This document shows, one piece after another, positions 1-64,000 of a stretch of DNA of 64,000 nt. The DNA comes from Reichenbachiella sp. GTDB taxonomy: Bacteria > Bacteroidota > Bacteroidia > Cytophagales > Cyclobacteriaceae. Both the position numbers and the translations under genes were made by a program. The stretch covers positions 4,377,342 through 4,441,341 of the forward strand of contig NZ_OZ247585.1 in assembly GCF_965233835.1 (NCBI RefSeq). The letters run 5' to 3'. The notes under the pieces were generated by a model, which was not told the origin of the DNA, ran no database searches, and was given only the letters and a program-made list of their open reading frames with translations. Every line of letters starts with the position of its first letter. The stretch's first letter is position 1.

Positions 1-3000
1 GAGATTACGCAAAACATGGGCGTCGAAGGCATTGAAAGAATCGAAGAGTTTTATACAGAGGGCCACTTCGACCCAATGCTCAATCAAAAGTATGATGCGC
101 TGAATGAAGAAGTATTCATCATCAACAATCAGCCTGAACCAATACAGGATATCGAAGACATCAGAAGCTACAACCAAAGCGAAGGTTTAGCGCTGAGTGA
201 AGAGGAAGTAGTTTATTTAGAAGGTGTTTCAGAAAGATTAGGCAGACCACTGACCGACAGTGAAGTGTTTGGATTTTCTCAGGTCAATAGTGAACATTGT
301 CGCCACAAGATTTTCAATGGTCAGTTTATTATAGATGGCGAAGAAAAAGAAACTTCGCTTTTTAAGCTTATCAGAAAAACTTCTGAAACTCATCCAGGAC
401 AAATCGAATCAGCTTACAAAGACAACGTGGCTTTTGTCAAAGGGCCAAAAATGGAGCAGTTTGCACCCAAGACTCAGAACAAGGCAGACTTCTTCGAGAC
501 CAAAGACATAGACTCCGTGATCTCGCTTAAGGCGGAAACACACAACTTCCCGACAACCGTAGAACCGTTCAATGGTGCTGCAACAGGTTCAGGCGGAGAA
601 ATCAGAGACCGTATGGCTGGTGGCCAAGGCAGTATTCCATTGGCTGGAACAGCAGTGTACATGACCTCTTACCCTAGACTAGAAAAAGGGAAAAAGTGGG
701 AAGAAAATATAGAAGCTCGAGATTGGTTGTACCAAACGCCACTTGATATTCTAATCAAAGCTTCAAACGGCGCCAGTGACTTTGGAAACAAGTTCGGTCA
801 GCCAGTGATCTGCGGAAGTGTACTCACCTTCGAACATGAAGAAAATGGCGAAACGCAAGGTTTCGACAAAGTAATCATGATGGCCGGAGGTGTAGGCTTC
901 GGAAAACTATCTGATGCACAGAAAAAACCATTGACCAAAGGAGACAAAATTGTAGTGATGGGTGGCGACAACTACCGCATCGGCATGGGAGGTGGTGCCG
1001 TATCTTCTGTCACCACAGGAGAATTGGCCAATGCCATAGAGCTCAATGCCATTCAGCGTTCGAACCCAGAAATGCAAAAGAGAGTAGCTAATGCGTTAAG
1101 AGCGTTAGCAGAAAGTGATAACAATCCAATTGTCTCTGTACATGATCATGGTGCGGGGGGACACTTAAATTGCCTTTCTGAATTAATCGAAGACATTGGA
1201 GGTCAGATCAACATTGATCAATTGCCTGTAGGCGACCCTACTCTCTCTAATAAGGAGGTCATCGGCAACGAGTCTCAAGAAAGAATGGGATTAGCAATTG
1301 CTGACAAAGATATCCCTGGACTGAAAGAAATAGCTGATCGAGAAAGAGCACCGCTATTTGTGGCTGGTGAAGCCACGGGTGACATGAAGTTCACCATGAA
1401 ACACAAAGACAGCGAAAAGGCAGCTATGGACTGGGGGCTTTCGGATATGTTTGGCTCTGCGCCAAAAACCATATTGAAAGACAAAAAGCTCCAAAAGCCT
1501 TACCAATCGGTAACTGCCAATGACGCCAATTTTGTAGAAGACTTGAAGCAAGTGCTTCAGTTGGAAGCCGTGGCCTGTAAAGATTGGTTAACAAATAAAG
1601 TAGACCGATCAGTAACCGGACGAGTAGCCAAACAACAGACTTGTGGCGAGATCCAACTACCACTAAATAACGTGGCCGTGATGGCATTGGACTTTGTGAA
1701 TAACAAAGGTATTGCTACTTCTATTGGGCATGCGCCTGTAGCTGCCATAGCCAATCCAGCCAAAGGTTCGCAACTAGCGATTACCAAAGCTTTAACCAAT
1801 ATCATTTGGGCACCATTGACTCATGGACTGGATGGCGTATCGCTTAGCGCCAACTGGATGTGGCCTACCAAAACAGATGGTGAAAGAGCCAGACTATACC
1901 AAGCAGTAGAAGCTGTGAGTGAATATGCTATCGCCCTGGGTATTAACATTCCTACCGGAAAGGATTCCTTATCAATGACCCAGAAGTACAACGATGGCAA
2001 AACTGTAGATTCACCTGGTACAGTGATCATCTCTACTGTAGGTGAGGTTTCTGACATTCGTCAAACAATAACACCAGACATTAAACCAGTAAAGGATTCA
2101 ACATTATTGTATATTCCTTTATCAGATGGATCATTCGCTCTGGATGGATCCAGTTTTGGACAGATCAAAAATGCTGTAGGTACCAACCCAGCTACTTCAC
2201 CTGAAGCAGGATACTTTAAGAAAGCATTTGCAGCAGTTCAACAATTAATCAAAGAAGGAAATGTATTGGCCGGCCACGATGTATCTGCGGGTGGTTTGAT
2301 CACTACCCTGCTTGAAATGAACTTCCCTACTACACAAAGTGGAGCTAACATCGACCTAACAACTTTAGGCAACAACTTAGCCCAGATTGCATTTAGCGAA
2401 AGTCCTGCCTTGGTTATTCAAGTAGCTCAGGATGCTTCCTTGGAGGCACTGTCTGAAATCACATTTGAAAAAATTGGCACCGTCAATCTGAACAGAGCAT
2501 TCAATATCAATGGCCTCTCTCTCAATATAGATGAGTTAAGAGATACTTGGTTCAAAACTTCTTATTTGCTAGAGCAACATCAGACAGCAGCTGCTGATGC
2601 TAAATCGAGATTTGAAAGCTATAAGAGTCAAGCGCTACAATATCAATTTCCAACGAACTGGACAGGCCACTTTGGCGACCTGGGTATCAACCAAAAAAGA
2701 AAAGAACAATCTGGCACAAAAGCAGCTATCATCCGAGAAAAAGGAGTGAATGGAGACAGAGAAATGGCCTACGCATTACATCTCGCAGGTTTTGATGTGA
2801 AGGACGTACACATGACGGATCTGATCGCTGGCAGAGAAGATTTGTCGGATGTCAACATGATCGTCTTTGTAGGAGGCTTCTCTAACTCAGATGTACTAGG
2901 ATCAGCCAAAGGTTGGGCAGGTGCTTTCCTTTACAACGAGAAAGCCAATACAGCACTGAAGAATTTCTATGCCAGACCCGACACGCTAAGCTTGGGCGTT

Positions 3001-3459
3001 TGTAATGGATGTCAGCTTATGATGGAATTGGGATTAGTCTTCCCTGAAATTGAAAACCATCCAAAAATGGCTCACAATGCTTCCGGCAAGTTTGAATCAA
3101 TCTTCCTGGATGTAACTATCCCTCAAAATGATTCTGTGATGCTAGGCAATTTATCCAATACAAGGATGGGGATATGGGTAGCTCACGGCGAGGGAAAATT
3201 TGAATTACCACAAGCAGAAAGTGACTATACTGTTTGTATGAAATACGCCAATGAAGCCTACCCTGGCAATCCTAATGGATCAGATTACAATGTAGCGGGT
3301 GTATATTCAAAAGACGGAAGACATCTGGCCATGATGCCTCACCTGGAACGCTCACTCTTTCCATGGAACTGGGCACACCACACCGATTCATCACACGAAA
3401 TTACCCCATGGATTCAAGCATTTGTAAACGCCAAGGATTGGGTAGAGGAACACAAGTAA
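1..3459 (+). CDS. purL: Phosphoribosylformylglycinamidine synthase (large single-chain PurL), 5'-truncated by the window edge
   Basis: Frame is open from base 1 (EITQN-MGVEG). Motifs FSQVNSEHCRHKIFN, KAETHNFPT, HDHGAGG; C-terminal glutaminase with LGVCNGCQ and MPHLER. Confidence 0.97.
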   Translation, partial: EITQNMGVEGIERIEEFYTEGHFDPMLNQKYDALNEEVFIINNQPEPIQDIEDIRSYNQSEGLALSEEEVVYLEGVSERLGRPLTDSEVFGFSQVNSEHCRHKIFNGQFIIDGEEKETSLFKLIRKTSETHPGQIESAYKDNVAFVKGPKMEQFAPKTQNKADFFETKDIDSVISLKAETHNFPTTVEPFNGAATGSGGEIRDRMAGGQGSIPLAGTAVYMTSYPRLEKGKKWEENIEARDWLYQTPLDILIKASNGASDFGNKFGQPVICGSVLTFEHEENGETQGFDKVIMMAGGVGFGKLSDAQKKPLTKGDKIVVMGGDNYRIGMGGGAVSSVTTGELANAIELNAIQRSNPEMQKRVANALRALAESDNNPIVSVHDHGAGGHLNCLSELIEDIGGQINIDQLPVGDPTLSNKEVIGNESQERMGLAIADKDIPGLKEIADRERAPLFVAGEATGDMKFTMKHKDSEKAAMDWGLSDMFGSAPKTILKDKKLQKPYQSVTANDANFVEDLKQVLQLEAVACKDWLTNKVDRSVTGRVAKQQTCGEIQLPLNNVAVMALDFVNNKGIATSIGHAPVAAIANPAKGSQLAITKALTNIIWAPLTHGLDGVSLSANWMWPTKTDGERARLYQAVEAVSEYAIALGINIPTGKDSLSMTQKYNDGKTVDSPGTVIISTVGEVSDIRQTITPDIKPVKDSTLLYIPLSDGSFALDGSSFGQIKNAVGTNPATSPEAGYFKKAFAAVQQLIKEGNVLAGHDVSAGGLITTLLEMNFPTTQSGANIDLTTLGNNLAQIAFSESPALVIQVAQDASLEALSEITFEKIGTVNLNRAFNINGLSLNIDELRDTWFKTSYLLEQHQTAAADAKSRFESYKSQALQYQFPTNWTGHFGDLGINQKRKEQSGTKAAIIREKGVNGDREMAYALHLAGFDVKDVHMTDLIAGREDLSDVNMIVFVGGFSNSDVLGSAKGWAGAFLYNEKANTALKNFYARPDTLSLGVCNGCQLMMELGLVFPEIENHPKMAHNASGKFESIFLDVTIPQNDSVMLGNLSNTRMGIWVAHGEGKFELPQAESDYTVCMKYANEAYPGNPNGSDYNVAGVYSKDGRHLAMMPHLERSLFPWNWAHHTDSSHEITPWIQAFVNAKDWVEEHK

Positions 3460-3520
3460 AAAAAAGTAAAATTATTTAGCTTTTTTAGTTCCAACGCTTG
3501 GCATTATTCAAGCAAATCTC

Positions 3521-3528
3521 TACTTTTG
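3521..3528 (+). promoter_or_regulatory. Bacteroidota housekeeping-sigma -7 element for tRNA-Gln
   Basis: TACTTTTG matches TAnnTTTG, about 28 nt upstream of the tRNA. Confidence 0.6.
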
Positions 3529-3556
3529 TGTTCCCAAAATAAAAGGGGTACTACAC

Positions 3557-3629
3557 TGGTCTATGGTGTAACTGGCAACACGTCTGGTTTTGGTCCAGAA
3601 GAGTCTAGGTTCGAGCCCTAGTAGACCAA
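3557..3629 (+). tRNA. tRNA-Gln (anticodon TTG), CCA not encoded
   Basis: Acceptor stem TGGTCTA/TAGACCA, anticodon arm TCTGG-TTTTGGT-CCAGA, T-loop GGTTCGAGCC. Confidence 0.95.
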
Positions 3630-3633
3630 CTAA

Positions 3634-3670
3634 AAAGAAGCTATCTCTACTGAGATAGCTTCTTTTATTT
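3634..3670 (+). terminator. Strong hairpin after tRNA-Gln (intrinsic terminator-like)
   Basis: AAGAAGCTATCTC-TACT-GAGATAGCTTCTT perfect 13-bp stem followed by T-rich sequence. Confidence 0.7.
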
Positions 3671-3686
3671 CACTAACGCACGAGAC

Positions 3687-4616
3687 ATGTCTGCAGTTAA
3701 AATCTTCGCCGGAAACGGTTCCAAAGAATTAGCCACCAAAATCGCTAATAGTTACGGTAAACCACTTGGAAATTCTACTTCCAAGAAATTCAGCGACGGC
3801 GAGCTCTCTTTTAGTTATAACGAAACGGTTCGTGGATGCGACGTTTTCATTATTCAATCCACAGGTCCTTCTGATAACCTTATCGAGCTTTTGCTCATGA
3901 TTGATGCAGCTAAAAGAGCAAGTGCCAAATCTGTAACCTGTGTGGTTCCTTATTATGGTTACGCCCGCCAGGACAGAAAAGACAAGCCAAGAGTTTCGAT
4001 CGCAGCCAAGCTAATGGCAAATGTACTACAGGCTTCCGGAGCAGATAGACTCATGACTTGCGACCTGCATGCTGATCAGATTCAGGGGTTTTTCGACATC
4101 CCGGTTGATCACTTGGTAAGTGCTTCTATTTTCGTACCATACATCAAGAATTTAAAATTAGACAACTTAATTTTTGCAGCACCAGATGTTGGTAGCACGA
4201 AGAGAGTAAGAGAGTTTGCGAAATTCTTTGAAGCAGAAATGGTCGTTTGCGACAAGCACAGAAAAAGAGCTAACGAAGTAGCTTCTATGCAAGTCATTGG
4301 AGATGTAGAAGGTAAGGACGTGATCCTGGTCGATGATATCATTGACACTGCTGGCACCTTGACCAAAGCAGCCAATCTATTGAAAGAAAAAGGCGCTGTA
4401 TCTGTGAGAGCATTCTGTACGCACCCAATTCTATCTGGTAAGGCTTACGAGAATGTAGACAATTCTGAATTGGAAGAATTGGTCGTAACAGACAGTATAA
4501 AGATAAACGAAGGTCAATCTTCGAAAATTAAAGTGGCAAGTATGGCAGAGTTGTTCGCGAAAGCGATCAGAAAAATCCATGACCACGAATCAATTAGTTC
4601 ATTATTTATTCAATAA
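3687..4616 (+). CDS. prs: Ribose-phosphate pyrophosphokinase
   Basis: KFSDGE, YYGYARQDRK, DLHADQIQGFFD and VILVDDIIDTAGT PRPP-binding motif. Confidence 0.97.
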   Translation: MSAVKIFAGNGSKELATKIANSYGKPLGNSTSKKFSDGELSFSYNETVRGCDVFIIQSTGPSDNLIELLLMIDAAKRASAKSVTCVVPYYGYARQDRKDKPRVSIAAKLMANVLQASGADRLMTCDLHADQIQGFFDIPVDHLVSASIFVPYIKNLKLDNLIFAAPDVGSTKRVREFAKFFEAEMVVCDKHRKRANEVASMQVIGDVEGKDVILVDDIIDTAGTLTKAANLLKEKGAVSVRAFCTHPILSGKAYENVDNSELEELVVTDSIKINEGQSSKIKVASMAELFAKAIRKIHDHESISSLFIQ

Positions 4617-4631
4617 TATATTTAAAGTAGT

Positions 4632-5273
4632 ATGAAAACTATAGAGATTGTAGGGTATAAAAGAGCGAATCTCGGCAAAACTGAAGCGAAAAATCTTCGT
4701 GCCGAAGGCCATGTACCATGTGTAATTTACGGTGGCGAAGAACAAATTCACTTCTACGCACCAGCAATTCTTTTCAGAGAATTGGTTTATACTTCTGAAG
4801 CACACTTTGTAAAAGTGAACGTTGAAGGAGCTGAGTATGACTGTATCATGCAGGACATTCAATTTCACCCAGTAAGTGAAATGATTGTACACGTTGACTT
4901 CTTGCAGTGGTTCACTGGCAAGACTATCAAAATGGATATTCCAGTTCACTTGACAGGTGTATCTAAAGGTGTATCTAACGGTGGTACTTTGATCCACAAA
5001 AGAAGATCATTGTCTATCAAAGCCTTGCCTAAAAACATGCCTGAGCATATCGACCTTGATATTACAGAGCTTGATTTCGGTAAAGCCATCAAAGTAAGTG
5101 ACGTAATTACTGACAACTTTGAAATCTTGGATACTCCACAAGCATCAATTGCAGTGGTAGAAGTACCTAGAGCATTGAGAGGCAAGTCAGCTGACGAATT
5201 AGAAGGCGAAGGTGAAGAAGGAGCTGAAGGCGAAGAGGCAGCAGAAGGAGCTGAGGCACCTGCAGCTGAATAA
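4632..5273 (+). CDS. rplY: 50S ribosomal protein L25 / general stress protein Ctc
   Basis: LRAEGHVPCVIYG, IQFHPV..IVHVDF, acidic C-terminal tail; conserved prs-rplY-pth order. Confidence 0.96.
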   Translation: MKTIEIVGYKRANLGKTEAKNLRAEGHVPCVIYGGEEQIHFYAPAILFRELVYTSEAHFVKVNVEGAEYDCIMQDIQFHPVSEMIVHVDFLQWFTGKTIKMDIPVHLTGVSKGVSNGGTLIHKRRSLSIKALPKNMPEHIDLDITELDFGKAIKVSDVITDNFEILDTPQASIAVVEVPRALRGKSADELEGEGEEGAEGEEAAEGAEAPAAE

Positions 5274-5293
5274 GCTACTGAAAACAAAATTTC

Positions 5294-5326
5294 AAAAATC
5301 CTGCTCTTCGAGTAGGATTTTTTTTT
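5294..5326 (+). terminator. Intrinsic terminator after rplY
   Basis: AAAAATCCTGCTC-TTC-GAGTAGGATTTTT plus T run. Confidence 0.8.
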
Positions 5327-5369
5327 GACTAATTTTTATAAGTATTAATTTTCTCCTAAAAACAAACGA

Positions 5370-5930
5370 ATGAAATATCTCATAGCAGGCCTTGGCAATA
5401 TTGGCCCAGAGTATGAACTCACTCGTCACAATATTGGCTTCTTGGTTTTAGACCGATTGGCAGAGGCCCAGGGTGCGAAATTCGAACACACCAAACTGGC
5501 CAACAAATGTGAATTCAAATACAAAGGAAGAACCATCCACTTGATCAAACCTACGACCTACATGAATCTTAGTGGCAAGGCTGTTAACTTTTGGATGCAA
5601 GACCTTAAAGTAACCAAGGAGAATATACTAGTAATTACAGATGACATAGCTCTTCCTCATGGCAATCTTCGTATGAGAGCCAAAGGAAGTAACGCTGGCC
5701 ACAATGGCTTGAAAAATATTGACGAGCAAACCGGCGGCAACAATTATGCTCGTTTAAAATTTGGCATAGGCAATGATTTCCATAAAGGGCAACAGGTCGA
5801 TTATGTATTGAGTCAATTCTCAAAAGAGCAACTAGAAAACCTGCCATTCGACATGGACAAAGCCTGTGATATGGTACTTTCTTTTTGCACGATTGGAATT
5901 TCCAGAACAATGAACCAATTCAACGACTGA
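5370..5930 (+). CDS. pth: Peptidyl-tRNA hydrolase
   Basis: LIAGLGNIG..Y..TRHNIGF, KPTTYMNLSG, GHNGLK motifs. Confidence 0.97.
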   Translation: MKYLIAGLGNIGPEYELTRHNIGFLVLDRLAEAQGAKFEHTKLANKCEFKYKGRTIHLIKPTTYMNLSGKAVNFWMQDLKVTKENILVITDDIALPHGNLRMRAKGSNAGHNGLKNIDEQTGGNNYARLKFGIGNDFHKGQQVDYVLSQFSKEQLENLPFDMDKACDMVLSFCTIGISRTMNQFND

Positions 5931-6048
5931 CTCACAAATCACTGCAAATCAGCATGTTGAGTCAAACCGTTAACAAACATTAACATTTTTTCTTGGTAAA
6001 GTGAAAATTACGTTCTAGCTTCAAGTTTCACTAAACCAATTCGTATTT

Positions 6049-6288
6049 ATGAAGTTTTTAAGAAACCTTAGTTTGATTGCTGCGGCAATGAGTTTTTTGT
6101 TTGTAGTAGGATGTGGCTCTAAAAGCTCATCTGAAAGCACAGAAGAGGCTCCAATGGAAGAAGCTACTGAAGCTGTAGAAGAAGCAGTGGAAGAAACTAC
6201 TGACATGGCTGAAGAAGCAATGGAAGCAGTGGACTCTTTAGCTACTGAAGCCGTAGAGGCTGTTGACAGTGTGGCTGCAGAAAATTAA
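6049..6288 (+). CDS. Small acidic lipoprotein of unknown function
   Basis: Signal peptide II ending VVGC, followed by low-complexity Glu/Ala repeats (EEA.EEA). Confidence 0.75.
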   Translation: MKFLRNLSLIAAAMSFLFVVGCGSKSSSESTEEAPMEEATEAVEEAVEETTDMAEEAMEAVDSLATEAVEAVDSVAAEN

Positions 6289-6365
6289 GAAAGCTTACGG
6301 GAAAAATTAAAAAATTGAAATCAGCTATTTAAAACTAAAGATTTCATAAAATCCTGGAAAATTTC

Positions 6366-6393
6366 AAAGTCCCGATGAATCGGGACTTTTTTT
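6366..6393. terminator. Hairpin terminator between convergent genes
   Basis: AAAGTCCCGAT-GA-ATCGGGACTTT plus T run. Confidence 0.75.
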
Positions 6394-7642
6394 ATGACCT
6401 TATGGCTATAACCGGATCCATTTTGGCTGCCATACCAGCAGGAACAATTCCTGATATTACTCCGATCACCACCGAGACACTCAGTCCTATTGCTATATTT
6501 TTCAAATTCATAATAAGCTCCAGACTGCCCAAGTCTAAAAACGTCAATAGGTAAACCAAAAAAATACCGAACATTCCCCCAAACAGGCTTAGGAAAATAG
6601 ACTCAAACAAAAACTGATAAAGAATGAAGTTATTTTTTGCTCCTAGTGACTTCTGAATGCCTATTATATTCGTTCGCTCACGAACGGATACAAACATGAT
6701 GTTGGCAATCCCAAAGCCACCCACCAGAATAGAAAAACTACCAATGATCCAGCCAGCTACATTCAACACACCAAAAATCTGACTCAAGAAAGTAGCAAAC
6801 GCCTCTGGCCGATTCATAGCAAAGCTGTTATCCTCTTTCGGCTTAAGGCCTCTCTTCTTACGCACCAATCCAGTGAGTTCTCCTTCCAGTCGTTCTTGAC
6901 CAGGGTCATCCGCCATTCCTTTGATATTAATAGACGAACCCAAACCTTTGTGCTTACTCACTAAATAGAATTTACTAAGGGTTTTATAGGGAATCAAGAT
7001 ATTATCATCATTACTAGGTGTATCTAACAAGGCTTCTCCTTCTTCTTCTATCACCCCTATCACTCTAAACTTAGTACCCTTGACTTTTACTTCTTTACCT
7101 AGTGCCGATTGAAACGGAAAAAGTTCGCTTGCAGAACGCTGACCAATAAGCGCGACATTACTTGCATTCTCGGTTTCCTGAATACTAAAGTATCGTCCGG
7201 CTTGCAGTTGCAGGTCATTTATATCTTTGTAGCCATAAGACACACCAATCATATTTAACCCCGAACTACTACTGCTTCCTTGCTTAGCGGTAATATTCGA
7301 TTTGTAGGCATAAATAGCTATTCCATCATGATTTACCAGGTTTGCTTGCAAATACTTGAATTCCTCATAATCTGGATTCGGTCTTTGGTAATACTTCCAC
7401 CAAGGGTAGAATTTACCCCCAAACTGGTAAGGCCACTTTTCAAGGATGATATTATCAGCGCCTAAAAAATTGAGACTGTTATTGATGTTTCGCTGCAGGG
7501 AATCCACCAAGGTAAAAACCGAAATAATTGCAAAAATACCAATCGTAACCCCAAGGAATGACAAGACCGTCCTCATCATATTCATCTTGAGGGCATTGAA
7601 AGCAAACCTGAAACTCTCCCAAATCAACCGGAAAATCAACAT
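6392..7642 (-). CDS. MacB/FtsX-family ABC transporter permease (no adjacent ATPase)
   Basis: RTVLSFLGVTIGI N-terminal TM, periplasmic MacB domain, IANIMFVSVRERTNIIGIQKSLGA, DPVIAIR C-terminus. Confidence 0.9.
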   Translation of the reverse strand: MLIFRLIWESFRFAFNALKMNMMRTVLSFLGVTIGIFAIISVFTLVDSLQRNINNSLNFLGADNIILEKWPYQFGGKFYPWWKYYQRPNPDYEEFKYLQANLVNHDGIAIYAYKSNITAKQGSSSSSGLNMIGVSYGYKDINDLQLQAGRYFSIQETENASNVALIGQRSASELFPFQSALGKEVKVKGTKFRVIGVIEEEGEALLDTPSNDDNILIPYKTLSKFYLVSKHKGLGSSINIKGMADDPGQERLEGELTGLVRKKRGLKPKEDNSFAMNRPEAFATFLSQIFGVLNVAGWIIGSFSILVGGFGIANIMFVSVRERTNIIGIQKSLGAKNNFILYQFLFESIFLSLFGGMFGIFLVYLLTFLDLGSLELIMNLKNIAIGLSVSVVIGVISGIVPAGMAAKMDPVIAIRS

Positions 7643-7892
7643 CTTATAATAAATTTATTTACGAGCAATATTTATCAGAACAATTTACTAATTTTGCCCT
7701 CTTATTTTGACGTATTGGTCGTACAATCGTTACTTTTATTACATGAATGCAATTGAATATTTTAAACTTCCTTTTTCAACCATTTATTCAATTCAGAATC
7801 CATTCCAAAAAACAGATTTAGATGAAGCAAACCACGAGTGCAACAAATCGTACTGGCGTGTTTCATGTACTGATTAAATAAAATACAAACAG

Positions 7893-8939
7893 ATGAAATT
7901 ATCAGAATTCAAATTTGACCTCCCACCAGGATTGCTAGCGCTTTATCCTACCGAAAACCGTGACGAGTCTCGATTGATGGTCGTGCATAAGGATACTGGG
8001 GAGATCGAGCATAAAGTATTCAAAGATTTAATCAGTTATTTAGATGAGGGTGATAGTGTAATCCTCAACGACACCAAGGTATTTCCTGCCAGATTATATG
8101 GCAACAAGGAAAAGACAGGAGCTAAAATTGAGGTTTTTCTACTGAGAGAACTCAACAAAGAACTTCACCTTTGGGATGTGTTGGTAGACCCTGCTAGAAA
8201 AATTAGAGTAGGCAACAAATTGTATTTTGGAGAAGGTGATTTGGTTGCAGAAGTAATCGACAACACAACTTCGAGAGGAAGGACCATCAGATTCCTTTTT
8301 GACGGAACGGATGAGGAATTCTACAAGTCGATTGACGAGTTAGGAGAAACACCGTTACCAAAAGAAATCGCTAGAAAAACTGAGCCAGAAGATAGAGAAA
8401 GATTTCAAACAATCTATGCTGATAAAGTTGGTGCCGTAGCTGCCCCTACTGCAGGCATTCACTTCACCAGACAAATGCTAAAGAGACTGGAGCTGCAAGG
8501 TGTGGATACCAAGGCTATTACATTACACTTGGGTTTAGGAACTTTTAGACCTGTGGATGTTGAAGATTTGACCAAGCACAAAATGGATTCTGAAAACTAC
8601 ATCGTTCCAGAAGACACGGCTACATTGGTCAACAAAGTCTTGGATGATAAGAAAAAGGTTTGCGCAATAGGAACCACCGTTCTAAGAGCACTAGAATCTT
8701 CCGTATCCGCCAATGGCAGACTCAAAGCGAATGAAGGTTGGACCGACAAATTCATCTTTCCTCCTTACGACTTTAAAATCGTAAAGTCATTAGTTACCAA
8801 CTTCCATTTGCCAGAATCCACACTACTCATGAATGCAGCGGCATTCGGTGGATTTGATTTGATTATGGAAGCTTACCAAGTGGCTATTAAGGAGAAGTAT
8901 AGATTTTTCAGCTATGGAGATGCCATGCTGATTATCTAA
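7893..8939 (+). CDS. queA: S-adenosylmethionine:tRNA ribosyltransferase-isomerase
   Basis: [53 protein letters not shown]. Confidence 0.97.
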
Positions 8940-8963
8940 TAAGTTTAAAAAAATCATAGAATG

Positions 8964-8996
8964 AAAAACTCCGAAGATACCTTCGGAGTTTTTTTG
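8964..8996 (+). terminator. Intrinsic terminator after queA
   Basis: AAAAACTCCGAAG-ATAC-CTTCGGAGTTTTT. Confidence 0.85.
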
Positions 8997-9024
8997 TTTT
9001 ATAGAATCACCTAATATTGTTGCA

Positions 9025-9696
9025 ATGAAAAATTACGCTGTGATCGTAGCTGGGGGCTCTGGTAGCCGAATGCAATCCAATCAGCCCAAGCAGTTTCTAG
9101 AGCTTGCTGGCAAACCGGTCCTGATGCATACTTTGGAGGCCTTTGCGGATTGTGGCCTTGACATGCACATCATTTTAGTATTACCAGCCGATCACATAGA
9201 TACGTGGCAGAAGTTAGTAAGCTTACTTCAATTTAATATTGCACATCAAATTACCTTGGGTGGAGCCACTCGGTTCGACTCAGTTCAAAATGGACTCAAT
9301 GAAATTAAAGGAGAAGGTATAGTAGCCATACATGATGGTGCACGTCCGCTGATTTCTACAGAGGTAATCAAACGAACGGTGAATCAAGCAAAAAAAACGG
9401 GGAATGGAGTTGCGGCGGTTCAAGCAAAAGACTCCATCAGGCAAATGAAAGATGGTAAAAGTCTTGCCGTCGATCGTAGTCAATTTTATTCAGTCCAAAC
9501 TCCACAAACCTTTAATGTTGGCTTAATAAAAAAAGCCTTTGATCAAAGTCAGACCAATCAGTTTACCGATGACGCTAGTGTGATAGAAGCTTTTGGAGAA
9601 AAGGTAGAGTTGGTGGAAGGGAGTTATGACAACCTGAAGATCACCACACCTGAAGATCTAATTATTGCCGAATCAATACTAAAGCTGAGAAAATAA
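9025..9696 (+). CDS. ispD: 2-C-methyl-D-erythritol 4-phosphate cytidylyltransferase
   Basis: IVAGGSGSRM...PKQF, IHDGARP, VQTPQTF, TDDASV, NLKITTPEDL. Confidence 0.95.
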   Translation: MKNYAVIVAGGSGSRMQSNQPKQFLELAGKPVLMHTLEAFADCGLDMHIILVLPADHIDTWQKLVSLLQFNIAHQITLGGATRFDSVQNGLNEIKGEGIVAIHDGARPLISTEVIKRTVNQAKKTGNGVAAVQAKDSIRQMKDGKSLAVDRSQFYSVQTPQTFNVGLIKKAFDQSQTNQFTDDASVIEAFGEKVELVEGSYDNLKITTPEDLIIAESILKLRK

Positions 9697-9759
9697 AAGG
9701 CCTGACCTTTCGAAGAAAGCCAGGCTTAATTTCTTATTGCTGTAATTGGCAGCGAGTAT

Positions 9760-9981
9760 CTAGTACTCGTCTTCGTTAAAGAAGAAGTCTTCTTTGGTAG
9801 GATAATCTGGCCAAATTTCTTCAATCGTCTCAAAGGGATGTCCATCTTCCTCTAACTCTTGCAAGTTTTCTACCACTTCCAAAGGAGCCCCTGATCGAAT
9901 GGAATAATCAATCAATTCATCTTTTGAAGCCGGCCAAGGTGCGTCCTCCAAATACGATGCTAATTCTAATGTCCAATACAT
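9760..9981 (-). CDS. DUF2795-domain small protein
   Basis: MYWTLELASYLEDAPWPASKDELIDY, the conserved Bacteroidota form. Confidence 0.85.
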   Translation of the reverse strand: MYWTLELASYLEDAPWPASKDELIDYSIRSGAPLEVVENLQELEEDGHPFETIEEIWPDYPTKEDFFFNEDEY

Positions 9982-10167
9982 AATTTACTTCCTTTAATTC
10001 TGGTGTTTTATATAATCGTGCAAAAATAAATTTTTCAACCAATAATCAAACTATTGACTCCCTTATCTCAAAATTTATTTTAACTGAATATAATCTGTAT
10101 CAAAAAAAAATACAACTGATCTTAAAATGATTCTGATGTTTTTTTTGAACTCCTAACGCAACGGACA

Positions 10168-11448
10168 TTAGAGTTGTTTTATTTTCTCCTGACATTCTTT
10201 CAAGAGATTTTTTTTCAGCGCTACTTTTTCCTGTTGGGTTTTAAGCTTGTCGTTGAGCATATCTACAAAAGAGCCTTTGTTGATATGCATATTTCCCATG
10301 TTCTCATTAAAAGATTTGAGTTCAGTTTCGTCTCTATGCAAGAGGTCTCGAATCACCCTTGTCAAATCCTTCAACTGACTTTTCTGATCCTTCTTAGCAA
10401 ACCCTTTATTCTTTTTGTGAGTCAGGTTCCAAACAAATTGTCTCTCCTGCCACTCTCTGGAAAGCTGTATAAATGATTCGTGAACTTCTGGATGGGCTTT
10501 CTTTGAAACATGTCCACTATTTTTCCATTTTGCCTTCAAAGCCTCAAAAGCCTGCACATCGCTACCAAATGCATTTCCAACAAGTGTTTTCAACTCAGCA
10601 AGAATTTCTTGCTTTGATTTTAGGCTTTGCTTTTCGTCCTTTGCTTTGAGCTTACGGTCTGAGCTCCTTCTTTTCTTCTGCTTATCAAAATAATCTTGAG
10701 TAACCTTCCAATACGTATCGTTGATTGTTTTGTATTCTTTTTCAGGGATTCGCCCTACTTCCTTCCACTCTTTCTGAAGTTCTTTCACCCTATCCACACT
10801 AGACTGAAATTCTTTTTTCTCAATGAAGGATTTGATCTCAGAAATAATTGATTGATACGCATCAATCCGAGCTTTGACCAATAGTTTCTTATCCTCTGTG
10901 AAGGCGTTTCTTTTTTCGAAGAAGCCATCTACTCCTGATTTAAACTTTTCTTCTAATTCAGCCCTCACAGACTGATCAGCACTACCTGTCTTCAACCACC
11001 TGGATTTCAAATCTTTGATTTGTTCGAACGCCTCTTCTTGGTCATTGTTCGATAAGATAGCATCCAGTTCTAAAAGCAAGGCTTGCTTAATGTCTGTGTT
11101 TTTAGCTCGATTCTTCTGCACATAGTCCTCTAGTAATGACTTCAATGGGACTATTCTATCTAGCAAAAGTTGATAATCTCCTAAACCATCGTGTGAAGGT
11201 ATGGAGTCCTCTATGTTCTGAAGACTAGATAAAAAAGAACCTTTGTTACTCTGAGTATTGATCTTATCTTCTATCTCATCCAGCTTAGCTTTTAGCTTTT
11301 CGTATCGAGTAGTGAAATAAGCAACTGCCGCTTCTATTTCATCCTCTTTGATTTCTTTTAACTGGAGCGCCTCTACCTGACCAAAAGCTGATCGAAAGAG
11401 AGCATTATTTTCTACGTGACCGAATGGTATTTCCACAATATTTGGCAA
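10168..11448 (-). CDS. DUF349 repeat coiled-coil protein
   Basis: Repeated LK..W...G motifs (LKSRWLKTG, LQKEWKEVG, LKAKWKNSG). Confidence 0.8.
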   Translation of the reverse strand: MPNIVEIPFGHVENNALFRSAFGQVEALQLKEIKEDEIEAAVAYFTTRYEKLKAKLDEIEDKINTQSNKGSFLSSLQNIEDSIPSHDGLGDYQLLLDRIVPLKSLLEDYVQKNRAKNTDIKQALLLELDAILSNNDQEEAFEQIKDLKSRWLKTGSADQSVRAELEEKFKSGVDGFFEKRNAFTEDKKLLVKARIDAYQSIISEIKSFIEKKEFQSSVDRVKELQKEWKEVGRIPEKEYKTINDTYWKVTQDYFDKQKKRRSSDRKLKAKDEKQSLKSKQEILAELKTLVGNAFGSDVQAFEALKAKWKNSGHVSKKAHPEVHESFIQLSREWQERQFVWNLTHKKNKGFAKKDQKSQLKDLTRVIRDLLHRDETELKSFNENMGNMHINKGSFVDMLNDKLKTQQEKVALKKNLLKECQEKIKQL

Positions 11449-11539
11449 ATGCCTTTTCTTTGATAAATCGGCTGCAAATTTACAAAATCAGGCCAAAGGC
11501 AGAATATTTTTTGCATATTTGTCGGAAAAATTACTACCC

Positions 11540-13219
11540 ATGAGCGACGAGAAAATCATCTTTTCAATGGCTGGAGTAAACAAGATTTACCCACCTCAAA
11601 AGCAAGTACTCAAAAACATCTACCTCTCTTTTTTTTACGGAGCCAAAATTGGTGTTTTAGGTCTTAATGGATCTGGAAAGTCGTCGCTGCTAAAAATCAT
11701 TGCAGGTATTGACAAAGAATATCAAGGTGAAGTAGTTTCTTCCAATGAGTACAGTGTCGGGCTACTCGAGCAAGAACCTCAATTAGACCCTTCTAAAACT
11801 GTCAAGCAGGTGGTAGAAGAAGGTGTGCAAGAGATAGTGGATCTTTTACAGCAATTTGAGGAAATCAATGCCAAGTTTGCAGATCCTGAAGTACTGGACA
11901 ATCCTGACGCTATGGATAAGTTGATCCAAGACCAAGCGGTAGTACAAGAGAAATTGGACGCTTCCAATGCCTGGGAATTGGATAGTAGACTAGAACGTGC
12001 CATGGATGCCCTGAGAACTCCGCCTGGAGATGCAGAAATAAAAAACCTATCCGGAGGAGAAAAAAGAAGAGTGGCACTATGTCGTCTGCTACTTCAAGAG
12101 CCGGATGTACTTCTATTAGACGAACCTACGAACCATCTAGACGCAGAATCGGTTTTATGGTTAGAACAGCACCTCAATCAATATAAAGGGACGGTTATCG
12201 CTGTAACTCACGATAGATATTTCCTTGATAACGTAGCGGGATGGATTTTAGAATTAGACCGAGGAGAAGGTATTCCTTGGAAAGGCAATTATTCTTCCTG
12301 GTTGAACCAGAAACAAAAAAGACTGGCTCAGGAAGAGAAAACCGAGTCCAAAAGACAAAAGACACTTGAGCGAGAACTTGAATGGGTTCGCATGACACCA
12401 AAAGGTAGACAGGCAAAAGGCAAAGCCAGACTAGCAGCTTATGACAAACTCGCCGGGCAAGATGCCAGCGAGAGAGAAAGCAAGTTAGAACTCTACATCC
12501 CACCAGGACCAAGATTGGGTGATAAGGTAATAGAGGTAGAAGGCGTATCTAAAGCTTTTGGAGACAAGTTACTTTACGAAAATCTAACGTTTTCTCTTCC
12601 ACAAGCCGGGATTGTTGGGATTGTTGGACCCAATGGGGCTGGTAAGACCACTTTGTTCAATATGATTACCGGAAAGGAAAAACCAGACAGTGGAACCTTC
12701 GACATAGGATCAACTGTGCAAATCGCTTATGTAGATCAAGAGCATGATGATCTTGATCCAAATAAATCCGTTTGGGAGGTTATTTCCGAAGGAAACGAGT
12801 TGATTGAATTAGGCGGTAAGCAAATGAATTCACGGGCTTATGTGAGCAAGTTCAACTTTGGAGGATCAGATCAAGGCAAGAAAGTAAGTGCTTTATCTGG
12901 TGGTGAGCGTAACCGTGTCCATCTGGCCATGACACTCAAACAAGGAGCCAACTTACTCCTCCTAGATGAACCGACCAACGACCTAGATGTAAATACGCTC
13001 CGAGCACTCGAAGAGGCTTTGGAAAACTTCGCAGGTTGCGCAGTTATCATTAGTCACGACAGATGGTTTTTGGATAGAGTTTGTACGCATACTTTAGCTT
13101 TTGAAGGCGACAGCCAAGTATATTTCTTTGATGGGCCATTTTCGGCTTATGAAGAAAATCGCCTCAAACGTCAAGGTAATGTTGAGCCTAAGAGAATAAA
13201 GTATAAGAAGCTTCAATAG
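11540..13219 (+). CDS. ettA: Energy-dependent translational throttle ABC-F protein
   Basis: Two ABC domains (GLNGSGKS, LSGGEKRR, GPNGAGKT, LSGGERNR) with ELEWVR linker. Start moved to ATG 11540 (MSDEKIIF). Confidence 0.95.
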   Translation: MSDEKIIFSMAGVNKIYPPQKQVLKNIYLSFFYGAKIGVLGLNGSGKSSLLKIIAGIDKEYQGEVVSSNEYSVGLLEQEPQLDPSKTVKQVVEEGVQEIVDLLQQFEEINAKFADPEVLDNPDAMDKLIQDQAVVQEKLDASNAWELDSRLERAMDALRTPPGDAEIKNLSGGEKRRVALCRLLLQEPDVLLLDEPTNHLDAESVLWLEQHLNQYKGTVIAVTHDRYFLDNVAGWILELDRGEGIPWKGNYSSWLNQKQKRLAQEEKTESKRQKTLERELEWVRMTPKGRQAKGKARLAAYDKLAGQDASERESKLELYIPPGPRLGDKVIEVEGVSKAFGDKLLYENLTFSLPQAGIVGIVGPNGAGKTTLFNMITGKEKPDSGTFDIGSTVQIAYVDQEHDDLDPNKSVWEVISEGNELIELGGKQMNSRAYVSKFNFGGSDQGKKVSALSGGERNRVHLAMTLKQGANLLLLDEPTNDLDVNTLRALEEALENFAGCAVIISHDRWFLDRVCTHTLAFEGDSQVYFFDGPFSAYEENRLKRQGNVEPKRIKYKKLQ

Positions 13220-13306
13220 TAAATTACCAAGAAGTCATACTAAATTGATTTCATTTATGAGCTTTATCATATTGCTAAACCCAAGTTATTTCCGCATATT
13301 TATCCT

Positions 13307-15106
13307 ATGCGCTTATTTTTTCTGAGTCTAACCTTTTTAGTATTTATTTCTCCCAGTGTGTTGGCTGATTCCTGGGATCAGGCCCAAAAGGATAAAAAAG
13401 CAGAGTTAGATTTATTATGGTTTACCTCTAGACCCTTTGTCCAGCATAATGCTAAACAGGAATTGATTGGCCTTGAATACGAGTTAATCGAGGCTTTCAG
13501 GGAATATCTACTTCAAAAGCATGAAATAGAGTTGAAGTTGAATTGGATCAAAGATGAAAGCTTCAATGATGTTCTTACCAATATAAACTCCTCTGGTAAA
13601 CCAAATAAATTCGGAGTATCAGCTTTTTCCATTACGGAAGAAAGAAAGCAACAAGTTCAATTCACAAACTCATATCTGCCCGATATCAGTGTCCTTGTAT
13701 CTAGTCAAGGGACCCCCATAGTACGCGACTTAGAGCAGGTAAACGAGCTCATGAATGATCTGGTGGCAGTTACCATTAAAGGCACAACCTATGAAAAACA
13801 TCTCATCCGATTGAAGGAGGAACTTCAGATGAATTATGAGATTCGATATATTGATAGTGATGAAAATCTTTTAGACCACATCAGTAAATCTGACCATATG
13901 TTTGGGTTCATAGATTTACCCATTTATCTCATATGGCTCAAAAATGGCCGAGATCTTACCCGTCAGAATTTCTTCACCATCCGAGGAATTGGTTACGGCT
14001 TTATCATGCCCCAGTCTAGCGACTGGAATGTTCCATTCAATGAATTTCTTGCTGACGAAGATTTTAAAGCCACAATATCGAGTATCATATCTAAGTATCT
14101 TGGCAATGAGTTATATCAATTTATTGACAACGCCTATGACCGAGAACAACTAGGCACCTATATCCTAACCAAAGAAAAAGAAATACAGTTGGCCCTGATC
14201 AAGAATGCCAACTTAAAACTTGAAGAAGAGAAAACTTACAAACGTATGCTGTTGCTTGGAATTGGTGTGGTATTGCTGTTCTTGGTAATTATTATGTACT
14301 TTTTCTACAACAACCAGAAAACAACGAAGCTCATCATAGCACAAAAAGATCAAATCGAGTTGCAACAGAAGGACATCGAACAAAAGAATGAGCAATTAAT
14401 AAACAGAAATGCTCAGTTGTTAGCATTGAATGAGGATAAAAATAACCTAGTAAACATTTTGGCACATGATCTTAGATCTCCACTAAACAACATCCTAGGG
14501 CTATCTGGAATTATGGTGAATGAAAGCAAGAAGCTGGATGAAGAGCAAAAAGATTATTTAGATAAGATTGGAGCAACCGCCAATCGCATGAATCAAATGA
14601 TTACCAAAATTCTTAATCCTCATACACTTGAAGGCCACAATAAAGAAATATTGAAAGAGGATGTGAAAGTAAGCCAATTGGTTAATGATTTGGTTTCCAG
14701 ATATGTGCCAGTTGCCACTAATAAAAACATTGAAATCAAAGTAAAAAAAGAGCAAAATCTGACGCTCAAAACAGATCATATGTTGCTTTTTTTGGTTCTC
14801 GAGAATTTGCTTTCGAATGCCGTTAAGTTTTCGCCTTCAGATACAATTGTATTATTAAATGTTGAAAAGAAAGAGGATCAAGTCATTTTCTCTGTAAGTG
14901 ACCAAGGGCCTGGATTTACAGAAGAAGACAAGCAATTGGTATTCCAGCGATTTCAAAAACTAAGTGCTGAACCGACAGGCAACGAATCATCTACTGGTCT
15001 GGGATTGTCCATTGTAAAAAAATATGTAAAGGATTTGGGAGGTAAAGTTTGGCTCGAATCCGAAGTTGGTAAAGGCAGTTCCTTTTTTGTGAGTCTTTCC
15101 AATTAA
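13307..15106 (+). CDS. Orphan sensor histidine kinase with N-terminal type-2 periplasmic-binding-protein-like sensor
   Basis: Signal peptide; PBPb-like FSITEERKQQVQFTNSYL; TM; H-box LAHDLRSPL; NLLSNAVKF; DQGPG; GLGLSIV. Confidence 0.85.
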   Translation: MRLFFLSLTFLVFISPSVLADSWDQAQKDKKAELDLLWFTSRPFVQHNAKQELIGLEYELIEAFREYLLQKHEIELKLNWIKDESFNDVLTNINSSGKPNKFGVSAFSITEERKQQVQFTNSYLPDISVLVSSQGTPIVRDLEQVNELMNDLVAVTIKGTTYEKHLIRLKEELQMNYEIRYIDSDENLLDHISKSDHMFGFIDLPIYLIWLKNGRDLTRQNFFTIRGIGYGFIMPQSSDWNVPFNEFLADEDFKATISSIISKYLGNELYQFIDNAYDREQLGTYILTKEKEIQLALIKNANLKLEEEKTYKRMLLLGIGVVLLFLVIIMYFFYNNQKTTKLIIAQKDQIELQQKDIEQKNEQLINRNAQLLALNEDKNNLVNILAHDLRSPLNNILGLSGIMVNESKKLDEEQKDYLDKIGATANRMNQMITKILNPHTLEGHNKEILKEDVKVSQLVNDLVSRYVPVATNKNIEIKVKKEQNLTLKTDHMLLFLVLENLLSNAVKFSPSDTIVLLNVEKKEDQVIFSVSDQGPGFTEEDKQLVFQRFQKLSAEPTGNESSTGLGLSIVKKYVKDLGGKVWLESEVGKGSSFFVSLSN

Positions 15107-15669
15107 TTCTCTCCCAGTACTGTTTGGGTATCTATAATTTCAGCAAATTCTCCCTTTAATGTAGCTAATGAAGTGAAATGGATTGTTTCCGCATCATAGG
15201 ATTCGCCACGTATTCCAATTTTATTAAACGCTGCAGTTGCATCAGAAACTACCTGCACTTGATATCCTAAATTCGCCGCCATTCGGGCTGTGCTGGAAAT
15301 GCAATGCTCTGTGGTGAGACCTACAATAACCACATCTTCAATCTCCTGTTCGTCAAGTAGCTCTTTTAATTTTGTATCCACAAATGCGCTATTCATTTGT
15401 TTTTCTATTACAGGTTCACCGTGAGCTGGAGCCACCATTGCTTTTATCTGGTTGCCTTGTTTAGAGGGATGCAAAGGAGAATCTTCATTCGTTGAATTGT
15501 GCTTAATATGAAAAATAGGACAATTTCTATCTCGAAAAAACTGCAGCAATCTGCTACAGTTGACCTCTGCATTAGAATTATTTCGCTGCCCTCCATAAAA
15601 ATCGAGTTGGTCCAGTCCATCTTGAATATCGATAAGAAGTAAGGCTTTTTTAGTCATAAATTGAATCAC
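15103..15669 (-). CDS. Isochorismatase-family cysteine hydrolase
   Basis: ALLLIDIQ, EKQMNSAF, GLTTEHCISSTAR (Asp-Lys-Cys triad). Confidence 0.9.
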   Translation of the reverse strand: MIQFMTKKALLLIDIQDGLDQLDFYGGQRNNSNAEVNCSRLLQFFRDRNCPIFHIKHNSTNEDSPLHPSKQGNQIKAMVAPAHGEPVIEKQMNSAFVDTKLKELLDEQEIEDVVIVGLTTEHCISSTARMAANLGYQVQVVSDATAAFNKIGIRGESYDAETIHFTSLATLKGEFAEIIDTQTVLGEN

Positions 15670-15760
15670 TTAAAACAGTAAATCCCTGAGTATAAGGACG
15701 TTTATCAAAATTGCAAAGTTAATTAGCTAAATTGAAGTATAACAAACTTATAATTTACCA

Positions 15761-16294
15761 ATGAAACTATTAAACTCAACGATTTGCGCCTTGTTAGTAC
15801 TAGGTGCCTGTCAACCGCCCCAAGACAATGCAGTGAATGAAGCATTTGAGAAAAATTCAAAAGTGATAGAAGCCTATGTGGAAGGTTACCAAACCGAAAA
15901 TCTAAATTATGACGCCTGGTATGCAGATGATGTAGTAATCCTAGGAACGGCATTTGGAGCACCCGACTCAGTAAGTCTTAAAGAAATCAAAGAACAGGAC
16001 AAAATGTTTTTAGCTGATTTTGACTTAGAGTTGACCACGGACCTCGTACTTCTACCTGGAGTAGATGTAGAAACCAAAAAAGCCGATGGCTCTGTCCGAT
16101 ACTATGGTGATTGGAAAATGATCATGTCAGCAACTGACTCTACAGAAGAGAGGTCCGTAGTTGTGAAAGTGTACGAATCTTTTGATTTCAATGAAGAGGG
16201 AAAGATTGTCTTTCAACAATCTTACGGAGACATGTCCGCAGCATATGACTATTTAGTGAACGGTGATGCGGCAGAAGACGATCAAGAAATGTAA
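15761..16294 (+). CDS. Lipoprotein with NTF2/SnoaL-like fold
   Basis: Lipobox LGAC; YADDVV..GTAFG; C-terminal YESFDFNEEGKIVFQQSYGD. Confidence 0.7.
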   Translation: MKLLNSTICALLVLGACQPPQDNAVNEAFEKNSKVIEAYVEGYQTENLNYDAWYADDVVILGTAFGAPDSVSLKEIKEQDKMFLADFDLELTTDLVLLPGVDVETKKADGSVRYYGDWKMIMSATDSTEERSVVVKVYESFDFNEEGKIVFQQSYGDMSAAYDYLVNGDAAEDDQEM

Positions 16295-16348
16295 TTAACC
16301 TAAAGCTTTTGATTCTGGCCGTCAAGAATAGAATTCCTGGCGGCTTTT

Positions 16349-17422
16349 TTATGGAGCATAATACTCTAAAACCTGCTGGCTCAGCTCCGCATAGCTCTGA
16401 TCATTAGTCAAAGCTGCCATATAGTAAAAGGCGTAAACAGTTTTTTCTACATCAACCTTCTTCTCCCTTCCTCCGAGTGACTCTCCACCAGGATACACCC
16501 TGGTATTTCCTTCTGTACTTATCTCACCCGACTCCAGCACTCGGGAGAATTGCCAATCAGCCGAGCAAGAAAGGCCATCATTTAGTACGTTATGCAATTC
16601 AACACCCGAACCTAACAAAGCATACAATTCAAAGCCTAACTTAAGCGCCACACCATTATAGCTAGAGTCCCAACCCTGAGCTTCAATAAAGTATCCTGCG
16701 GTTTGCTCCCGTAGCGTCATAGCATGGCCTGCCAAGCCCAAGCCAGTTTGCTGAGCATTAGCATCCTCTAAATATGCTCCAAGAGTATAAAATGCCAAAC
16801 CATCAAAGAGTAACCTATTGGGTGACGCTCGATCGTATTCCTGTATCAATTCTAAATTTGACTTAAGATAGGTCAACAGACTTTCTATATTAGTTTGCAA
16901 GCCTTCAATCGTTTGTTTTGAAGCATGGTCATCCGGCAGCCCCTGGTACCACTCCGAACTTTCAAACGCATGAAGACTTATGCCGAGCCCATAGGCAAAA
17001 AAGAAACTTCCACTCGCCAAATCAGCAGGTAACGGCTGACGATCCGCAGGTGCATCCGGAGGAGCTATGAACTCAAAATCACCAGCTTCAGTCTGATACA
17101 AAAAGCTATAATTTATACTCTTTACCCATTCGCTCAATGCTTCTTCGCTTTCAAAGTGCACGGCATAGTTAGCCAGGTGGGTAGCCGCCAGCTGAAAGCG
17201 TGCATGAGCATAACCATTCTTGTTTCTTCCCAGCGCACCTTCCTCGTCTGGTTCCTCAACAAATCCAGTCAGTACTTCATCAGGTACAGCATCTATCAAA
17301 TCCGAATAAGATAAGGAATTATTGAGCGCAACAGATTCACATGAATAAGTCGCTTGGTCTTCCTCCTCCTTGCATGACATAAACACAAATACAAAGGATA
17401 AAATAAATGCTGCTGATTTCAT
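16349..17422 (-). CDS. Hypothetical lipoprotein, predicted alpha-helical toroid enzyme-like fold
   Basis: Start reassigned to MKSAAF (17422); lipobox FMSC followed by KEEED; GYFIEAQGWDSSYNGV motif. The fold is an inference. Confidence 0.7.
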   Translation of the reverse strand: MKSAAFILSFVFVFMSCKEEEDQATYSCESVALNNSLSYSDLIDAVPDEVLTGFVEEPDEEGALGRNKNGYAHARFQLAATHLANYAVHFESEEALSEWVKSINYSFLYQTEAGDFEFIAPPDAPADRQPLPADLASGSFFFAYGLGISLHAFESSEWYQGLPDDHASKQTIEGLQTNIESLLTYLKSNLELIQEYDRASPNRLLFDGLAFYTLGAYLEDANAQQTGLGLAGHAMTLREQTAGYFIEAQGWDSSYNGVALKLGFELYALLGSGVELHNVLNDGLSCSADWQFSRVLESGEISTEGNTRVYPGGESLGGREKKVDVEKTVYAFYYMAALTNDQSYAELSQQVLEYYAP

Positions 17423-17505
17423 AGCCGCAAATGTATCAACAATTTGAAAAATGAATAAAAAAATGGTTAGCTGACAGTGCAACGCTCACTTCTAACTTGT
17501 CGTGG

Positions 17506-18039
17506 CTAATCAGACTTTGTTGCGCAAGAACTCTTTTTCTTATATTGTACGATACTACCTTTCACACCTTGTTCCACATGGCAACATTCGGATATTAACA
17601 CTTTAAGCTTTTTTCTACCTCTCTGTATTTTAGATCGTAAGGTGGTGTAATTTATATCTAGCTGTTTGGCGATTTCTTTTTGCGGAATTCGCTTCAGCTC
17701 AGACAGCTGCAACACTTGTCTGTATTCATCTGGTAGCTGATCAATAAAGGGAGCGATACAGCTACTCAGTTCATGCACAACATCCGCTAGTTCTTCCTCT
17801 CGGAATACCTGCTCATCAAGCTCATTGGTTGCTATTCTCTTTTTTCGGTAATAATCAACAATCGTGTTTTTAGCGACGGCGTACACCCAACTTTTCACGC
17901 TACCCATGGCTGAGTCATCAGATTTCACCAACTTGTAAAAAACCTCTTGAGTCAAATCTTCAGCGTCTTCCCTATTCGATATTCTTTTCTTAATAAATTG
18001 AGAAAGAGGTTTATACAAATTGTCAATTTGAGTTTTCAT
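17506..18039 (-). CDS. sigZ: ECF RNA polymerase sigma factor, SigZ-like
   Basis: DAEDLTQEVFYK, SWVYAVAKNTIVDYYRK, QKEIA..L.INYTTLRSKIQRGRKKLK, C-terminal ECC. Confidence 0.8.
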   Translation of the reverse strand: MKTQIDNLYKPLSQFIKKRISNREDAEDLTQEVFYKLVKSDDSAMGSVKSWVYAVAKNTIVDYYRKKRIATNELDEQVFREEELADVVHELSSCIAPFIDQLPDEYRQVLQLSELKRIPQKEIAKQLDINYTTLRSKIQRGRKKLKVLISECCHVEQGVKGSIVQYKKKSSCATKSD

Positions 18040-19150
18040 AACGGAATTTATAATTCAAAAAAATTAAGGCGCTCACTACAGAAACGATCATGAATAAGTA
18101 ATGTTGACCTATACTATTCAAAAGCCCTATACCTACAAAGGCCCCAACACCCGCTCCTAAATCCCACCATGAGCTTACTTGAGAGACTGTCAACAACTGA
18201 TTCTGTGTAGAACGCATAGCTACCAGAGGAGCAAAACATACGACTACTGTATTAAAAAAGAAACAAAATACTATGCCCTCTACGACAAAGCCTATGGCAA
18301 TCAAAAAGAGACCAAGCAAACAACACCACACAGAAAAGTTGAACATGATCGCCGGAGATATTCGCATGGACACAAAGCCACTCAATAAAGAAACCCCAAT
18401 CATAAACAACCGAGAAAGAAGCATGTAGCTAGCCGCTGTGACGATCAAGTCGGAAGTCTCATGAATAGAAACACTCAGCAAGTGAGCCAACCCAACAATC
18501 AAAATACCGTCAATAGTGCAGGCCAGAACAAACACCAGCAGGTTAATTGGCGTAGGGGCAAAAGTCTTTCTGAATTCAATTCGATTAGAACCAACCTGAA
18601 CGGCAGGGGTAAAAAGTGAAAATACTACTGCAGGTAAACTGCACACGGCCAGAACCAAAAAAGCCATACCAATTCCAAATTGGACCACCAGCCACGGGCC
18701 TAACATAAATGCAAACAAAACTGCCAGTGACTTCAGGCTTTGAGTAGCTCCAAAGGCCAATCCTCTACCTGATTTAAACTGCGCAGCAATACCCAGAGTA
18801 GAGGTTTTCATTCCGGAATAAGCTAAGCCCCAAACAATTCTTGCCACCAGCATTGACCACAATCCAATACTCAATCCATAGATGGAGGTTGTAATTACCC
18901 CCAAGAGTCCCGAAAGCATTAGCACCTTTTTTATTCCAAAATGACGCACAAGGTTGGCTACCCAGGTATTTCCAATGATTCTCACAAAGCGGTTTGCAGA
19001 TAAAAGAACGCCAATTCCAAAAACTGGAATGTTTAATGAAGCGGCATACACAGGCAATACTGGATATAGCACTGCATCACCAAGGCCAGCGAAAGCCATG
19101 ACTCCGCTGGCCAAAAGGGCTGCCTTGAGATTTCCTTTTTCCTCAAGCAT
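18023..19150 (-). CDS. Major facilitator superfamily transporter
   Basis: About 12 hydrophobic segments; GDAVLYPVLP, LLSANRFVR, ARIVWGLAYS. Confidence 0.85.
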   Translation of the reverse strand: MLEEKGNLKAALLASGVMAFAGLGDAVLYPVLPVYAASLNIPVFGIGVLLSANRFVRIIGNTWVANLVRHFGIKKVLMLSGLLGVITTSIYGLSIGLWSMLVARIVWGLAYSGMKTSTLGIAAQFKSGRGLAFGATQSLKSLAVLFAFMLGPWLVVQFGIGMAFLVLAVCSLPAVVFSLFTPAVQVGSNRIEFRKTFAPTPINLLVFVLACTIDGILIVGLAHLLSVSIHETSDLIVTAASYMLLSRLFMIGVSLLSGFVSMRISPAIMFNFSVWCCLLGLFLIAIGFVVEGIVFCFFFNTVVVCFAPLVAMRSTQNQLLTVSQVSSWWDLGAGVGAFVGIGLLNSIGQHYLFMIVSVVSALIFLNYKFRYENSN

Positions 19151-19168
19151 TAATTCGGGAAAATTTGG

Positions 19169-19336
19169 TTAACAACAACCTGTAGTGGCGGCATTCACCT
19201 CTTTTGTTTCACTTTTATCACAGCAAAGCGACCCATCAGATGGCTGATCACAGCAGATCTCGTTAGTGTTTGAAGCTGCCTCATTTGTGGTACAACATCC
19301 GTTTACATTTTCTGATTTTAAATCTTTCTTTTTCAT
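19169..19336 (-). CDS. 55-aa Cys-rich peptide with four CC pairs (metallothionein-like)
   Basis: MKKKDLKSENVNGCC..ICCDQPSDGSLCCDK..TTGCC. Start placed at 19336 because a promoter-like element overlaps the upstream ATG region. Confidence 0.75.
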   Translation of the reverse strand: MKKKDLKSENVNGCCTTNEAASNTNEICCDQPSDGSLCCDKSETKEVNAATTGCC

Positions 19337-19364
19337 GATTATAAAAATATGTTTCATAGGCTAA

Positions 19365-19389
19365 GACGAAGGCGTTTAAAAATGATGCA
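19365..19389 (-). promoter_or_regulatory. Candidate ECF (SigZ) promoter for the peptide-MFS-sigZ operon
   Basis: Minus strand TGCATC-N15-CGTC, resembling ECF -35/-10 elements. Confidence 0.45.
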
Positions 19390-19412
19390 CTTTTTAAGAG
19401 CGAAAGATGCTC

Positions 19413-19475
19413 TACAACATTTGTTGTACAAAAACGCAACTAATTATTTTATTTCTTGTATAATTGTACAACAAA
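19413..19475. promoter_or_regulatory. Inverted-repeat operator candidate (PadR)
   Basis: TTTGTTGTACAA (19420-19431) and TTGTACAACAAA (19464-19475) form a perfect 12-bp inverted repeat; nested palindrome TACAACA-TT-TGTTGTA at 19413-19428. Confidence 0.6.
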
Positions 19476-19486
19476 CCCCTAAAATC

Positions 19487-19819
19487 ATGAAAGGAGAACA
19501 TTTAGGTGAACTGGAAGAATTAGTACTGCTGACCATTGGCTCACTCTACCAAGAAGCTTATGCTGTGGCGATTCTCGAAGAGATTAAAAAAAACACCAAC
19601 AGAAAAATGGATGTGACGGCCATTCATTCCGTCTTGCGAAGGCTGGAAAAGAAAGGCTATACCAAATCTGAAATGGGTGGAGCTACAGCAGAACGCGGTG
19701 GTCGACGCAAGCGATACTTTGTTTTGACACAGATAGGAAGAAAAGTCTTGGACGACACCATGGAACTCAGAGTCTCACTTTACAACAAGATGCCCAAACT
19801 GGCATTTGCTGGAATCTAA
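19487..19819 (+). CDS. PadR-family transcriptional regulator (ADOP-associated type)
   Basis: MKGEHLGELEELVLL, LRRLEKKGY, ATAERGGRRKRYF. True start is ATG 19487; TAATG overlap with the permease. Confidence 0.92.
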   Translation: MKGEHLGELEELVLLTIGSLYQEAYAVAILEEIKKNTNRKMDVTAIHSVLRRLEKKGYTKSEMGGATAERGGRRKRYFVLTQIGRKVLDDTMELRVSLYNKMPKLAFAGI

Positions 19820-22500
19820 TGAATCCTCAACCGCCCAAATGGGCTGATCGGTTCCTAGCCTGGTTTTGTCATCCAGATTTACTCGAAGATTTGCAGGGTG
19901 ACCTCTATGAGATTTTCGAACAGAAACTACTTCAGGGTCAGAAGAGAAAAGCTCAATATCTCTACATCTGGCTGGTACTACGCTCCTTTCGTTGGTCAGC
20001 CTTAAAAGAAAATCAAAAACTCAAAAACTCATTTTTTACCATGACAAAAAACAACATAAAAATCGCCATCAGGGTGCTTTGGAGAGACAAATTCAATAGT
20101 GCCATCAATTTGCTGGGTCTTACCCTTGGCATTACTTGTTTTCTACTTCTAGGGCTCTATGTCAAGCAAGAAGTTACTTACGACCACTTTCACAGCAAAA
20201 AGGATCGCATCTATCGCAGCTGGGTTAAAGAGGATTATGGAGATGGGCGGGAGTTTTTCAATTCACACACACCACTACTCTTTGAAGCATTGTTTGAAGA
20301 TAACTTTCCTGAAGTCGAAAGGTCCGTTCAGTACATTGAACATGACTTTTTGGTCGGACGCAATGAAAATCGAATTGATGAAATCATTGCGTTGGTAAGC
20401 CCTGACTTCTTAGAAGTCTTCGATGTTCCTCTGATTTATGGAGATAAATCTACTTTTCTACCTTCTAGAGAGCACATTGTTATTTCACGAAGTTATGCCG
20501 AGAAGTATTTTGGGTTGGAGAACCCAATGGGCAAGACGATAGCTGTTGAAGTGGACACCTTAATTCATGACTTGACTGTCTCAGCAGTATTTGAAGATTT
20601 TCCCGTCGAGTCTAGTATCCGCTTTGATATGGCAATCTCTGCCGAAAATGGTCGTCGGATTTACCGAGATCGACTATATACTTCATGGTTTAATATAATA
20701 CCAGAGACCTATGTTCTTCTCAAAGAAGGCACATCTATTTCGTCTATGGAAAGTAAAACACAAGACGTAGTCTTGAGCCAAGGGGTAACCTACGGAGATG
20801 AGCCACTGGAAAAAGATCAATACCAAATCGGATTTCAACCTTTGACGGATATTCATTTGAATCCAGACATTCCATTAGGTACTGCGCCAGTAGGCAATCC
20901 TCAATATGTAATCATCCTTGGTGCTATTGGCTTCCTAGTATTAATCATGGCCTGTGTCAATTACACTACCCTGTCAGCAGGCCAATCTTTAAAAAGGTCA
21001 AAAGAAGTTGGAATGCGAAAAGTACTTGGTGCTTCTAAACGTACTTTGATCTATCAATATTTAAGTGAAAGCTTGGTGTTGGCCGTAGTAGCTATGACGA
21101 TCGGTACAGTAATTACATTTTTCTTAATCCCAACATTCAATGCCCTGACGGGCACAGAGATTTTCTTTCAATTCGAATGGTGGCACACGGGAATTTATTT
21201 GGCCATTGGGCTTGCCATAGGACTACTCGCTGGCGCCTACCCAGCACTCATTATTACTGCCTTTAAAACCATTAATATTATCAATGGAAGTAATCAGTCC
21301 ACTGGAAAACTCGCCGCGCGAAAAGGACTCGTCATTTTACAGTTCTTGGTGACAGTTTTTCTAATTAGCACAGTTCTAATCATGCGCCAACAAATCAATT
21401 TCCTGATGGACAAAGATCTTGGCTACGATTATAAAGCTGTAATCTCTTCTGAATTGCCCATAGACCCCAACGGCCGTGGAATCCGTGATGCACTCAAATC
21501 GGGTCTGGACAACGGGGAGTTGCTAAAAGCAAAACTTGAAAAGCATCCCAAAATATCAAAAATAGCCATTGGCAACCACCTTTTCGGCTCCAATGGCTGG
21601 ACGCATGTAGCATTTAATGATGATAATGATGACTTCAAATGGTTCCGTTTGTTGGTAGTCAATGCTGAATATTTGAGTGCATTCAACATTGAACCGATAC
21701 AAGGTAGAAATTTTGAAGTAGGCAATGGGTTAGACAAAAGGCAGTCGGTAATCATCAATCAAAGTGCAGCCAAATATTTTGGTTTAGAAAACCCCGTTGG
21801 AGGAAAATTGCCTGGCCCTGAATTTGGTGAGCATCAAATCGTTGGGGTTGTAAAAGATTTTCACTATTCCTCTCTACATACTGAAGTAGAGCCTTTAGTA
21901 ATCGTCCAAAACATTATGCCAATATTCGCTGGTGTTACGGATGCGGATGTGAAGGATTCATACTCACCTAAAATTGTATTTACCTATAGCGGAAATAATT
22001 TACACGATGCCATCGAGATTTTGGAAAATGAATGGGAGACCACATTTCCATCCGAAGCACCAAACTTCGAATTCATAGATGATCGCATCAGCAGACAGTA
22101 CGAAAGCGAAGCACGTCTAAATAAGCTTATCGTGATTGCCACAATCCTCTCCATACTTATTGCCGGCCTTGGCCTGTTTGGATTGATTATGCTGGTCGCC
22201 AATAGTAAAATCAAAGAGATCGGCATTCGAAAAGTCATGGGGGCTTCTCCACTTTCGATATTTCAGCTACTCATCAAGGGATTTGTTATTCAGCTAATAC
22301 TCGCGATTGTATTGTCTGTACCTTTAACTCTCTACCTAATCAATCAATGGCTGGAAAATTTTGCTTATCGAGTAGATATCGGCAGTTTGCCATTTGTTCT
22401 TAGCGGGCTTGCGACGCTTCTCATTGCTGTGGCCGTGGTGGTGTATCATACCATTCAAGCCACGCGAATCAATCCCATTGAGTCCTTGAGAGTAGAGTAA
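19819..22500 (+). CDS. Duplicated orphan ABC permease (ADOP/MacB-like, with permease prefix domain)
   Basis: PPKWADRFLAWFCHPDLLEDLQGDL prefix; two MacB/FtsX halves, KRSKEVGMRKVLGA and KIKEIGIRKVMGA. Confidence 0.9.
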   Translation: MNPQPPKWADRFLAWFCHPDLLEDLQGDLYEIFEQKLLQGQKRKAQYLYIWLVLRSFRWSALKENQKLKNSFFTMTKNNIKIAIRVLWRDKFNSAINLLGLTLGITCFLLLGLYVKQEVTYDHFHSKKDRIYRSWVKEDYGDGREFFNSHTPLLFEALFEDNFPEVERSVQYIEHDFLVGRNENRIDEIIALVSPDFLEVFDVPLIYGDKSTFLPSREHIVISRSYAEKYFGLENPMGKTIAVEVDTLIHDLTVSAVFEDFPVESSIRFDMAISAENGRRIYRDRLYTSWFNIIPETYVLLKEGTSISSMESKTQDVVLSQGVTYGDEPLEKDQYQIGFQPLTDIHLNPDIPLGTAPVGNPQYVIILGAIGFLVLIMACVNYTTLSAGQSLKRSKEVGMRKVLGASKRTLIYQYLSESLVLAVVAMTIGTVITFFLIPTFNALTGTEIFFQFEWWHTGIYLAIGLAIGLLAGAYPALIITAFKTINIINGSNQSTGKLAARKGLVILQFLVTVFLISTVLIMRQQINFLMDKDLGYDYKAVISSELPIDPNGRGIRDALKSGLDNGELLKAKLEKHPKISKIAIGNHLFGSNGWTHVAFNDDNDDFKWFRLLVVNAEYLSAFNIEPIQGRNFEVGNGLDKRQSVIINQSAAKYFGLENPVGGKLPGPEFGEHQIVGVVKDFHYSSLHTEVEPLVIVQNIMPIFAGVTDADVKDSYSPKIVFTYSGNNLHDAIEILENEWETTFPSEAPNFEFIDDRISRQYESEARLNKLIVIATILSILIAGLGLFGLIMLVANSKIKEIGIRKVMGASPLSIFQLLIKGFVIQLILAIVLSVPLTLYLINQWLENFAYRVDIGSLPFVLSGLATLLIAVAVVVYHTIQATRINPIESLRVE

Positions 22501-22516
22501 AGTAGAATAAAACAAG

Positions 22517-22560
22517 AAAGTCAGCCTTTGGTAAATAATTCCACCAACGGGCTGACTTTT
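22517..22560. terminator. Hairpin between convergent genes
   Basis: AAAGTCAGCC...GGCTGACTTT inverted repeat. Confidence 0.6.
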
Positions 22561-22580
22561 CTATAACCTCAAATTGTGTC

Positions 22581-22919
22581 TTATTGCACTACCACTTTAT
22601 ACATACTTTCCAAATCACCCTGTTTATGATGAATCATGTATATTCCTTTTTTCCAATTCCCAACAAATATGGAAAGCTCAGTGAAGGTCTCATTGACCTG
22701 ATAAACGTTGCGCCCGGAAAGGTCCATGATTTCCAGCCGTGATGCTTGTCCATCAAACTGGATTCGCTTAATATTCAAATACTCAACCGCTGGGTTAGGG
22801 AAAATTTCAATCGTACTCGTAAGGCCTAAGTCTTCTTCCAATTCTAATTGATTTTGTCCCCAGCTGTTGTTTAAACAAGTGATTAATCCAAAAAATAAAA
22901 CTATCGTTAACCTTTTCAT
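22581..22919 (-). CDS. T9SS type-A C-terminal-domain protein with almost no passenger domain (112 aa)
   Basis: Start reassigned to MKRLTIVLFF. Sec signal, about 15-aa linker, then IFPNPAVEYLNI...IMDLSGR...KGIYMI...KVVVQ. Confidence 0.85.
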   Translation of the reverse strand: MKRLTIVLFFGLITCLNNSWGQNQLELEEDLGLTSTIEIFPNPAVEYLNIKRIQFDGQASRLEIMDLSGRNVYQVNETFTELSIFVGNWKKGIYMIHHKQGDLESMYKVVVQ

Positions 22920-22946
22920 CCTATCATTTTCCTTTCTGATAAATAC

Positions 22947-22972
22947 AACGAGATCGTCTTCACTCTCCCTAC
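22947..22972 (-). promoter_or_regulatory. ECF-type promoter of the CTD-only gene
   Basis: Minus strand GTAGGG-N16-CGTT, same geometry as the promoter at 23601. Confidence 0.7.
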
Positions 22973-23009
22973 TTGATTTCAATTGAACCAAAGATTGTTC
23001 CAATTTTTT

Positions 23010-23050
23010 TCAAGGTGATTGTTTCGTCTATCTCAAGGTGATTATATTTG
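23010..23050 (+). promoter_or_regulatory. 11-bp direct repeat plus TAnnTTTG promoter upstream of the ECF sigma gene
   Basis: TCAAGGTGATT at 23010-23020 and 23033-23043 (12-bp spacer), abutting TATATTTG at 23043-23050. Confidence 0.6.
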
Positions 23051-23072
23051 GAATTCAATACCCTAAAGAACT

Positions 23073-23600
23073 ATGGATCAACCCTCTGTTTGCGAAGAAC
23101 AGTCCTTTACTCGCTTGCATCAATCCCATGCTACCGCTCTTCAGAATTTTTTATTCTATCGATTTGGCAGTTTGGAAAAAGCAAAAGATTGTGCACAAGA
23201 AGCCTTCGTCAGACTTTGGAACAACTGTAGTAAAGTAGCGTTTGACAAAGCGAAGAGCTTTCTGTTCACTACAGCTAACCGTATCTTTTTAGATGATGCG
23301 GCTCATCAAAAAGTAGTACTGAAGTTTGAAAAAAGAAGTGACACTGCAGAGGCTCAATCAGAAACCAACCCTGAATTTCTATACCAGATTGATGAATTCA
23401 AAGAACAGTTAGAGTCTGTTGTCTCAAACCTCCCAGAAAAACAGAGAGTAGTCTTTTTGATGAGTAGAATAGACAAAATGAAAAATCAGGAGATCGCAGA
23501 TACCTTGGAAATTTCGGTAAAAACAGTAGAAAAACATATCACATCGTCTTTAAAATCAATTCGAGCCAATCTAGACGAACTAAATCATTTTTCAATTTAG
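23073..23600 (+). CDS. ECF RNA polymerase sigma-70 factor (FecI-like)
   Basis: AKDCAQEAFVRLW, SFLFTTANRIFLD, LPEKQRVVFLMSR, EIADTLEISVKTVEKHI. Confidence 0.93.
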   Translation: MDQPSVCEEQSFTRLHQSHATALQNFLFYRFGSLEKAKDCAQEAFVRLWNNCSKVAFDKAKSFLFTTANRIFLDDAAHQKVVLKFEKRSDTAEAQSETNPEFLYQIDEFKEQLESVVSNLPEKQRVVFLMSRIDKMKNQEIADTLEISVKTVEKHITSSLKSIRANLDELNHFSI

Positions 23601-23626
23601 GTAGGGTTTCCAAAACGTTAGCCGTC
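23601..23626 (+). promoter_or_regulatory. ECF-type promoter of the fecR-TBDR operon
   Basis: GTAGGG-N16-CGTC immediately after the sigma stop codon and 25 nt before the FecR ATG. Confidence 0.7.
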
Positions 23627-23651
23627 ATAACATCAGACAAACGAAAAAGTC

Positions 23652-24572
23652 ATGGAAAATAATCACAAAGACAAAGATGCAATTCTCGCCCAATGGCTGA
23701 ATGGAGACATCTCAGCAGATGAAGCTGAAAAGCATTTGTCTCGTGATGAATTCATGAAGTATCAACAAATATTAGATGAAGTAGACACCTGGACACCGAG
23801 TTTAGAAGCATCTACTATCAACCTGAACGAAATTTTAAATTCAAAGAAAGAGGCCAAGGTCGTAAAAATGACTACTTGGAAATATGCTTCTATAGCGGCA
23901 GCCATAGTCTTAGCTGTTTTCCTTGGCCCTAGACTCTATGAGTCAATAACAACCGTTACTTATGAAACGGCTTATGGAGAAACACAGACCATAGATTTAC
24001 CAGATGGCAGCTCAACACTTTATTTAAGTGCCAATTCCAAAGTGAAATGGAAAAAAGGAGATTGGAAAAGCGGCAAAAGAATATTGAACCTGGAAGGAAA
24101 AGCCTACATCGAAGTGCCAGAAAAAGGGAGCTTCGACGTTATTACATCTGAAGGAACGGTCTCAGTCCTTGGTACCCGATTTACCGTCTATCAAATGGAG
24201 CAAGCGCTACATGCAGTATGCTATGAAGGTCGTGTAAAAGCTACAGCTCCAAAGGGCGAATCTGTAGAGCTCTCCAAAGGAGAATCTAGCTTGTTTTTCG
24301 AAGGATTATGGAGTGCCAAAAGGTTCTTTGATGCAGCCTATCCGGAATGGATTCAGGGGCATTTAGCCTTTGACAATGCACCGCTCAAGCAAGTATTAGA
24401 TGAACTATCATCCAACTATGGCATCAAGGTTGACATTGGAGGAATTAATCTGGCCCGACGATTTACAGGATCTATCCCTAAGGATAATCTTGATCAATCC
24501 CTGAAAATTATCTTCCCAACCTTGGGCATCTCTTATCGATTGGACGACAATACCCTATATTTGTCCGAGTAA
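23652..24572 (+). CDS. FecR-family anti-sigma factor
   Basis: Single TM (WKYASIAAAIVL), LPDGS.LYLSANS, LEGKAYIEV, VSVLGTRF, L.FDNAPLKQVLDEL. Confidence 0.92.
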   Translation: MENNHKDKDAILAQWLNGDISADEAEKHLSRDEFMKYQQILDEVDTWTPSLEASTINLNEILNSKKEAKVVKMTTWKYASIAAAIVLAVFLGPRLYESITTVTYETAYGETQTIDLPDGSSTLYLSANSKVKWKKGDWKSGKRILNLEGKAYIEVPEKGSFDVITSEGTVSVLGTRFTVYQMEQALHAVCYEGRVKATAPKGESVELSKGESSLFFEGLWSAKRFFDAAYPEWIQGHLAFDNAPLKQVLDELSSNYGIKVDIGGINLARRFTGSIPKDNLDQSLKIIFPTLGISYRLDDNTLYLSE

Positions 24573-24582
24573 GAGAGAAAAG

Positions 24583-27132
24583 TTGAAAATGCGATATTTA
24601 TTGATCACACTTTTGGTGTGCGCTGGGATGAGTCTATTATATGCGCAACAAAAAGCGCCATTTCTGGAATCCATCAAACATTATGAGTCCACATTGGACG
24701 CAAAATTCTCCTACGATCCAGTCATTTTTTCTGAAATTGATCAAGATTTTGACACCAACCAGAGCTTTCCTGAGTTTACCTCTTTGGCTGAATCTCAGCT
24801 ACCCATCAAGATTCAAAAAGTAGGTGAAAGTTATTATACCATATCATTGACAGAAAGCACATATGCCTTGTCGCTGTCAGATTCATTGGCCTCTAAAGCC
24901 ATAGAACCTCCATTTTTCTTTCTAATCAATTCCGTTCCGGTAGATATAAAGCTTAGTGACGAAAAGGCCACTTTCCGATATAAACCCAGCATGAAAGACA
25001 CGTTGATTGTCTATGTACCCGGTTTTGAAAAAAAGGTAATTCCTGTTTGTCAATTGTTGAACTCAAAAACTCTCGACATACCACTAATGACACAAACTTA
25101 CCTGTTGAGTGATGTGGTAGTAGAAGACTACGTTACCAAAGGTATCAATCTGGATCCGGCTAATCAGAAAATTTCGATTGACGTCAAGGATCTTCCCTTA
25201 TTGCCCGGAGAAACCGATGGCGACATCTTTGCTTCATTGGCTGCCCTTCCAGGGATCACTACACCAGATGGGCGCCCTGGAAATCTATTCATCAGAGGAA
25301 CTTCTCCTGATCAATCGCTCATTCTTTTTGACAATATCCCGATGTACCACCGCGGTCATTATTTTGGAACTATTTCCCCTTACAACCCAAAAACGGTCAA
25401 TAATGTAGAAGTTTTTAGAAGTGGATATCATCCTAGAATGGGCGGAAGAGTCGGTGGTGCTGTTTTTATTAACTCAGAACAAGAGATAAACAATGATTCA
25501 CAATATGGTATTGGTGCGAATACTCTTTATGCCATGGCCTATGCCAAAACACCATTAGCTAACAATAAGATTGGGTTAGTTGTGGGTGCTAGGCATTCAT
25601 ACCCTTCAAGTATCAGATCACCAAAGCTTGACGCAATTACCGAATCAGTTTTCGCCGCTACTGGAATATCCGATGATCAAGGAAACATTGGAACCGACGT
25701 GCGAGTTAAATTCCAGGATTACCATGCCAAGGTTATATTAAAACCCAATGAAAAGCATAAGGTCACGATATCTGGAATATATAGCGACTCTGACCTAAGA
25801 TATGAGTTAATTGATGCGCCTCCGGGAATTGATGAACATATAGATTTTGAAAACTATGGAGTAAATACTGTATGGAGCTTTAAGATTGATCAGAAATGGA
25901 CAGGGTCCTTAATAAACACGCTGGGTCAATATACTTATTCTACAGAATCACCCGTGCCCATGGGCGAGCAAAAAACAGAAAACACTATTCAAGATTACAA
26001 TGCACGATTGGAGTTATCTCAAACGAACCATCAATCTCATCAACTTCAATTAGGTGTGGACTACCAACTACAGTCATCCGCACTAGACTATAGCAATATC
26101 ACTAGTCAAATAACTAGTGGAAATATGGAATCTGTTGTTCGAAATGAGTCAGTTGATGCTCACACTATTTCCCCTTTTGCAAACATGCATTGGTTTGGCA
26201 AACAAATAAATCTTCAGCTGGGCTTGAGAGGTAGTTTTTATAGCCCAACCCAAACTTTTTATTTATCACCTAGAGTTTCAGCCAATTACTCAGTAAATCA
26301 ATCGTTTGACTTAAAGGCCTCAGCTGGACGTTATCATCAGTTTCTCAGTCAAGTCCGAAATTTACAAATAGGTACTGGAGGATTTGATAATGCGCTTTGG
26401 CAATTAGCTTCTCAGGACCAAGGAAGCGTAATTTCTGGTTCTCAATTCATGACTGGCTTCATGTTAAACAAAAACCGATGGCTATTAGATGTGGAAGCCT
26501 TTTATAAAGTGGCTAATAACATCACCTACTATGAAAGTCTATTCTTTGACAATACCAGCGACTTTTTTACGGCTGACAATGTGCTTTATGGCATTGATAC
26601 CTATCTCCGAAAGGAAATTACCTCGTCCACTTCTGCTTGGTTAGGTTATTCTTACGGAGGGTCTAAAATTACGTTGGACACTACCAATCAAACCACCTAC
26701 AAATCAAAATACGTTCAACCGCATGTCTTTTATATCGGCAGCGCCTACCAAAAAAACCGATGGAAGTTCTCAGGGGTTTGGAAATACGGTTCAGGACTAA
26801 ATGGCCAATCCCTGGAAATTGCCTATGTACGAGGAATATATGAACGAGCACAAGACAATCGCCCTCCTGGATCCCCAAGAGCCCCAGATCCATTTGCCGA
26901 CCAACCAGAGCGCTATCCTAATGTACACTCTTTGGATTTATCGGTTTCTTACAAAATACCCCAAACTGAGCAACGCCCATGGTCTGTTTCATTCGGGTTG
27001 TCTGTCATAAATGTATATGATCAGGAAAATCTAATCGATCGAGCATTTCGAGGAAACCCTCCTCCTCCGCGATGGATCGACAGAAATGCCCTAGGGTTTG
27101 CTCCAAACCTGATGATTATGTTTGAGTGGTAA
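24583..27132 (+). CDS. TonB-dependent outer-membrane receptor/transducer
   Basis: Signal peptide, STN-like N-terminal region, plug (GETDGDIFASLAALPGI, LFIRGTSPDQSLILFDNIP), beta-barrel ending in an aromatic residue (MFEW). Start may be ATG 24589. Confidence 0.9.
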   Translation: MKMRYLLITLLVCAGMSLLYAQQKAPFLESIKHYESTLDAKFSYDPVIFSEIDQDFDTNQSFPEFTSLAESQLPIKIQKVGESYYTISLTESTYALSLSDSLASKAIEPPFFFLINSVPVDIKLSDEKATFRYKPSMKDTLIVYVPGFEKKVIPVCQLLNSKTLDIPLMTQTYLLSDVVVEDYVTKGINLDPANQKISIDVKDLPLLPGETDGDIFASLAALPGITTPDGRPGNLFIRGTSPDQSLILFDNIPMYHRGHYFGTISPYNPKTVNNVEVFRSGYHPRMGGRVGGAVFINSEQEINNDSQYGIGANTLYAMAYAKTPLANNKIGLVVGARHSYPSSIRSPKLDAITESVFAATGISDDQGNIGTDVRVKFQDYHAKVILKPNEKHKVTISGIYSDSDLRYELIDAPPGIDEHIDFENYGVNTVWSFKIDQKWTGSLINTLGQYTYSTESPVPMGEQKTENTIQDYNARLELSQTNHQSHQLQLGVDYQLQSSALDYSNITSQITSGNMESVVRNESVDAHTISPFANMHWFGKQINLQLGLRGSFYSPTQTFYLSPRVSANYSVNQSFDLKASAGRYHQFLSQVRNLQIGTGGFDNALWQLASQDQGSVISGSQFMTGFMLNKNRWLLDVEAFYKVANNITYYESLFFDNTSDFFTADNVLYGIDTYLRKEITSSTSAWLGYSYGGSKITLDTTNQTTYKSKYVQPHVFYIGSAYQKNRWKFSGVWKYGSGLNGQSLEIAYVRGIYERAQDNRPPGSPRAPDPFADQPERYPNVHSLDLSVSYKIPQTEQRPWSVSFGLSVINVYDQENLIDRAFRGNPPPPRWIDRNALGFAPNLMIMFEW

Positions 27133-27212
27133 TTATTTACAAATAACTCCATCATAGCTTTGAAAGAATTAAGGAAAGCACTTAACTTGATTCTTTCTAA
27201 AATGGAGCCTTC

Positions 27213-29027
27213 ATGTTTAAAAAGCTAGCCAAGCAATCATTCTTTTTGTTTACAACAATTTTTGCTTTATGGACTTCACCTTACCAAACCAATGGACAGA
27301 ATAGAATAGACAGTCTGAAACAACAACTCAGTCTACAATCGTCTGATAATCTGAAAATCAGTTTACATGTACAACTTGGTCAGGAGCAAAGGCTCATTGG
27401 CCAGCACGACTCCAGCCTTATACATTTTCAACACGCACTTGATTATTATCGGTCCAATGATAGTAAAAAGAAGGAAGCCGATCTTATCGTCGAGATCGGA
27501 GAAACGTATAGAAACAATGATGTTCCAGATCGAGCCATGGACTTTTTTCTACAAGGAATCAAAATTTATGAGCCGCTACAGGATTATGCTGGAATTGCAA
27601 CAACCTACAATAAAATGGCCGACCTTGTTATGCGCCAAAATGATTACCCACGGGCAAAAATATATTCAAATACAGTAAAGGAAATTTTAGCACTTTCGCC
27701 CTATTTTCCTGCCAGAGCACATTGGTATATGAATAGAGGTAGAATATTCAATAGCGACATGCAGTTTGACAGTGCGATTCACTATCATCAACTCGCCATT
27801 GACCTGTTTGACTCTCTTCACATGTATCACGACAAGGGGAGAGCACTTCACAATAGGGCCAACTCCCTGCGAGAATTGGGAAGGTTTGACGAAGCTATGG
27901 AGCTATGCCAACAAGCGCTTGATATTCCTGAACTTAGTGCCAATATCAAAAGTCAAATATTCACCATTCTCTTAATTGCCAACATATATCAAGACACCAA
28001 TCAACTAGAAAAAGCCGTTGAATATTCCTTAAAAGGACTCGAACTGGCCACCAAACACAACTTTATGGATCGCAAGCGTGTAGCGCTGCTATACCTTTCT
28101 CAGACTTATGAAAGAGCCCGGTCATACGATTCAGCCTACTTTTATCACAAGCGGTATGCTAATATGATTGAATCCATTTTTGACAAGGAAAAATACGAGC
28201 AGGTTAATCGTTTAAACACGCTATATGAAACAGAAAAGAAAGAGCAAACCATCGCTATCCAGCGAGCCAACCTTGCACTACAAGAAAACCGACAAAATCA
28301 GCTCTATTATGGCATAGGTTTTTCTATTTTAATAGGAGCCATTCTATCAATTGCTTACGTGCAAAAGACCCGTACCAACAAGCTCTTGAGCCAACAAAAA
28401 TTGGAGATAGAAAAACAGAACAGTGAACGAGAAGTACTGTTGAAAGAAATTCACCACCGAGTCAAAAACAACCTTCAGGTTATTTCAAGTCTACTGAGTA
28501 TGCAATCCAGAAAGATGAAAGACAGTGATGCTAAAGTAGCTGTAAAAGAAGGGCAGAGTCGTATCAAATCCATGTCTCTCATTCATCAAAAGTTGTATAG
28601 CGAAGGCAACCTTTCAAGGATTAATATGAAGGAGTACATTGATGACCTAAGTGGCTTCTTATTCAAAAGTTACAAGACTGAAGCTCAAATTGAGCAATTG
28701 GTAGAAGCTGATAACGTTTCTCTAGATGTTGACACGGCAGTGCCACTCGGACTGATTATCAATGAACTAATTTCTAATGCCTTGAAATACGCCTTCGAAC
28801 CTGAAGAGCAAGGTCAGGTATCCATTAGACTACATAAAAAACAAAAGACTTATGAGCTTCAAGTAGCGGATACTGGTAAAGGTCTGCCCAAAGATTTTGA
28901 TAAAAAACAGAGCATGGGGATGCGTCTGGTTCATATTTTAGTTGACCAATTGGATGCAGATTTACAAATTGATCAATCAAAAGGTTTATTATTTACAATA
29001 ATTTTTACTGATAAAAGAGCTGCATAA
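27213..29027 (+). CDS. TPR-containing sensor histidine kinase (HisKA_2 type)
   Basis: Signal peptide, TPR helices, TM, LLKEIHHRVKNNLQVISSLL, NELISNALKYAF, DTGKG. Confidence 0.92.
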   Translation: MFKKLAKQSFFLFTTIFALWTSPYQTNGQNRIDSLKQQLSLQSSDNLKISLHVQLGQEQRLIGQHDSSLIHFQHALDYYRSNDSKKKEADLIVEIGETYRNNDVPDRAMDFFLQGIKIYEPLQDYAGIATTYNKMADLVMRQNDYPRAKIYSNTVKEILALSPYFPARAHWYMNRGRIFNSDMQFDSAIHYHQLAIDLFDSLHMYHDKGRALHNRANSLRELGRFDEAMELCQQALDIPELSANIKSQIFTILLIANIYQDTNQLEKAVEYSLKGLELATKHNFMDRKRVALLYLSQTYERARSYDSAYFYHKRYANMIESIFDKEKYEQVNRLNTLYETEKKEQTIAIQRANLALQENRQNQLYYGIGFSILIGAILSIAYVQKTRTNKLLSQQKLEIEKQNSEREVLLKEIHHRVKNNLQVISSLLSMQSRKMKDSDAKVAVKEGQSRIKSMSLIHQKLYSEGNLSRINMKEYIDDLSGFLFKSYKTEAQIEQLVEADNVSLDVDTAVPLGLIINELISNALKYAFEPEEQGQVSIRLHKKQKTYELQVADTGKGLPKDFDKKQSMGMRLVHILVDQLDADLQIDQSKGLLFTIIFTDKRAA

Positions 29028-29041
29028 TTTATTTTAACAAA

Positions 29042-29761
29042 ATGATTAGTGTACTCATAGTTGAAGATGAATTGATCATCGCCAATGATCTGCAAGACAT
29101 TCTGGAATCCAATGATTATCATGTCATTGGCATTGCCAAAAGTTATGACCTGGCTATCAAAAAGCTTTCAACAGAGCAGCCAGACATTGTACTCCTCGAC
29201 ATCCAAATTGATGGAACCAAGGATGGTATTGATTTAGCCAATACGATTAAAAATGAGTACGAACTACCATTTATTTTTATATCATCCCATACAGACCGAG
29301 CGACATTAGATCGTGCCAAAGAATGTAAACCATATGGTTTTTTGGTCAAACCTTTTGAAGATGATGATGTTCTTGTGGCTGTAGAAATGGCATTAAGCAA
29401 CTTCTCCAAAGAACAAAACAACAACGAAGACAATCAAGACTTCACCATCAATGAAAGCCTCTTCATTAGGCAAAAGAATACGGCCGTGAAGGTCGCCTAC
29501 GATGATATTCTGTACGCTAGCTCAGATGCCAACTACTGCACACTCTATACAGAAGACAAAAAGTTTGTCATGCGGTCAACGCTAAAAGAGTTGGAAAACA
29601 GGTTAGATGACAAAAGATTTTTTCGGTGCCACAAATCGCATTTAGTCAATCTGAATCACCTCTCATCTGTGAACAGTGAGTGCATTACAATTAAGAACGT
29701 CGAGCTCCCCATAGGACGTGACCAGCAAGCTTTACTCATGAGCCAGATTAATAAGATATAA
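29042..29761 (+). CDS. LytR/AlgR-family response regulator (REC + LytTR)
   Basis: VLIVEDE, PDIVLLDI, FLVKPF; LytTR domain with FFRCHKSHLVNL. Confidence 0.95.
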   Translation: MISVLIVEDELIIANDLQDILESNDYHVIGIAKSYDLAIKKLSTEQPDIVLLDIQIDGTKDGIDLANTIKNEYELPFIFISSHTDRATLDRAKECKPYGFLVKPFEDDDVLVAVEMALSNFSKEQNNNEDNQDFTINESLFIRQKNTAVKVAYDDILYASSDANYCTLYTEDKKFVMRSTLKELENRLDDKRFFRCHKSHLVNLNHLSSVNSECITIKNVELPIGRDQQALLMSQINKI

Positions 29762-29786
29762 AAAAGGCCACACAAGTGGCCTTTTT
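29761..29786. terminator. Bidirectional intrinsic terminator
   Basis: AAAAAGGCCAC-ACAA-GTGGCCTTTTT. Confidence 0.85.
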
Positions 29787-29808
29787 TATATCTATTACAA
29801 TTTTCCAA

Positions 29809-31698
29809 CTAATACGCTCTCACAGTCACACCCTTCATAAAGTTTACAAAGGCCTTGTTCACTACTCTATTTCCTCCAACAGTTGGAAAGTCACCAGTAA
29901 AGTACCAGTCTCCTTCATGATCCGGACATGCTTTGTGTAAATTATCCACTGATTGGAAAATCACTTCCAATTCAGCCTTCATGCCTTCAGGGCGAACAAT
30001 ATCTGTAATTTTCGCTGAAACTTGATCTGCTGTAAATGGCTTATAGAGCTCTTGCACATGATTTGGTGCATCTGGATTGCCTACGGACTCTTCACATTTG
30101 GCTAGCACTTCTTCTAGCATGTACGATTTATCGTTTTCCTCCAATAGTTCGAGTACAGCGCGGAAAGCCACAAAGTCCTTCATCCTACTCATATCAATTC
30201 CATAACAGTCAGGAAATCTAATCTGAGGTGCTGAAGAAACAATCACGATTTTCTTTGGTTCCAGTCGATCCAGTAAAGTCAAAATACTCTTTTCAAGTGT
30301 AGTTCCTCGTACGATAGAATCATCAATGATCACAAGGTTATCTACGCCTTTATTCACCACTTCGTAAGTGGTATCATATACGTTAGCGACTAATTCATCT
30401 CTAGAAGAATCATCAGCAATGAAGGTTCGAAGTTTGGCGTCTTTGATGACCATTTTTTCCACCCTTGGGCGGAAAGAAAGTACATCCTCTAGGTCTCCAC
30501 TATGCGGTTTGCCTTCCAGTATTATTTCTTTGCGCTTGGCAACCAAGTACTCATCCAGTCCACTCATGAGACCCAAAAAGGCAGTTTCCGCCGAATTAGG
30601 AATAAATGAGAAGATAGTATTCTTCAGGTCAAAGTTGACCGACTCAAGCACTTTCGGTACAAGCAACTCACCTAGCTTCTTTCTTTCACGATAAATATCA
30701 GGATCAGAACTTCTAGAGAAGTAGATTCTTTCAAAACTGCATGACTTCTTTGGCAGCATATCTATAAACTGCTCTTCTGAGAAGCTACCATCTTGATTGA
30801 TAATCAATGCGTGGCCAGGAGTGATTTCTTTAATATCTTGATAAGCACAGTTAGTAGCCGTTTTAATGGCTGGCTTTTCAGAAGCCACAATTACTACTTC
30901 TTCATCCGCGTAATAATAAGCGGGACGAATACCGGCAGGGTCGCGAGCAACGAAAGATGCCCCATGTCCTACCATACCCGCCATAGTATATCCCCCATCA
31001 AAATCTTTACAAGATTTTTTTAGGATGTTAATCATGGAAAGTTCTTCCTCTATTTTTTTGGTAATATCCTTATTAGATAATTTGAATTTGTGTTTGTCAA
31101 AAATCTCTTGATTCTCTTCATCCAAAAAGTGACCGATTTTTTCCATCACCGTAACGGTGTCTGTCTTTTCTTTGGGGTTCTGACCCAATGAGATAAGGAT
31201 ATCAAACAGCTCATCCACATTGGTCATGTTGAAATTACCGGCGACTACGAGGTTTCTAGATCGCCAATTGTTCTGGCGTAGGAATGGGTGACAGCTTTCA
31301 ATACTATTCTTTCCATGTGTTCCATAGCGCAAGTGCCCTAGCCAAACTTCCCCTGTAAATCCATAATTCTTTTTGAGCCACTCTTCGTCTCGGAATTTCT
31401 CCTTCCCTCCTTCTTTAAGTGCCTTGTTGAATTTTTTGGCTACCTTATCAAATATCTTTTGCAAAGAATTGGCATCGATCGATCGATACCTACTTATGTA
31501 TCTATAGCCAGGTTCGAGTCCCAACTTGATATTGGCAATTCCTGCCCCATCTTGGCCTCTATTCTGCATTTTCTTCATCAGAAGCAGCAGCTTATTGGCT
31601 CCATAAAGGGGCGTGTTGTACTTGTCAATGTAGTATTGAAGGGGTTTTCTCAAACGGAGGTGCGCTATCCCGCACTCGTGTTTAATAGGGTCGCTCAT
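29809..31698 (-). CDS. purF: Amidophosphoribosyltransferase
   Basis: Short propeptide then CGIA (Ntn Cys), QNRGQDGAG, GHLRYGTHG, VIIDDSIVRGTT. Confidence 0.95.
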   Translation of the reverse strand: MSDPIKHECGIAHLRLRKPLQYYIDKYNTPLYGANKLLLLMKKMQNRGQDGAGIANIKLGLEPGYRYISRYRSIDANSLQKIFDKVAKKFNKALKEGGKEKFRDEEWLKKNYGFTGEVWLGHLRYGTHGKNSIESCHPFLRQNNWRSRNLVVAGNFNMTNVDELFDILISLGQNPKEKTDTVTVMEKIGHFLDEENQEIFDKHKFKLSNKDITKKIEEELSMINILKKSCKDFDGGYTMAGMVGHGASFVARDPAGIRPAYYYADEEVVIVASEKPAIKTATNCAYQDIKEITPGHALIINQDGSFSEEQFIDMLPKKSCSFERIYFSRSSDPDIYRERKKLGELLVPKVLESVNFDLKNTIFSFIPNSAETAFLGLMSGLDEYLVAKRKEIILEGKPHSGDLEDVLSFRPRVEKMVIKDAKLRTFIADDSSRDELVANVYDTTYEVVNKGVDNLVIIDDSIVRGTTLEKSILTLLDRLEPKKIVIVSSAPQIRFPDCYGIDMSRMKDFVAFRAVLELLEENDKSYMLEEVLAKCEESVGNPDAPNHVQELYKPFTADQVSAKITDIVRPEGMKAELEVIFQSVDNLHKACPDHEGDWYFTGDFPTVGGNRVVNKAFVNFMKGVTVRAY

Positions 31699-31706
31699 AT
31701 CACTTC

Positions 31707-33176
31707 TTAAAGTGCAAAGTTAAACTGATTTAATACGTTCAGCAATAGGTCGGCTTTAAAGAATGATAATAAAACTAGGAACACGATGATAGCCACAATA
31801 GTGCCATCTTTCGTGGAAAAATTAATTTCTTTTTTCTCTTCACTGGTGTGAATGAACAAGTAATAAGGAATCTTAAGATAGTAAAACAGAGAGATTGCTG
31901 TATTCAATAGCCCCAACCCAAACAACCAAACCAGGTATTGATTGCCTTCAGTTTGATAAAAATCCCATAGAGCCGAAAACATCAGCAACTTGGCTGTAAA
32001 CCCTCCGGTGGGTGGTAAGCCAGCTAAGGCTATCATAAAAATAACCGCAAACACTCCCAACCACGGAGCCTGCCTACCTAAACCCGATAAGTCATGAATT
32101 TTGGAAAAGCCCTCCTTTTGAAAAACATCAATAAGATAAAAGGCTCCCAAGTTCATAAATCCATAAACGATACCATAAAACAGCATGGACTGTACACCAA
32201 AGGCATTACCCACAATGACTCCTACTACTAACATCCCAGAATGAGCGATAGACGAATAGGCCATCATGCGTTTGGCATTCGTTTGATTCAAAGCGGAAAG
32301 GTTCCCTACAAACATACTGATCACAGCTAGTCCAGCAAATATCATTTTCCAATCGAAACTTAAGTCCTCCAAATTTGCTGTAATCGCCAGCTGTGAGAAG
32401 AAGATCAATACGGCAACTTTGGGCAATATCGAGATATAAGCTACCACAGGTGTAGGCCCTGCTTCATAGACATCAGGTGCCCAAATGTGCATGGGCGCCA
32501 AAGAAAGCTTGAACCATATCCCAACAAACAGCAAAATAAATGCAATGGGCAACCAAAAGCCTAACTCCGGCTGCTGACTAATAAACTCTCCAATAACATC
32601 TATTTGCAAAGATCCTGTTAAGCCATAAATCAGGGAGAGACCATAAAGCATCAACCCACTAGCCATCGCACCAAAGAGCAGATACTTGATCCCGGCTTCA
32701 AACCCCTTTCGATCAAAACTGAAGGTGATGAGTATATAGGAAGTAATAGAAATTAATTCAAGAGACAGGTACGCAAGCAGCAAGTTATTCACTTGAATAA
32801 GCAGCATAGTTCCCAGTAAGATCATCAAGAGAAGAAAATGGTACTCTCCTTTTTTGAGCAAGCCTTCTCCTTTCGGGAAAAGTAATATCACACCGGTAAC
32901 CAATATAAAAAAGGGCTTGGCAATTCCTACGACCTGGGTCAAGGAAAGCAAACCATTGAAATAAACTCCAGAAATACTTGTAGTGGACACAGCCATTGCG
33001 ATGAGTCCCAAAGCAAACAAACTAAAAGTCGTTTTGATCGTGCTACCCTTGTCCTTGAGGACCAGCTGAAGAATAATCAAAACAAAGCTGCAAACAATGA
33101 GTACGGCTTCAGGAAGCAATATCCCAAAATCACCGAGGATGGATTGTATCTGCTGATTCAACTGCTCCAAACTCAT
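31707..33176 (-). CDS. nuoN: NADH-quinone oxidoreductase subunit N
   Basis: EAGIKYLLFG, FKLSLAPMHIWAPDVYEAGP, KRMMAYSSIAH. Confidence 0.95.
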   Translation of the reverse strand: MSLEQLNQQIQSILGDFGILLPEAVLIVCSFVLIILQLVLKDKGSTIKTTFSLFALGLIAMAVSTTSISGVYFNGLLSLTQVVGIAKPFFILVTGVILLFPKGEGLLKKGEYHFLLLMILLGTMLLIQVNNLLLAYLSLELISITSYILITFSFDRKGFEAGIKYLLFGAMASGLMLYGLSLIYGLTGSLQIDVIGEFISQQPELGFWLPIAFILLFVGIWFKLSLAPMHIWAPDVYEAGPTPVVAYISILPKVAVLIFFSQLAITANLEDLSFDWKMIFAGLAVISMFVGNLSALNQTNAKRMMAYSSIAHSGMLVVGVIVGNAFGVQSMLFYGIVYGFMNLGAFYLIDVFQKEGFSKIHDLSGLGRQAPWLGVFAVIFMIALAGLPPTGGFTAKLLMFSALWDFYQTEGNQYLVWLFGLGLLNTAISLFYYLKIPYYLFIHTSEEKKEINFSTKDGTIVAIIVFLVLLSFFKADLLLNVLNQFNFAL

Positions 33177-34810
33177 CGAACTGTTGCGTTTATTATGTCA
33201 AGATTGGACTGCCCTTGCGTGTTGACAAATTCTACAAATCCAGTGACCGTTTCGTTAGCCAAACCGAGCAGCAGATTAGGAAATATCCCGAACAGTAATG
33301 CCAAAATCACCAAGGGTACGATCATGATCCATTCTCGTGCATTCAAGTCCGGCAAAGACCAACTTTCTTCTCTCACCCAATATTTTCCAAAAAACATGCG
33401 CTGTATCGTCCAAAGAAAATATGCAGCTCCCAACACCAAACCAAGCAAACCGAGGATAGGCATGAAAGTGTCAACTATGTTTCCGTTAATAGCGCCATCG
33501 AAAGCCCCTACCAATACCAAAAACTCTGCGATAAATCCTGAGAATCCCGGCAAGCCTAACGCAGCAAAGAATGATACAATTACGGCTACGCTGTACCAGG
33601 GCATCTTGCTAGCCAGTCCGCTATAATTAGCAATCATGCGATCTCCTGTTCGATCATACAAGACACCGGCCATCAAAAACAGCAAGGCCGAAATGATACC
33701 ATGGCTAAACATTTGAAATAACGCACCTGCACTACCTTCCACGGTCAATGCCGCCATGCCCAGCATCACAAATCCCATGTGAGATACAGAAGAGTAGGCA
33801 ATCAATCTTTTTAAATCGGTCTGAGCCATAGCCACTAATGCAGCATATACAATGGCAATCACGCCAATCAGTGCGATCCACCAGCCATATTCGATGGCTC
33901 CATCAGGAAAAATCGTATAGCCTATTCTGTAAAAACCATAGCCTCCAATTTTCAATAAGATTCCCGCCAAAACCACTGAGATCGGCGTAGGTGCCTCCAC
34001 GTGCGCGTCTGGCAACCAAGTGTGTACAGGCACCGCTGGCAATTTGATGGCAAATCCGATAATGAGCAAAATAAACGCCCAAGCCCGGTAAGTCAATCCA
34101 AAAAGGGACCCATCAAAATCCAAGGCCAACAATGAACCTGGAACAAAATTTTCAGGGTTCATCATTTTCATAATATCAAAAGTATGAACCGTAGAATCCG
34201 GGCTTTGTACTACCGAGAGGTTTAGTCCAATCATCACCATCAATATAAGTAAAGAACCGACGAGCGTATAAATGAAAAATTTAATAGAGGCATAAGCTCT
34301 TCTCTTTCCTCCCCAAATACCAATCAAGAAATACATCGGCAAGAGCATAAATTCGAAGAACAAATAAAAGAGAAAGAAATCTAAAGCTACGAAACATCCA
34401 ATCACACTAGTGCTCAGCACCATGTATAGCAGGAAATACCCTTGCACACTTTGCTTGATATTCCACGAAGAAATAACGCCTATAAACAGCACAATAGCAG
34501 AAAGCAGCACAAGCGCCAAACTCAAACCATCTACTCCCACATGATACTGTACCAGTAAGCTTCCAAAAGAACCCACATTCAATTGAATCCAATCCATTTG
34601 CTGGGTAAACTGGAGGCTACCCGCTCCATATCCCACTACGCTTTTATCGAATGAAAAAACCAGCACGACAGAAAGTACAGTAACTACAGTCAAGGCCGCC
34701 AAAGCGACCCACTTGTATAAATGACCTTGTGATTTGGGTATCATCAGCATCACTGCCGCCGCCAAGAGTGGAAGGAAGACCAACCAGGAAAGTAAATGAT
34801 CCGTTGCCAT
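33173..34810 (-). CDS. nuoM: NADH-quinone oxidoreductase subunit M
   Basis: FYLFFEFMLLPMY, KLPAVPVHTWLPDAHVEAP, KRLIAYSSVSHMG. Confidence 0.95.
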   Translation of the reverse strand: MATDHLLSWLVFLPLLAAAVMLMIPKSQGHLYKWVALAALTVVTVLSVVLVFSFDKSVVGYGAGSLQFTQQMDWIQLNVGSFGSLLVQYHVGVDGLSLALVLLSAIVLFIGVISSWNIKQSVQGYFLLYMVLSTSVIGCFVALDFFLFYLFFEFMLLPMYFLIGIWGGKRRAYASIKFFIYTLVGSLLILMVMIGLNLSVVQSPDSTVHTFDIMKMMNPENFVPGSLLALDFDGSLFGLTYRAWAFILLIIGFAIKLPAVPVHTWLPDAHVEAPTPISVVLAGILLKIGGYGFYRIGYTIFPDGAIEYGWWIALIGVIAIVYAALVAMAQTDLKRLIAYSSVSHMGFVMLGMAALTVEGSAGALFQMFSHGIISALLFLMAGVLYDRTGDRMIANYSGLASKMPWYSVAVIVSFFAALGLPGFSGFIAEFLVLVGAFDGAINGNIVDTFMPILGLLGLVLGAAYFLWTIQRMFFGKYWVREESWSLPDLNAREWIMIVPLVILALLFGIFPNLLLGLANETVTGFVEFVNTQGQSNLDIINATVR

Positions 34811-34812
34811 AT

Positions 34813-36756
34813 TTATCCAATCAATAAATTAAAAAAGTAAAAAATGAGCAGCACTCCAAAGACCGCCCAAACCAAATAGCCTTGCAAATTGCCACTTTGA
34901 ACCTGACGGGTCCGGTTGCCCGCAAAGTTGACCGTCCAGGTGATCAGCTTCACCCCTCCATCTACAATATTTCTATCAAACCAGCCTGTGAAGTAGGCCA
35001 AAACGACTTGTGTTTTTCCAATCAGATTGACAATTCGATCAACAACTTTTTGATCCCACCAATAAGCGACTTTCGCTAATTGCAAAGCGCTTTGAACTAG
35101 CGCCACTTTGTATATTTCGTCGAGGTAGAAATTTTTATTTGACAGCGAATAAGCCACTGATTTGACACCAGAAACTAATCCAACAAACATTTTCTTTTCT
35201 ACATATAGATAAGAAAAGATGAGTCCGGCTAGAGCGAGACCGATAGACGATACGGGCACCAATGTAAAATGCTCAGCCACAGCACCTCCTTCAAATTCCG
35301 ACAAGGCAGGCAACAACCAGCTTCCATCTGGATTCAAAGGGTCGGCCGAAAACACAAAACCTATTGATAGTACCGAAAGCACTAGCAAAGGCCACTTAAC
35401 AGCGATAGCTTCACTGTATTTTTCCTCTTTGGATTCGCCATTGAAGAAAACTGTGAAATACAAGCGAGCCATATAAGCGGCAGTCATAAATACCGATGCG
35501 AATCCAAATGCTAGTACAAATGAAGGTAAGTGATTAGCCGAAGCCAGACCATTCAAAATCATCTCTTTGGAAAGGAATCCAGAAAACAACGGCAAACCAG
35601 CCAAAGAAAGCATACACAATGTGAATGCAATAAAAGTGATCGGAAGTATCTTTCGCAAGCCTCCCATATTGGTAATGTCCTGTGGATCGAAACCACTTTC
35701 GTGCTTCGTCTCATGATAATAGTGAATGATGCTACCAGAGCAAAGAAAAAGGCCAGCTTTGAAGAAAGCATGCGTGGTCAAATGGACGAAAGCAGCCACC
35801 GGAAATCCGGCGCCCACAGCCATAATCATATAGCCCAACTGCGATACTGTAGAATAGGCCAATATCTTTTTAATGTCGTTTTGAGCGAATGCGGCAAAGG
35901 CTCCCATAAAAGCGGTCAGACCACCTACGATGCCAATAATTGTAAGCACGTCTGGTGCCAACAGCGGAAATACCCGTACCATCAGATATACACCTGCTGC
36001 CACCATAGTCGCCGCATGGATCAATGCTGAAACAGGTGTGGGGCCCGTCATCGCATCGGGCAGCCAAGTCTGTAGCGGAAACTGAGCCGACTTACCCACT
36101 GCGGCAAGAAATAGTCCAATGCCCATCAGTACGAGTATAGTCGTAGGTAGACCAGCATTCAATGGATCCAACCCAATGAGCGTTTGAATGTCTAATGTTT
36201 TGAAATAGGCGAACAGGATAAAGATGCCTAGTAAGAACCCAATGTCTCCTACTTTGTTCATCAAGAATGCCTTGAAAGAAGAAATCGGCGGTGCTTCATT
36301 TTCGAACCAAAACCCAATTAACAGGTAAGAGCTAAAGCCAACCAACTCCCAAAAAACGAAAGTTAACAGCAAATTTGATGACAATACAATACCATACATG
36401 GAGAAAGCAAATAATCCAAGTAGTGCAAAGTATCTTGGCTGTGCTTCGTCGTGCTTCATATACTCCAAAGAGAATATGGCCACCAGCAAGGCCACAATAG
36501 CCACCACGATCGCCATGATGCCTGCCAGCTGGTCATAGTACAGCCCTACCTGAAAAATATTAGTACCTACCACGATCCAATCGAAATCTACGCCAGTTCC
36601 AACAGGCACATTGAACCGAGCCCAAATAGCCGCGAATAGTACCAATGTAGAGAATCCAACCAACACCTGACCAGCCCACTTTTTTAACATAAAAAAAGAG
36701 ACTCCTCCACTAACAAGCGAAGCAAACAGAATGATATATAACAGCGTTTGATCCAT
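34813..36756 (-). CDS. nuoL: NADH-quinone oxidoreductase subunit L
   Basis: WELVGFSSYLLIGFW, GKSAQFPLQTWLPDAMTGPTPVSALIHAATMV, LTTHAFFKA. Confidence 0.95.
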   Translation of the reverse strand: MDQTLLYIILFASLVSGGVSFFMLKKWAGQVLVGFSTLVLFAAIWARFNVPVGTGVDFDWIVVGTNIFQVGLYYDQLAGIMAIVVAIVALLVAIFSLEYMKHDEAQPRYFALLGLFAFSMYGIVLSSNLLLTFVFWELVGFSSYLLIGFWFENEAPPISSFKAFLMNKVGDIGFLLGIFILFAYFKTLDIQTLIGLDPLNAGLPTTILVLMGIGLFLAAVGKSAQFPLQTWLPDAMTGPTPVSALIHAATMVAAGVYLMVRVFPLLAPDVLTIIGIVGGLTAFMGAFAAFAQNDIKKILAYSTVSQLGYMIMAVGAGFPVAAFVHLTTHAFFKAGLFLCSGSIIHYYHETKHESGFDPQDITNMGGLRKILPITFIAFTLCMLSLAGLPLFSGFLSKEMILNGLASANHLPSFVLAFGFASVFMTAAYMARLYFTVFFNGESKEEKYSEAIAVKWPLLVLSVLSIGFVFSADPLNPDGSWLLPALSEFEGGAVAEHFTLVPVSSIGLALAGLIFSYLYVEKKMFVGLVSGVKSVAYSLSNKNFYLDEIYKVALVQSALQLAKVAYWWDQKVVDRIVNLIGKTQVVLAYFTGWFDRNIVDGGVKLITWTVNFAGNRTRQVQSGNLQGYLVWAVFGVLLIFYFFNLLIG

Positions 36757-37058
36757 CAGCCTTTCAGTTCATTGAGTTGGTCCATATCCGATACACCCTG
36801 ATGCCTGAATATCTGATAAACGATAGCAAGTGCAACGGCACTCTCGGCTACTGCCACCACGATCACGAACAAAGTCATCATCTGTCCGGATAGATTCGGA
36901 TCATTTTGGGAGAAGGCTACCAGGTTGATGTTGGCGGCATTGAGAATGAGTTCGATGCCTACCAAGATCATGATCACGCTCCGCTTGATCAGTACGATCA
37001 TCATCCCGATCACTAACAGCAGGGCACTAAATATGATATAATGCTCAATCGGTACCAT
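36756..37058 (-). CDS. nuoK: NADH-quinone oxidoreductase subunit K
   Basis: GIELILNAANINLV, VAVAESAVALA. Confidence 0.95.
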   Translation of the reverse strand: MVPIEHYIIFSALLLVIGMMIVLIKRSVIMILVGIELILNAANINLVAFSQNDPNLSGQMMTLFVIVVAVAESAVALAIVYQIFRHQGVSDMDQLNELKG

Positions 37059-37572
37059 GTTTCTTTTTTAAGTTATGTCCAGCAATATAGGCTGCCCCTA
37101 CGAGCGCCATCAATAACAGAACAGCCGTGACTTCCAACGCGATCAATTCAGTAGTCATCAAATGCACGCCAATCTGCTCAGTAACATTCAATCCACTATC
37201 AACTCCTTTTTCAAAGTCAAACAATGGAAAGCCATCCTTGAGTGGATACAGCAAAATACCAAGTAACCCTAATCCCAATAAACTGGCTGCGAATACTCTT
37301 CTATTCTGTGTTTCAAGCCGTTTGCCATCTATACGGTGCGTCAGCATAATGCCGAACATCATCAGTATCAACACGCCTCCGATATAGATCATAATCTGAG
37401 TCACACCCACAAATTCTGCGTTGGATATAATAAAGACACCCGCAACACCAAAAAAAACCAGTACAAGCATAAACACGGCGTGTACCACATTTTTGGCAAG
37501 CAATATCCCCAGCGCTGAAAACACCGAGAATCCAGCCAGGATATAAAACGCTATTACATTTAATCCTTCCAC
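37045..37572 (-). CDS. nuoJ: NADH-quinone oxidoreductase subunit J
   Basis: AEFVGVTQIMIYIGGVLILMMFGIML; position between nuoI and nuoK. Confidence 0.93.
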   Translation of the reverse strand: MEGLNVIAFYILAGFSVFSALGILLAKNVVHAVFMLVLVFFGVAGVFIISNAEFVGVTQIMIYIGGVLILMMFGIMLTHRIDGKRLETQNRRVFAASLLGLGLLGILLYPLKDGFPLFDFEKGVDSGLNVTEQIGVHLMTTELIALEVTAVLLLMALVGAAYIAGHNLKKKHGTD

Positions 37573-38703
37573 TTAGTCCTTCTTTTTGGGTTTGATCTTA
37601 GGTCGGAAAACTGGCTTCTTTGCCTTAGGCTTCTCACCTTCTATGTTTTGATCTTGCGCTTCTGCCTTCAAGTTCTCGTCTTCAGATTTCTTAACCACTG
37701 GTTTTATTTTCGGCTTAAACACTGGCTTAGCTGCCTTCGGTTTGTCTTCTGACTGTATAGTATCACCTTCCAAACCATCTGATTTTTTAACCACCGGTTT
37801 CACCTTAGGCTTAAAAACAGGTTTGGCTGCCTTCGGCTTTTCATCACTAGCGCCTTCAGCCTTTTTTACTATCGGCTTCACCTTTGGTTTGAACAGCGGT
37901 TTTACGGCTTTTGGCTTGTCTTCTTCTTCGCTTTTAGCTTTAGGTACGGCTGGTTTCACCTTCGGCTTGAAAGCTGGCCTCGCAGGCTTGGTCTCTCCAG
38001 AGGGCTCTTCAGATTTTTCCAATGGAGGTTTTGGCACTGCGGGTTTACCCATTTTTACCTTCGGTTTAAAACCACCAACCTTAGGTTTTGAAGCAGTTGC
38101 TTCCGTAGTAATACTTTCCGTTTTGGCCGCAGCGGCAGCTGCTTTTGCTTTTTCCTTCTCTGCTTGATGTGAGTCGAATTCTGCTTTTTTCTCTGCTACC
38201 ATTTCAGGGCTCATTTCACCAAATTCGAAATTGTGTTCCTTCAAGTCAAAGACGCTGAAATCATAATCTTTAGTCATGGTGAGACACTCTGTAGGGCAAA
38301 CCACCGTACAGAGGCCACAGAAGCAACATTTCGACATATCAATATCGAACTTGGCTGCATAAATTCTTTTAGATGTACCATCCGACGTTTTACCAATTTC
38401 ATCGACAGCACGAACTGGCTCAATGTCAATACAGTTGACTGGGCATACTTTAGCACATTTGTCGCAAACGATACAGTCATCTATTTCATTGTGCAATTGA
38501 TAGCGACCAGTATCAGGCACTGGAAGCTCTTCAAATGGATATTGCAAAGTCACAATACCATCCTTTTGCTCAAAGTAAGTTTTGTCCTCCACGCCCACAG
38601 GCGTACGAGACTTCCTCGCCTGCCAGAAGTGGCGCATGGTGATCTTCAGCCCGTAAGCCAGAGATGAAGTCGTTTGGATGATATTTTTAAAATACTGTTT
38701 CAA
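37573..38703 (-). CDS. nuoI: NADH-quinone oxidoreductase subunit I with long Lys/Pro-rich C-terminal extension
   Basis: Two 4Fe-4S motifs, CIVCDKCAKVCP and CCFCGLCTVVCP. Likely TTG start at 38703, just after the nuoH stop. Confidence 0.9.
   Translation of the reverse strand: MKQYFKNIIQTTSSLAYGLKITMRHFWQARKSRTPVGVEDKTYFEQKDGIVTLQYPFEELPVPDTGRYQLHNEIDDCIVCDKCAKVCPVNCIDIEPVRAVDEIGKTSDGTSKRIYAAKFDIDMSKCCFCGLCTVVCPTECLTMTKDYDFSVFDLKEHNFEFGEMSPEMVAEKKAEFDSHQAEKEKAKAAAAAAKTESITTEATASKPKVGGFKPKVKMGKPAVPKPPLEKSEEPSGETKPARPAFKPKVKPAVPKAKSEEEDKPKAVKPLFKPKVKPIVKKAEGASDEKPKAAKPVFKPKVKPVVKKSDGLEGDTIQSEDKPKAAKPVFKPKIKPVVKKSEDENLKAEAQDQNIEGEKPKAKKPVFRPKIKPKKKD
37576..38100 (-). repeat. Six imperfect protein repeats of KPKAxKPxF(K/R)PK(V/I)KP within NuoI
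   Basis: FKPKVK three more times after GGFKPKVK, plus FKPKIK and FRPKIK, separated by acidic spacers. Confidence 0.9.
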
Positions 38704-38716
38704 TTTTTTTAGTTGG

Positions 38717-39757
38717 TTAGCCGATCCACAATTTCCAAATGCCACATACAAAAACCATCAATAGCCCTATAGGCGTCAGGTATTTCCAGCTCAAGGCCAT
38801 CATCTGATCCACTCGTACCCGAGGATAAGTCCACCGTACCCACATTTGTACAAATACCAGTACCATGGCTTTGCCAATGATCCAAAAAATCCCGATCGCA
38901 TCTCCTAAGAGGGTGCCATGAGTACCCGAGGTCCAGTCAGCTAGTTTCACTGCGCCGATATTGGGCAAAGGTGTATTCCAGCTCCCAAAAAACAACACTA
39001 CGGCTACCAGTGAAACCAGCAACATCATACCATACTCTCCCAACATGATAATGGCCCATCTAAACCCAGAGTATTCGGTATGAAATCCGCCGATGAGTTC
39101 AGACTCGGATTCCGGCAAATCAAAAGGCGTACGATTCGATTCCGCCAAGGAGGCAATGAAATAAATCAAGAACACGATCCACAACATTGGATAGCGCATG
39201 ACATTCCAGGCTAGAAAACCACCGTAAGTATTTTCTTCATTGAGCAGTCCCTGCTGAATGGACATCTCTTGGAGGTTTAGCGTCTGCGTAACCATCACCA
39301 CGCAGAGGATGGAAAGTCCTAGAGGAATTTCATAAGATACGATTTGGGCTACTGCTCTGAGTGATCCAAAAAGAGAGAACTTACTGTTCGATCCCCAACC
39401 AGCCATGAGTATACCAATCACATCGAGTGAAATGACAGCCATCAGAAAATAAATGCCTGTCTCTGCTTGAGAACCTGTAATATCTGATGTAAGTGGCAAG
39501 ACAGCGAAGCCCGCAAAAATCGCAGTAAAAATGACCAACGGAGCCGTAACAAACAATATCTTATCAGCAGACTTTGTAATAATATCTTCTTTCTGAAGCA
39601 TTTTCAATACATCGGCCAGCGTCTGGAGAATTCCGTACTTACCTACCACCATAGGCCCCAATCTGTCTTGCATAAAAGCAGACACCTTGCGTTCGGCATA
39701 GACCGCCAAAAGCACAAATACCAGCAGAAATGGGAGATAGAATAAGAATGCTATCAT
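38717..39757 (-). CDS. nuoH: NADH-quinone oxidoreductase subunit H
   Basis: ERKVSAFMQDRLGP, LRAVAQIVSYE, AESNRTPFDLPESESEL..GFHTEYSG, YPRVRVDQ. Confidence 0.96.
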   Translation of the reverse strand: MIAFLFYLPFLLVFVLLAVYAERKVSAFMQDRLGPMVVGKYGILQTLADVLKMLQKEDIITKSADKILFVTAPLVIFTAIFAGFAVLPLTSDITGSQAETGIYFLMAVISLDVIGILMAGWGSNSKFSLFGSLRAVAQIVSYEIPLGLSILCVVMVTQTLNLQEMSIQQGLLNEENTYGGFLAWNVMRYPMLWIVFLIYFIASLAESNRTPFDLPESESELIGGFHTEYSGFRWAIIMLGEYGMMLLVSLVAVVLFFGSWNTPLPNIGAVKLADWTSGTHGTLLGDAIGIFWIIGKAMVLVFVQMWVRWTYPRVRVDQMMALSWKYLTPIGLLMVFVCGIWKLWIG

Positions 39758-39882
39758 CAGTGATTGAAATTAAAAAGTAAGTTAAGAATTCTCAGAGGAA
39801 TTTCCAGACTATAAAGCCGTCTGGTAGGCAGAAAAGAATGATCCTATTTTCAGGATCAAATTAGCAACAACAACAGCAACAA

Positions 39883-40689
39883 TTACTCCCAGAGAGGGTA
39901 CTTCTCAAGGTGAATTTCCTTGTTGAAGAAAAGGCGCGCTGCTTTTTCAAAAGCTGGGGTGTAATCCGATACGAGAAATTGGTCGTTGCCATCTGTCTTG
40001 TCGCTTAGTAAATTCAGGGCCTTTAATTGCTGTTTTAAGCTTCGAGCTACAATATTAGCAGAATCAACTAACTCTACCTTGCTTTTGTAAAATTCTTTTA
40101 TGTCTTCTTTGATGATGGGGTAATGCGTGCAACCCAATATCAAAGCATCGATATTCGCTAACGAAGGATCGTTGAGATAGTTGGCTATAATCTCGTGACT
40201 GACCGAATTATGAATAAATCCCTCCTCGATCATGGGTACCAATAGTGGTGTGGCTAACGCACTAAAAGTTACTTCTTTGTTCAGTTGGTCAATTTTGGTT
40301 TCAAAGACTTTTGAATTGACGGTTTGCAATGTGCCTATCAGTCCAACGTTCTTCCTTGGTAAGTTTTGCTCCACATGATCTACCACCGGGTCAATTACGT
40401 TGATCACATGGGCCTTACTCCCTACATAGGCTTTAATCAGATCGTAGGCAGCAGCTGAAGCAGAATTGCATGCTATCAAAATGACCTTGCAACCTCTTTG
40501 AAGTAGGATGTCCGTGATTTTTATGGAATAAGCCTGGATAGTCGCTGCTGACTTATCGCCATACGGCAAATGCGCACTATCACCAAAATAGATCATATCT
40601 TCTTCAGGTAGCAGTCGTTTGACAGCCTGAGCCACTGTAAGTCCCCCTACGCCGCTATCAAATATGCCAATGGGTGCGTTTTTATTCAA
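39883..40689 (-). CDS. murI: Glutamate racemase
   Basis: IGIFDSGVGGLTV, LIACNSASA, LILGCTHYP; TTG start. Confidence 0.96.
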   Translation of the reverse strand: MNKNAPIGIFDSGVGGLTVAQAVKRLLPEEDMIYFGDSAHLPYGDKSAATIQAYSIKITDILLQRGCKVILIACNSASAAAYDLIKAYVGSKAHVINVIDPVVDHVEQNLPRKNVGLIGTLQTVNSKVFETKIDQLNKEVTFSALATPLLVPMIEEGFIHNSVSHEIIANYLNDPSLANIDALILGCTHYPIIKEDIKEFYKSKVELVDSANIVARSLKQQLKALNLLSDKTDGNDQFLVSDYTPAFEKAARLFFNKEIHLEKYPLWE

Positions 40690-40753
40690 TGCCTTTGGTG
40701 TTGAGTTGCAAAGATGTGTTTTAAATTATAAATGAAAAAAGTATAGAATGAAT

Positions 40754-42760
40754 CTATTTGTTCAATTCTTTTAGTAACTCAGCAGCCTCTATCACACCAG
40801 CCTCTGAAGCCTCCGTCAAATCACTCTTTGCACCTTCAATATCACCCAGCTGCACTTTGGTTTTGCCTCTCCAAAATAATCCTCCTCTCCTTTCCTGATG
40901 ATTGCCCCTGAGCCAAACGGTGAAATCACTTTCAGCTTTCTCATACTGACCCAACTTATATAAAGCTATTCCTCGATAGAAGTAGGGCATTGAGTAATAT
41001 GTATTTAATTTGATGGAGCTTGCAAAGTCTTCTAATGCCCCATCTAACTGGTTGCTTTCCAATTTAAGTCTTCCTCTCCAATTGTATGCATGGTATAATA
41101 GAAGCTTTCCATCCGAAGGCAATTCCCTGAGCAACATATCGATAGCTTGATCATACAATGCTATTGCCTTTGCAGTGTCCTTTTGCTGCTGTCTAATGGA
41201 AGCCAAACTGACAAACGCATTACCTTTCACTTGATAAGGGCTAATTTCCAGTACTGTCTCATAGTCGTCAATAGCCAACTTAGTATAACCCATTTGAATA
41301 TAGCAGTTGGCTCTATACTCGAGTATGTCTGTATCTAAATTGTTGTAATTCAAGTAGATATTGAAATCTTGAATGGCTTTTACAAATCTTCTATATCTAG
41401 CCCTGTTGAGTCCACGAAGCTTGTAGCCTTCTGCTCTATTTCTGTCCAAATACAGCATTTTAGAGAAGAATTTTTCAGCATTATCAAAATTTTTATTGTA
41501 AACGTAAAACTTGCCAAGACTTCGATATACATGATAAATAGAGGAGTCTCTTTCAAGTATTTTCAAATTATCAGATTCCCAATATGCTTTATTGAAGGCG
41601 CTTTCAGCAACTATTGCATGCAATAAGTAAATTCCTGTGGGAATGAAACCAGTATAATCACCTATCCTTTCAAATACACCAGAATAATTGGACATCTTTG
41701 GATTATCAATATAGTTCAAACAGGTCAAAGCAAGGTTTTTCATTGTTGGAGAGTAACTATCAATCTCTTTCGATATATAGTTAATTGCATAAATCAACTT
41801 GAGTTGTTGATCTCTACTTTTACTGATGCCAAATTCTTCATTTGAAAATTCAATACTTTCAAAAGATTTAGAACAAAACCTAAAGCCTTGTGCAATTTCA
41901 TTATTGTCAAAATAAATGAGTCCTCTCATCAAAAGTGCTACTGGACTATCCGAATTTTCCATCAGAATCTCATCTAGCAGCTTTGTACCTTTCTTTTTTT
42001 GTCCTTGAATAAGGTACAACCTTGCTTTGGCAAGTTGGGCAGATTCATCATTATCATGATGCTCCAATAATCTATTCAGTACATTTTGAGCTTTGCCAAA
42101 CAATCCTTGATTCACTCGAAGTTCCATTAGGAGAAAATAGCCTTCCGTTCTTAGCGGTTCTAGCTTAATACAATTCTTTGAGTAATGTATGGCTTCCTCG
42201 ATTTGGCCCATTTTAAATGACGAATATCCCAAAGCATAATTAACCGAGTAATCTTCCTTATTAAATTTATATGCTAACTCAAATTGCTCTTTAGCACTAG
42301 TTATATCTTCAAAGAAAAATGCCTTGATATATCCTATTTCCAGATAACTCGGAGCGTAAAAGTCTAAATCGGAAAGTCTTACTGCTTTCTTAAAGTCTGC
42401 AATTGCTGAATCAATTTTAAATTCAGATTTATAACAAATTCCACGATAATAATAACTACCTCCAAAAGAGGGATTTTTACTAATTAGATAATTCAAATCC
42501 AACTTGGCAGAATCGTATATCTCTTCATCAAGATAGTTTATGGCTCGCAAGAATATTGTCGAAAAGTCATTTGGGTTTATGAGCTTTTTTTCACTTTTCT
42601 CTTCAACTTGTTCCAAATAATCAAAACTTGGTCGGTTCCTTAGCAATTGCTGATTACTGAAATCATTCAACATTTGACCAGCAGACTTATTGATCAATAG
42701 AAAAGAAAACAAGAAAAAAATCGAATACTTTTTAATCAGTCTGATGTATAATTCATTCAT
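40754..42760 (-). CDS. Secreted multi-TPR protein, AT-rich
   Basis: Signal-peptide-like N-terminus; many TPRs (YYYRGICY..AIADFKKA, AYNWRG..ALEDF, YFYRGIALYKLG..A..DF). Confidence 0.85.
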   Translation of the reverse strand: MNELYIRLIKKYSIFFLFSFLLINKSAGQMLNDFSNQQLLRNRPSFDYLEQVEEKSEKKLINPNDFSTIFLRAINYLDEEIYDSAKLDLNYLISKNPSFGGSYYYRGICYKSEFKIDSAIADFKKAVRLSDLDFYAPSYLEIGYIKAFFFEDITSAKEQFELAYKFNKEDYSVNYALGYSSFKMGQIEEAIHYSKNCIKLEPLRTEGYFLLMELRVNQGLFGKAQNVLNRLLEHHDNDESAQLAKARLYLIQGQKKKGTKLLDEILMENSDSPVALLMRGLIYFDNNEIAQGFRFCSKSFESIEFSNEEFGISKSRDQQLKLIYAINYISKEIDSYSPTMKNLALTCLNYIDNPKMSNYSGVFERIGDYTGFIPTGIYLLHAIVAESAFNKAYWESDNLKILERDSSIYHVYRSLGKFYVYNKNFDNAEKFFSKMLYLDRNRAEGYKLRGLNRARYRRFVKAIQDFNIYLNYNNLDTDILEYRANCYIQMGYTKLAIDDYETVLEISPYQVKGNAFVSLASIRQQQKDTAKAIALYDQAIDMLLRELPSDGKLLLYHAYNWRGRLKLESNQLDGALEDFASSIKLNTYYSMPYFYRGIALYKLGQYEKAESDFTVWLRGNHQERRGGLFWRGKTKVQLGDIEGAKSDLTEASEAGVIEAAELLKELNK

Positions 42761-42929
42761 TGTATATCACAACGCTGCTACTGAAAAACTTACTCTGTAC
42801 CATTCAAAAAATCAAGGTCGGCCAAAAAGAAACGACTTCTTTTTTCATCAATTTTTGAGGTACTTAATCGCAAATATGAATTATTCTTTCATAGCAGCAA
42901 ACAACAAATTCAATATCCGACCAACATTT

Positions 42930-43079
42930 TTATTCTTCGCCGGCTCCTATGAGCTCAAGCAGGTCTCTTTCTTCTGTTTTTTTCTTCAGGGAGCTTGGCT
43001 GAATCTCATCTTCTTCCAGTGCACATGAAGTAGAACTTAGCACTATCAGGATCAACACCATTCTGGTTATTAGTTTCAT
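42930..43079 (-). CDS. Unannotated 49-aa small lipoprotein
   Basis: Translated by hand: MKLITRMVLILIVLSSTSC-ALEEDEIQPSSLKKKTEERDLLELIGAGEE*. Clean signal peptide II with an acidic stretch after Cys; below the ORF-track length cutoff. Confidence 0.75.
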   Translation of the reverse strand: MKLITRMVLILIVLSSTSCALEEDEIQPSSLKKKTEERDLLELIGAGEE

Positions 43080-43258
43080 CTTGCTTACATTTTGTTTTCA
43101 ATGCAAGCATAGTTTTCTATTGTGAACTACCGTTTAATCTAGCTTTAAATCAGAATGAACTTTTGCTTCGGTTATGAAGAAATTATTAAGTCAATCTTGA
43201 GTACATCTCACCGCATGGACTAACTCAGACCGAATTATTCGCAATCAACTTTGTGCAG

Positions 43259-43861
43259 CTATATTTTAAACTCGATGCTTTCTACTGACCGAGCACCGTC
43301 TGACCGATAGGAAATAGAAATTCTATAGGTCCCGGGTTTACATTCAGATTGAGTAAACTTATTTTCATTACAGCCATCTTCTTTCTTTGACCATTTCACT
43401 GAATATGATTTCCCTGGTCGGATTTCACGTGTTTCCGGAGGAGCAGGACAAGGACGGCACCTACAGTAAACGACATTGACAGAGGCCCATTCACCATTTT
43501 TTAATCGTTCAACATTTTTTCTCATAGGATTGTAGAGTATAATGGTTTCATCAGAACTATTAGTGAATGATACCTTCACCTCTTCTTCTTCTGAATAGCT
43601 GGGTAGCGCAGTGACACTCCAAGGGCCCGAATTCGAACCGGCTTCAGCCTTGGGCTCAAAGCTGTGGGAACTAGCATTTGTTTCAGATTCTGCTTGACCT
43701 TTTGATGGATTGGGTTCAACTTTGATCTCATCCTCGCTAGCAGCCACTTCTTGCATTGTCAGACTATCGTCCCTTGAATTCTTGTCCAAGCTGGGCTTTG
43801 AGGCTTCACATCCCAAAAGAGCAATGAAAGCAATGATTAATATTGAATGATAATTTTTCAT
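43259..43861 (-). CDS. Lipoprotein with C-terminal Ig-like domain
   Basis: Lipobox LLGC, low-complexity linker, VKVSFTNSS...IRPGKSYSVKW...PGTYRISISY beta-sandwich pattern; CRCRPC motif. Confidence 0.7.
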   Translation of the reverse strand: MKNYHSILIIAFIALLGCEASKPSLDKNSRDDSLTMQEVAASEDEIKVEPNPSKGQAESETNASSHSFEPKAEAGSNSGPWSVTALPSYSEEEEVKVSFTNSSDETIILYNPMRKNVERLKNGEWASVNVVYCRCRPCPAPPETREIRPGKSYSVKWSKKEDGCNENKFTQSECKPGTYRISISYRSDGARSVESIEFKI

Positions 43862-43874
43862 ATAAACAAGATAT

Positions 43875-43911
43875 AAAAAAAGTCGAGAGGTCTGATTGAC
43901 CTCCCGACTTT
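43875..43911 (-). terminator. Terminator of the large T9SS gene
   Basis: AAAGTCGAGAGGTC-TGATT-GACCTCCCGACTTT, with an A run giving a U tail on the minus strand. Confidence 0.75.
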
Positions 43912-43936
43912 AAGTTGTGTTGTGAATTTGAATTGA

Positions 43937-46900
43937 TTATTGTTTTATCAATGAGAGACTGCCAGTTTTCAAACCGTCAGATATTCTCATGATGTATGTG
44001 CCTTGGGGTTGGTTTGTGATATCTATGATCACTGTCTCATTTCTTTGGAATGAGCTCTTCTTAACCAACTGACCAAAAATCGTATATACACCTACTTCTA
44101 CCTTTTCTACGGCATTAATATCCAACTTGAATATTCCAGTACTTGGATTTGGATATAGATATAAATCTGCTTTTGAAAATTCAGCGATACCCAATACAAT
44201 AGAAACAGAAATCTCATTGGAATTTTCAGAGGCTCCGGTAGCATTAGTACTTCGTAGTCTATATTTAAAATCTCCAGCACCTATTCCGGCTACGGCATGA
44301 GTAGTACCTGTAACTTCTAGTGCTTCAAACCCTGAGACAAACGTTGCGAAATCATCTGTGGAAACATCCAATAGGAACGACTCTGCTCCATCTGGTGTCG
44401 TCCAATTAGCTGTGAACCCATCGTCAGAGACTTCTGTCGCATCTGTTGCTGTAGGTGCAGCAGGCAATGTCAATACAGAAAGAACAGAACTATAGGCCGA
44501 ACTTCCTGAAGCATTGGTAGCTTTCACTCTTACTTGATACGTAGTATTAGAACTTAACTCGAGTGAGTTGTAAGTGAGTGAACTCAACTCGGCTTCTTCA
44601 ACAACAAAGGTCTCGAAATTGTCAGTAGAAACATCAATGACAAAATCACTGGACTCATCAGAAGCTGTCCAAGCTATAGTAAACTCGTCAGTAGAGATAT
44701 CAGAAGATGCCAAAGTAACTGGAGCAGCCGGCAAAGTAAGTGCCGATGCTGTCTCACTTTCATCAGAACTTCCGCCATCATTGACGGCTGCCACTCTTAC
44801 CTGATAGGTCTCATTTGAATTCAACCCAGTAAAAGTGTAGGTCAATGCATCGGAAACAGCAATACCTTCTGAAACAAAAGTCTCAAAATTGTCCGTAGAA
44901 ATATCTACCTCAAATTCAGTAACCTCATCCTCCTCAGACCAAGTTAAAATAAAGCCACTTGATGTAATATCACTTACAACTAGCTCATCAGGAGCTACAG
45001 CTAAGGTTGTTGTCTCATAAATTTCACTTTCTTCAGATTCACCAGTTTCATTCTCAGCAGCCACTCGGAATTGATAGGTACTGTTCGAACTCAATTCTCC
45101 AATTTCTATGGATGTCCCAGATTCTGAGAGATCAGACTGTATCGTAGTGGAAAAATTATCATCAGAAATATCCACCAAAAAGTCTGTAGCTCCATCATCA
45201 GTAGCCCAAATTAAGGTAAGCGACTCCGTTGTCCATGCACTTGCAGCCAATGAATTCGGTGCAGCGGGTAAAGTAAGGAAGCCATCCTCATTGGAATAGC
45301 CAGAATTGCCTTCTGCTCCTAGAGCTTGAATCCTATAGATATATACACTATTCGATTCAAATGGTCCATTATCTGTATAACTAGTGGCGTCTGCAGCTGC
45401 GGTGGTTAATGTTGCATAGGCACCACCATCCACACTTCTTTCCACCAAAAAACCAGTTTCTCCGGAAGAATTATCCGACCATGAAATATCTGCTGTTTCA
45501 TCTAAATTCACAGTTAATCCAGTTGGGGTATTCGGCACGCTTGCACTTTCTCCACCGATATCGAAAATCAAGGCTCCATCATCACCGGAGGCCGTCCATG
45601 AAGGCGGAATTCCACCACCAAACAGTCCATAAGGGTCCTGCTTCACATAGTCAGACCCTACTGCAGGCGTCGTATATGACCAATACCACTGGTCTGCATT
45701 CGGGTTAAAAGCCATGTATGCTTGTACAGATAGCCAGTATGTCCCTGCAACCAAAGTTGGCGCTTGAACTTCTGGAATAGTTACTCTAAAATCAGAATCA
45801 CTTGTTGTCAATTCAACTGCATAGAGACCAGAAAAAATCACTGAACCAGGTACTCCAGCATTATCCTCATATACGTACACGATAGCTTGTGTAGGTGGAT
45901 TAGTTCTATTGGACCCTTCTACATATACTCGCCTAAATAACCATGATTCTCCATCTGGAACCACAAAATCATCTGCTGATTCAACTGGCGCTCCAAAATC
46001 AACAAAAAGCTGTGATGGAGAACTATCACCATCGCCGACTGTTCCCGTTTGCGCATACAATGAAGGTATATTTTCATCCACATAGATATTAAATGTCTCG
46101 TCCACAGTCAAGCCATTAGAAGTTGCTCTGATGGTAATATCAGCCTCTCCAACCATGTCGGTTGCTACAGTCAATTCCAGAGTCTTACCATCCCATGTCG
46201 TGGTAATCAAGTCGGTGTTCGTATTCTCGACCACCTCCAGAGTTATCAATGCATCATCATTATCTTGATCGGTAAAAGTACTGGTCAAGTCTAACTCAAT
46301 CGGATTAGGGTCTGGATTTTCAAAAATCTCAATATCATCAATGGCATTGGCCACTGTCGGCAAATAATCAGAAATATCCTGAGTTCCGTTGATTGTAAAC
46401 TGCATTTCAGACCCATAGGATTCAAAAACGTTTACTGTTTCATCAGCTGCATATGAATCGCCAGAATCACCAATTGTGTACCAGGCATAAAGAGCGGAAT
46501 ACCCCCCTTCAGCCAAAAAGGCGTTGGCATTAAATGTAGGCAATATACTGACCCAGTAGTCCCCCGTTGGTAAATCAACTATTTCATTCAATCTCACGGT
46601 AAGGCTCGGACTGTTGTGACTACCACCAATGATTTGATTACTCGCAGTGGTAATTGTTTGTGTTTCAACTATGGTTCCTGGAGCTCCCTCATCATCATTG
46701 TAGAAAGTCACATCTATAGATTGAAGATTCATTGGATCATCGCCCAGAGTAAAAGCTTTGTTTGTCACTGTTGATACCTCCCAGCTTTGTCCGCCCGGGA
46801 CACTGAAATTATCTGCATTTTGAGAAAGTGCATCATTATACATGCCTTCCAATTCTCCATTATTAGAACTACCATCCAATTGTGAATAGATCGCCTCGTC

Positions 46901-49900
46901 CGCACTGTTTACAGTAACCACGAAGGTATCATCTACGGTTTTGCCATTAGACGTGGCTCTTACGGTGATATAAGTTTGACCAATATTGGCAACAGGAAAA
47001 GTTAATGTAAGATCCTTAGCATCTAACGACGTAGAGACTAACGTCGCATTGGTGTTTTCAAAAACTTCTAGCGTTATTGCACTGTTGTCGTTGTCTGCAT
47101 CATTGAAAGTACTCGTCAAGTCCAATACCATGGCGTCGTCTCCCTCATCTACGGTAATAATACCGACGGGAACTGCAACGTTAGGAGGAAAATCTCCATC
47201 AAATGTGGTAAAGCTCCAGGTTGTAGATCCTGAAATACCACCAAAGGCATTGTCATGATTATCCACAAATGCGCCAGCATCTACCTCTACATAGTAAGAT
47301 GTATTAGCCAACAAGTCCGCTGTAGGATTGATGATGGCTCTTGTACCAGCCGCAGTGACCTGATCGGAAGTCACGTCAATAGATTCTACTTCAGTCCCAT
47401 CCATCAATCGTAAAACTACGTTTCCAGTTCCAACCTGAATAGTCTCGCTCAACTGAATCTCAATATTGGCATCCAAAGGACTTACCTCCGTTTCTTCATT
47501 AGCTGGTGTAAGAGAAGCAAGTGTTGGTGCCGAGGCGTCAGTACTTCCTGTAAAAATATCTGTAGTAAAAATACCCCTACCATGAGTAGCCACTACCACC
47601 ATGCCATCTACAGCTCTATATTGAAGCATATCACATCTCACGTTAGCAAGATTGGTATTCGTAGGTTCCCATGCTGGTTCAGCAGCTGTGATATCGTTAG
47701 TAGACCAAACACCTAATTCAGTCGCAATCATTACTTGCTCAGTATTATTTGGGTTAAATAGCGCCCAGCGAACTGGAATATCCGGCAAACCATCGTCATC
47801 ATCCTTGTTGACCCATGTGGTTCCGCCGTCTGAAGTATACCATACAGAAGTTACACCAAAACTAGAATAGGTTGCAACCAATTCATCATCCGATGATCCA
47901 ATATCAATAGATGAAACATATCCCGTATTGCTAATATTGTTCGTTATTTCCGTAACCGTAGGAACCTCATCATGAGCATCATCGATTCTAAATATTGTGC
48001 CGCTTCCAGTACCAATAAACACCCGGTTTGCAGTATTTGCATCGGCTCGCAAACAAGATATTTGCCCGCCGTTTAAAGAGAGATCAACTACTTCCTGACT
48101 AGACGGAGTACCCGTTTTGAAGTCTCTAATTAATCTAATCTCATTAGAAGCACTCGCTGAATATAAAATCCCAGCTGTATTATCATAATCTGTTGGGTTA
48201 ATAAATCGTCCTGCAGATTGGTTATTGGTGATACTGCTAAAGCTCTCTCCTCCATTACTTGAATATCTGTAAGAGTTGTAGACATAAGAAGTAATCTGAT
48301 ATGTATCGTCTGTTTGATCAACGAAACAAAATGCTCCATCTCCACCTGTTGCTTCAGTGGTACTCGCTCCATTGGCATCAGTAAAACGCTGAGTTCCATT
48401 ATCTTGTGCACCAGCCAAAAAGTAGTTTGACCCAGCTAAGTTTGCAGCTGCCACAGCATAAAATTGAGTAACTGCGTAATTTTTATTCCTTGGTTCAAAA
48501 GTTGGGAAAGTCGCCCCTCCAACATTAGGTGAATAGTACACTCCGCCGTCGTTTCCAAATAGGGCTTCATTGTCATTTCCAGGTCTGAAAACGATCGCAT
48601 GATGATCAGCATGTACATCCGCCACACTACTACAATTATACCACTCTCCAATATGTGTCCAAGTGGCACCGCTATCATCGCTTCTTACAAGATCAACTCC
48701 ACCAGCTACTACGACTGACGCATCTGCTGGGCTCACCGCTAAAATCAAGTCATACCATGCTTGTCCTCTACTCAATTCTGTTTCAGCTCCACAGCCATCA
48801 GGGAAAGTCGGAAGTGTCATTTCTGTCCAGGTTGCCCCGCCATCATCTGACATCTGTACGTATCCCACACCAGAACCACCATTTTCTTGACCCATTGCAT
48901 AAATCACATCCGAATCAGATGGTGCGGTAGCTAATTCAATTCTTTCTGCTGGGTCTCCAGCATCAGGAGTTACCTCAGTCCAGTCTCCATCTGCGCCATC
49001 ATCGGCAGCAAGAGATTTCCAAACTTCTCCAGTTGTTCTCAAACCAGTAGAGGCATATATATCTCCATTGGCTGCAATTTCTATATCTGCACCTACTTCT
49101 TCACCAGTTCCATCTACTTCTTCACCGTCTCCTAGAACTATGGCCCAGTTATCACCACCGTCCGTAGATCTATAGATACCGCCAATTCCAGACCCAGTCG
49201 CTCTTGTGGCCGCCAATAATGTTCCAGCATTAGTTACCACTACCTTTTGCACATAGCTAAAGTCCTCATTGTCTACTGTACTAGCAATCAAAGACCAGGT
49301 ATCTCCACCATCAGTTGATTTGAAAATCCCTCCTCCTCTTACGGCATCAGCATTTCCAAAACCTTCACCAGTTCCTGCATAGAAAGTCATAGAATTGGTA
49401 GGATCCGCAACCAACGATGTAATAGCCAAATTGGCTAAAAAATCATCCACGTATTGCCAGGAAGAATTAGCGTCTGTAACGTTGTCATTGTACCAAAGAC
49501 CTCCGGCCACACCTCCGGCAAATACTCTTCGGTTGGTTGCATCATTCGGATCCCAAAGAATAGCACGTGTTCTACCTCCTACATTATCTGGGCCAATTTC
49601 TTTCCAAACAGCCTCTTCTCCTCCAACAGAAATAGCAACAGGTACATCAGTTCCACCTGTTTCCATAGACGGACTCGGAGTAGCGCTTGATCTATCTGGC
49701 CTGACAATGGAAAATTTACCAGATTCTCTAGGGGTAAAATTAGGCTGTATCTTACCTTGTGCCTTGTTTAACCTTAGGCGTTGCTTGGTATAATCAAATG
49801 CTCTTATTGTATTACCATATGGTACTTCTAATGTATTAGGGTTTACCATCATTAGGTAGTTCTGCTCCATAGCCAAATCAGGACGATCTCTCTTGTCCAT

Positions 49901-50083
49901 CTTAGCTATATCAGATGTAGTCAGGTTATTATTAGCATAGGGGTGATTGTCCAGATACGACTGGAATCGCGCTCTGGCCAGTTCGCCTGAACTCTCCTGT
50001 GGAGCCATCTGGCGGAACAAGCCCAGCCCGACGACTGTCAGCATCCCTGCAGTGAGTAAAATTTTAGATAAAGGTTTTTTCAT
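43937..50083 (-). CDS. 2048-aa T9SS-secreted protein: BNR/Asp-box beta-propeller, Ig-like modules, five Fn3 repeats, CTD
   Basis: GPDNVGGRTRAI; repeated S.DGG.TW Asp boxes; Big_5-like APTLASLTPA; two cadherin-like plus beta-sandwich pairs; five PAAP-type Fn3 repeats; LYPNPSTG..GTYIMRI CTD. Confidence 0.9.
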   Translation of the reverse strand: MKKPLSKILLTAGMLTVVGLGLFRQMAPQESSGELARARFQSYLDNHPYANNNLTTSDIAKMDKRDRPDLAMEQNYLMMVNPNTLEVPYGNTIRAFDYTKQRLRLNKAQGKIQPNFTPRESGKFSIVRPDRSSATPSPSMETGGTDVPVAISVGGEEAVWKEIGPDNVGGRTRAILWDPNDATNRRVFAGGVAGGLWYNDNVTDANSSWQYVDDFLANLAITSLVADPTNSMTFYAGTGEGFGNADAVRGGGIFKSTDGGDTWSLIASTVDNEDFSYVQKVVVTNAGTLLAATRATGSGIGGIYRSTDGGDNWAIVLGDGEEVDGTGEEVGADIEIAANGDIYASTGLRTTGEVWKSLAADDGADGDWTEVTPDAGDPAERIELATAPSDSDVIYAMGQENGGSGVGYVQMSDDGGATWTEMTLPTFPDGCGAETELSRGQAWYDLILAVSPADASVVVAGGVDLVRSDDSGATWTHIGEWYNCSSVADVHADHHAIVFRPGNDNEALFGNDGGVYYSPNVGGATFPTFEPRNKNYAVTQFYAVAAANLAGSNYFLAGAQDNGTQRFTDANGASTTEATGGDGAFCFVDQTDDTYQITSYVYNSYRYSSNGGESFSSITNNQSAGRFINPTDYDNTAGILYSASASNEIRLIRDFKTGTPSSQEVVDLSLNGGQISCLRADANTANRVFIGTGSGTIFRIDDAHDEVPTVTEITNNISNTGYVSSIDIGSSDDELVATYSSFGVTSVWYTSDGGTTWVNKDDDDGLPDIPVRWALFNPNNTEQVMIATELGVWSTNDITAAEPAWEPTNTNLANVRCDMLQYRAVDGMVVVATHGRGIFTTDIFTGSTDASAPTLASLTPANEETEVSPLDANIEIQLSETIQVGTGNVVLRLMDGTEVESIDVTSDQVTAAGTRAIINPTADLLANTSYYVEVDAGAFVDNHDNAFGGISGSTTWSFTTFDGDFPPNVAVPVGIITVDEGDDAMVLDLTSTFNDADNDNSAITLEVFENTNATLVSTSLDAKDLTLTFPVANIGQTYITVRATSNGKTVDDTFVVTVNSADEAIYSQLDGSSNNGELEGMYNDALSQNADNFSVPGGQSWEVSTVTNKAFTLGDDPMNLQSIDVTFYNDDEGAPGTIVETQTITTASNQIIGGSHNSPSLTVRLNEIVDLPTGDYWVSILPTFNANAFLAEGGYSALYAWYTIGDSGDSYAADETVNVFESYGSEMQFTINGTQDISDYLPTVANAIDDIEIFENPDPNPIELDLTSTFTDQDNDDALITLEVVENTNTDLITTTWDGKTLELTVATDMVGEADITIRATSNGLTVDETFNIYVDENIPSLYAQTGTVGDGDSSPSQLFVDFGAPVESADDFVVPDGESWLFRRVYVEGSNRTNPPTQAIVYVYEDNAGVPGSVIFSGLYAVELTTSDSDFRVTIPEVQAPTLVAGTYWLSVQAYMAFNPNADQWYWSYTTPAVGSDYVKQDPYGLFGGGIPPSWTASGDDGALIFDIGGESASVPNTPTGLTVNLDETADISWSDNSSGETGFLVERSVDGGAYATLTTAAADATSYTDNGPFESNSVYIYRIQALGAEGNSGYSNEDGFLTLPAAPNSLAASAWTTESLTLIWATDDGATDFLVDISDDNFSTTIQSDLSESGTSIEIGELSSNSTYQFRVAAENETGESEESEIYETTTLAVAPDELVVSDITSSGFILTWSEEDEVTEFEVDISTDNFETFVSEGIAVSDALTYTFTGLNSNETYQVRVAAVNDGGSSDESETASALTLPAAPVTLASSDISTDEFTIAWTASDESSDFVIDVSTDNFETFVVEEAELSSLTYNSLELSSNTTYQVRVKATNASGSSAYSSVLSVLTLPAAPTATDATEVSDDGFTANWTTPDGAESFLLDVSTDDFATFVSGFEALEVTGTTHAVAGIGAGDFKYRLRSTNATGASENSNEISVSIVLGIAEFSKADLYLYPNPSTGIFKLDINAVEKVEVGVYTIFGQLVKKSSFQRNETVIIDITNQPQGTYIMRISDGLKTGSLSLIKQ

Positions 50084-50387
50084 GTTGAATTAGTTTAGTT
50101 GAATAATGAGAAATTGATCAAATAAGGATCAATTTGATTGCTTTAATATTAAATAATAGGCAGCAACAAGGCGCACGAATCCCGTTTTGGGTAAGAAACC
50201 CAAGCTGAAACTATTTGATTTACAATTGTCTGGAAGTGGTCAGCGAGTCAACGCCAACATCGTTCGAAAATAAGTATCATTCAGGTAAAGGTTATATTGT
50301 CAATTTTCGAAAATAGATAAATAATTTTTCCAAATGAAATTTTAGCCTAAGAACTATTATTTTATTTGCAATTAACGGTATTAACAT

Positions 50388-50421
50388 AAAAAAACGCCCT
50401 CGCAAAACAAAGGGCGTTCTT
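50388..50421 (-). terminator. Terminator of the PKD lipoprotein gene
   Basis: AAAAAAACGCCCT...AGGGCGTT. Confidence 0.7.
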
Positions 50422-50487
50422 ATAAAACCAGAGGCTGTTTAGAATTTAGGGCATCATATTTTCACAAACCTTTAAACCGCATTCTGA

Positions 50488-52134
50488 TTAGTCTTTGTAA
50501 ATAGTGAAGAATGAAAATTCGGCATCAGTAGCCACTCCACTACTATTGTACGTTCTAACATTTGCAACCAGATTGGATCCTGAAGAATTCCAAAATGAAA
50601 CAGCTGCTTTATTGTTGTTATCTCCATAAGCTGTTACTAATATAGTGTTACCGTTGCCTGCCTGATTTGGCACAGTCACTTCATAATATCCAGTTCCAAG
50701 TTTTTTGGCAGTAATGTTTCCAGACCCTGTATTACCATTTCTGAAAGGTGTGTAAGATGAAGTAGAGGTCTCCAAATCCGCCCAACAGTACCCTCCTTTT
50801 ATATCCGATAAGTTTTTAGTGTAAAGCAAATTAAACTCCGCATCCATCAATGATCCGGTACCGGAATGGTAGGTTCGCACTTCTACCTTTAAGTCACTTC
50901 CACTTATTGTCCATTCCTTAATTTTGGCTATCGCACTCACCGAATTGGCAGCTGTTATTTGCACATTGCCCAAATTACCTGCACCTACTCCCGGTATGGT
51001 TACCGTATATGTACCCACCGATGGGCTACTGATAGTTGGGTTTCCTCCGCTACTATTGTATGATTTCGCTGTGTTTGGTGTATAGCTTCCCGCTGACTTT
51101 TGATTAGCATGTAAATATGCGCCTTCAAAACCCGCTCCAGTCACATAAATATTGAAGCCTCGATCAGCTAAATTGGCATCCTTATCAAATGTTCGAATGT
51201 TAGCTACGAGATCATTCCCTGAATTGGACCAGCTCAATACTCTAACTGCACCTTCACTACTTCCATAAAGTGACGCTTGAACGTGCCCGTTGGTCATGGC
51301 CATGCCGGTAAATCTCACAGCATACGAACCTGTAGTAGACCTGGTAATGGTGATCGAGCCACCTTCAGAGTTATATGAATATAATGAGTTAGCTGTATAG
51401 CTCGCTGTAGTTGAACTTCCACAGTAGGCAAAGGCTCTCATGACAGAGGTGGATACTGCAGTTACTGTAATGTGATCTGTCTTAGTTTCTATATCGGTTC
51501 CTGCACTGTTTGTTACTGTTAGTTTGACATCATATTTGCCCGGCGTATTATATGTCACCGTAGGGTTCTCACTAGATGAACTACTTGGGCTTCCGCCCTC
51601 AAAAACCCATGAATAAGACCCATCACCAGTAGAGGTGTTGGTAAACGTAACCGACTCTCCTTCTTCGATAGATTGATCTGAAGCTGAAAAGTTAGCTACT
51701 GGCGCAGACACTGTCACAGGAGCCGTATCTGTATAATTAGCAAAACCAGAATTAGCACTTACCTGACTAATTTCAATTTCCCCACTCGTATCCGATTCTT
51801 TCAGGTAAAAAGTTTTATCACTTCCGCTGTCAGGGGTACCTACTACGGTATAAACGTTATCAATAATTTGATACTCGTCATATAGATAAAATATACCTGG
51901 GGACACACCTATAAAGTGTTCAGAATCCTCAGTCCCAATTTCATAAAGGTGATTACCGAGATCATCATACCAGCTTCCTGTAAATTTTGAAGGGAGACTT
52001 CCTGAAAAGAATACTTCTTTGTCCTCATCTTGATCGTCATCCTTTCCTGTTAGATCTTCTAAATCACAGGACTGAATGAAAAAGAGCAGGCCTATTAGTG
52101 CTAACAATCGTGCTCCAAGAGTTAAAATTTTCAT
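50488..52134 (-). CDS. Surface lipoprotein with PKD domain and three tandem ~100-aa beta repeats
   Basis: Lipobox IQSC followed by DLEDL..DDDQDED; PKD APVANF...YSWVFEGG...YNTPGKYDVKLTV; three repeats of Y..ANS..SYNS.GG...VRTY...D.EF. Confidence 0.85.
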   Translation of the reverse strand: MKILTLGARLLALIGLLFFIQSCDLEDLTGKDDDQDEDKEVFFSGSLPSKFTGSWYDDLGNHLYEIGTEDSEHFIGVSPGIFYLYDEYQIIDNVYTVVGTPDSGSDKTFYLKESDTSGEIEISQVSANSGFANYTDTAPVTVSAPVANFSASDQSIEEGESVTFTNTSTGDGSYSWVFEGGSPSSSSSENPTVTYNTPGKYDVKLTVTNSAGTDIETKTDHITVTAVSTSVMRAFAYCGSSTTASYTANSLYSYNSEGGSITITRSTTGSYAVRFTGMAMTNGHVQASLYGSSEGAVRVLSWSNSGNDLVANIRTFDKDANLADRGFNIYVTGAGFEGAYLHANQKSAGSYTPNTAKSYNSSGGNPTISSPSVGTYTVTIPGVGAGNLGNVQITAANSVSAIAKIKEWTISGSDLKVEVRTYHSGTGSLMDAEFNLLYTKNLSDIKGGYCWADLETSTSSYTPFRNGNTGSGNITAKKLGTGYYEVTVPNQAGNGNTILVTAYGDNNNKAAVSFWNSSGSNLVANVRTYNSSGVATDAEFSFFTIYKD

Positions 52135-52184
52135 GATTATCTAAATTTTAGTTTGCGAAAAACCTAAAAGTAGATAGCTATTTC

Positions 52185-52235
52185 ATGGGATTTTTAGAGA
52201 TAGGGATGAACTGCGAAAATTTGTAAACCAACAGC
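52185..52235 (-). promoter_or_regulatory. Candidate LytTR binding site: 9-bp direct repeats at 21-bp period
   Basis: Minus strand GCTGTTGGT-N12-GCAGTTCAT-N12-AAATCCCAT upstream of the PKD gene. Confidence 0.55.
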
Positions 52236-52279
52236 AAAATATTGGATTATAGTTTCAGCTGATGTATTTAATAGTCTAC

Positions 52280-54322
52280 CTATGCGGCATGTTTTCCGAA
52301 GGTGATCATAAAAGTGGTTCCGTTTGAATTTTCTATTGCCAATTCACCATCGAGTTGCTCTACCAGGATTTGAACAAGTCTCATACCCATGTTCTTTTTC
52401 TTTTCCCACTGTGATGGCAATCCAACACCATCATCACTGACCTTGAGCTTGTAAAAATTATCTTCCTGAGCAAATTGCACTTTCAGCTCTCCTTGCTTTT
52501 TATCTTCAAAAGCATATTTGAGTGCATTCGCAATTAGTTCATTGATGATCAATCCAAGTGGCACGGCGGTATCTACATCCAATTGAATTTCCTGAGTCTC
52601 CAAAACTTCTTTTATTGATTCACCCATCTTATAACTCTTGAACAAATACTGACTCAACTCAGAGATATACTCCTTCATGTTTATACGGGACAGCTCATCC
52701 TGACTATATAGCTTTTGGTGAATCAGAGACATCGACTTGATCCTACTCTGTCCTTCACGTACTGCACTTTTTGCCTCACCTTCATCCATTTGGCGAGATT
52801 GCATACTTAGCAAACTAGAAATCACCTGAAGGTTATTTTTCACTCGGTGATGGATTTCTTTTAGTAGTGTTTCTCTTTCCTTACTCGTTTTTTCAATCGT
52901 CTCTTTCTGTTCGTTCAATTGTTTATTGACCTCTTTTTGTTTTTTCCCATTTCTCCAAATAATCACAGCCATTATAACAACGACCAGTAAGACCAACAAT
53001 ATTAGCGCTTGGATAATTCGCTGCTGATCAATCAGCTTCTCCTGTGCTTCCAGTTTTTCTTCCTGGACTTCGATTTTCAATTCTTTTTCTTTAGTATCAA
53101 ACTTAGTCGTCAATGCCGCAATGTGACGATCCTGAGTTTCTCCCAATTGCTCGTCCTTCACCTCTTCATACCGCAATCTTGCAGCATAGGCCTCCTTATA
53201 TTTCGCAACAGTTTCAAACGCTTCAGCCTGATATTTGTAAATTTCTTTTAGTGAACCTTCATGATTGAATTCATGAGCCATCTCCGAGGCTAACTTACAA
53301 TGCGAAAGTGCCTTATCTACCTGACCCATTTTGCCATAAATCGTACACAAGAGCGTGTGAGATTTTAAAATACCATACTTTGAATCTACTACTTCGAAAC
53401 CCTTGAGAGCTGCCAAACCAGATTCGAGTGCTTTTTCATGCTCACCATTATCATTGAACAAATCCCCTAAATTATGATAGACTGTTGGTACTTGATATGG
53501 ATCTCCCAGTGTCTTGGCCTCTTCGAGAATCTCATTAAATCCGACCAGTGCTTCATCATAGCGATCAAGATTGCCTAGCGCCAAACATTGGCCTGTGCGA
53601 GCATACCATTTGGTTCTTGTATAGTCAGAGTCTTTTACTAACTCGTAGGCTTTGGCCGAATACTCCTCTGCTTTTTCAAAATTGTGATCCTCCAGATAAA
53701 CTGAGCCCACGTTGGCCAAAAAATTAGCTTGCTTGGCTGCTTTGCCCAACTCCAAATTGAGTTCTGCGGCCTCCAAATATTGTGCTATGGCCATATCGAA
53801 TAACCCCTGTTGACGATATACATTTCCCAGATTTCCAATAGCAGAAGTTGATTTTTGAATCTTATTCAACGACTTCCCCATGGCAATATTTTTTCTATAA
53901 GCCCAAGCTGCGCTATCTAAATATGACTTACTGTCATAAACAATACCCAAAGCCAAATAACCGTCCATTTCACCTTCAGGGTAACCATTTTCAATTGACT
54001 CAGCAATAGATCTTTTCATTAGAATCATTGCCGTATCCAGTTTGCCTTCGTCGAAATAAGAATAACCTATATTGACATAAGATTTGACCTTTCCGTCCAA
54101 ATAGTCTAATTGAATAGCTTCTTCATTGGCCATCTCTCCGTAGTACCGAGCCGAATCGAATTTGGAATAGCCGAAAGTAAAGGCAATTTTATTAAGAACG
54201 TCTATTCGTTTTTCTCCTATGGCTGTTTCCAGTTCTAATTTTAGACTGTCAAGTTGGGCATAGCCCGAAAAGGAAAGAACTAGAAAAAAAAATACTAGAG
54301 ATGTACGTTTATATAGGTTCAT
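52280..54322 (-). CDS. Orphan TPR-containing sensor histidine kinase (HisKA_2 type), paralogue of 27213-29027
   Basis: Signal peptide, TPRs, TM, [37 protein letters not shown], DDGVG. Confidence 0.92.
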   Translation of the reverse strand: [680 protein letters not shown]

Positions 54323-54390
54323 GCTGAAAATTACTCAAATAATGTATTGAGTGCAATGCCTATACAAAAGCAGCTTTGTTAGTTGTAAAC

Positions 54391-54420
54391 AAAAAAACCA
54401 CTACCTAAATGGTAGTGGTT
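54391..54420 (-). terminator. Terminator after cystathionine beta-synthase
   Basis: AAAAAAACCACTACC-TAAAT-GGTAGTGGTT. Confidence 0.8.
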
Positions 54421-54444
54421 CTAAAATCTTAAATTCAATTGAAT

Positions 54445-55818
54445 CTATTTAGTCAAACTCACCAGTAAGTCAGTCTGTGTCAGAATATGAACTTTATTGC
54501 TATCATCTCTAACCAGTAATGCTTTCGTATCTTTATCCAAAATTTTGGACATCACATCTACAGTATTGTCCAGAGCAATAAACTTGAAAGAAGCATCCAT
54601 AATCTCCGAAATCGGCTGATCTCTCAATGAAGGATTTTCAATGAGTGCTTTTAGAATTTTTGCATCAGAGATACTTCCCACAAACTGCTCATCTTTTACG
54701 ACCGGAGCTTGATCAATACCGTGCTCATTCATAGTTGCGATCACATCACCAATTTTAGCTACACTTTCTACTGTAAACACTTCTCTCTGACCATTTTTAC
54801 TGGCTACAATATCTCTAGCTGTTGCAAAACTTCCAGTTTCTGTAAAACCATGATCCTGCATCCAATTGTCGTTATAAATCTTACCCAAGTATCTGGTTCC
54901 ATGATCCGGCATGATGATCACCATCACATCGTCTTCCTTTAGGTTTTCTTTGGCGTATTCTATTGCACCATGCACAGCAGAACCACAAGACCATCCTACA
55001 AACATGCCTTCTTCCTTAGCCAATCTTCGGGTCATCAAAGCACCATCTTTATCGGTCACCTTGACGAAATGGTCAATCACACTAAAGTCTACATTCTTTG
55101 GCAAAATGTCTTCTCCAATACCTTCTGTTAGATATGGATAAACTTCATTTTCGTCAAATTGGCCCGTCTCTTTATATTTCTTAAAAACAGACCCATAGGT
55201 ATCGATACCCACGGTGACCACATTCTCATTTTGCTCCTTTAGATATTTTGCTACCCCGCACATTGATCCACCCGTGCCTACACCAGCCGCATAATGGGTA
55301 ATTTCCCCCTCTGTGTCTCTCCAAATTTCAGGACCCGTGCTTTCGTAATGTGCTAAAGCATTAGACTCATTATCATATTGATTGGGGTAAAAAGAATTTG
55401 GGATTTCTTCATTCAATTTTTTCGCCACTGAATAGTACGAACGAGGATCTTCTGGTTCTACGTTGGTTGGGCAAACATGTACTTCTGCCCCTACAGCACG
55501 AAGAATATCCATTTTCTCAGGACTTTGCTTATCCGCCAAAGTAAAAATGCACTTGTAGCCTTTAGATATAGCAGCCAGTGCCAATCCCATACCGGTATTT
55601 CCCGAGGTACCTTCAATGATTGTACCTCCTGGTTTCAGGACACCATTCTTCTCAGCATCTTCAATCATTTTGAGGGCCATTCTATCTTTCATAGAATTTC
55701 CCGGGTTGAAGTATTCAAGTTTAACCAAAATGGTTCCTTTTACACCTTTGGCCACACTGTTCAATTTTACCAGAGGAGTGTCACCGATTGTATCGATGAT
55801 AGAGTTATGGAATTTCAT
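54445..55818 (-). CDS. cbs: Cystathionine beta-synthase (PLP enzyme with C-terminal CBS domains)
   Basis: IGDTPLVKL, EYFNPGNSMKDR (PLP Lys), GVGTGGSM, EGIGED, IMPDHGTRYLGK; CBS pair at the C-terminus. Confidence 0.9.
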   Translation of the reverse strand: MKFHNSIIDTIGDTPLVKLNSVAKGVKGTILVKLEYFNPGNSMKDRMALKMIEDAEKNGVLKPGGTIIEGTSGNTGMGLALAAISKGYKCIFTLADKQSPEKMDILRAVGAEVHVCPTNVEPEDPRSYYSVAKKLNEEIPNSFYPNQYDNESNALAHYESTGPEIWRDTEGEITHYAAGVGTGGSMCGVAKYLKEQNENVVTVGIDTYGSVFKKYKETGQFDENEVYPYLTEGIGEDILPKNVDFSVIDHFVKVTDKDGALMTRRLAKEEGMFVGWSCGSAVHGAIEYAKENLKEDDVMVIIMPDHGTRYLGKIYNDNWMQDHGFTETGSFATARDIVASKNGQREVFTVESVAKIGDVIATMNEHGIDQAPVVKDEQFVGSISDAKILKALIENPSLRDQPISEIMDASFKFIALDNTVDVMSKILDKDTKALLVRDDSNKVHILTQTDLLVSLTK

Positions 55819-55836
55819 AAGCTTATTTTTTGACAG

Positions 55837-55902
55837 CTATGGAAATACTATTGATACACCTAGTGATATCAATAGAGGTAGCTCCATGACCATCGGTTTC
55901 AT
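55837..55902 (-). other. Putative 21-aa Met-rich leader ORF with internal hairpin in the cbs 5' UTR
   Basis: MKPMVMELPLLISLGVSIVFP*; hairpin CTATTGATA..TATCAATAG; downstream of a TAATTTTG promoter (55924-55931, minus strand). Confidence 0.35.
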
Positions 55903-55977
55903 AATTGAGAGTTTAATCTAGCGCAAAATTAGAAAGATAAATAGGCAATACCATGCCCAAATGAAAATTGAAGAGAA

Positions 55978-56451
55978 TTAGTAAGTGTATCTCTCTTCAA
56001 TAACGCTGCCGTTTTGCGAATAAGTTATACTTAGTTGACTCGATGTAAGCTCCTCCACTTGAAAACTCCCTATAGATTGGTGTTGCTCTCCTGTTAAGCT
56101 GATAGAGTTCAAGAAAAAATCATCATCATCTCCATCTACTGTGTACTTTGCCTTATACAAGGTATCTAAAGGAACAGGGGAACCGCAGGTAATTGGACGG
56201 CCCATAATGTACAATGAATCTGTTGTGGCCTTAACAAAAGTAAGCGTGTTATTTTCTGAACAAGGTCCATAAACATCTTCACCGTTTTCCGCACGACTGA
56301 TCAATGACCATACTTTTTCGGTATCCGCAGATAAGAGTCTATTCGCGTGAGTCGTTTCGTAAGACTTACTGATATCCTTGGTGCCACAAGAGCAAAGTAA
56401 GAGTAGTAGGCTTGTACGAAAAATAAAGGAAATCTTATCTAACGTTGCCAC
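55978..56451 (-). CDS. Hypothetical lipoprotein (lipocalin-like)
   Basis: Lipobox LCSC; KVWSLISR; C..NTLTF; FQVEELTSSQLSI pattern. Confidence 0.7.
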   Translation of the reverse strand: MATLDKISFIFRTSLLLLLCSCGTKDISKSYETTHANRLLSADTEKVWSLISRAENGEDVYGPCSENNTLTFVKATTDSLYIMGRPITCGSPVPLDTLYKAKYTVDGDDDDFFLNSISLTGEQHQSIGSFQVEELTSSQLSITYSQNGSVIEERYTY

Positions 56452-58303
56452 TTCTATCCACTACAAAGTACCCAGGATCGTTAGGATCCCCTCCACCATT
56501 TTCCAGCTCTTCCTCAGTTTTGGTATAGAAGATTGTTTCCTTAACAATGTCGTTGAATTTCACATCAACCGGTGCGCGACTAATTTTTAGTGCATTAACC
56601 CAATTCGTTTCTCCTTCAGGAGTCACTGAAACGGCAACAATGTTATTTTTAGATTCTGGCACCAAGGAATAGATGTACACTGCTACGTTGCCTTCTTGTG
56701 AAGGAATAAACTTACCATCCACCAGAAATTCGCTATCACTGTAAGCGAATCCTTTAATATCAAAATTCCTCTTCCAGAGAATTGTTCGCGCATTGTTGAC
56801 CCTGGCAATAAAACCCTGGTCTGATGCTCCCTGAAACTCCAATCCTACCACATAAGTATTCGAAGAATCGTCCTTCATAGACACGATAGAATAAAATTTC
56901 GAGAAGTCACGTGCCACATAAGTACTGTCCATTCTAGGAATCAGGTAAAGTGACTCACTGCCATCTTCACTAATACCCCATCTGGCTCTTGACTTATATT
57001 TTTCATTGTAAGCCATCCACTCCTCTCTCGCATCTATTAGTTCGTTTTCTAGTGACTGACGATACTTGATAAGTCCCATTTCTCCGCCATATTCTTGCGA
57101 GATTAGCTTATTGTATTTTTTAGCACCAATGGTGATCCCAGGCTCAACCAGCTTCTCCACGGCTTTATCCATGATATCCAAAAGCTGCACCAAACTATCC
57201 GAAACAGCTAATTGATAATCCACATCATCCGGGTCAGCTAATCGCTCATTTAATGTTTCGCTTGTCAAATAATCGAACTTGTTTTTGCTCACCAAAATGT
57301 TCAACAAATCAATGGCGATCGAATTATCATCAAACTTGTTAATATCCTCCAGCAGCTTAGCATCGATTTCCGTAATAGGATCCTCGTCTAAGATGCCCGA
57401 ACCACCATTTATTTTCTCTCCTTGAGCCTTCAAGTCCTTATTTGTTTGAACTATCCGACTTTTCAATCTTGTTACATCTCGTTTGATCACATCCTCTGCA
57501 GCTTCAGCCCACTGACCATAATTCCAGGCTGTCACATCGTTAGTAAAAAAGTCGACCGAGGTTAGGCCATCCTCTCCATAGGTTTCAATGTCCTTCCAAT
57601 CCAATTCTGGGCTATAACCCTTTTTTCCTATACGGCTTACTGCATCTCGCACGTTATCGAACTTCTCATTGATCTCCGTGTTCTTATCTATGATCGCTGC
57701 CAGACTATCCTTCAAGCCATCACTTGCCATCAAATACAAATCATTAATGTTTGGATACTGTTTGGCAAATGCCCGATAGGCTGCCATGGAAAATTCATTG
57801 GCATTATTGATACTATAAAGGTCTGCGTAAATGGTTTTCGCATACTTATTAATATTTCTCAAACTTTGCAGTTTCTTCTCAATATCCAACTGGACGTCTG
57901 AAATTTTGATACCAAAATCACCAGTTCTTAGATCCCTTCTATAAAAGTCCTGATAAAACTCATCGTTCTTTTTCAACTCTTTTTCTGTAATCAAGGTCTT
58001 CGCTTTGGTGAGGTATATCACCGCAGTATCAGAAGCCCCCAATATAGCTGTGGAGTCGGAAATAATATGATATCCATTCACTAACCCTTCATAATAGAGC
58101 CCTACCTGAAGATTTGGATTAGGTTCTTCTGCGTTTTTAGGATCTGCCAAATAAGTCCATAACATGGGCATGGCCTGATCAAAGTTTTTAGCTTCTATGA
58201 GCGGAAAGATATCCTTATCATATTTAACTTTTTTCTGAGCAAAAGAAGAGTGGAACACGCAACATGAAAAAATACTAAGTGCGAATAGGATTGATTTCTG
58301 CAT
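56435..58303 (-). CDS. Hypothetical secreted protein (helical N-terminus, beta-rich C-terminus)
   Basis: Long clean ORF with Sec signal ending SSFA-Q; no motif recognised. Confidence 0.8.
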   Translation of the reverse strand: MQKSILFALSIFSCCVFHSSFAQKKVKYDKDIFPLIEAKNFDQAMPMLWTYLADPKNAEEPNPNLQVGLYYEGLVNGYHIISDSTAILGASDTAVIYLTKAKTLITEKELKKNDEFYQDFYRRDLRTGDFGIKISDVQLDIEKKLQSLRNINKYAKTIYADLYSINNANEFSMAAYRAFAKQYPNINDLYLMASDGLKDSLAAIIDKNTEINEKFDNVRDAVSRIGKKGYSPELDWKDIETYGEDGLTSVDFFTNDVTAWNYGQWAEAAEDVIKRDVTRLKSRIVQTNKDLKAQGEKINGGSGILDEDPITEIDAKLLEDINKFDDNSIAIDLLNILVSKNKFDYLTSETLNERLADPDDVDYQLAVSDSLVQLLDIMDKAVEKLVEPGITIGAKKYNKLISQEYGGEMGLIKYRQSLENELIDAREEWMAYNEKYKSRARWGISEDGSESLYLIPRMDSTYVARDFSKFYSIVSMKDDSSNTYVVGLEFQGASDQGFIARVNNARTILWKRNFDIKGFAYSDSEFLVDGKFIPSQEGNVAVYIYSLVPESKNNIVAVSVTPEGETNWVNALKISRAPVDVKFNDIVKETIFYTKTEEELENGGGDPNDPGYFVVDRSGNVR

Positions 58304-58417
58304 TTCTATCTTTTTTCGATTGATTTCTGGTTTACCACAAATGTAGTAAAAGATTTTTCCCAGTTTAAATTATACTTTTTCGAAGTAAATTCCTTAACAA
58401 TATTATAAAACGAAGGT

Positions 58418-60658
58418 TTACTGATTAAATTTTCCTTTGAGCATAGCCAATTTAGACTGAAGGTCTCCCTGAACTTCCTGTTTGGCTTCTTGCTTTCGCT
58501 CAAACTTCTTTTTGGGTTTGCCAAATGGGTCCGACTTCATCGACAATGAGATTCTCTTCTGGGCTGCATTGATTTCTGTAACCGTGACCTGTACCTGCTG
58601 CTGTAATTTTACAACAGCTGCGGGATCACTCACAAAAGAATCTGACAACTGACTCACGTGCACCAACCCATCCTGATGCACTCCAACATCAACGAATGCC
58701 CCAAACTTGGTAATATTAGTGACTATACCCGGTAGTTTCATACCCACCTTCAAATCACTTATTGCATTTACTCCTTCTTGAAAACTAAACGCCTCATATT
58801 GCTCCCGTGGATCACGACCAGGCTTAGCCAGTTCGTCCATAATATCCTTCAATGTCGGCAAACCCACCTCTTCAGAAACATAATTCTTTGGGTCGATCTT
58901 CGCTCTTACAGATGAGTCTTTCACTAAATCCGTCACTGTGCTGTTTAGGTCAGCCGCCATTTTTTCAACGGTGGCGTATCGTTCTGGGTGCACAGCGCTA
59001 GCATCTAGTACGTTATCGCTTTCGCGAATCCGAAGGAAACCAGCGGCCTGCTCAAATGCCTTATCTCCCATTCGAGGCACCTTTTTCAGTGCTTTTCTAT
59101 TTTTGAATGGGCCGTTTTCATTCCTAAACTTCACGATATTATCCGCCAACTGAGGGCCCAATCCAGAAACGTAAGTAAGAAGTTGCTTACTCGCGGTATT
59201 CAATTCTACACCTACTCCATTCACGCAGCTTTCCACTACGTCATCCAACGAATGCTTCAATGAATTTTGATCTACATCGTGCTGATATTGACCTACTCCA
59301 ATCGATTTGGCGTCAATTTTCACCAATTCGGCCAACGGATCCATCATTCTCCTACCAATAGATACGGCACCTCTAACCGTCAAATCCTGATCAGGAAATT
59401 CCTCCCTTGCTACTTCAGAAGCAGAATAAATAGAGGCACCACTCTCACTAACCATGGCAATGATAACGCTAGATGGCAATCCAAGGGATCTAACAAAACT
59501 TTCAGACTCTCGGCTGGCTGTCCCGTTTCCAATGGCAATAGCCTCGATATTATGCTTGTCGACCATGTGTTTTACGGTTGCTGCTGCTTCAGCTGTTCTC
59601 CTTTGTGGTTCGTGCGGGAATATTGCTTCAAATTCAAGCAACTTGCCTTGTTTGTCTAGACACACTACTTTACAACCCGTTCTGAAGCCAGGATCGAGCG
59701 CCATTACATTTTTCTGACCCAAGGCGGGTGATAGCAACAATTGTCTCAAGTTTTCTGAAAAGACCTGAATCGCCTCATCATCAGCAGTCTTTTTTGATGA
59801 AACCCTGGTTTCTGTTTCCATTGATGGCTTCAACAATCGCTTGTAGGCGTCTTTAAGTGCTATTTTCACCTGCGCTACATTCGCATTTTGTCCAGTGATT
59901 ACCTTTTTCTCCAACAAGAAATTCGCATCATTTTCATCTGGAAAGATATCAAGCGACAATATCATTTCTTTTTCGCCTCGACGCATGGCCAAGAGCCTAT
60001 GAGAAGGGCACTTTTTCAAAGGCTCTTCCCACTCGAAATAATCTTTATACTTCTGTCCTTCCTGCTCCTTGCCTTTCATCACGGTAGATTTGATGACTGC
60101 CTTGTCCAAGAATAGTTTTCTCAATCCTGCTCTTACTTCGGCATTTTCACTCACCCATTCGGCGATAATATCTCTTGCACCCTGAAGGGCTTCTTCTGCA
60201 TCTTTTACTCCTTTTTCATCATTGATGTACTTCAAAGCCAATTCTTCCGGATCACCAAGCCCTTGATCGAAAATGGATTTAGCCAACGGCTCCAAGCCTT
60301 TCTCCTTGGCCATAGAGCCGCGGGTCTTTCTTTTTGGTTTATAAGGCAGATAGATGTCCTCCAGTTCAGTCATCGTCAATGCATCCTCAATTTTCTTTTT
60401 CAGCGCATCGGTCAGTTTACCTTGTTCATCAATTGACTTTAGAATCGCCTCTCTTCGCTTGTCCAGGTCGCGCAACTTGCCAATACGATCTTTGATATAG
60501 GCTACGGCTACTTCGTCTAAAGTCCCTGTTTGTTCTTTTCTGTATCGGGAAATGAACGGAACGGTCGCTCCCTCATCCAACAAGGCAACCACGGCTGCCA
60601 CTCCTGATACCGGAACATTGTGCTCTGTAGCGATCAAAGAAATATGCTTTTGACTCAT
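58418..60658 (-). CDS. tex: Tex-family transcription accessory protein (S1 domain)
   Basis: GATVPFISRYRKEQTG, ALDPGFRTGCK, SIGVGQYQHDV, S1 VTNITKFGAFVDVGVHQDGLVHVS. Confidence 0.96.
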   Translation of the reverse strand: MSQKHISLIATEHNVPVSGVAAVVALLDEGATVPFISRYRKEQTGTLDEVAVAYIKDRIGKLRDLDKRREAILKSIDEQGKLTDALKKKIEDALTMTELEDIYLPYKPKRKTRGSMAKEKGLEPLAKSIFDQGLGDPEELALKYINDEKGVKDAEEALQGARDIIAEWVSENAEVRAGLRKLFLDKAVIKSTVMKGKEQEGQKYKDYFEWEEPLKKCPSHRLLAMRRGEKEMILSLDIFPDENDANFLLEKKVITGQNANVAQVKIALKDAYKRLLKPSMETETRVSSKKTADDEAIQVFSENLRQLLLSPALGQKNVMALDPGFRTGCKVVCLDKQGKLLEFEAIFPHEPQRRTAEAAATVKHMVDKHNIEAIAIGNGTASRESESFVRSLGLPSSVIIAMVSESGASIYSASEVAREEFPDQDLTVRGAVSIGRRMMDPLAELVKIDAKSIGVGQYQHDVDQNSLKHSLDDVVESCVNGVGVELNTASKQLLTYVSGLGPQLADNIVKFRNENGPFKNRKALKKVPRMGDKAFEQAAGFLRIRESDNVLDASAVHPERYATVEKMAADLNSTVTDLVKDSSVRAKIDPKNYVSEEVGLPTLKDIMDELAKPGRDPREQYEAFSFQEGVNAISDLKVGMKLPGIVTNITKFGAFVDVGVHQDGLVHVSQLSDSFVSDPAAVVKLQQQVQVTVTEINAAQKRISLSMKSDPFGKPKKKFERKQEAKQEVQGDLQSKLAMLKGKFNQ

Positions 60659-60797
60659 GCGATTCTATAATTTTTTGTTTGTTAAAAAATTGAGTGCATC
60701 AAATTTAATCACCTGCTGGAATTAATATGACTCTACTTTTGTATATGTTCAAAGAAGTTTTCCACATCCTTGCCGAACAATTGAAATACAAACAGTT

Positions 60798-61370
60798 ATG
60801 AAGAAAATTTTGAAAGACTGGTGGCTCATTATTGGGCTAGCTTGTTCCATATATCTCTTTGGGTATGCAGAGGTAGCTGGATTCATGCAGCGGATAATTT
60901 TATCAACAGGAATCATGCAACCAGATGTGATTGAAAAAGCGGAGCAAGTCGAAGTCAATTATGATTTTAAGTTGAGGGATGAGCAGGGCGCTTCTGTAGA
61001 TTTCAATCAATTCAAAGGTCAAATGGTTTTTTTGAACTTTTGGGCCACCTGGTGTCCTCCATGTGTAGCAGAAATGCCAGATATACATGATTTATACTTA
61101 AAACTAAAAGATGAAAATATCTCTTTCGTATTGATCAGTCGGGATGAAAATTTTGACAAAGCAAAAAACTTTATTGAAAGAAAATCCTACACCTTTCCTA
61201 TATACAAAACAGTATCCCCTCTTCCAGGCACATTAGCTAGTCGATCCATTCCTGCCACATTCGTTATTTCCTCGGAAGGAAAAATCATAGCCCAACGAAT
61301 AGGAATGGCCAAATATGATACTGAAGAGTTTCGAAACTTGCTTCTCCAAGTCCCAGAGGGTAACAACTAG
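60798..61370 (+). CDS. TlpA-family thiol-disulfide oxidoreductase
   Basis: VFLNFWATWCPPCVAEMP, SIPATFVI. Confidence 0.92.
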   Translation: MKKILKDWWLIIGLACSIYLFGYAEVAGFMQRIILSTGIMQPDVIEKAEQVEVNYDFKLRDEQGASVDFNQFKGQMVFLNFWATWCPPCVAEMPDIHDLYLKLKDENISFVLISRDENFDKAKNFIERKSYTFPIYKTVSPLPGTLASRSIPATFVISSEGKIIAQRIGMAKYDTEEFRNLLLQVPEGNN

Positions 61371-63580
61371 TCAACAGTAAAGTAAGCCTGCTGGCTTATC
61401 GCTTTTCCGTCTTTGGAAATGCCTTCCACTCTGATTTCGAATTGTCCTTGAACCTCCGAGGTCCTAAATTTCAATTTTAGGAGTCCGCCTTCATGGTCCA
61501 TCATAGGGTTCCAATACAATAGATCTTGATAGGCTGGGGTTTTAGCTTCTAATTCTTTGGTTACCCCACTTCTTTGTGATTCTCTCTCTCGCTGTACAGG
61601 AACCAAATCAATTTTTGTGCCCTTAGGTTCAACTTCTCCCCTATCTTTTGCGATGGTGTGAACTGATAGAACTCCATCGAAGATACTTTTTCCAAAATAA
61701 TACTTGTGATTTATCACATCAATTCTATCCACCAGATAGGGAGAAAGGTTCATTAAATCTTCGGAAGAAACGATTGCACCATCCAATAGAATTAATGTGG
61801 GATGTATCTCGTATGACCCATTGAAAATAGTTTCCGAGCGCATCTTGAAATCATATTTGTCTTCATTTTTACTGACTCCCACCTCGATAATTAACTCTAT
61901 AAAGGTATCCCTCATGGTAGTAAAACGAGTATAATCATCTAGTTTGTAAGTTTTAACTTGATCAAACTGAGGAATATATGTTTCCCTTTCAGGTTCCTCA
62001 TCCTGAACGTAATAAGCATTCATTATTTGGTTATTGATACTTCGTTTTATGATAGCAGCTACTTTGGTTGAATCAAAGACAACCGGAGGGGTGATAAATT
62101 CAGGATAAAAAGTATAAAATCCCTGATCAATCGATATTTGAGTATTTGGCTCTTCTGAAAGAACATCAATCATGGGCTCTCCATGTGATACCTCGGGATC
62201 ATATTCCAATAAAAACCGACCCAGTGAATCAGTAATCGTGGCGCTCAACTGACCAGTCATACCCGAGAAAGCCAAAGTAACCGTTGCACCTGTAATGGGT
62301 TTTTCATTATCATCAATCACTATACCCGGCACAAGACCTGAACGATACTCAGGCAAATATTTCACTTCCTCAGGGTTTTCTCTGCCGCCTTTGAACTTGG
62401 AGGTAAGTAGCGCATTGTCAAACTGATCTTCGGAGGCCTGTTGATAAAATGAACGAGGAAGGTGCTGATCAACTTTACTACTCAGTGCATCATACCATAA
62501 AATCCCCAAAGCCTCTCGATTTGAATCTGCCTGTTCCACAGAAACAGATAAATTTCCTGCCTGTAAATCTGGAAACACAATATCCATTTCAGTGTTGGTT
62601 TCATAGTTTCCCATAGACTGGATTTGGCGAGGCGCGACATCGCCATTCCAAATCAATCGCTCTCTAACTTTTCCATTCTCATCTGAAAGGACCACTCTCA
62701 ACAAACCATCAGGTAAATTATCCTTATGAATAGAAAATGCGGTATTCAAAACCATCGGACTTGAGAAAACATTTTCCTGATTTTTAAAAAAATCAACTTG
62801 GATCTGCTTGAGTTCCTCTGGGTCAGCCGTTCTGGATCTGACGACAAACAAATCCTGAGTCTGAATCACTCTGAACTGTGTACACCCTGTGCAAGGCTTT
62901 GGCAAATCAATGAACTCAAACCCCTGATCCTTTTCTAAGATGAGTTGAAAAGTTTCGTCTGCTTCTGGGCTGATGTAAAAACTAAAGAACCCAAATTCAT
63001 CGGTCATCACCTCAATAGGGTCGTTTTCCTTGCTAGACACTATTTTCCCCTTAGTTCCAAAGCCTCTTTGGAACTGATCGGAGACCCTCAACACCACTTT
63101 GTTCTTAGCATTTGCTAAGAGCTTTTCTCCTTCCACTGTAATTTGGACATTCAACTTAAATTCAGGTTGTGTAAGGAAATCTTGATTAAGATAGGGGTTA
63201 ATGATGACCAATGGTTCTCGGAAAAATTTATTAAAATTCTTCATCCAGAGCGTATAGGCCACGAAATGATAGTTGCCAGTCTCTAAGTCGGTAGGTATGA
63301 AAAAACTACTGAAACACTGCCCTTCATTTACAGTTAACTTGGTTTGATATACCAGACTACCCGAAGCGTTTAAAATTTCGACATACAATATTCGACTCAA
63401 CTTTGATAGTTTGCCTGTTTGCACGCTATATATATAATTCTTGAAATGCAAGGTCTCTCCAACCAACAGCTCGGTAGAACTGAGATGACTAAACACTGAT
63501 TCTCTAATGTTGCTTTGTGCAAACAGCAAACTGGGAATCAGCATGCATAATATGATTGCAAGTTTCTTCATCAATCCCAA
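61367..63580 (-). CDS. Secreted MG2-like / carboxypeptidase-regulatory / TonB-plug-like protein without beta-barrel
   Basis: ESVFSHLSS..LLVGETLHF N-terminus; IVIDDNEKPITGATV; LILLDG..IDVI plug-like segment; LYWNP...VEGI C-terminus. Confidence 0.7.
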   Translation of the reverse strand: MGLMKKLAIILCMLIPSLLFAQSNIRESVFSHLSSTELLVGETLHFKNYIYSVQTGKLSKLSRILYVEILNASGSLVYQTKLTVNEGQCFSSFFIPTDLETGNYHFVAYTLWMKNFNKFFREPLVIINPYLNQDFLTQPEFKLNVQITVEGEKLLANAKNKVVLRVSDQFQRGFGTKGKIVSSKENDPIEVMTDEFGFFSFYISPEADETFQLILEKDQGFEFIDLPKPCTGCTQFRVIQTQDLFVVRSRTADPEELKQIQVDFFKNQENVFSSPMVLNTAFSIHKDNLPDGLLRVVLSDENGKVRERLIWNGDVAPRQIQSMGNYETNTEMDIVFPDLQAGNLSVSVEQADSNREALGILWYDALSSKVDQHLPRSFYQQASEDQFDNALLTSKFKGGRENPEEVKYLPEYRSGLVPGIVIDDNEKPITGATVTLAFSGMTGQLSATITDSLGRFLLEYDPEVSHGEPMIDVLSEEPNTQISIDQGFYTFYPEFITPPVVFDSTKVAAIIKRSINNQIMNAYYVQDEEPERETYIPQFDQVKTYKLDDYTRFTTMRDTFIELIIEVGVSKNEDKYDFKMRSETIFNGSYEIHPTLILLDGAIVSSEDLMNLSPYLVDRIDVINHKYYFGKSIFDGVLSVHTIAKDRGEVEPKGTKIDLVPVQRERESQRSGVTKELEAKTPAYQDLLYWNPMMDHEGGLLKLKFRTSEVQGQFEIRVEGISKDGKAISQQAYFTVD

Positions 63581-64000
63581 TATTCTGGTTTCTTAATATC
63601 TGCATGTACCCTACAATCGCTGCAAGGAATAGTTGCTAAAGCGGCAACGCCACTTAATACATCCACATAAATTAGATTATTACCCTGCATTATTTGATTA
63701 TTAAGCTCACCAATAGACACTTCTAGAATTCCACTCCCCAGACAATCACCAGCACTAAATTGGTCTGGTTTAAATCCTTGATCCCTGAAATTACTTGAGT
63801 GAAAAAACGCAGTATCTGTGCTTAACCCTGCTACTTCAAAATAACCCAACACGGGCATTGATGAATCGACAGATGAAATATTGCCGGGAATAGTACCTTT
63901 TTGCTTATCAAAAAAACTTCCCGCTGATTCGTTGTTTTCTCTTAGGTTCTTGTAGTAGCGGTATCCATTTTCGCTAATAGCAAATTGCTTCAATACAATA
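63571..64000 (-). CDS. DUF4249-family protein, C-terminal part (start lies beyond the window)
   Basis: Frame open at the window edge; KQFAISENGYRYY..GSFFD..GNI..VLGYF and C-terminal CSDCR..KPEYW. Confidence 0.8.
   Translation of the reverse strand, partial: IVLKQFAISENGYRYYKNLRENNESAGSFFDKQKGTIPGNISSVDSSMPVLGYFEVAGLSTDTAFFHSSNFRDQGFKPDQFSAGDCLGSGILEVSIGELNNQIMQGNNLIYVDVLSGVAALATIPCSDCRVHADIKKPEYWD

Follow-up and report, generated by a model that had tools for sequence, protein, structure and literature searches.

The closest described relatives of the Reichenbachiella locus reported here are the cell-surface signalling (CSS) systems FecA-FecR-FecI, FpvA/FpvR/FpvI-PvdS and FoxA/FoxR/FoxI, which have the same three parts in the same gene order. 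The likeness extends to the FecR and FecR_C domains of the regulator and to a modelled STN-like receptor N-terminus with FpvA and FoxA as best fold matches; as in fec, the sigma gene has an apparent housekeeping promoter and an ECF promoter precedes the receptor operon. The present locus differs from the Fec and Pseudomonas systems in that its ECF promoter would drive fecR as well, in a further carboxypeptidase-regulatory-like domain between STN and plug, and in a predicted regulon of YHYH, DUF6702, SCO1 and T9SS cargo genes rather than siderophore genes. The trans-envelope signalling of Bacteroides, in which PULs carry an ECF sigma factor, an anti-sigma factor and a SusC-like receptor, shares the triad of ECF sigma, FecR and TonB-dependent receptor (TBDR) and an N-terminus of STN plus carboxypeptidase-regulatory-like domain, but here there are no SusD and no CAZymes, and the receptor of about 850 aa gives no match to SusC-type models.

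Small T9SS CTD proteins provide a second comparison. PorA (PGN_0123) of Porphyromonas gingivalis, a 246-aa protein with a FimH-like lectin domain, acts upstream of a two-component system controlling T9SS genes; its CTD binds PorV, and a form still carrying the CTD remains on the surface (PMC7712824). PorA with PorXY-SigP resembles the present case as a small T9SS CTD protein tied to an ECF sigma pathway. The CTD-only protein described below, however, has no passenger, its gene is a predicted target downstream of the sigma factor, and the predicted regulon showed no T9SS component genes. Fjoh_0547 of Flavobacterium johnsoniae, cited in PMC7712824 after Lauber et al. 2018, is a 112-aa CTD protein whose secretion is reported to persist in sprA and porV mutants, indicating that very small CTD proteins are made and exported. 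It falls in the same size class as the CTD-only protein, but no ECF, FecR or TBDR link is reported for it.

Copper and other metal systems are also relevant. OprC, of the OprC/NosA copper receptors, is among the top structural matches of the TBDR, although Foldseek does not separate it from siderophore receptors, and the TBDR plug carries the invariant His-rich motif IP[IML]YHxGHY. DUF6702 proteins are Ni/Co/Cu-binding 'metal sequesterases' (PMC12537917), and the predicted regulon holds a DUF6702-type protein with a His right after the signal peptide, together with a SCO1 protein containing CPGICP (CxxxC).

Organization of the locus

The window, i.e. the whole stretch of DNA analysed, comprises 64,000 nucleotides of contig NZ_OZ247585.1. 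A first-pass annotation had described an ECF sigma-FecR-TBDR cascade with a CTD-only gene beside it, and all four genes were recovered at the same positions with profile matches. The features are as follows.

22517-22559, no strand: 10-bp inverted repeat AAAGTCAGCC / GGCTGACTTT with a 23-nt loop, separating the CTD-only gene from a convergent gene for an 893-aa permease
22581-22919, minus: CTD-only gene, 112 aa from a conserved ATG (Pfam and NCBIfam profiles, AF2, orthologue alignment)
22947-22972, minus: ECF-type promoter GTAGGG-N16-CGTT, 27 nt 5' of the CTD-only ATG (pattern search)
23043-23050, plus: TATATTTG, putative -7 box, 23 nt 5' of the sigma gene
23073-23600, plus: ECF sigma factor, 175 aa (Sigma70_r2, Sigma70_r4_2, TIGR02937)
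23601-23626, plus: ECF-type promoter GTAGGG-N16-CGTC, abutting the sigma stop codon and 25 nt 5' of fecR
23652-24572, plus: FecR-type anti-sigma/sigma regulator, 306 aa (PF04773, PF16344)
24589-27132, plus: TonB-dependent transducer, about 847 aa from a conserved ATG (the ORF opens at a TTG at 24583)

The sigma factor scores 77.4 bits against TIGR02937 (cut-off 42.9) and is 87-98% identical across its seven closest orthologues; the regulator scores 57.7 bits against PF04773 and 43 bits against PF16344 (FecR_C). In the TBDR, Pfam matches the Plug domain alone and finds no STN domain even at E<=10, and neither NCBIfam models nor PDB sequence profiles gave a match. The AF2 model (pLDDT 78) nevertheless places a beta-alpha-beta / beta-alpha-beta-beta domain at residues 24-89, followed by a beta-sandwich, the plug and the barrel. 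The top Foldseek matches are the full-length STN-bearing FpvA (2o5p, E 3.8e-24), then FoxA and OprC, with about 930-950 alignment columns (gaps included) for FpvA and FoxA versus about 745 for STN-less receptors. The earlier label 'STN-bearing' thus agrees with the predicted fold but not with the Pfam search, and the domain order would be STN-like domain, carboxypeptidase-regulatory-like beta-sandwich, TonB-box-like DVVVED, plug and beta-barrel. The sigma factor, FecR and TBDR form a genuine cell-surface-signalling triad.

The sequence TATATTTG fits TAnnTTTG, the Bacteroidota housekeeping -7 box, and the block AAGGTGATTATATTTGG 5' of the sigma gene is conserved in eight loci, suggesting that the sigma gene itself is transcribed by the primary sigma factor. 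The inverted repeat at 22517-22559 is likely a bidirectional terminator, although a simple terminator scan gave no call there. The surroundings of the triad hold no SusD, CAZyme or classical iron gene, in line with the first-pass annotation as far as the immediate neighbourhood is concerned; the predicted dispersed regulon, by contrast, includes a second TBDR and putative metal-handling genes.

Conservation of the CTD-only protein

The CTD-only gene is divergent from the sigma gene. A 140-aa frame with a TTG start is also open, but this start is not conserved and the conserved one is the ATG. The product scores 46.6 bits against Por_Secre_tail (PF18962; Pfam cut-off 27) and 40.5 bits against TIGR04183 (cut-off 23), and consists of a Sec signal peptide (about 21 aa), a linker (about 15 aa) and a type-A T9SS CTD (about 75 aa). 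Its cargo-less nature extends to the whole family, since the CTD is preceded by signal peptide and linker alone, with no passenger, in 10/10 members. Cargo-less CTD proteins are not singular: about six other short signal peptide-linker-CTD ORFs are present in this genome, none with an ECF/FecR pair found beside it, and a 112-aa CTD protein is described from F. johnsoniae (PMC7712824).

Conservation is concentrated in the CTD. In the orthologue alignment (A2), 26 of the 27 invariant columns lie within it, and the AF2 model shows beta strands for the CTD (pLDDT about 70-76) and a disordered linker (pLDDT 32-34). Values of omega, which are approximate because dS is at least 1, are about 0.10-0.18 for the whole gene, 0.06-0.09 for the CTD portion and 0.23-0.9 for signal peptide plus linker. 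Over the last 75 aa, identity in three genome pairs is 71/63/63%, whereas the CTDs of two co-regulated cargos reach 60/41/41% and 45/49% in the same pairs; on the basis of these pairs and these two cargos, the CTD of the CTD-only protein is the more conserved. Because only the CTD is conserved, and more so than the two cargo CTDs, we consider the CTD fold itself to be the likely functional part of the protein.

An alternative would make the linker the active product, released or lipid-anchored after T9SS export and PorU cleavage, with the CTD as a mere carrier. The layout is exactly signal peptide, peptide and CTD, the linkers are mostly polar or acidic, and LytTR-type two-component pairs, which are typical of peptide sensing in Firmicutes, have a counterpart here in a TPR-HisKA_2 kinase followed by a LytTR regulator 3' of the triad. 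This pair, however, accompanies only 4/8 loci with the CTD-only gene and is missing in the other four; the linker varies in both length (15-28 residues) and sequence among the 10/10 family members, with omega up to about 0.9, and selection preserves the CTD instead. A TCAAGGTGATT direct repeat 5' of the sigma gene is likewise not conserved in aligned orthologous loci. We regard a linker-derived peptide as unlikely.

A decayed remnant of a longer T9SS cargo had also been considered, in which a cargo such as YHYH-CTD lost its passenger and left a functionless stub on an old ECF promoter. The Marinoscillum loci L067 and L070 have, upstream of the orthologous sigma gene, a gene for a CTD-bearing YHYH protein of 1153 aa, and M. 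furvescens retains at that place a 74-codon CTD stub with no start codon or signal peptide (L077, positions 4750-4974); passenger loss beside this sigma gene therefore occurs. In Reichenbachiella, however, start codon, signal peptide and frame are all kept in eight genomes at dS of at least 1, and judged by an omega of about 0.1 the gene is no decaying relic. Moreover, the CTD-only protein matches the Marinoscillum YHYH-CTD tails at 38-40 bits, below its best generic CTD matches (50-64 bits), and so specific ancestry from them is not indicated, and the two genes lie on opposite strands. Such an origin as a functionless stub is highly improbable.

A shared promoter motif and its predicted regulon

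The motif GTAGGG-N16-CGTY occurs twice in the window, against 0.07 matches expected from shuffles, and the proposal of a common ECF promoter for the CTD-only gene and fecR-TBDR is thereby upheld. Both sites are kept in orthologous loci while the flanks diverge. In aligned intergenic regions of eight loci, GTAGGG and CGTTGTAT blocks are conserved 5' of the CTD-only gene; among three loci re-checked with the strict pattern GTAGGG-N15-17-CGTY, L023 and L026 score and L025 does not. Genome-wide, the 29 matches compare with about 26 expected, so that the pattern as such shows no excess in number and the signal lies in placement only: 13/29 fall outside ORFs of at least 150 aa, whereas 174 permuted control motifs average 1.8 such matches and never exceed 7.

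In this genome the motif stands 5' of three YHYH lipoproteins, a YHYH-MORN-SCO1/SenC operon, a PepSY lipoprotein, the second TBDR and two ordinary T9SS cargos, of 706 and 1290 aa, where it is kept 5' of the orthologues in three and two relatives, respectively.

These conserved, non-randomly placed motifs are probably read by the sigma factor of the triad, an assignment made by position. Since the pairing comes from position and the genome encodes at least nine ECF sigmas, another, more global ECF sigma might read the motif, with the adjacency of the CTD-only gene being incidental. Several observations speak against this. The form GTAGGG(T)-N16-CGT(C/T) immediately follows the sigma stop codon, ahead of fecR, in 15/18 orthologous loci inspected, down to about 33% TBDR identity, although a clear match is absent or degenerate in three of the four most distant loci inspected (27-31%). 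The motif was scored 5' of fecR in 31/80 family loci, it precedes the gene divergent from this sigma gene in other genera, and none of the other eight ECF paralogues has an adjoining match. Control by a different sigma factor is therefore considered very unlikely. The CTD-only gene shares the conserved promoter and, in all eight genomes that carry it, is single-copy and next to the sigma gene; on these grounds it is very probably a member of this sigma factor's regulon.

Distribution of the triad and a metal-responsive reading

The triad family was traced in marine Cytophagales and Flavobacteriales, in 80 species-representative loci from several genera; 69 of these loci hold the complete triad. 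Their neighbours include YHYH (27 loci), DUF6702-like (12), SCO1 (7) and CCP_MauG (6) genes. The motif-bearing divergent gene is YHYH in L030, L062 and L101, DUF6702 in L064, L066 and L071, and CCP_MauG in L034 and L097, and SCO1/SenC is also among the genes sharing promoter and slot in other genera. SCO1-like proteins can act as thiol reductases too. To our knowledge, YHYH proteins are uncharacterised. A 3-His site is predicted for YHYH (bioRxiv 10.64898/2026.10.18.759936), and the regulon YHYH protein carries two YHYH motifs. Because of the predicted regulon, the family-wide neighbours and the plug conserved across clades at about 82% identity, our best guess, taken from the neighbours, is that the module senses or handles a transition metal, most likely copper.

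The CTD-only gene occurs in 5/80 representative loci, all Reichenbachiella. It is single-copy and adjoins the sigma gene in exactly those eight genomes whose TBDR shows 61% identity or more; a search of the 33 others did not find it. The co-occurrence suggested by the first-pass annotation is thus invariant within these eight genomes but confined to one subclade, and since all occurrences represent one evolutionary event, it comes without independent replicates. The gene is probably a lineage-specific addition to the regulon, later than the module.

Taken as a whole, we favour, with a probability of about 55%, a metal-sensing CSS module with the CTD-only gene as a maintained regulon member whose CTD is the working part. 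By analogy with FecA/FecR/FecI and FpvA, the outer-membrane transducer would sense the signal and pass it through its STN-like domain to FecR, which would free the ECF sigma factor. The sigma gene itself appears to be under a housekeeping promoter. Its product would act on GTAGGG-N16-CGTY before fecR-TBDR as positive feedback and on the dispersed regulon. There the CTD-only gene would fill the divergent-target slot taken by YHYH, DUF6702 or CCP_MauG in other genera. Its product is predicted to be exported by Sec, after which the CTD would most likely engage PorV and the T9SS, both PorV and PorU being encoded in this genome. By analogy with PorA, it might tentatively be a co-induced T9SS/PorV accessory, rather than a peptide carrier or receptor-inducing ligand.

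The first-pass annotation had instead made the CTD or its short peptide a ligand, partner or lid of the TBDR, in a feedback loop informing the ECF sigma factor of the state of the T9SS or the envelope. The tight, invariant adjacency and common promoter in eight genomes, the constraint on the CTD relative to the two cargo CTDs, and the PorA to PorXY-SigP precedent of a CTD protein feeding an ECF pathway (PMC7712824) would fit such a role. We nevertheless judge it improbable, as 75/80 representative loci of the triad family lack the CTD-only gene, no clade-specific insertion is seen in the TBDR, whose plug shares about 82% identity across the clades that do and do not carry the gene, and the linker peptide is unconserved. 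Nor is status reporting favoured by the regulon, which, like the neighbours, resembles metal handling and not T9SS parts; the PorV and PorU genes are not preceded by the motif, and the single match there falls inside the PorV ORF.

Organization of the CSS locus

The gene map proposed in the first-pass annotation was reproduced by ORF listing, translation, and Pfam and NCBIfam scans. A gene for a bare type-A T9SS C-terminal domain (CTD), hereafter the CTD-only gene, lies divergent from a cell-surface signalling (CSS) triad comprising an ECF sigma factor, a FecR regulator and a TonB-dependent receptor (TBDR). The locus is arranged as follows:

19349-22500, PadR-family regulator (156 aa) and an 893-aa FtsX/MacB-type permease, upstream of and convergent with the CTD-only gene
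22581-22919, minus strand, CTD-only gene, 112 aa from an ATG at 22919 that is conserved in relatives
23073-23600, plus strand, ECF sigma factor, divergent from the CTD-only gene
23652-24572, plus strand, FecR/FecR_C anti-sigma factor (PF04773 57.7 bits, PF16344 43 bits)
24589-27132 (ORF from 24583), plus strand, TBDR of ~847 aa
27213-29761, 3' of the TBDR, TPR-HisKA_2 histidine kinase (604 aa) and LytTR response regulator (239 aa)

The sigma factor, with sigma-70 regions 2 and 4 only, is of the ECF type by Pfam and NCBIfam (PF04542, PF08281 and TIGR02937, the last at 77.4 bits with a cut-off of 42.9), and scores 113.9 bits against the Bacteroidetes subfamily TIGR02985, under its cut-off of 126.4. 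The adjoining regulator is FecR-like, having both a FecR domain and a C-terminal STN-binding domain, and its adjacency to the sigma gene recurs in 69 of the 80 loci found to carry an orthologous receptor. No SusD, CAZyme or siderophore genes lie nearby in the window. Whereas SusC/SusD-type PUL signalling systems have a SusD-like gene directly 3' of the TBDR, this position is occupied here by the kinase and the LytTR regulator. This pair was rejected as part of the module and is probably an independent two-component system, because it adjoins the triad in only four of the eight closest loci. The PadR/permease pair is kept in close relatives, and paralogous permeases appear again near distant triads (L032, L037 and L039). 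An Rfam scan of window positions 22300-29900 returned no RNA families.

Predicted fold of the receptor

The receptor had been described as STN-bearing, which is backed by fold prediction and not by sequence, since AF2 and Foldseek favour STN receptors and Pfam is silent. The Plug domain (36.3 bits) was the sole Pfam domain seen; no Pfam barrel domain matched, and no STN domain (PF07660) was detected by Pfam at E ≤ 10 with three N-terminal fragments. A 20-orthologue profile searched against PDB sequences matched no solved TBDR and gave a lone weak match (0.45) to 6ytc, a 93-aa TBDR N-terminal domain. In the AF2 model, built from a 20-sequence alignment (pLDDT 78), residues 24-89 form a beta-alpha-beta/beta-alpha-beta-beta domain (pLDDT 76-88) and residues 92-168 a beta-sandwich, followed by a flexible linker, the plug and a full barrel. 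The barrel is seen in the AF2 model only, as a long, uncounted run of beta strands in the DSSP string. Foldseek matched this model to many TBDTs at E values of 1e-22 to 1e-24, in agreement with a plug and barrel. The top matches were the full-length STN-bearing FpvA (E 3.8e-24) and FoxA, with the copper transporter OprC close behind, and the alignments spanned ~930-950 columns (gaps included) for FpvA and FoxA compared with ~745 for STN-less receptors. Residues 172-187, within the linker of low pLDDT, include a conserved LxxVxVExY segment (DVVVED in the window) that is TonB-box-like as judged by eye. In the receptor family alignment (A1; window 24583-27132), an invariant His/Tyr-rich plug motif, IP[IML]YHxGHY, followed by [FY]GTISPYN[PQ], is kept at 28% overall identity, and may form a metal- or ligand-binding apex.

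A promoter motif common to the fecR-TBDR operon and the CTD-only gene

The window has two matches to a candidate ECF-type promoter, GTAGGG-N16-CGTY, where 0.07 are expected. One copy (CGTC) follows directly on the stop codon of the sigma gene and ends 25 nt short of fecR; the other (CGTT) lies 27 nt before the ATG of the CTD-only gene. The earlier proposal of a shared promoter is supported by the two window copies and their conservation in orthologous loci. Of 18 orthologous loci inspected, 15 keep the fecR copy, down to ~33% receptor identity; it is degenerate or without a clear match in three of the four most distant (27-31% receptor identity). At the CTD-only gene, the GTAGGG and CGTT blocks are conserved in the eight aligned intergenic regions that carry the gene, while the remaining spacer diverges; when three of the eight were re-checked at this copy, the strict pattern scored in L023 and L026 and not in L025.

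Before the sigma gene stands a conserved TATATTTG, which fits the consensus for the housekeeping -7 box of Bacteroidota. Two exact copies of an 11-bp sequence, TCAAGGTGATT, form a direct repeat in the same upstream region, at 23010 and 23033 (spacing 23; window 23010-23043). Its candidacy as a LytTR site bound by the regulator downstream was rejected: no relative conserves the first copy, and the second one runs into the conserved -7 box.

Predicted regulon in the genome

Across the genome, the motif (N15-17) has 29 matches, about the chance number. Outside ORFs of at least 150 aa there are 13, compared with a mean of 1.8 and a maximum of 7 for 174 permuted control motifs. Four of these 13 fall in rRNA operons. 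The remaining sites are found 19-99 nt upstream of the following genes, apart from the last entry:

YHYH+fn3 lipoprotein, then a 209-aa protein
DUF6702 protein, then a YHYH lipoprotein
YHYH lipoprotein, then a MORN-like protein, then SCO1/SenC with CPGICP
PepSY lipoprotein
Second TBDR
Two ordinary T9SS cargos, of 706 aa and 1290 aa
E1 dehydrogenase (doubtful)
1134124, intergenic match with no ORF start within 400 nt

The motif is kept upstream of the orthologues of both T9SS cargos in relatives, and it was absent beside all eight other ECF paralogues in the genome. We infer that the sigma factor of the locus reads this motif. PDB sequence searches with both cargos returned nothing besides the CTD.

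The motif-bearing YHYH lipoprotein loci (L040, L041 and L045) lie at ~721 kb, ~737 kb and ~3.558 Mb of the contig (G000 C1). The partners encoded there are DUF6702, a DUF6702-like protein (209 aa, with a TM segment at its C-terminus), or MORN-like and SCO1/SenC proteins. These loci are candidates for a copper or other metal acquisition regulon. DUF6702 has been described as a Ni/Co/Cu-binding protein that uses its N-terminal His (PMC12537917), and in the DUF6702 protein of this genome a His is first after the predicted cleavage site. YHYH has a predicted three-His site and is uncharacterised (bioRxiv 10.64898/2026.10.18.759936). The stimulus is likely a metal, with copper favoured because of the SCO1, MauG-like and His-rich proteins.

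These predictions give a sharply defined regulon, of about ten predicted targets in this genome, to an undescribed CSS family of marine Cytophagales. The regulon joins uncharacterised YHYH (PF14240) proteins, DUF6702-type metal binders, SCO1/SenC and MauG-like peroxidases to one transducer, and offers a route to the function, probably copper acquisition, of several domains of unknown function.

Conservation of the module in relatives

Scanning species-representative genomes with the receptor alignment gave the 80 loci, from Reichenbachiella, Ekhidna, Marinoscillum, Imperialibacter, Fulvivirga, Roseivirga and some Flavobacteriales. Within ±7 kb, the full sigma-FecR-TBDR triad is present in 69 of them, YHYH in 27, DUF6702-like proteins in 12, SCO1 in 7 and CCP_MauG in 6. 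The gene divergent from sigma often bears the motif across the family, as for YHYH-MORN-SCO1 in L030, L062 and L101, DUF6702-YHYH in Ekhidna, and CCP_MauG in L034 and L097. The Marinoscillum gene upstream of sigma encodes a YHYH protein of 1153 aa that bears a T9SS CTD itself. By this neighbour content across the 80 loci, the module is a long-standing one, associated with proteins that putatively handle metals, some being exported through the T9SS.

Architecture, distribution and selection of the CTD-only gene

The CTD-only protein begins with a putative, hydrophobic signal peptide; ~15 residues, polar or acidic, then lead into a complete type-A T9SS sorting domain. The CTD matches PF18962 over the whole profile (positions 1-75 of 75) at 46.6 bits (cut-off 27), reaching the last residue, and TIGR04183 at 40.5 bits (cut-off 23), which places it among T9SS type-A CTDs. 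The putative Sec signal peptide (MKR, a hydrophobic stretch, SWG|Q) has the same form in 10 members. An ordinary T9SS cargo has a passenger domain before its CTD; this protein has none, only 15-28 unconserved, predicted-disordered residues following the signal peptide. Foldseek with the low-confidence AF2 model (pLDDT 59) was uninformative, giving no matches under E 0.1. Export of the protein by the T9SS is predicted; the genome encodes PorV (NF033710, 488 bits, cut-off 250) and PorU (NF033707, 1239 bits, cut-off 420) in adjoining genes (G000 C1 450557-455066), together with 71 T9SS CTD matches. One bare-pattern match to the promoter motif sits within the PorV coding region, probably by chance.

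The gene is single-copy and always adjoins sigma in 8 of 41 related genomes, exactly those with a receptor at least 61% identical, and was not found in the remaining 33 at E ≤ 1e-12. Carriers include the cultivable Reichenbachiella faecimaris DSM 26133 (L058). Its family makes up only three clusters among 1.84 billion representatives, after which the score falls from 161 to 64 bits. With a generic CTD model, small CTD ORFs beside the triad were seen in five Reichenbachiella representatives only, plus a stub in M. furvescens. All CTD-only occurrences trace to one clade, so that the linkage is without independent replicates.

Approximate omega values (dS at least 1) are 0.10-0.18 for the whole gene, 0.06-0.09 for the CTD and 0.23-0.9 for the signal peptide and linker, compared with similarly approximate values of ~0.07 for the receptor and ~0.06 for FecR. 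In the same genome pairs, the CTD is 63-71% identical, versus 41-60% for the CTDs of the two co-regulated cargos, whose passengers are 65-83% identical. By these sequence comparisons, the gene is under purifying selection that acts on the CTD itself.

Possible role of the stand-alone CTD

The first-pass annotation had proposed that the CTD protein or its short peptide serves as ligand, partner or lid of the receptor, closing a feedback loop on T9SS or envelope status. Counting against this model are the triads without the gene, the unconserved linker, and the likeness of the plug between clades with and without it (~82% identical, with no clade-specific indels in the receptor). It is likewise disfavoured by the predicted regulon, in which no T9SS component genes were seen.

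Since selection acts on the CTD itself, the role would most likely be exercised through the CTD fold, for example at PorV or PorU. The CTD of PorA provides a precedent for action at these components (PMC7712824). PorA, which has a lectin-like N-terminal domain and a CTD, acts upstream of PorXY-SigP; the CTD-only protein lacks the N-terminal domain and might by analogy be functionally PorA-like. One specific form of this idea, to which we give a probability of only about 15%, makes the stand-alone CTD a functioning component of secretion or signalling and not a cargo: once induced by the ECF factor, its beta-sandwich would bind PorV or PorU and gate, prime or report how the T9SS exports the co-induced cargos, or else would dock on the transducer. 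If so, a CTD acting as an apparatus part would couple metal-sensing CSS to type IX secretion.

To our knowledge, passenger-less T9SS CTD proteins are common in genomes and essentially unstudied. The present gene offers a clean natural case, conserved, with a CTD under purifying selection and a specific regulator, and its predicted inducing pathway makes it experimentally tractable.

Other short CTD genes and ancestry

About six other short ORFs in the genome (~110-160 aa) have this make-up of signal peptide, short linker and CTD. They lie outside the window at G000 C1 1454383, 1556779, 3280234, 4578937, 4656302 and 4068045, two of them below the Pfam cut-off. No ECF or FecR gene is found within 100 kb of any of them; in this genome, CTD-only genes thus have no general linkage to CSS triads. 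No signal peptide precedes a seventh short CTD frame (3845025), which resembles the end of a larger gene that has been broken up. In F. johnsoniae, a 112-aa CTD protein is mentioned in PMC7712824.

The nearest non-family CTDs among the 1.84 billion representatives bear unrelated passengers (subtilase, FG-GAP, F5/8-C and Ig-like), and the Marinoscillum YHYH-CTD tails reach just 38-40 bits; no ancestry was assignable. In Marinoscillum furvescens DSM 4134 (L077, 4750-4974), a 74-codon CTD frame, with neither start codon nor signal peptide, is located ~520 bp upstream of the orthologous sigma gene. It looks like a relic of passenger loss, because related Marinoscillum species have the 1153-aa YHYH-CTD gene at that position.
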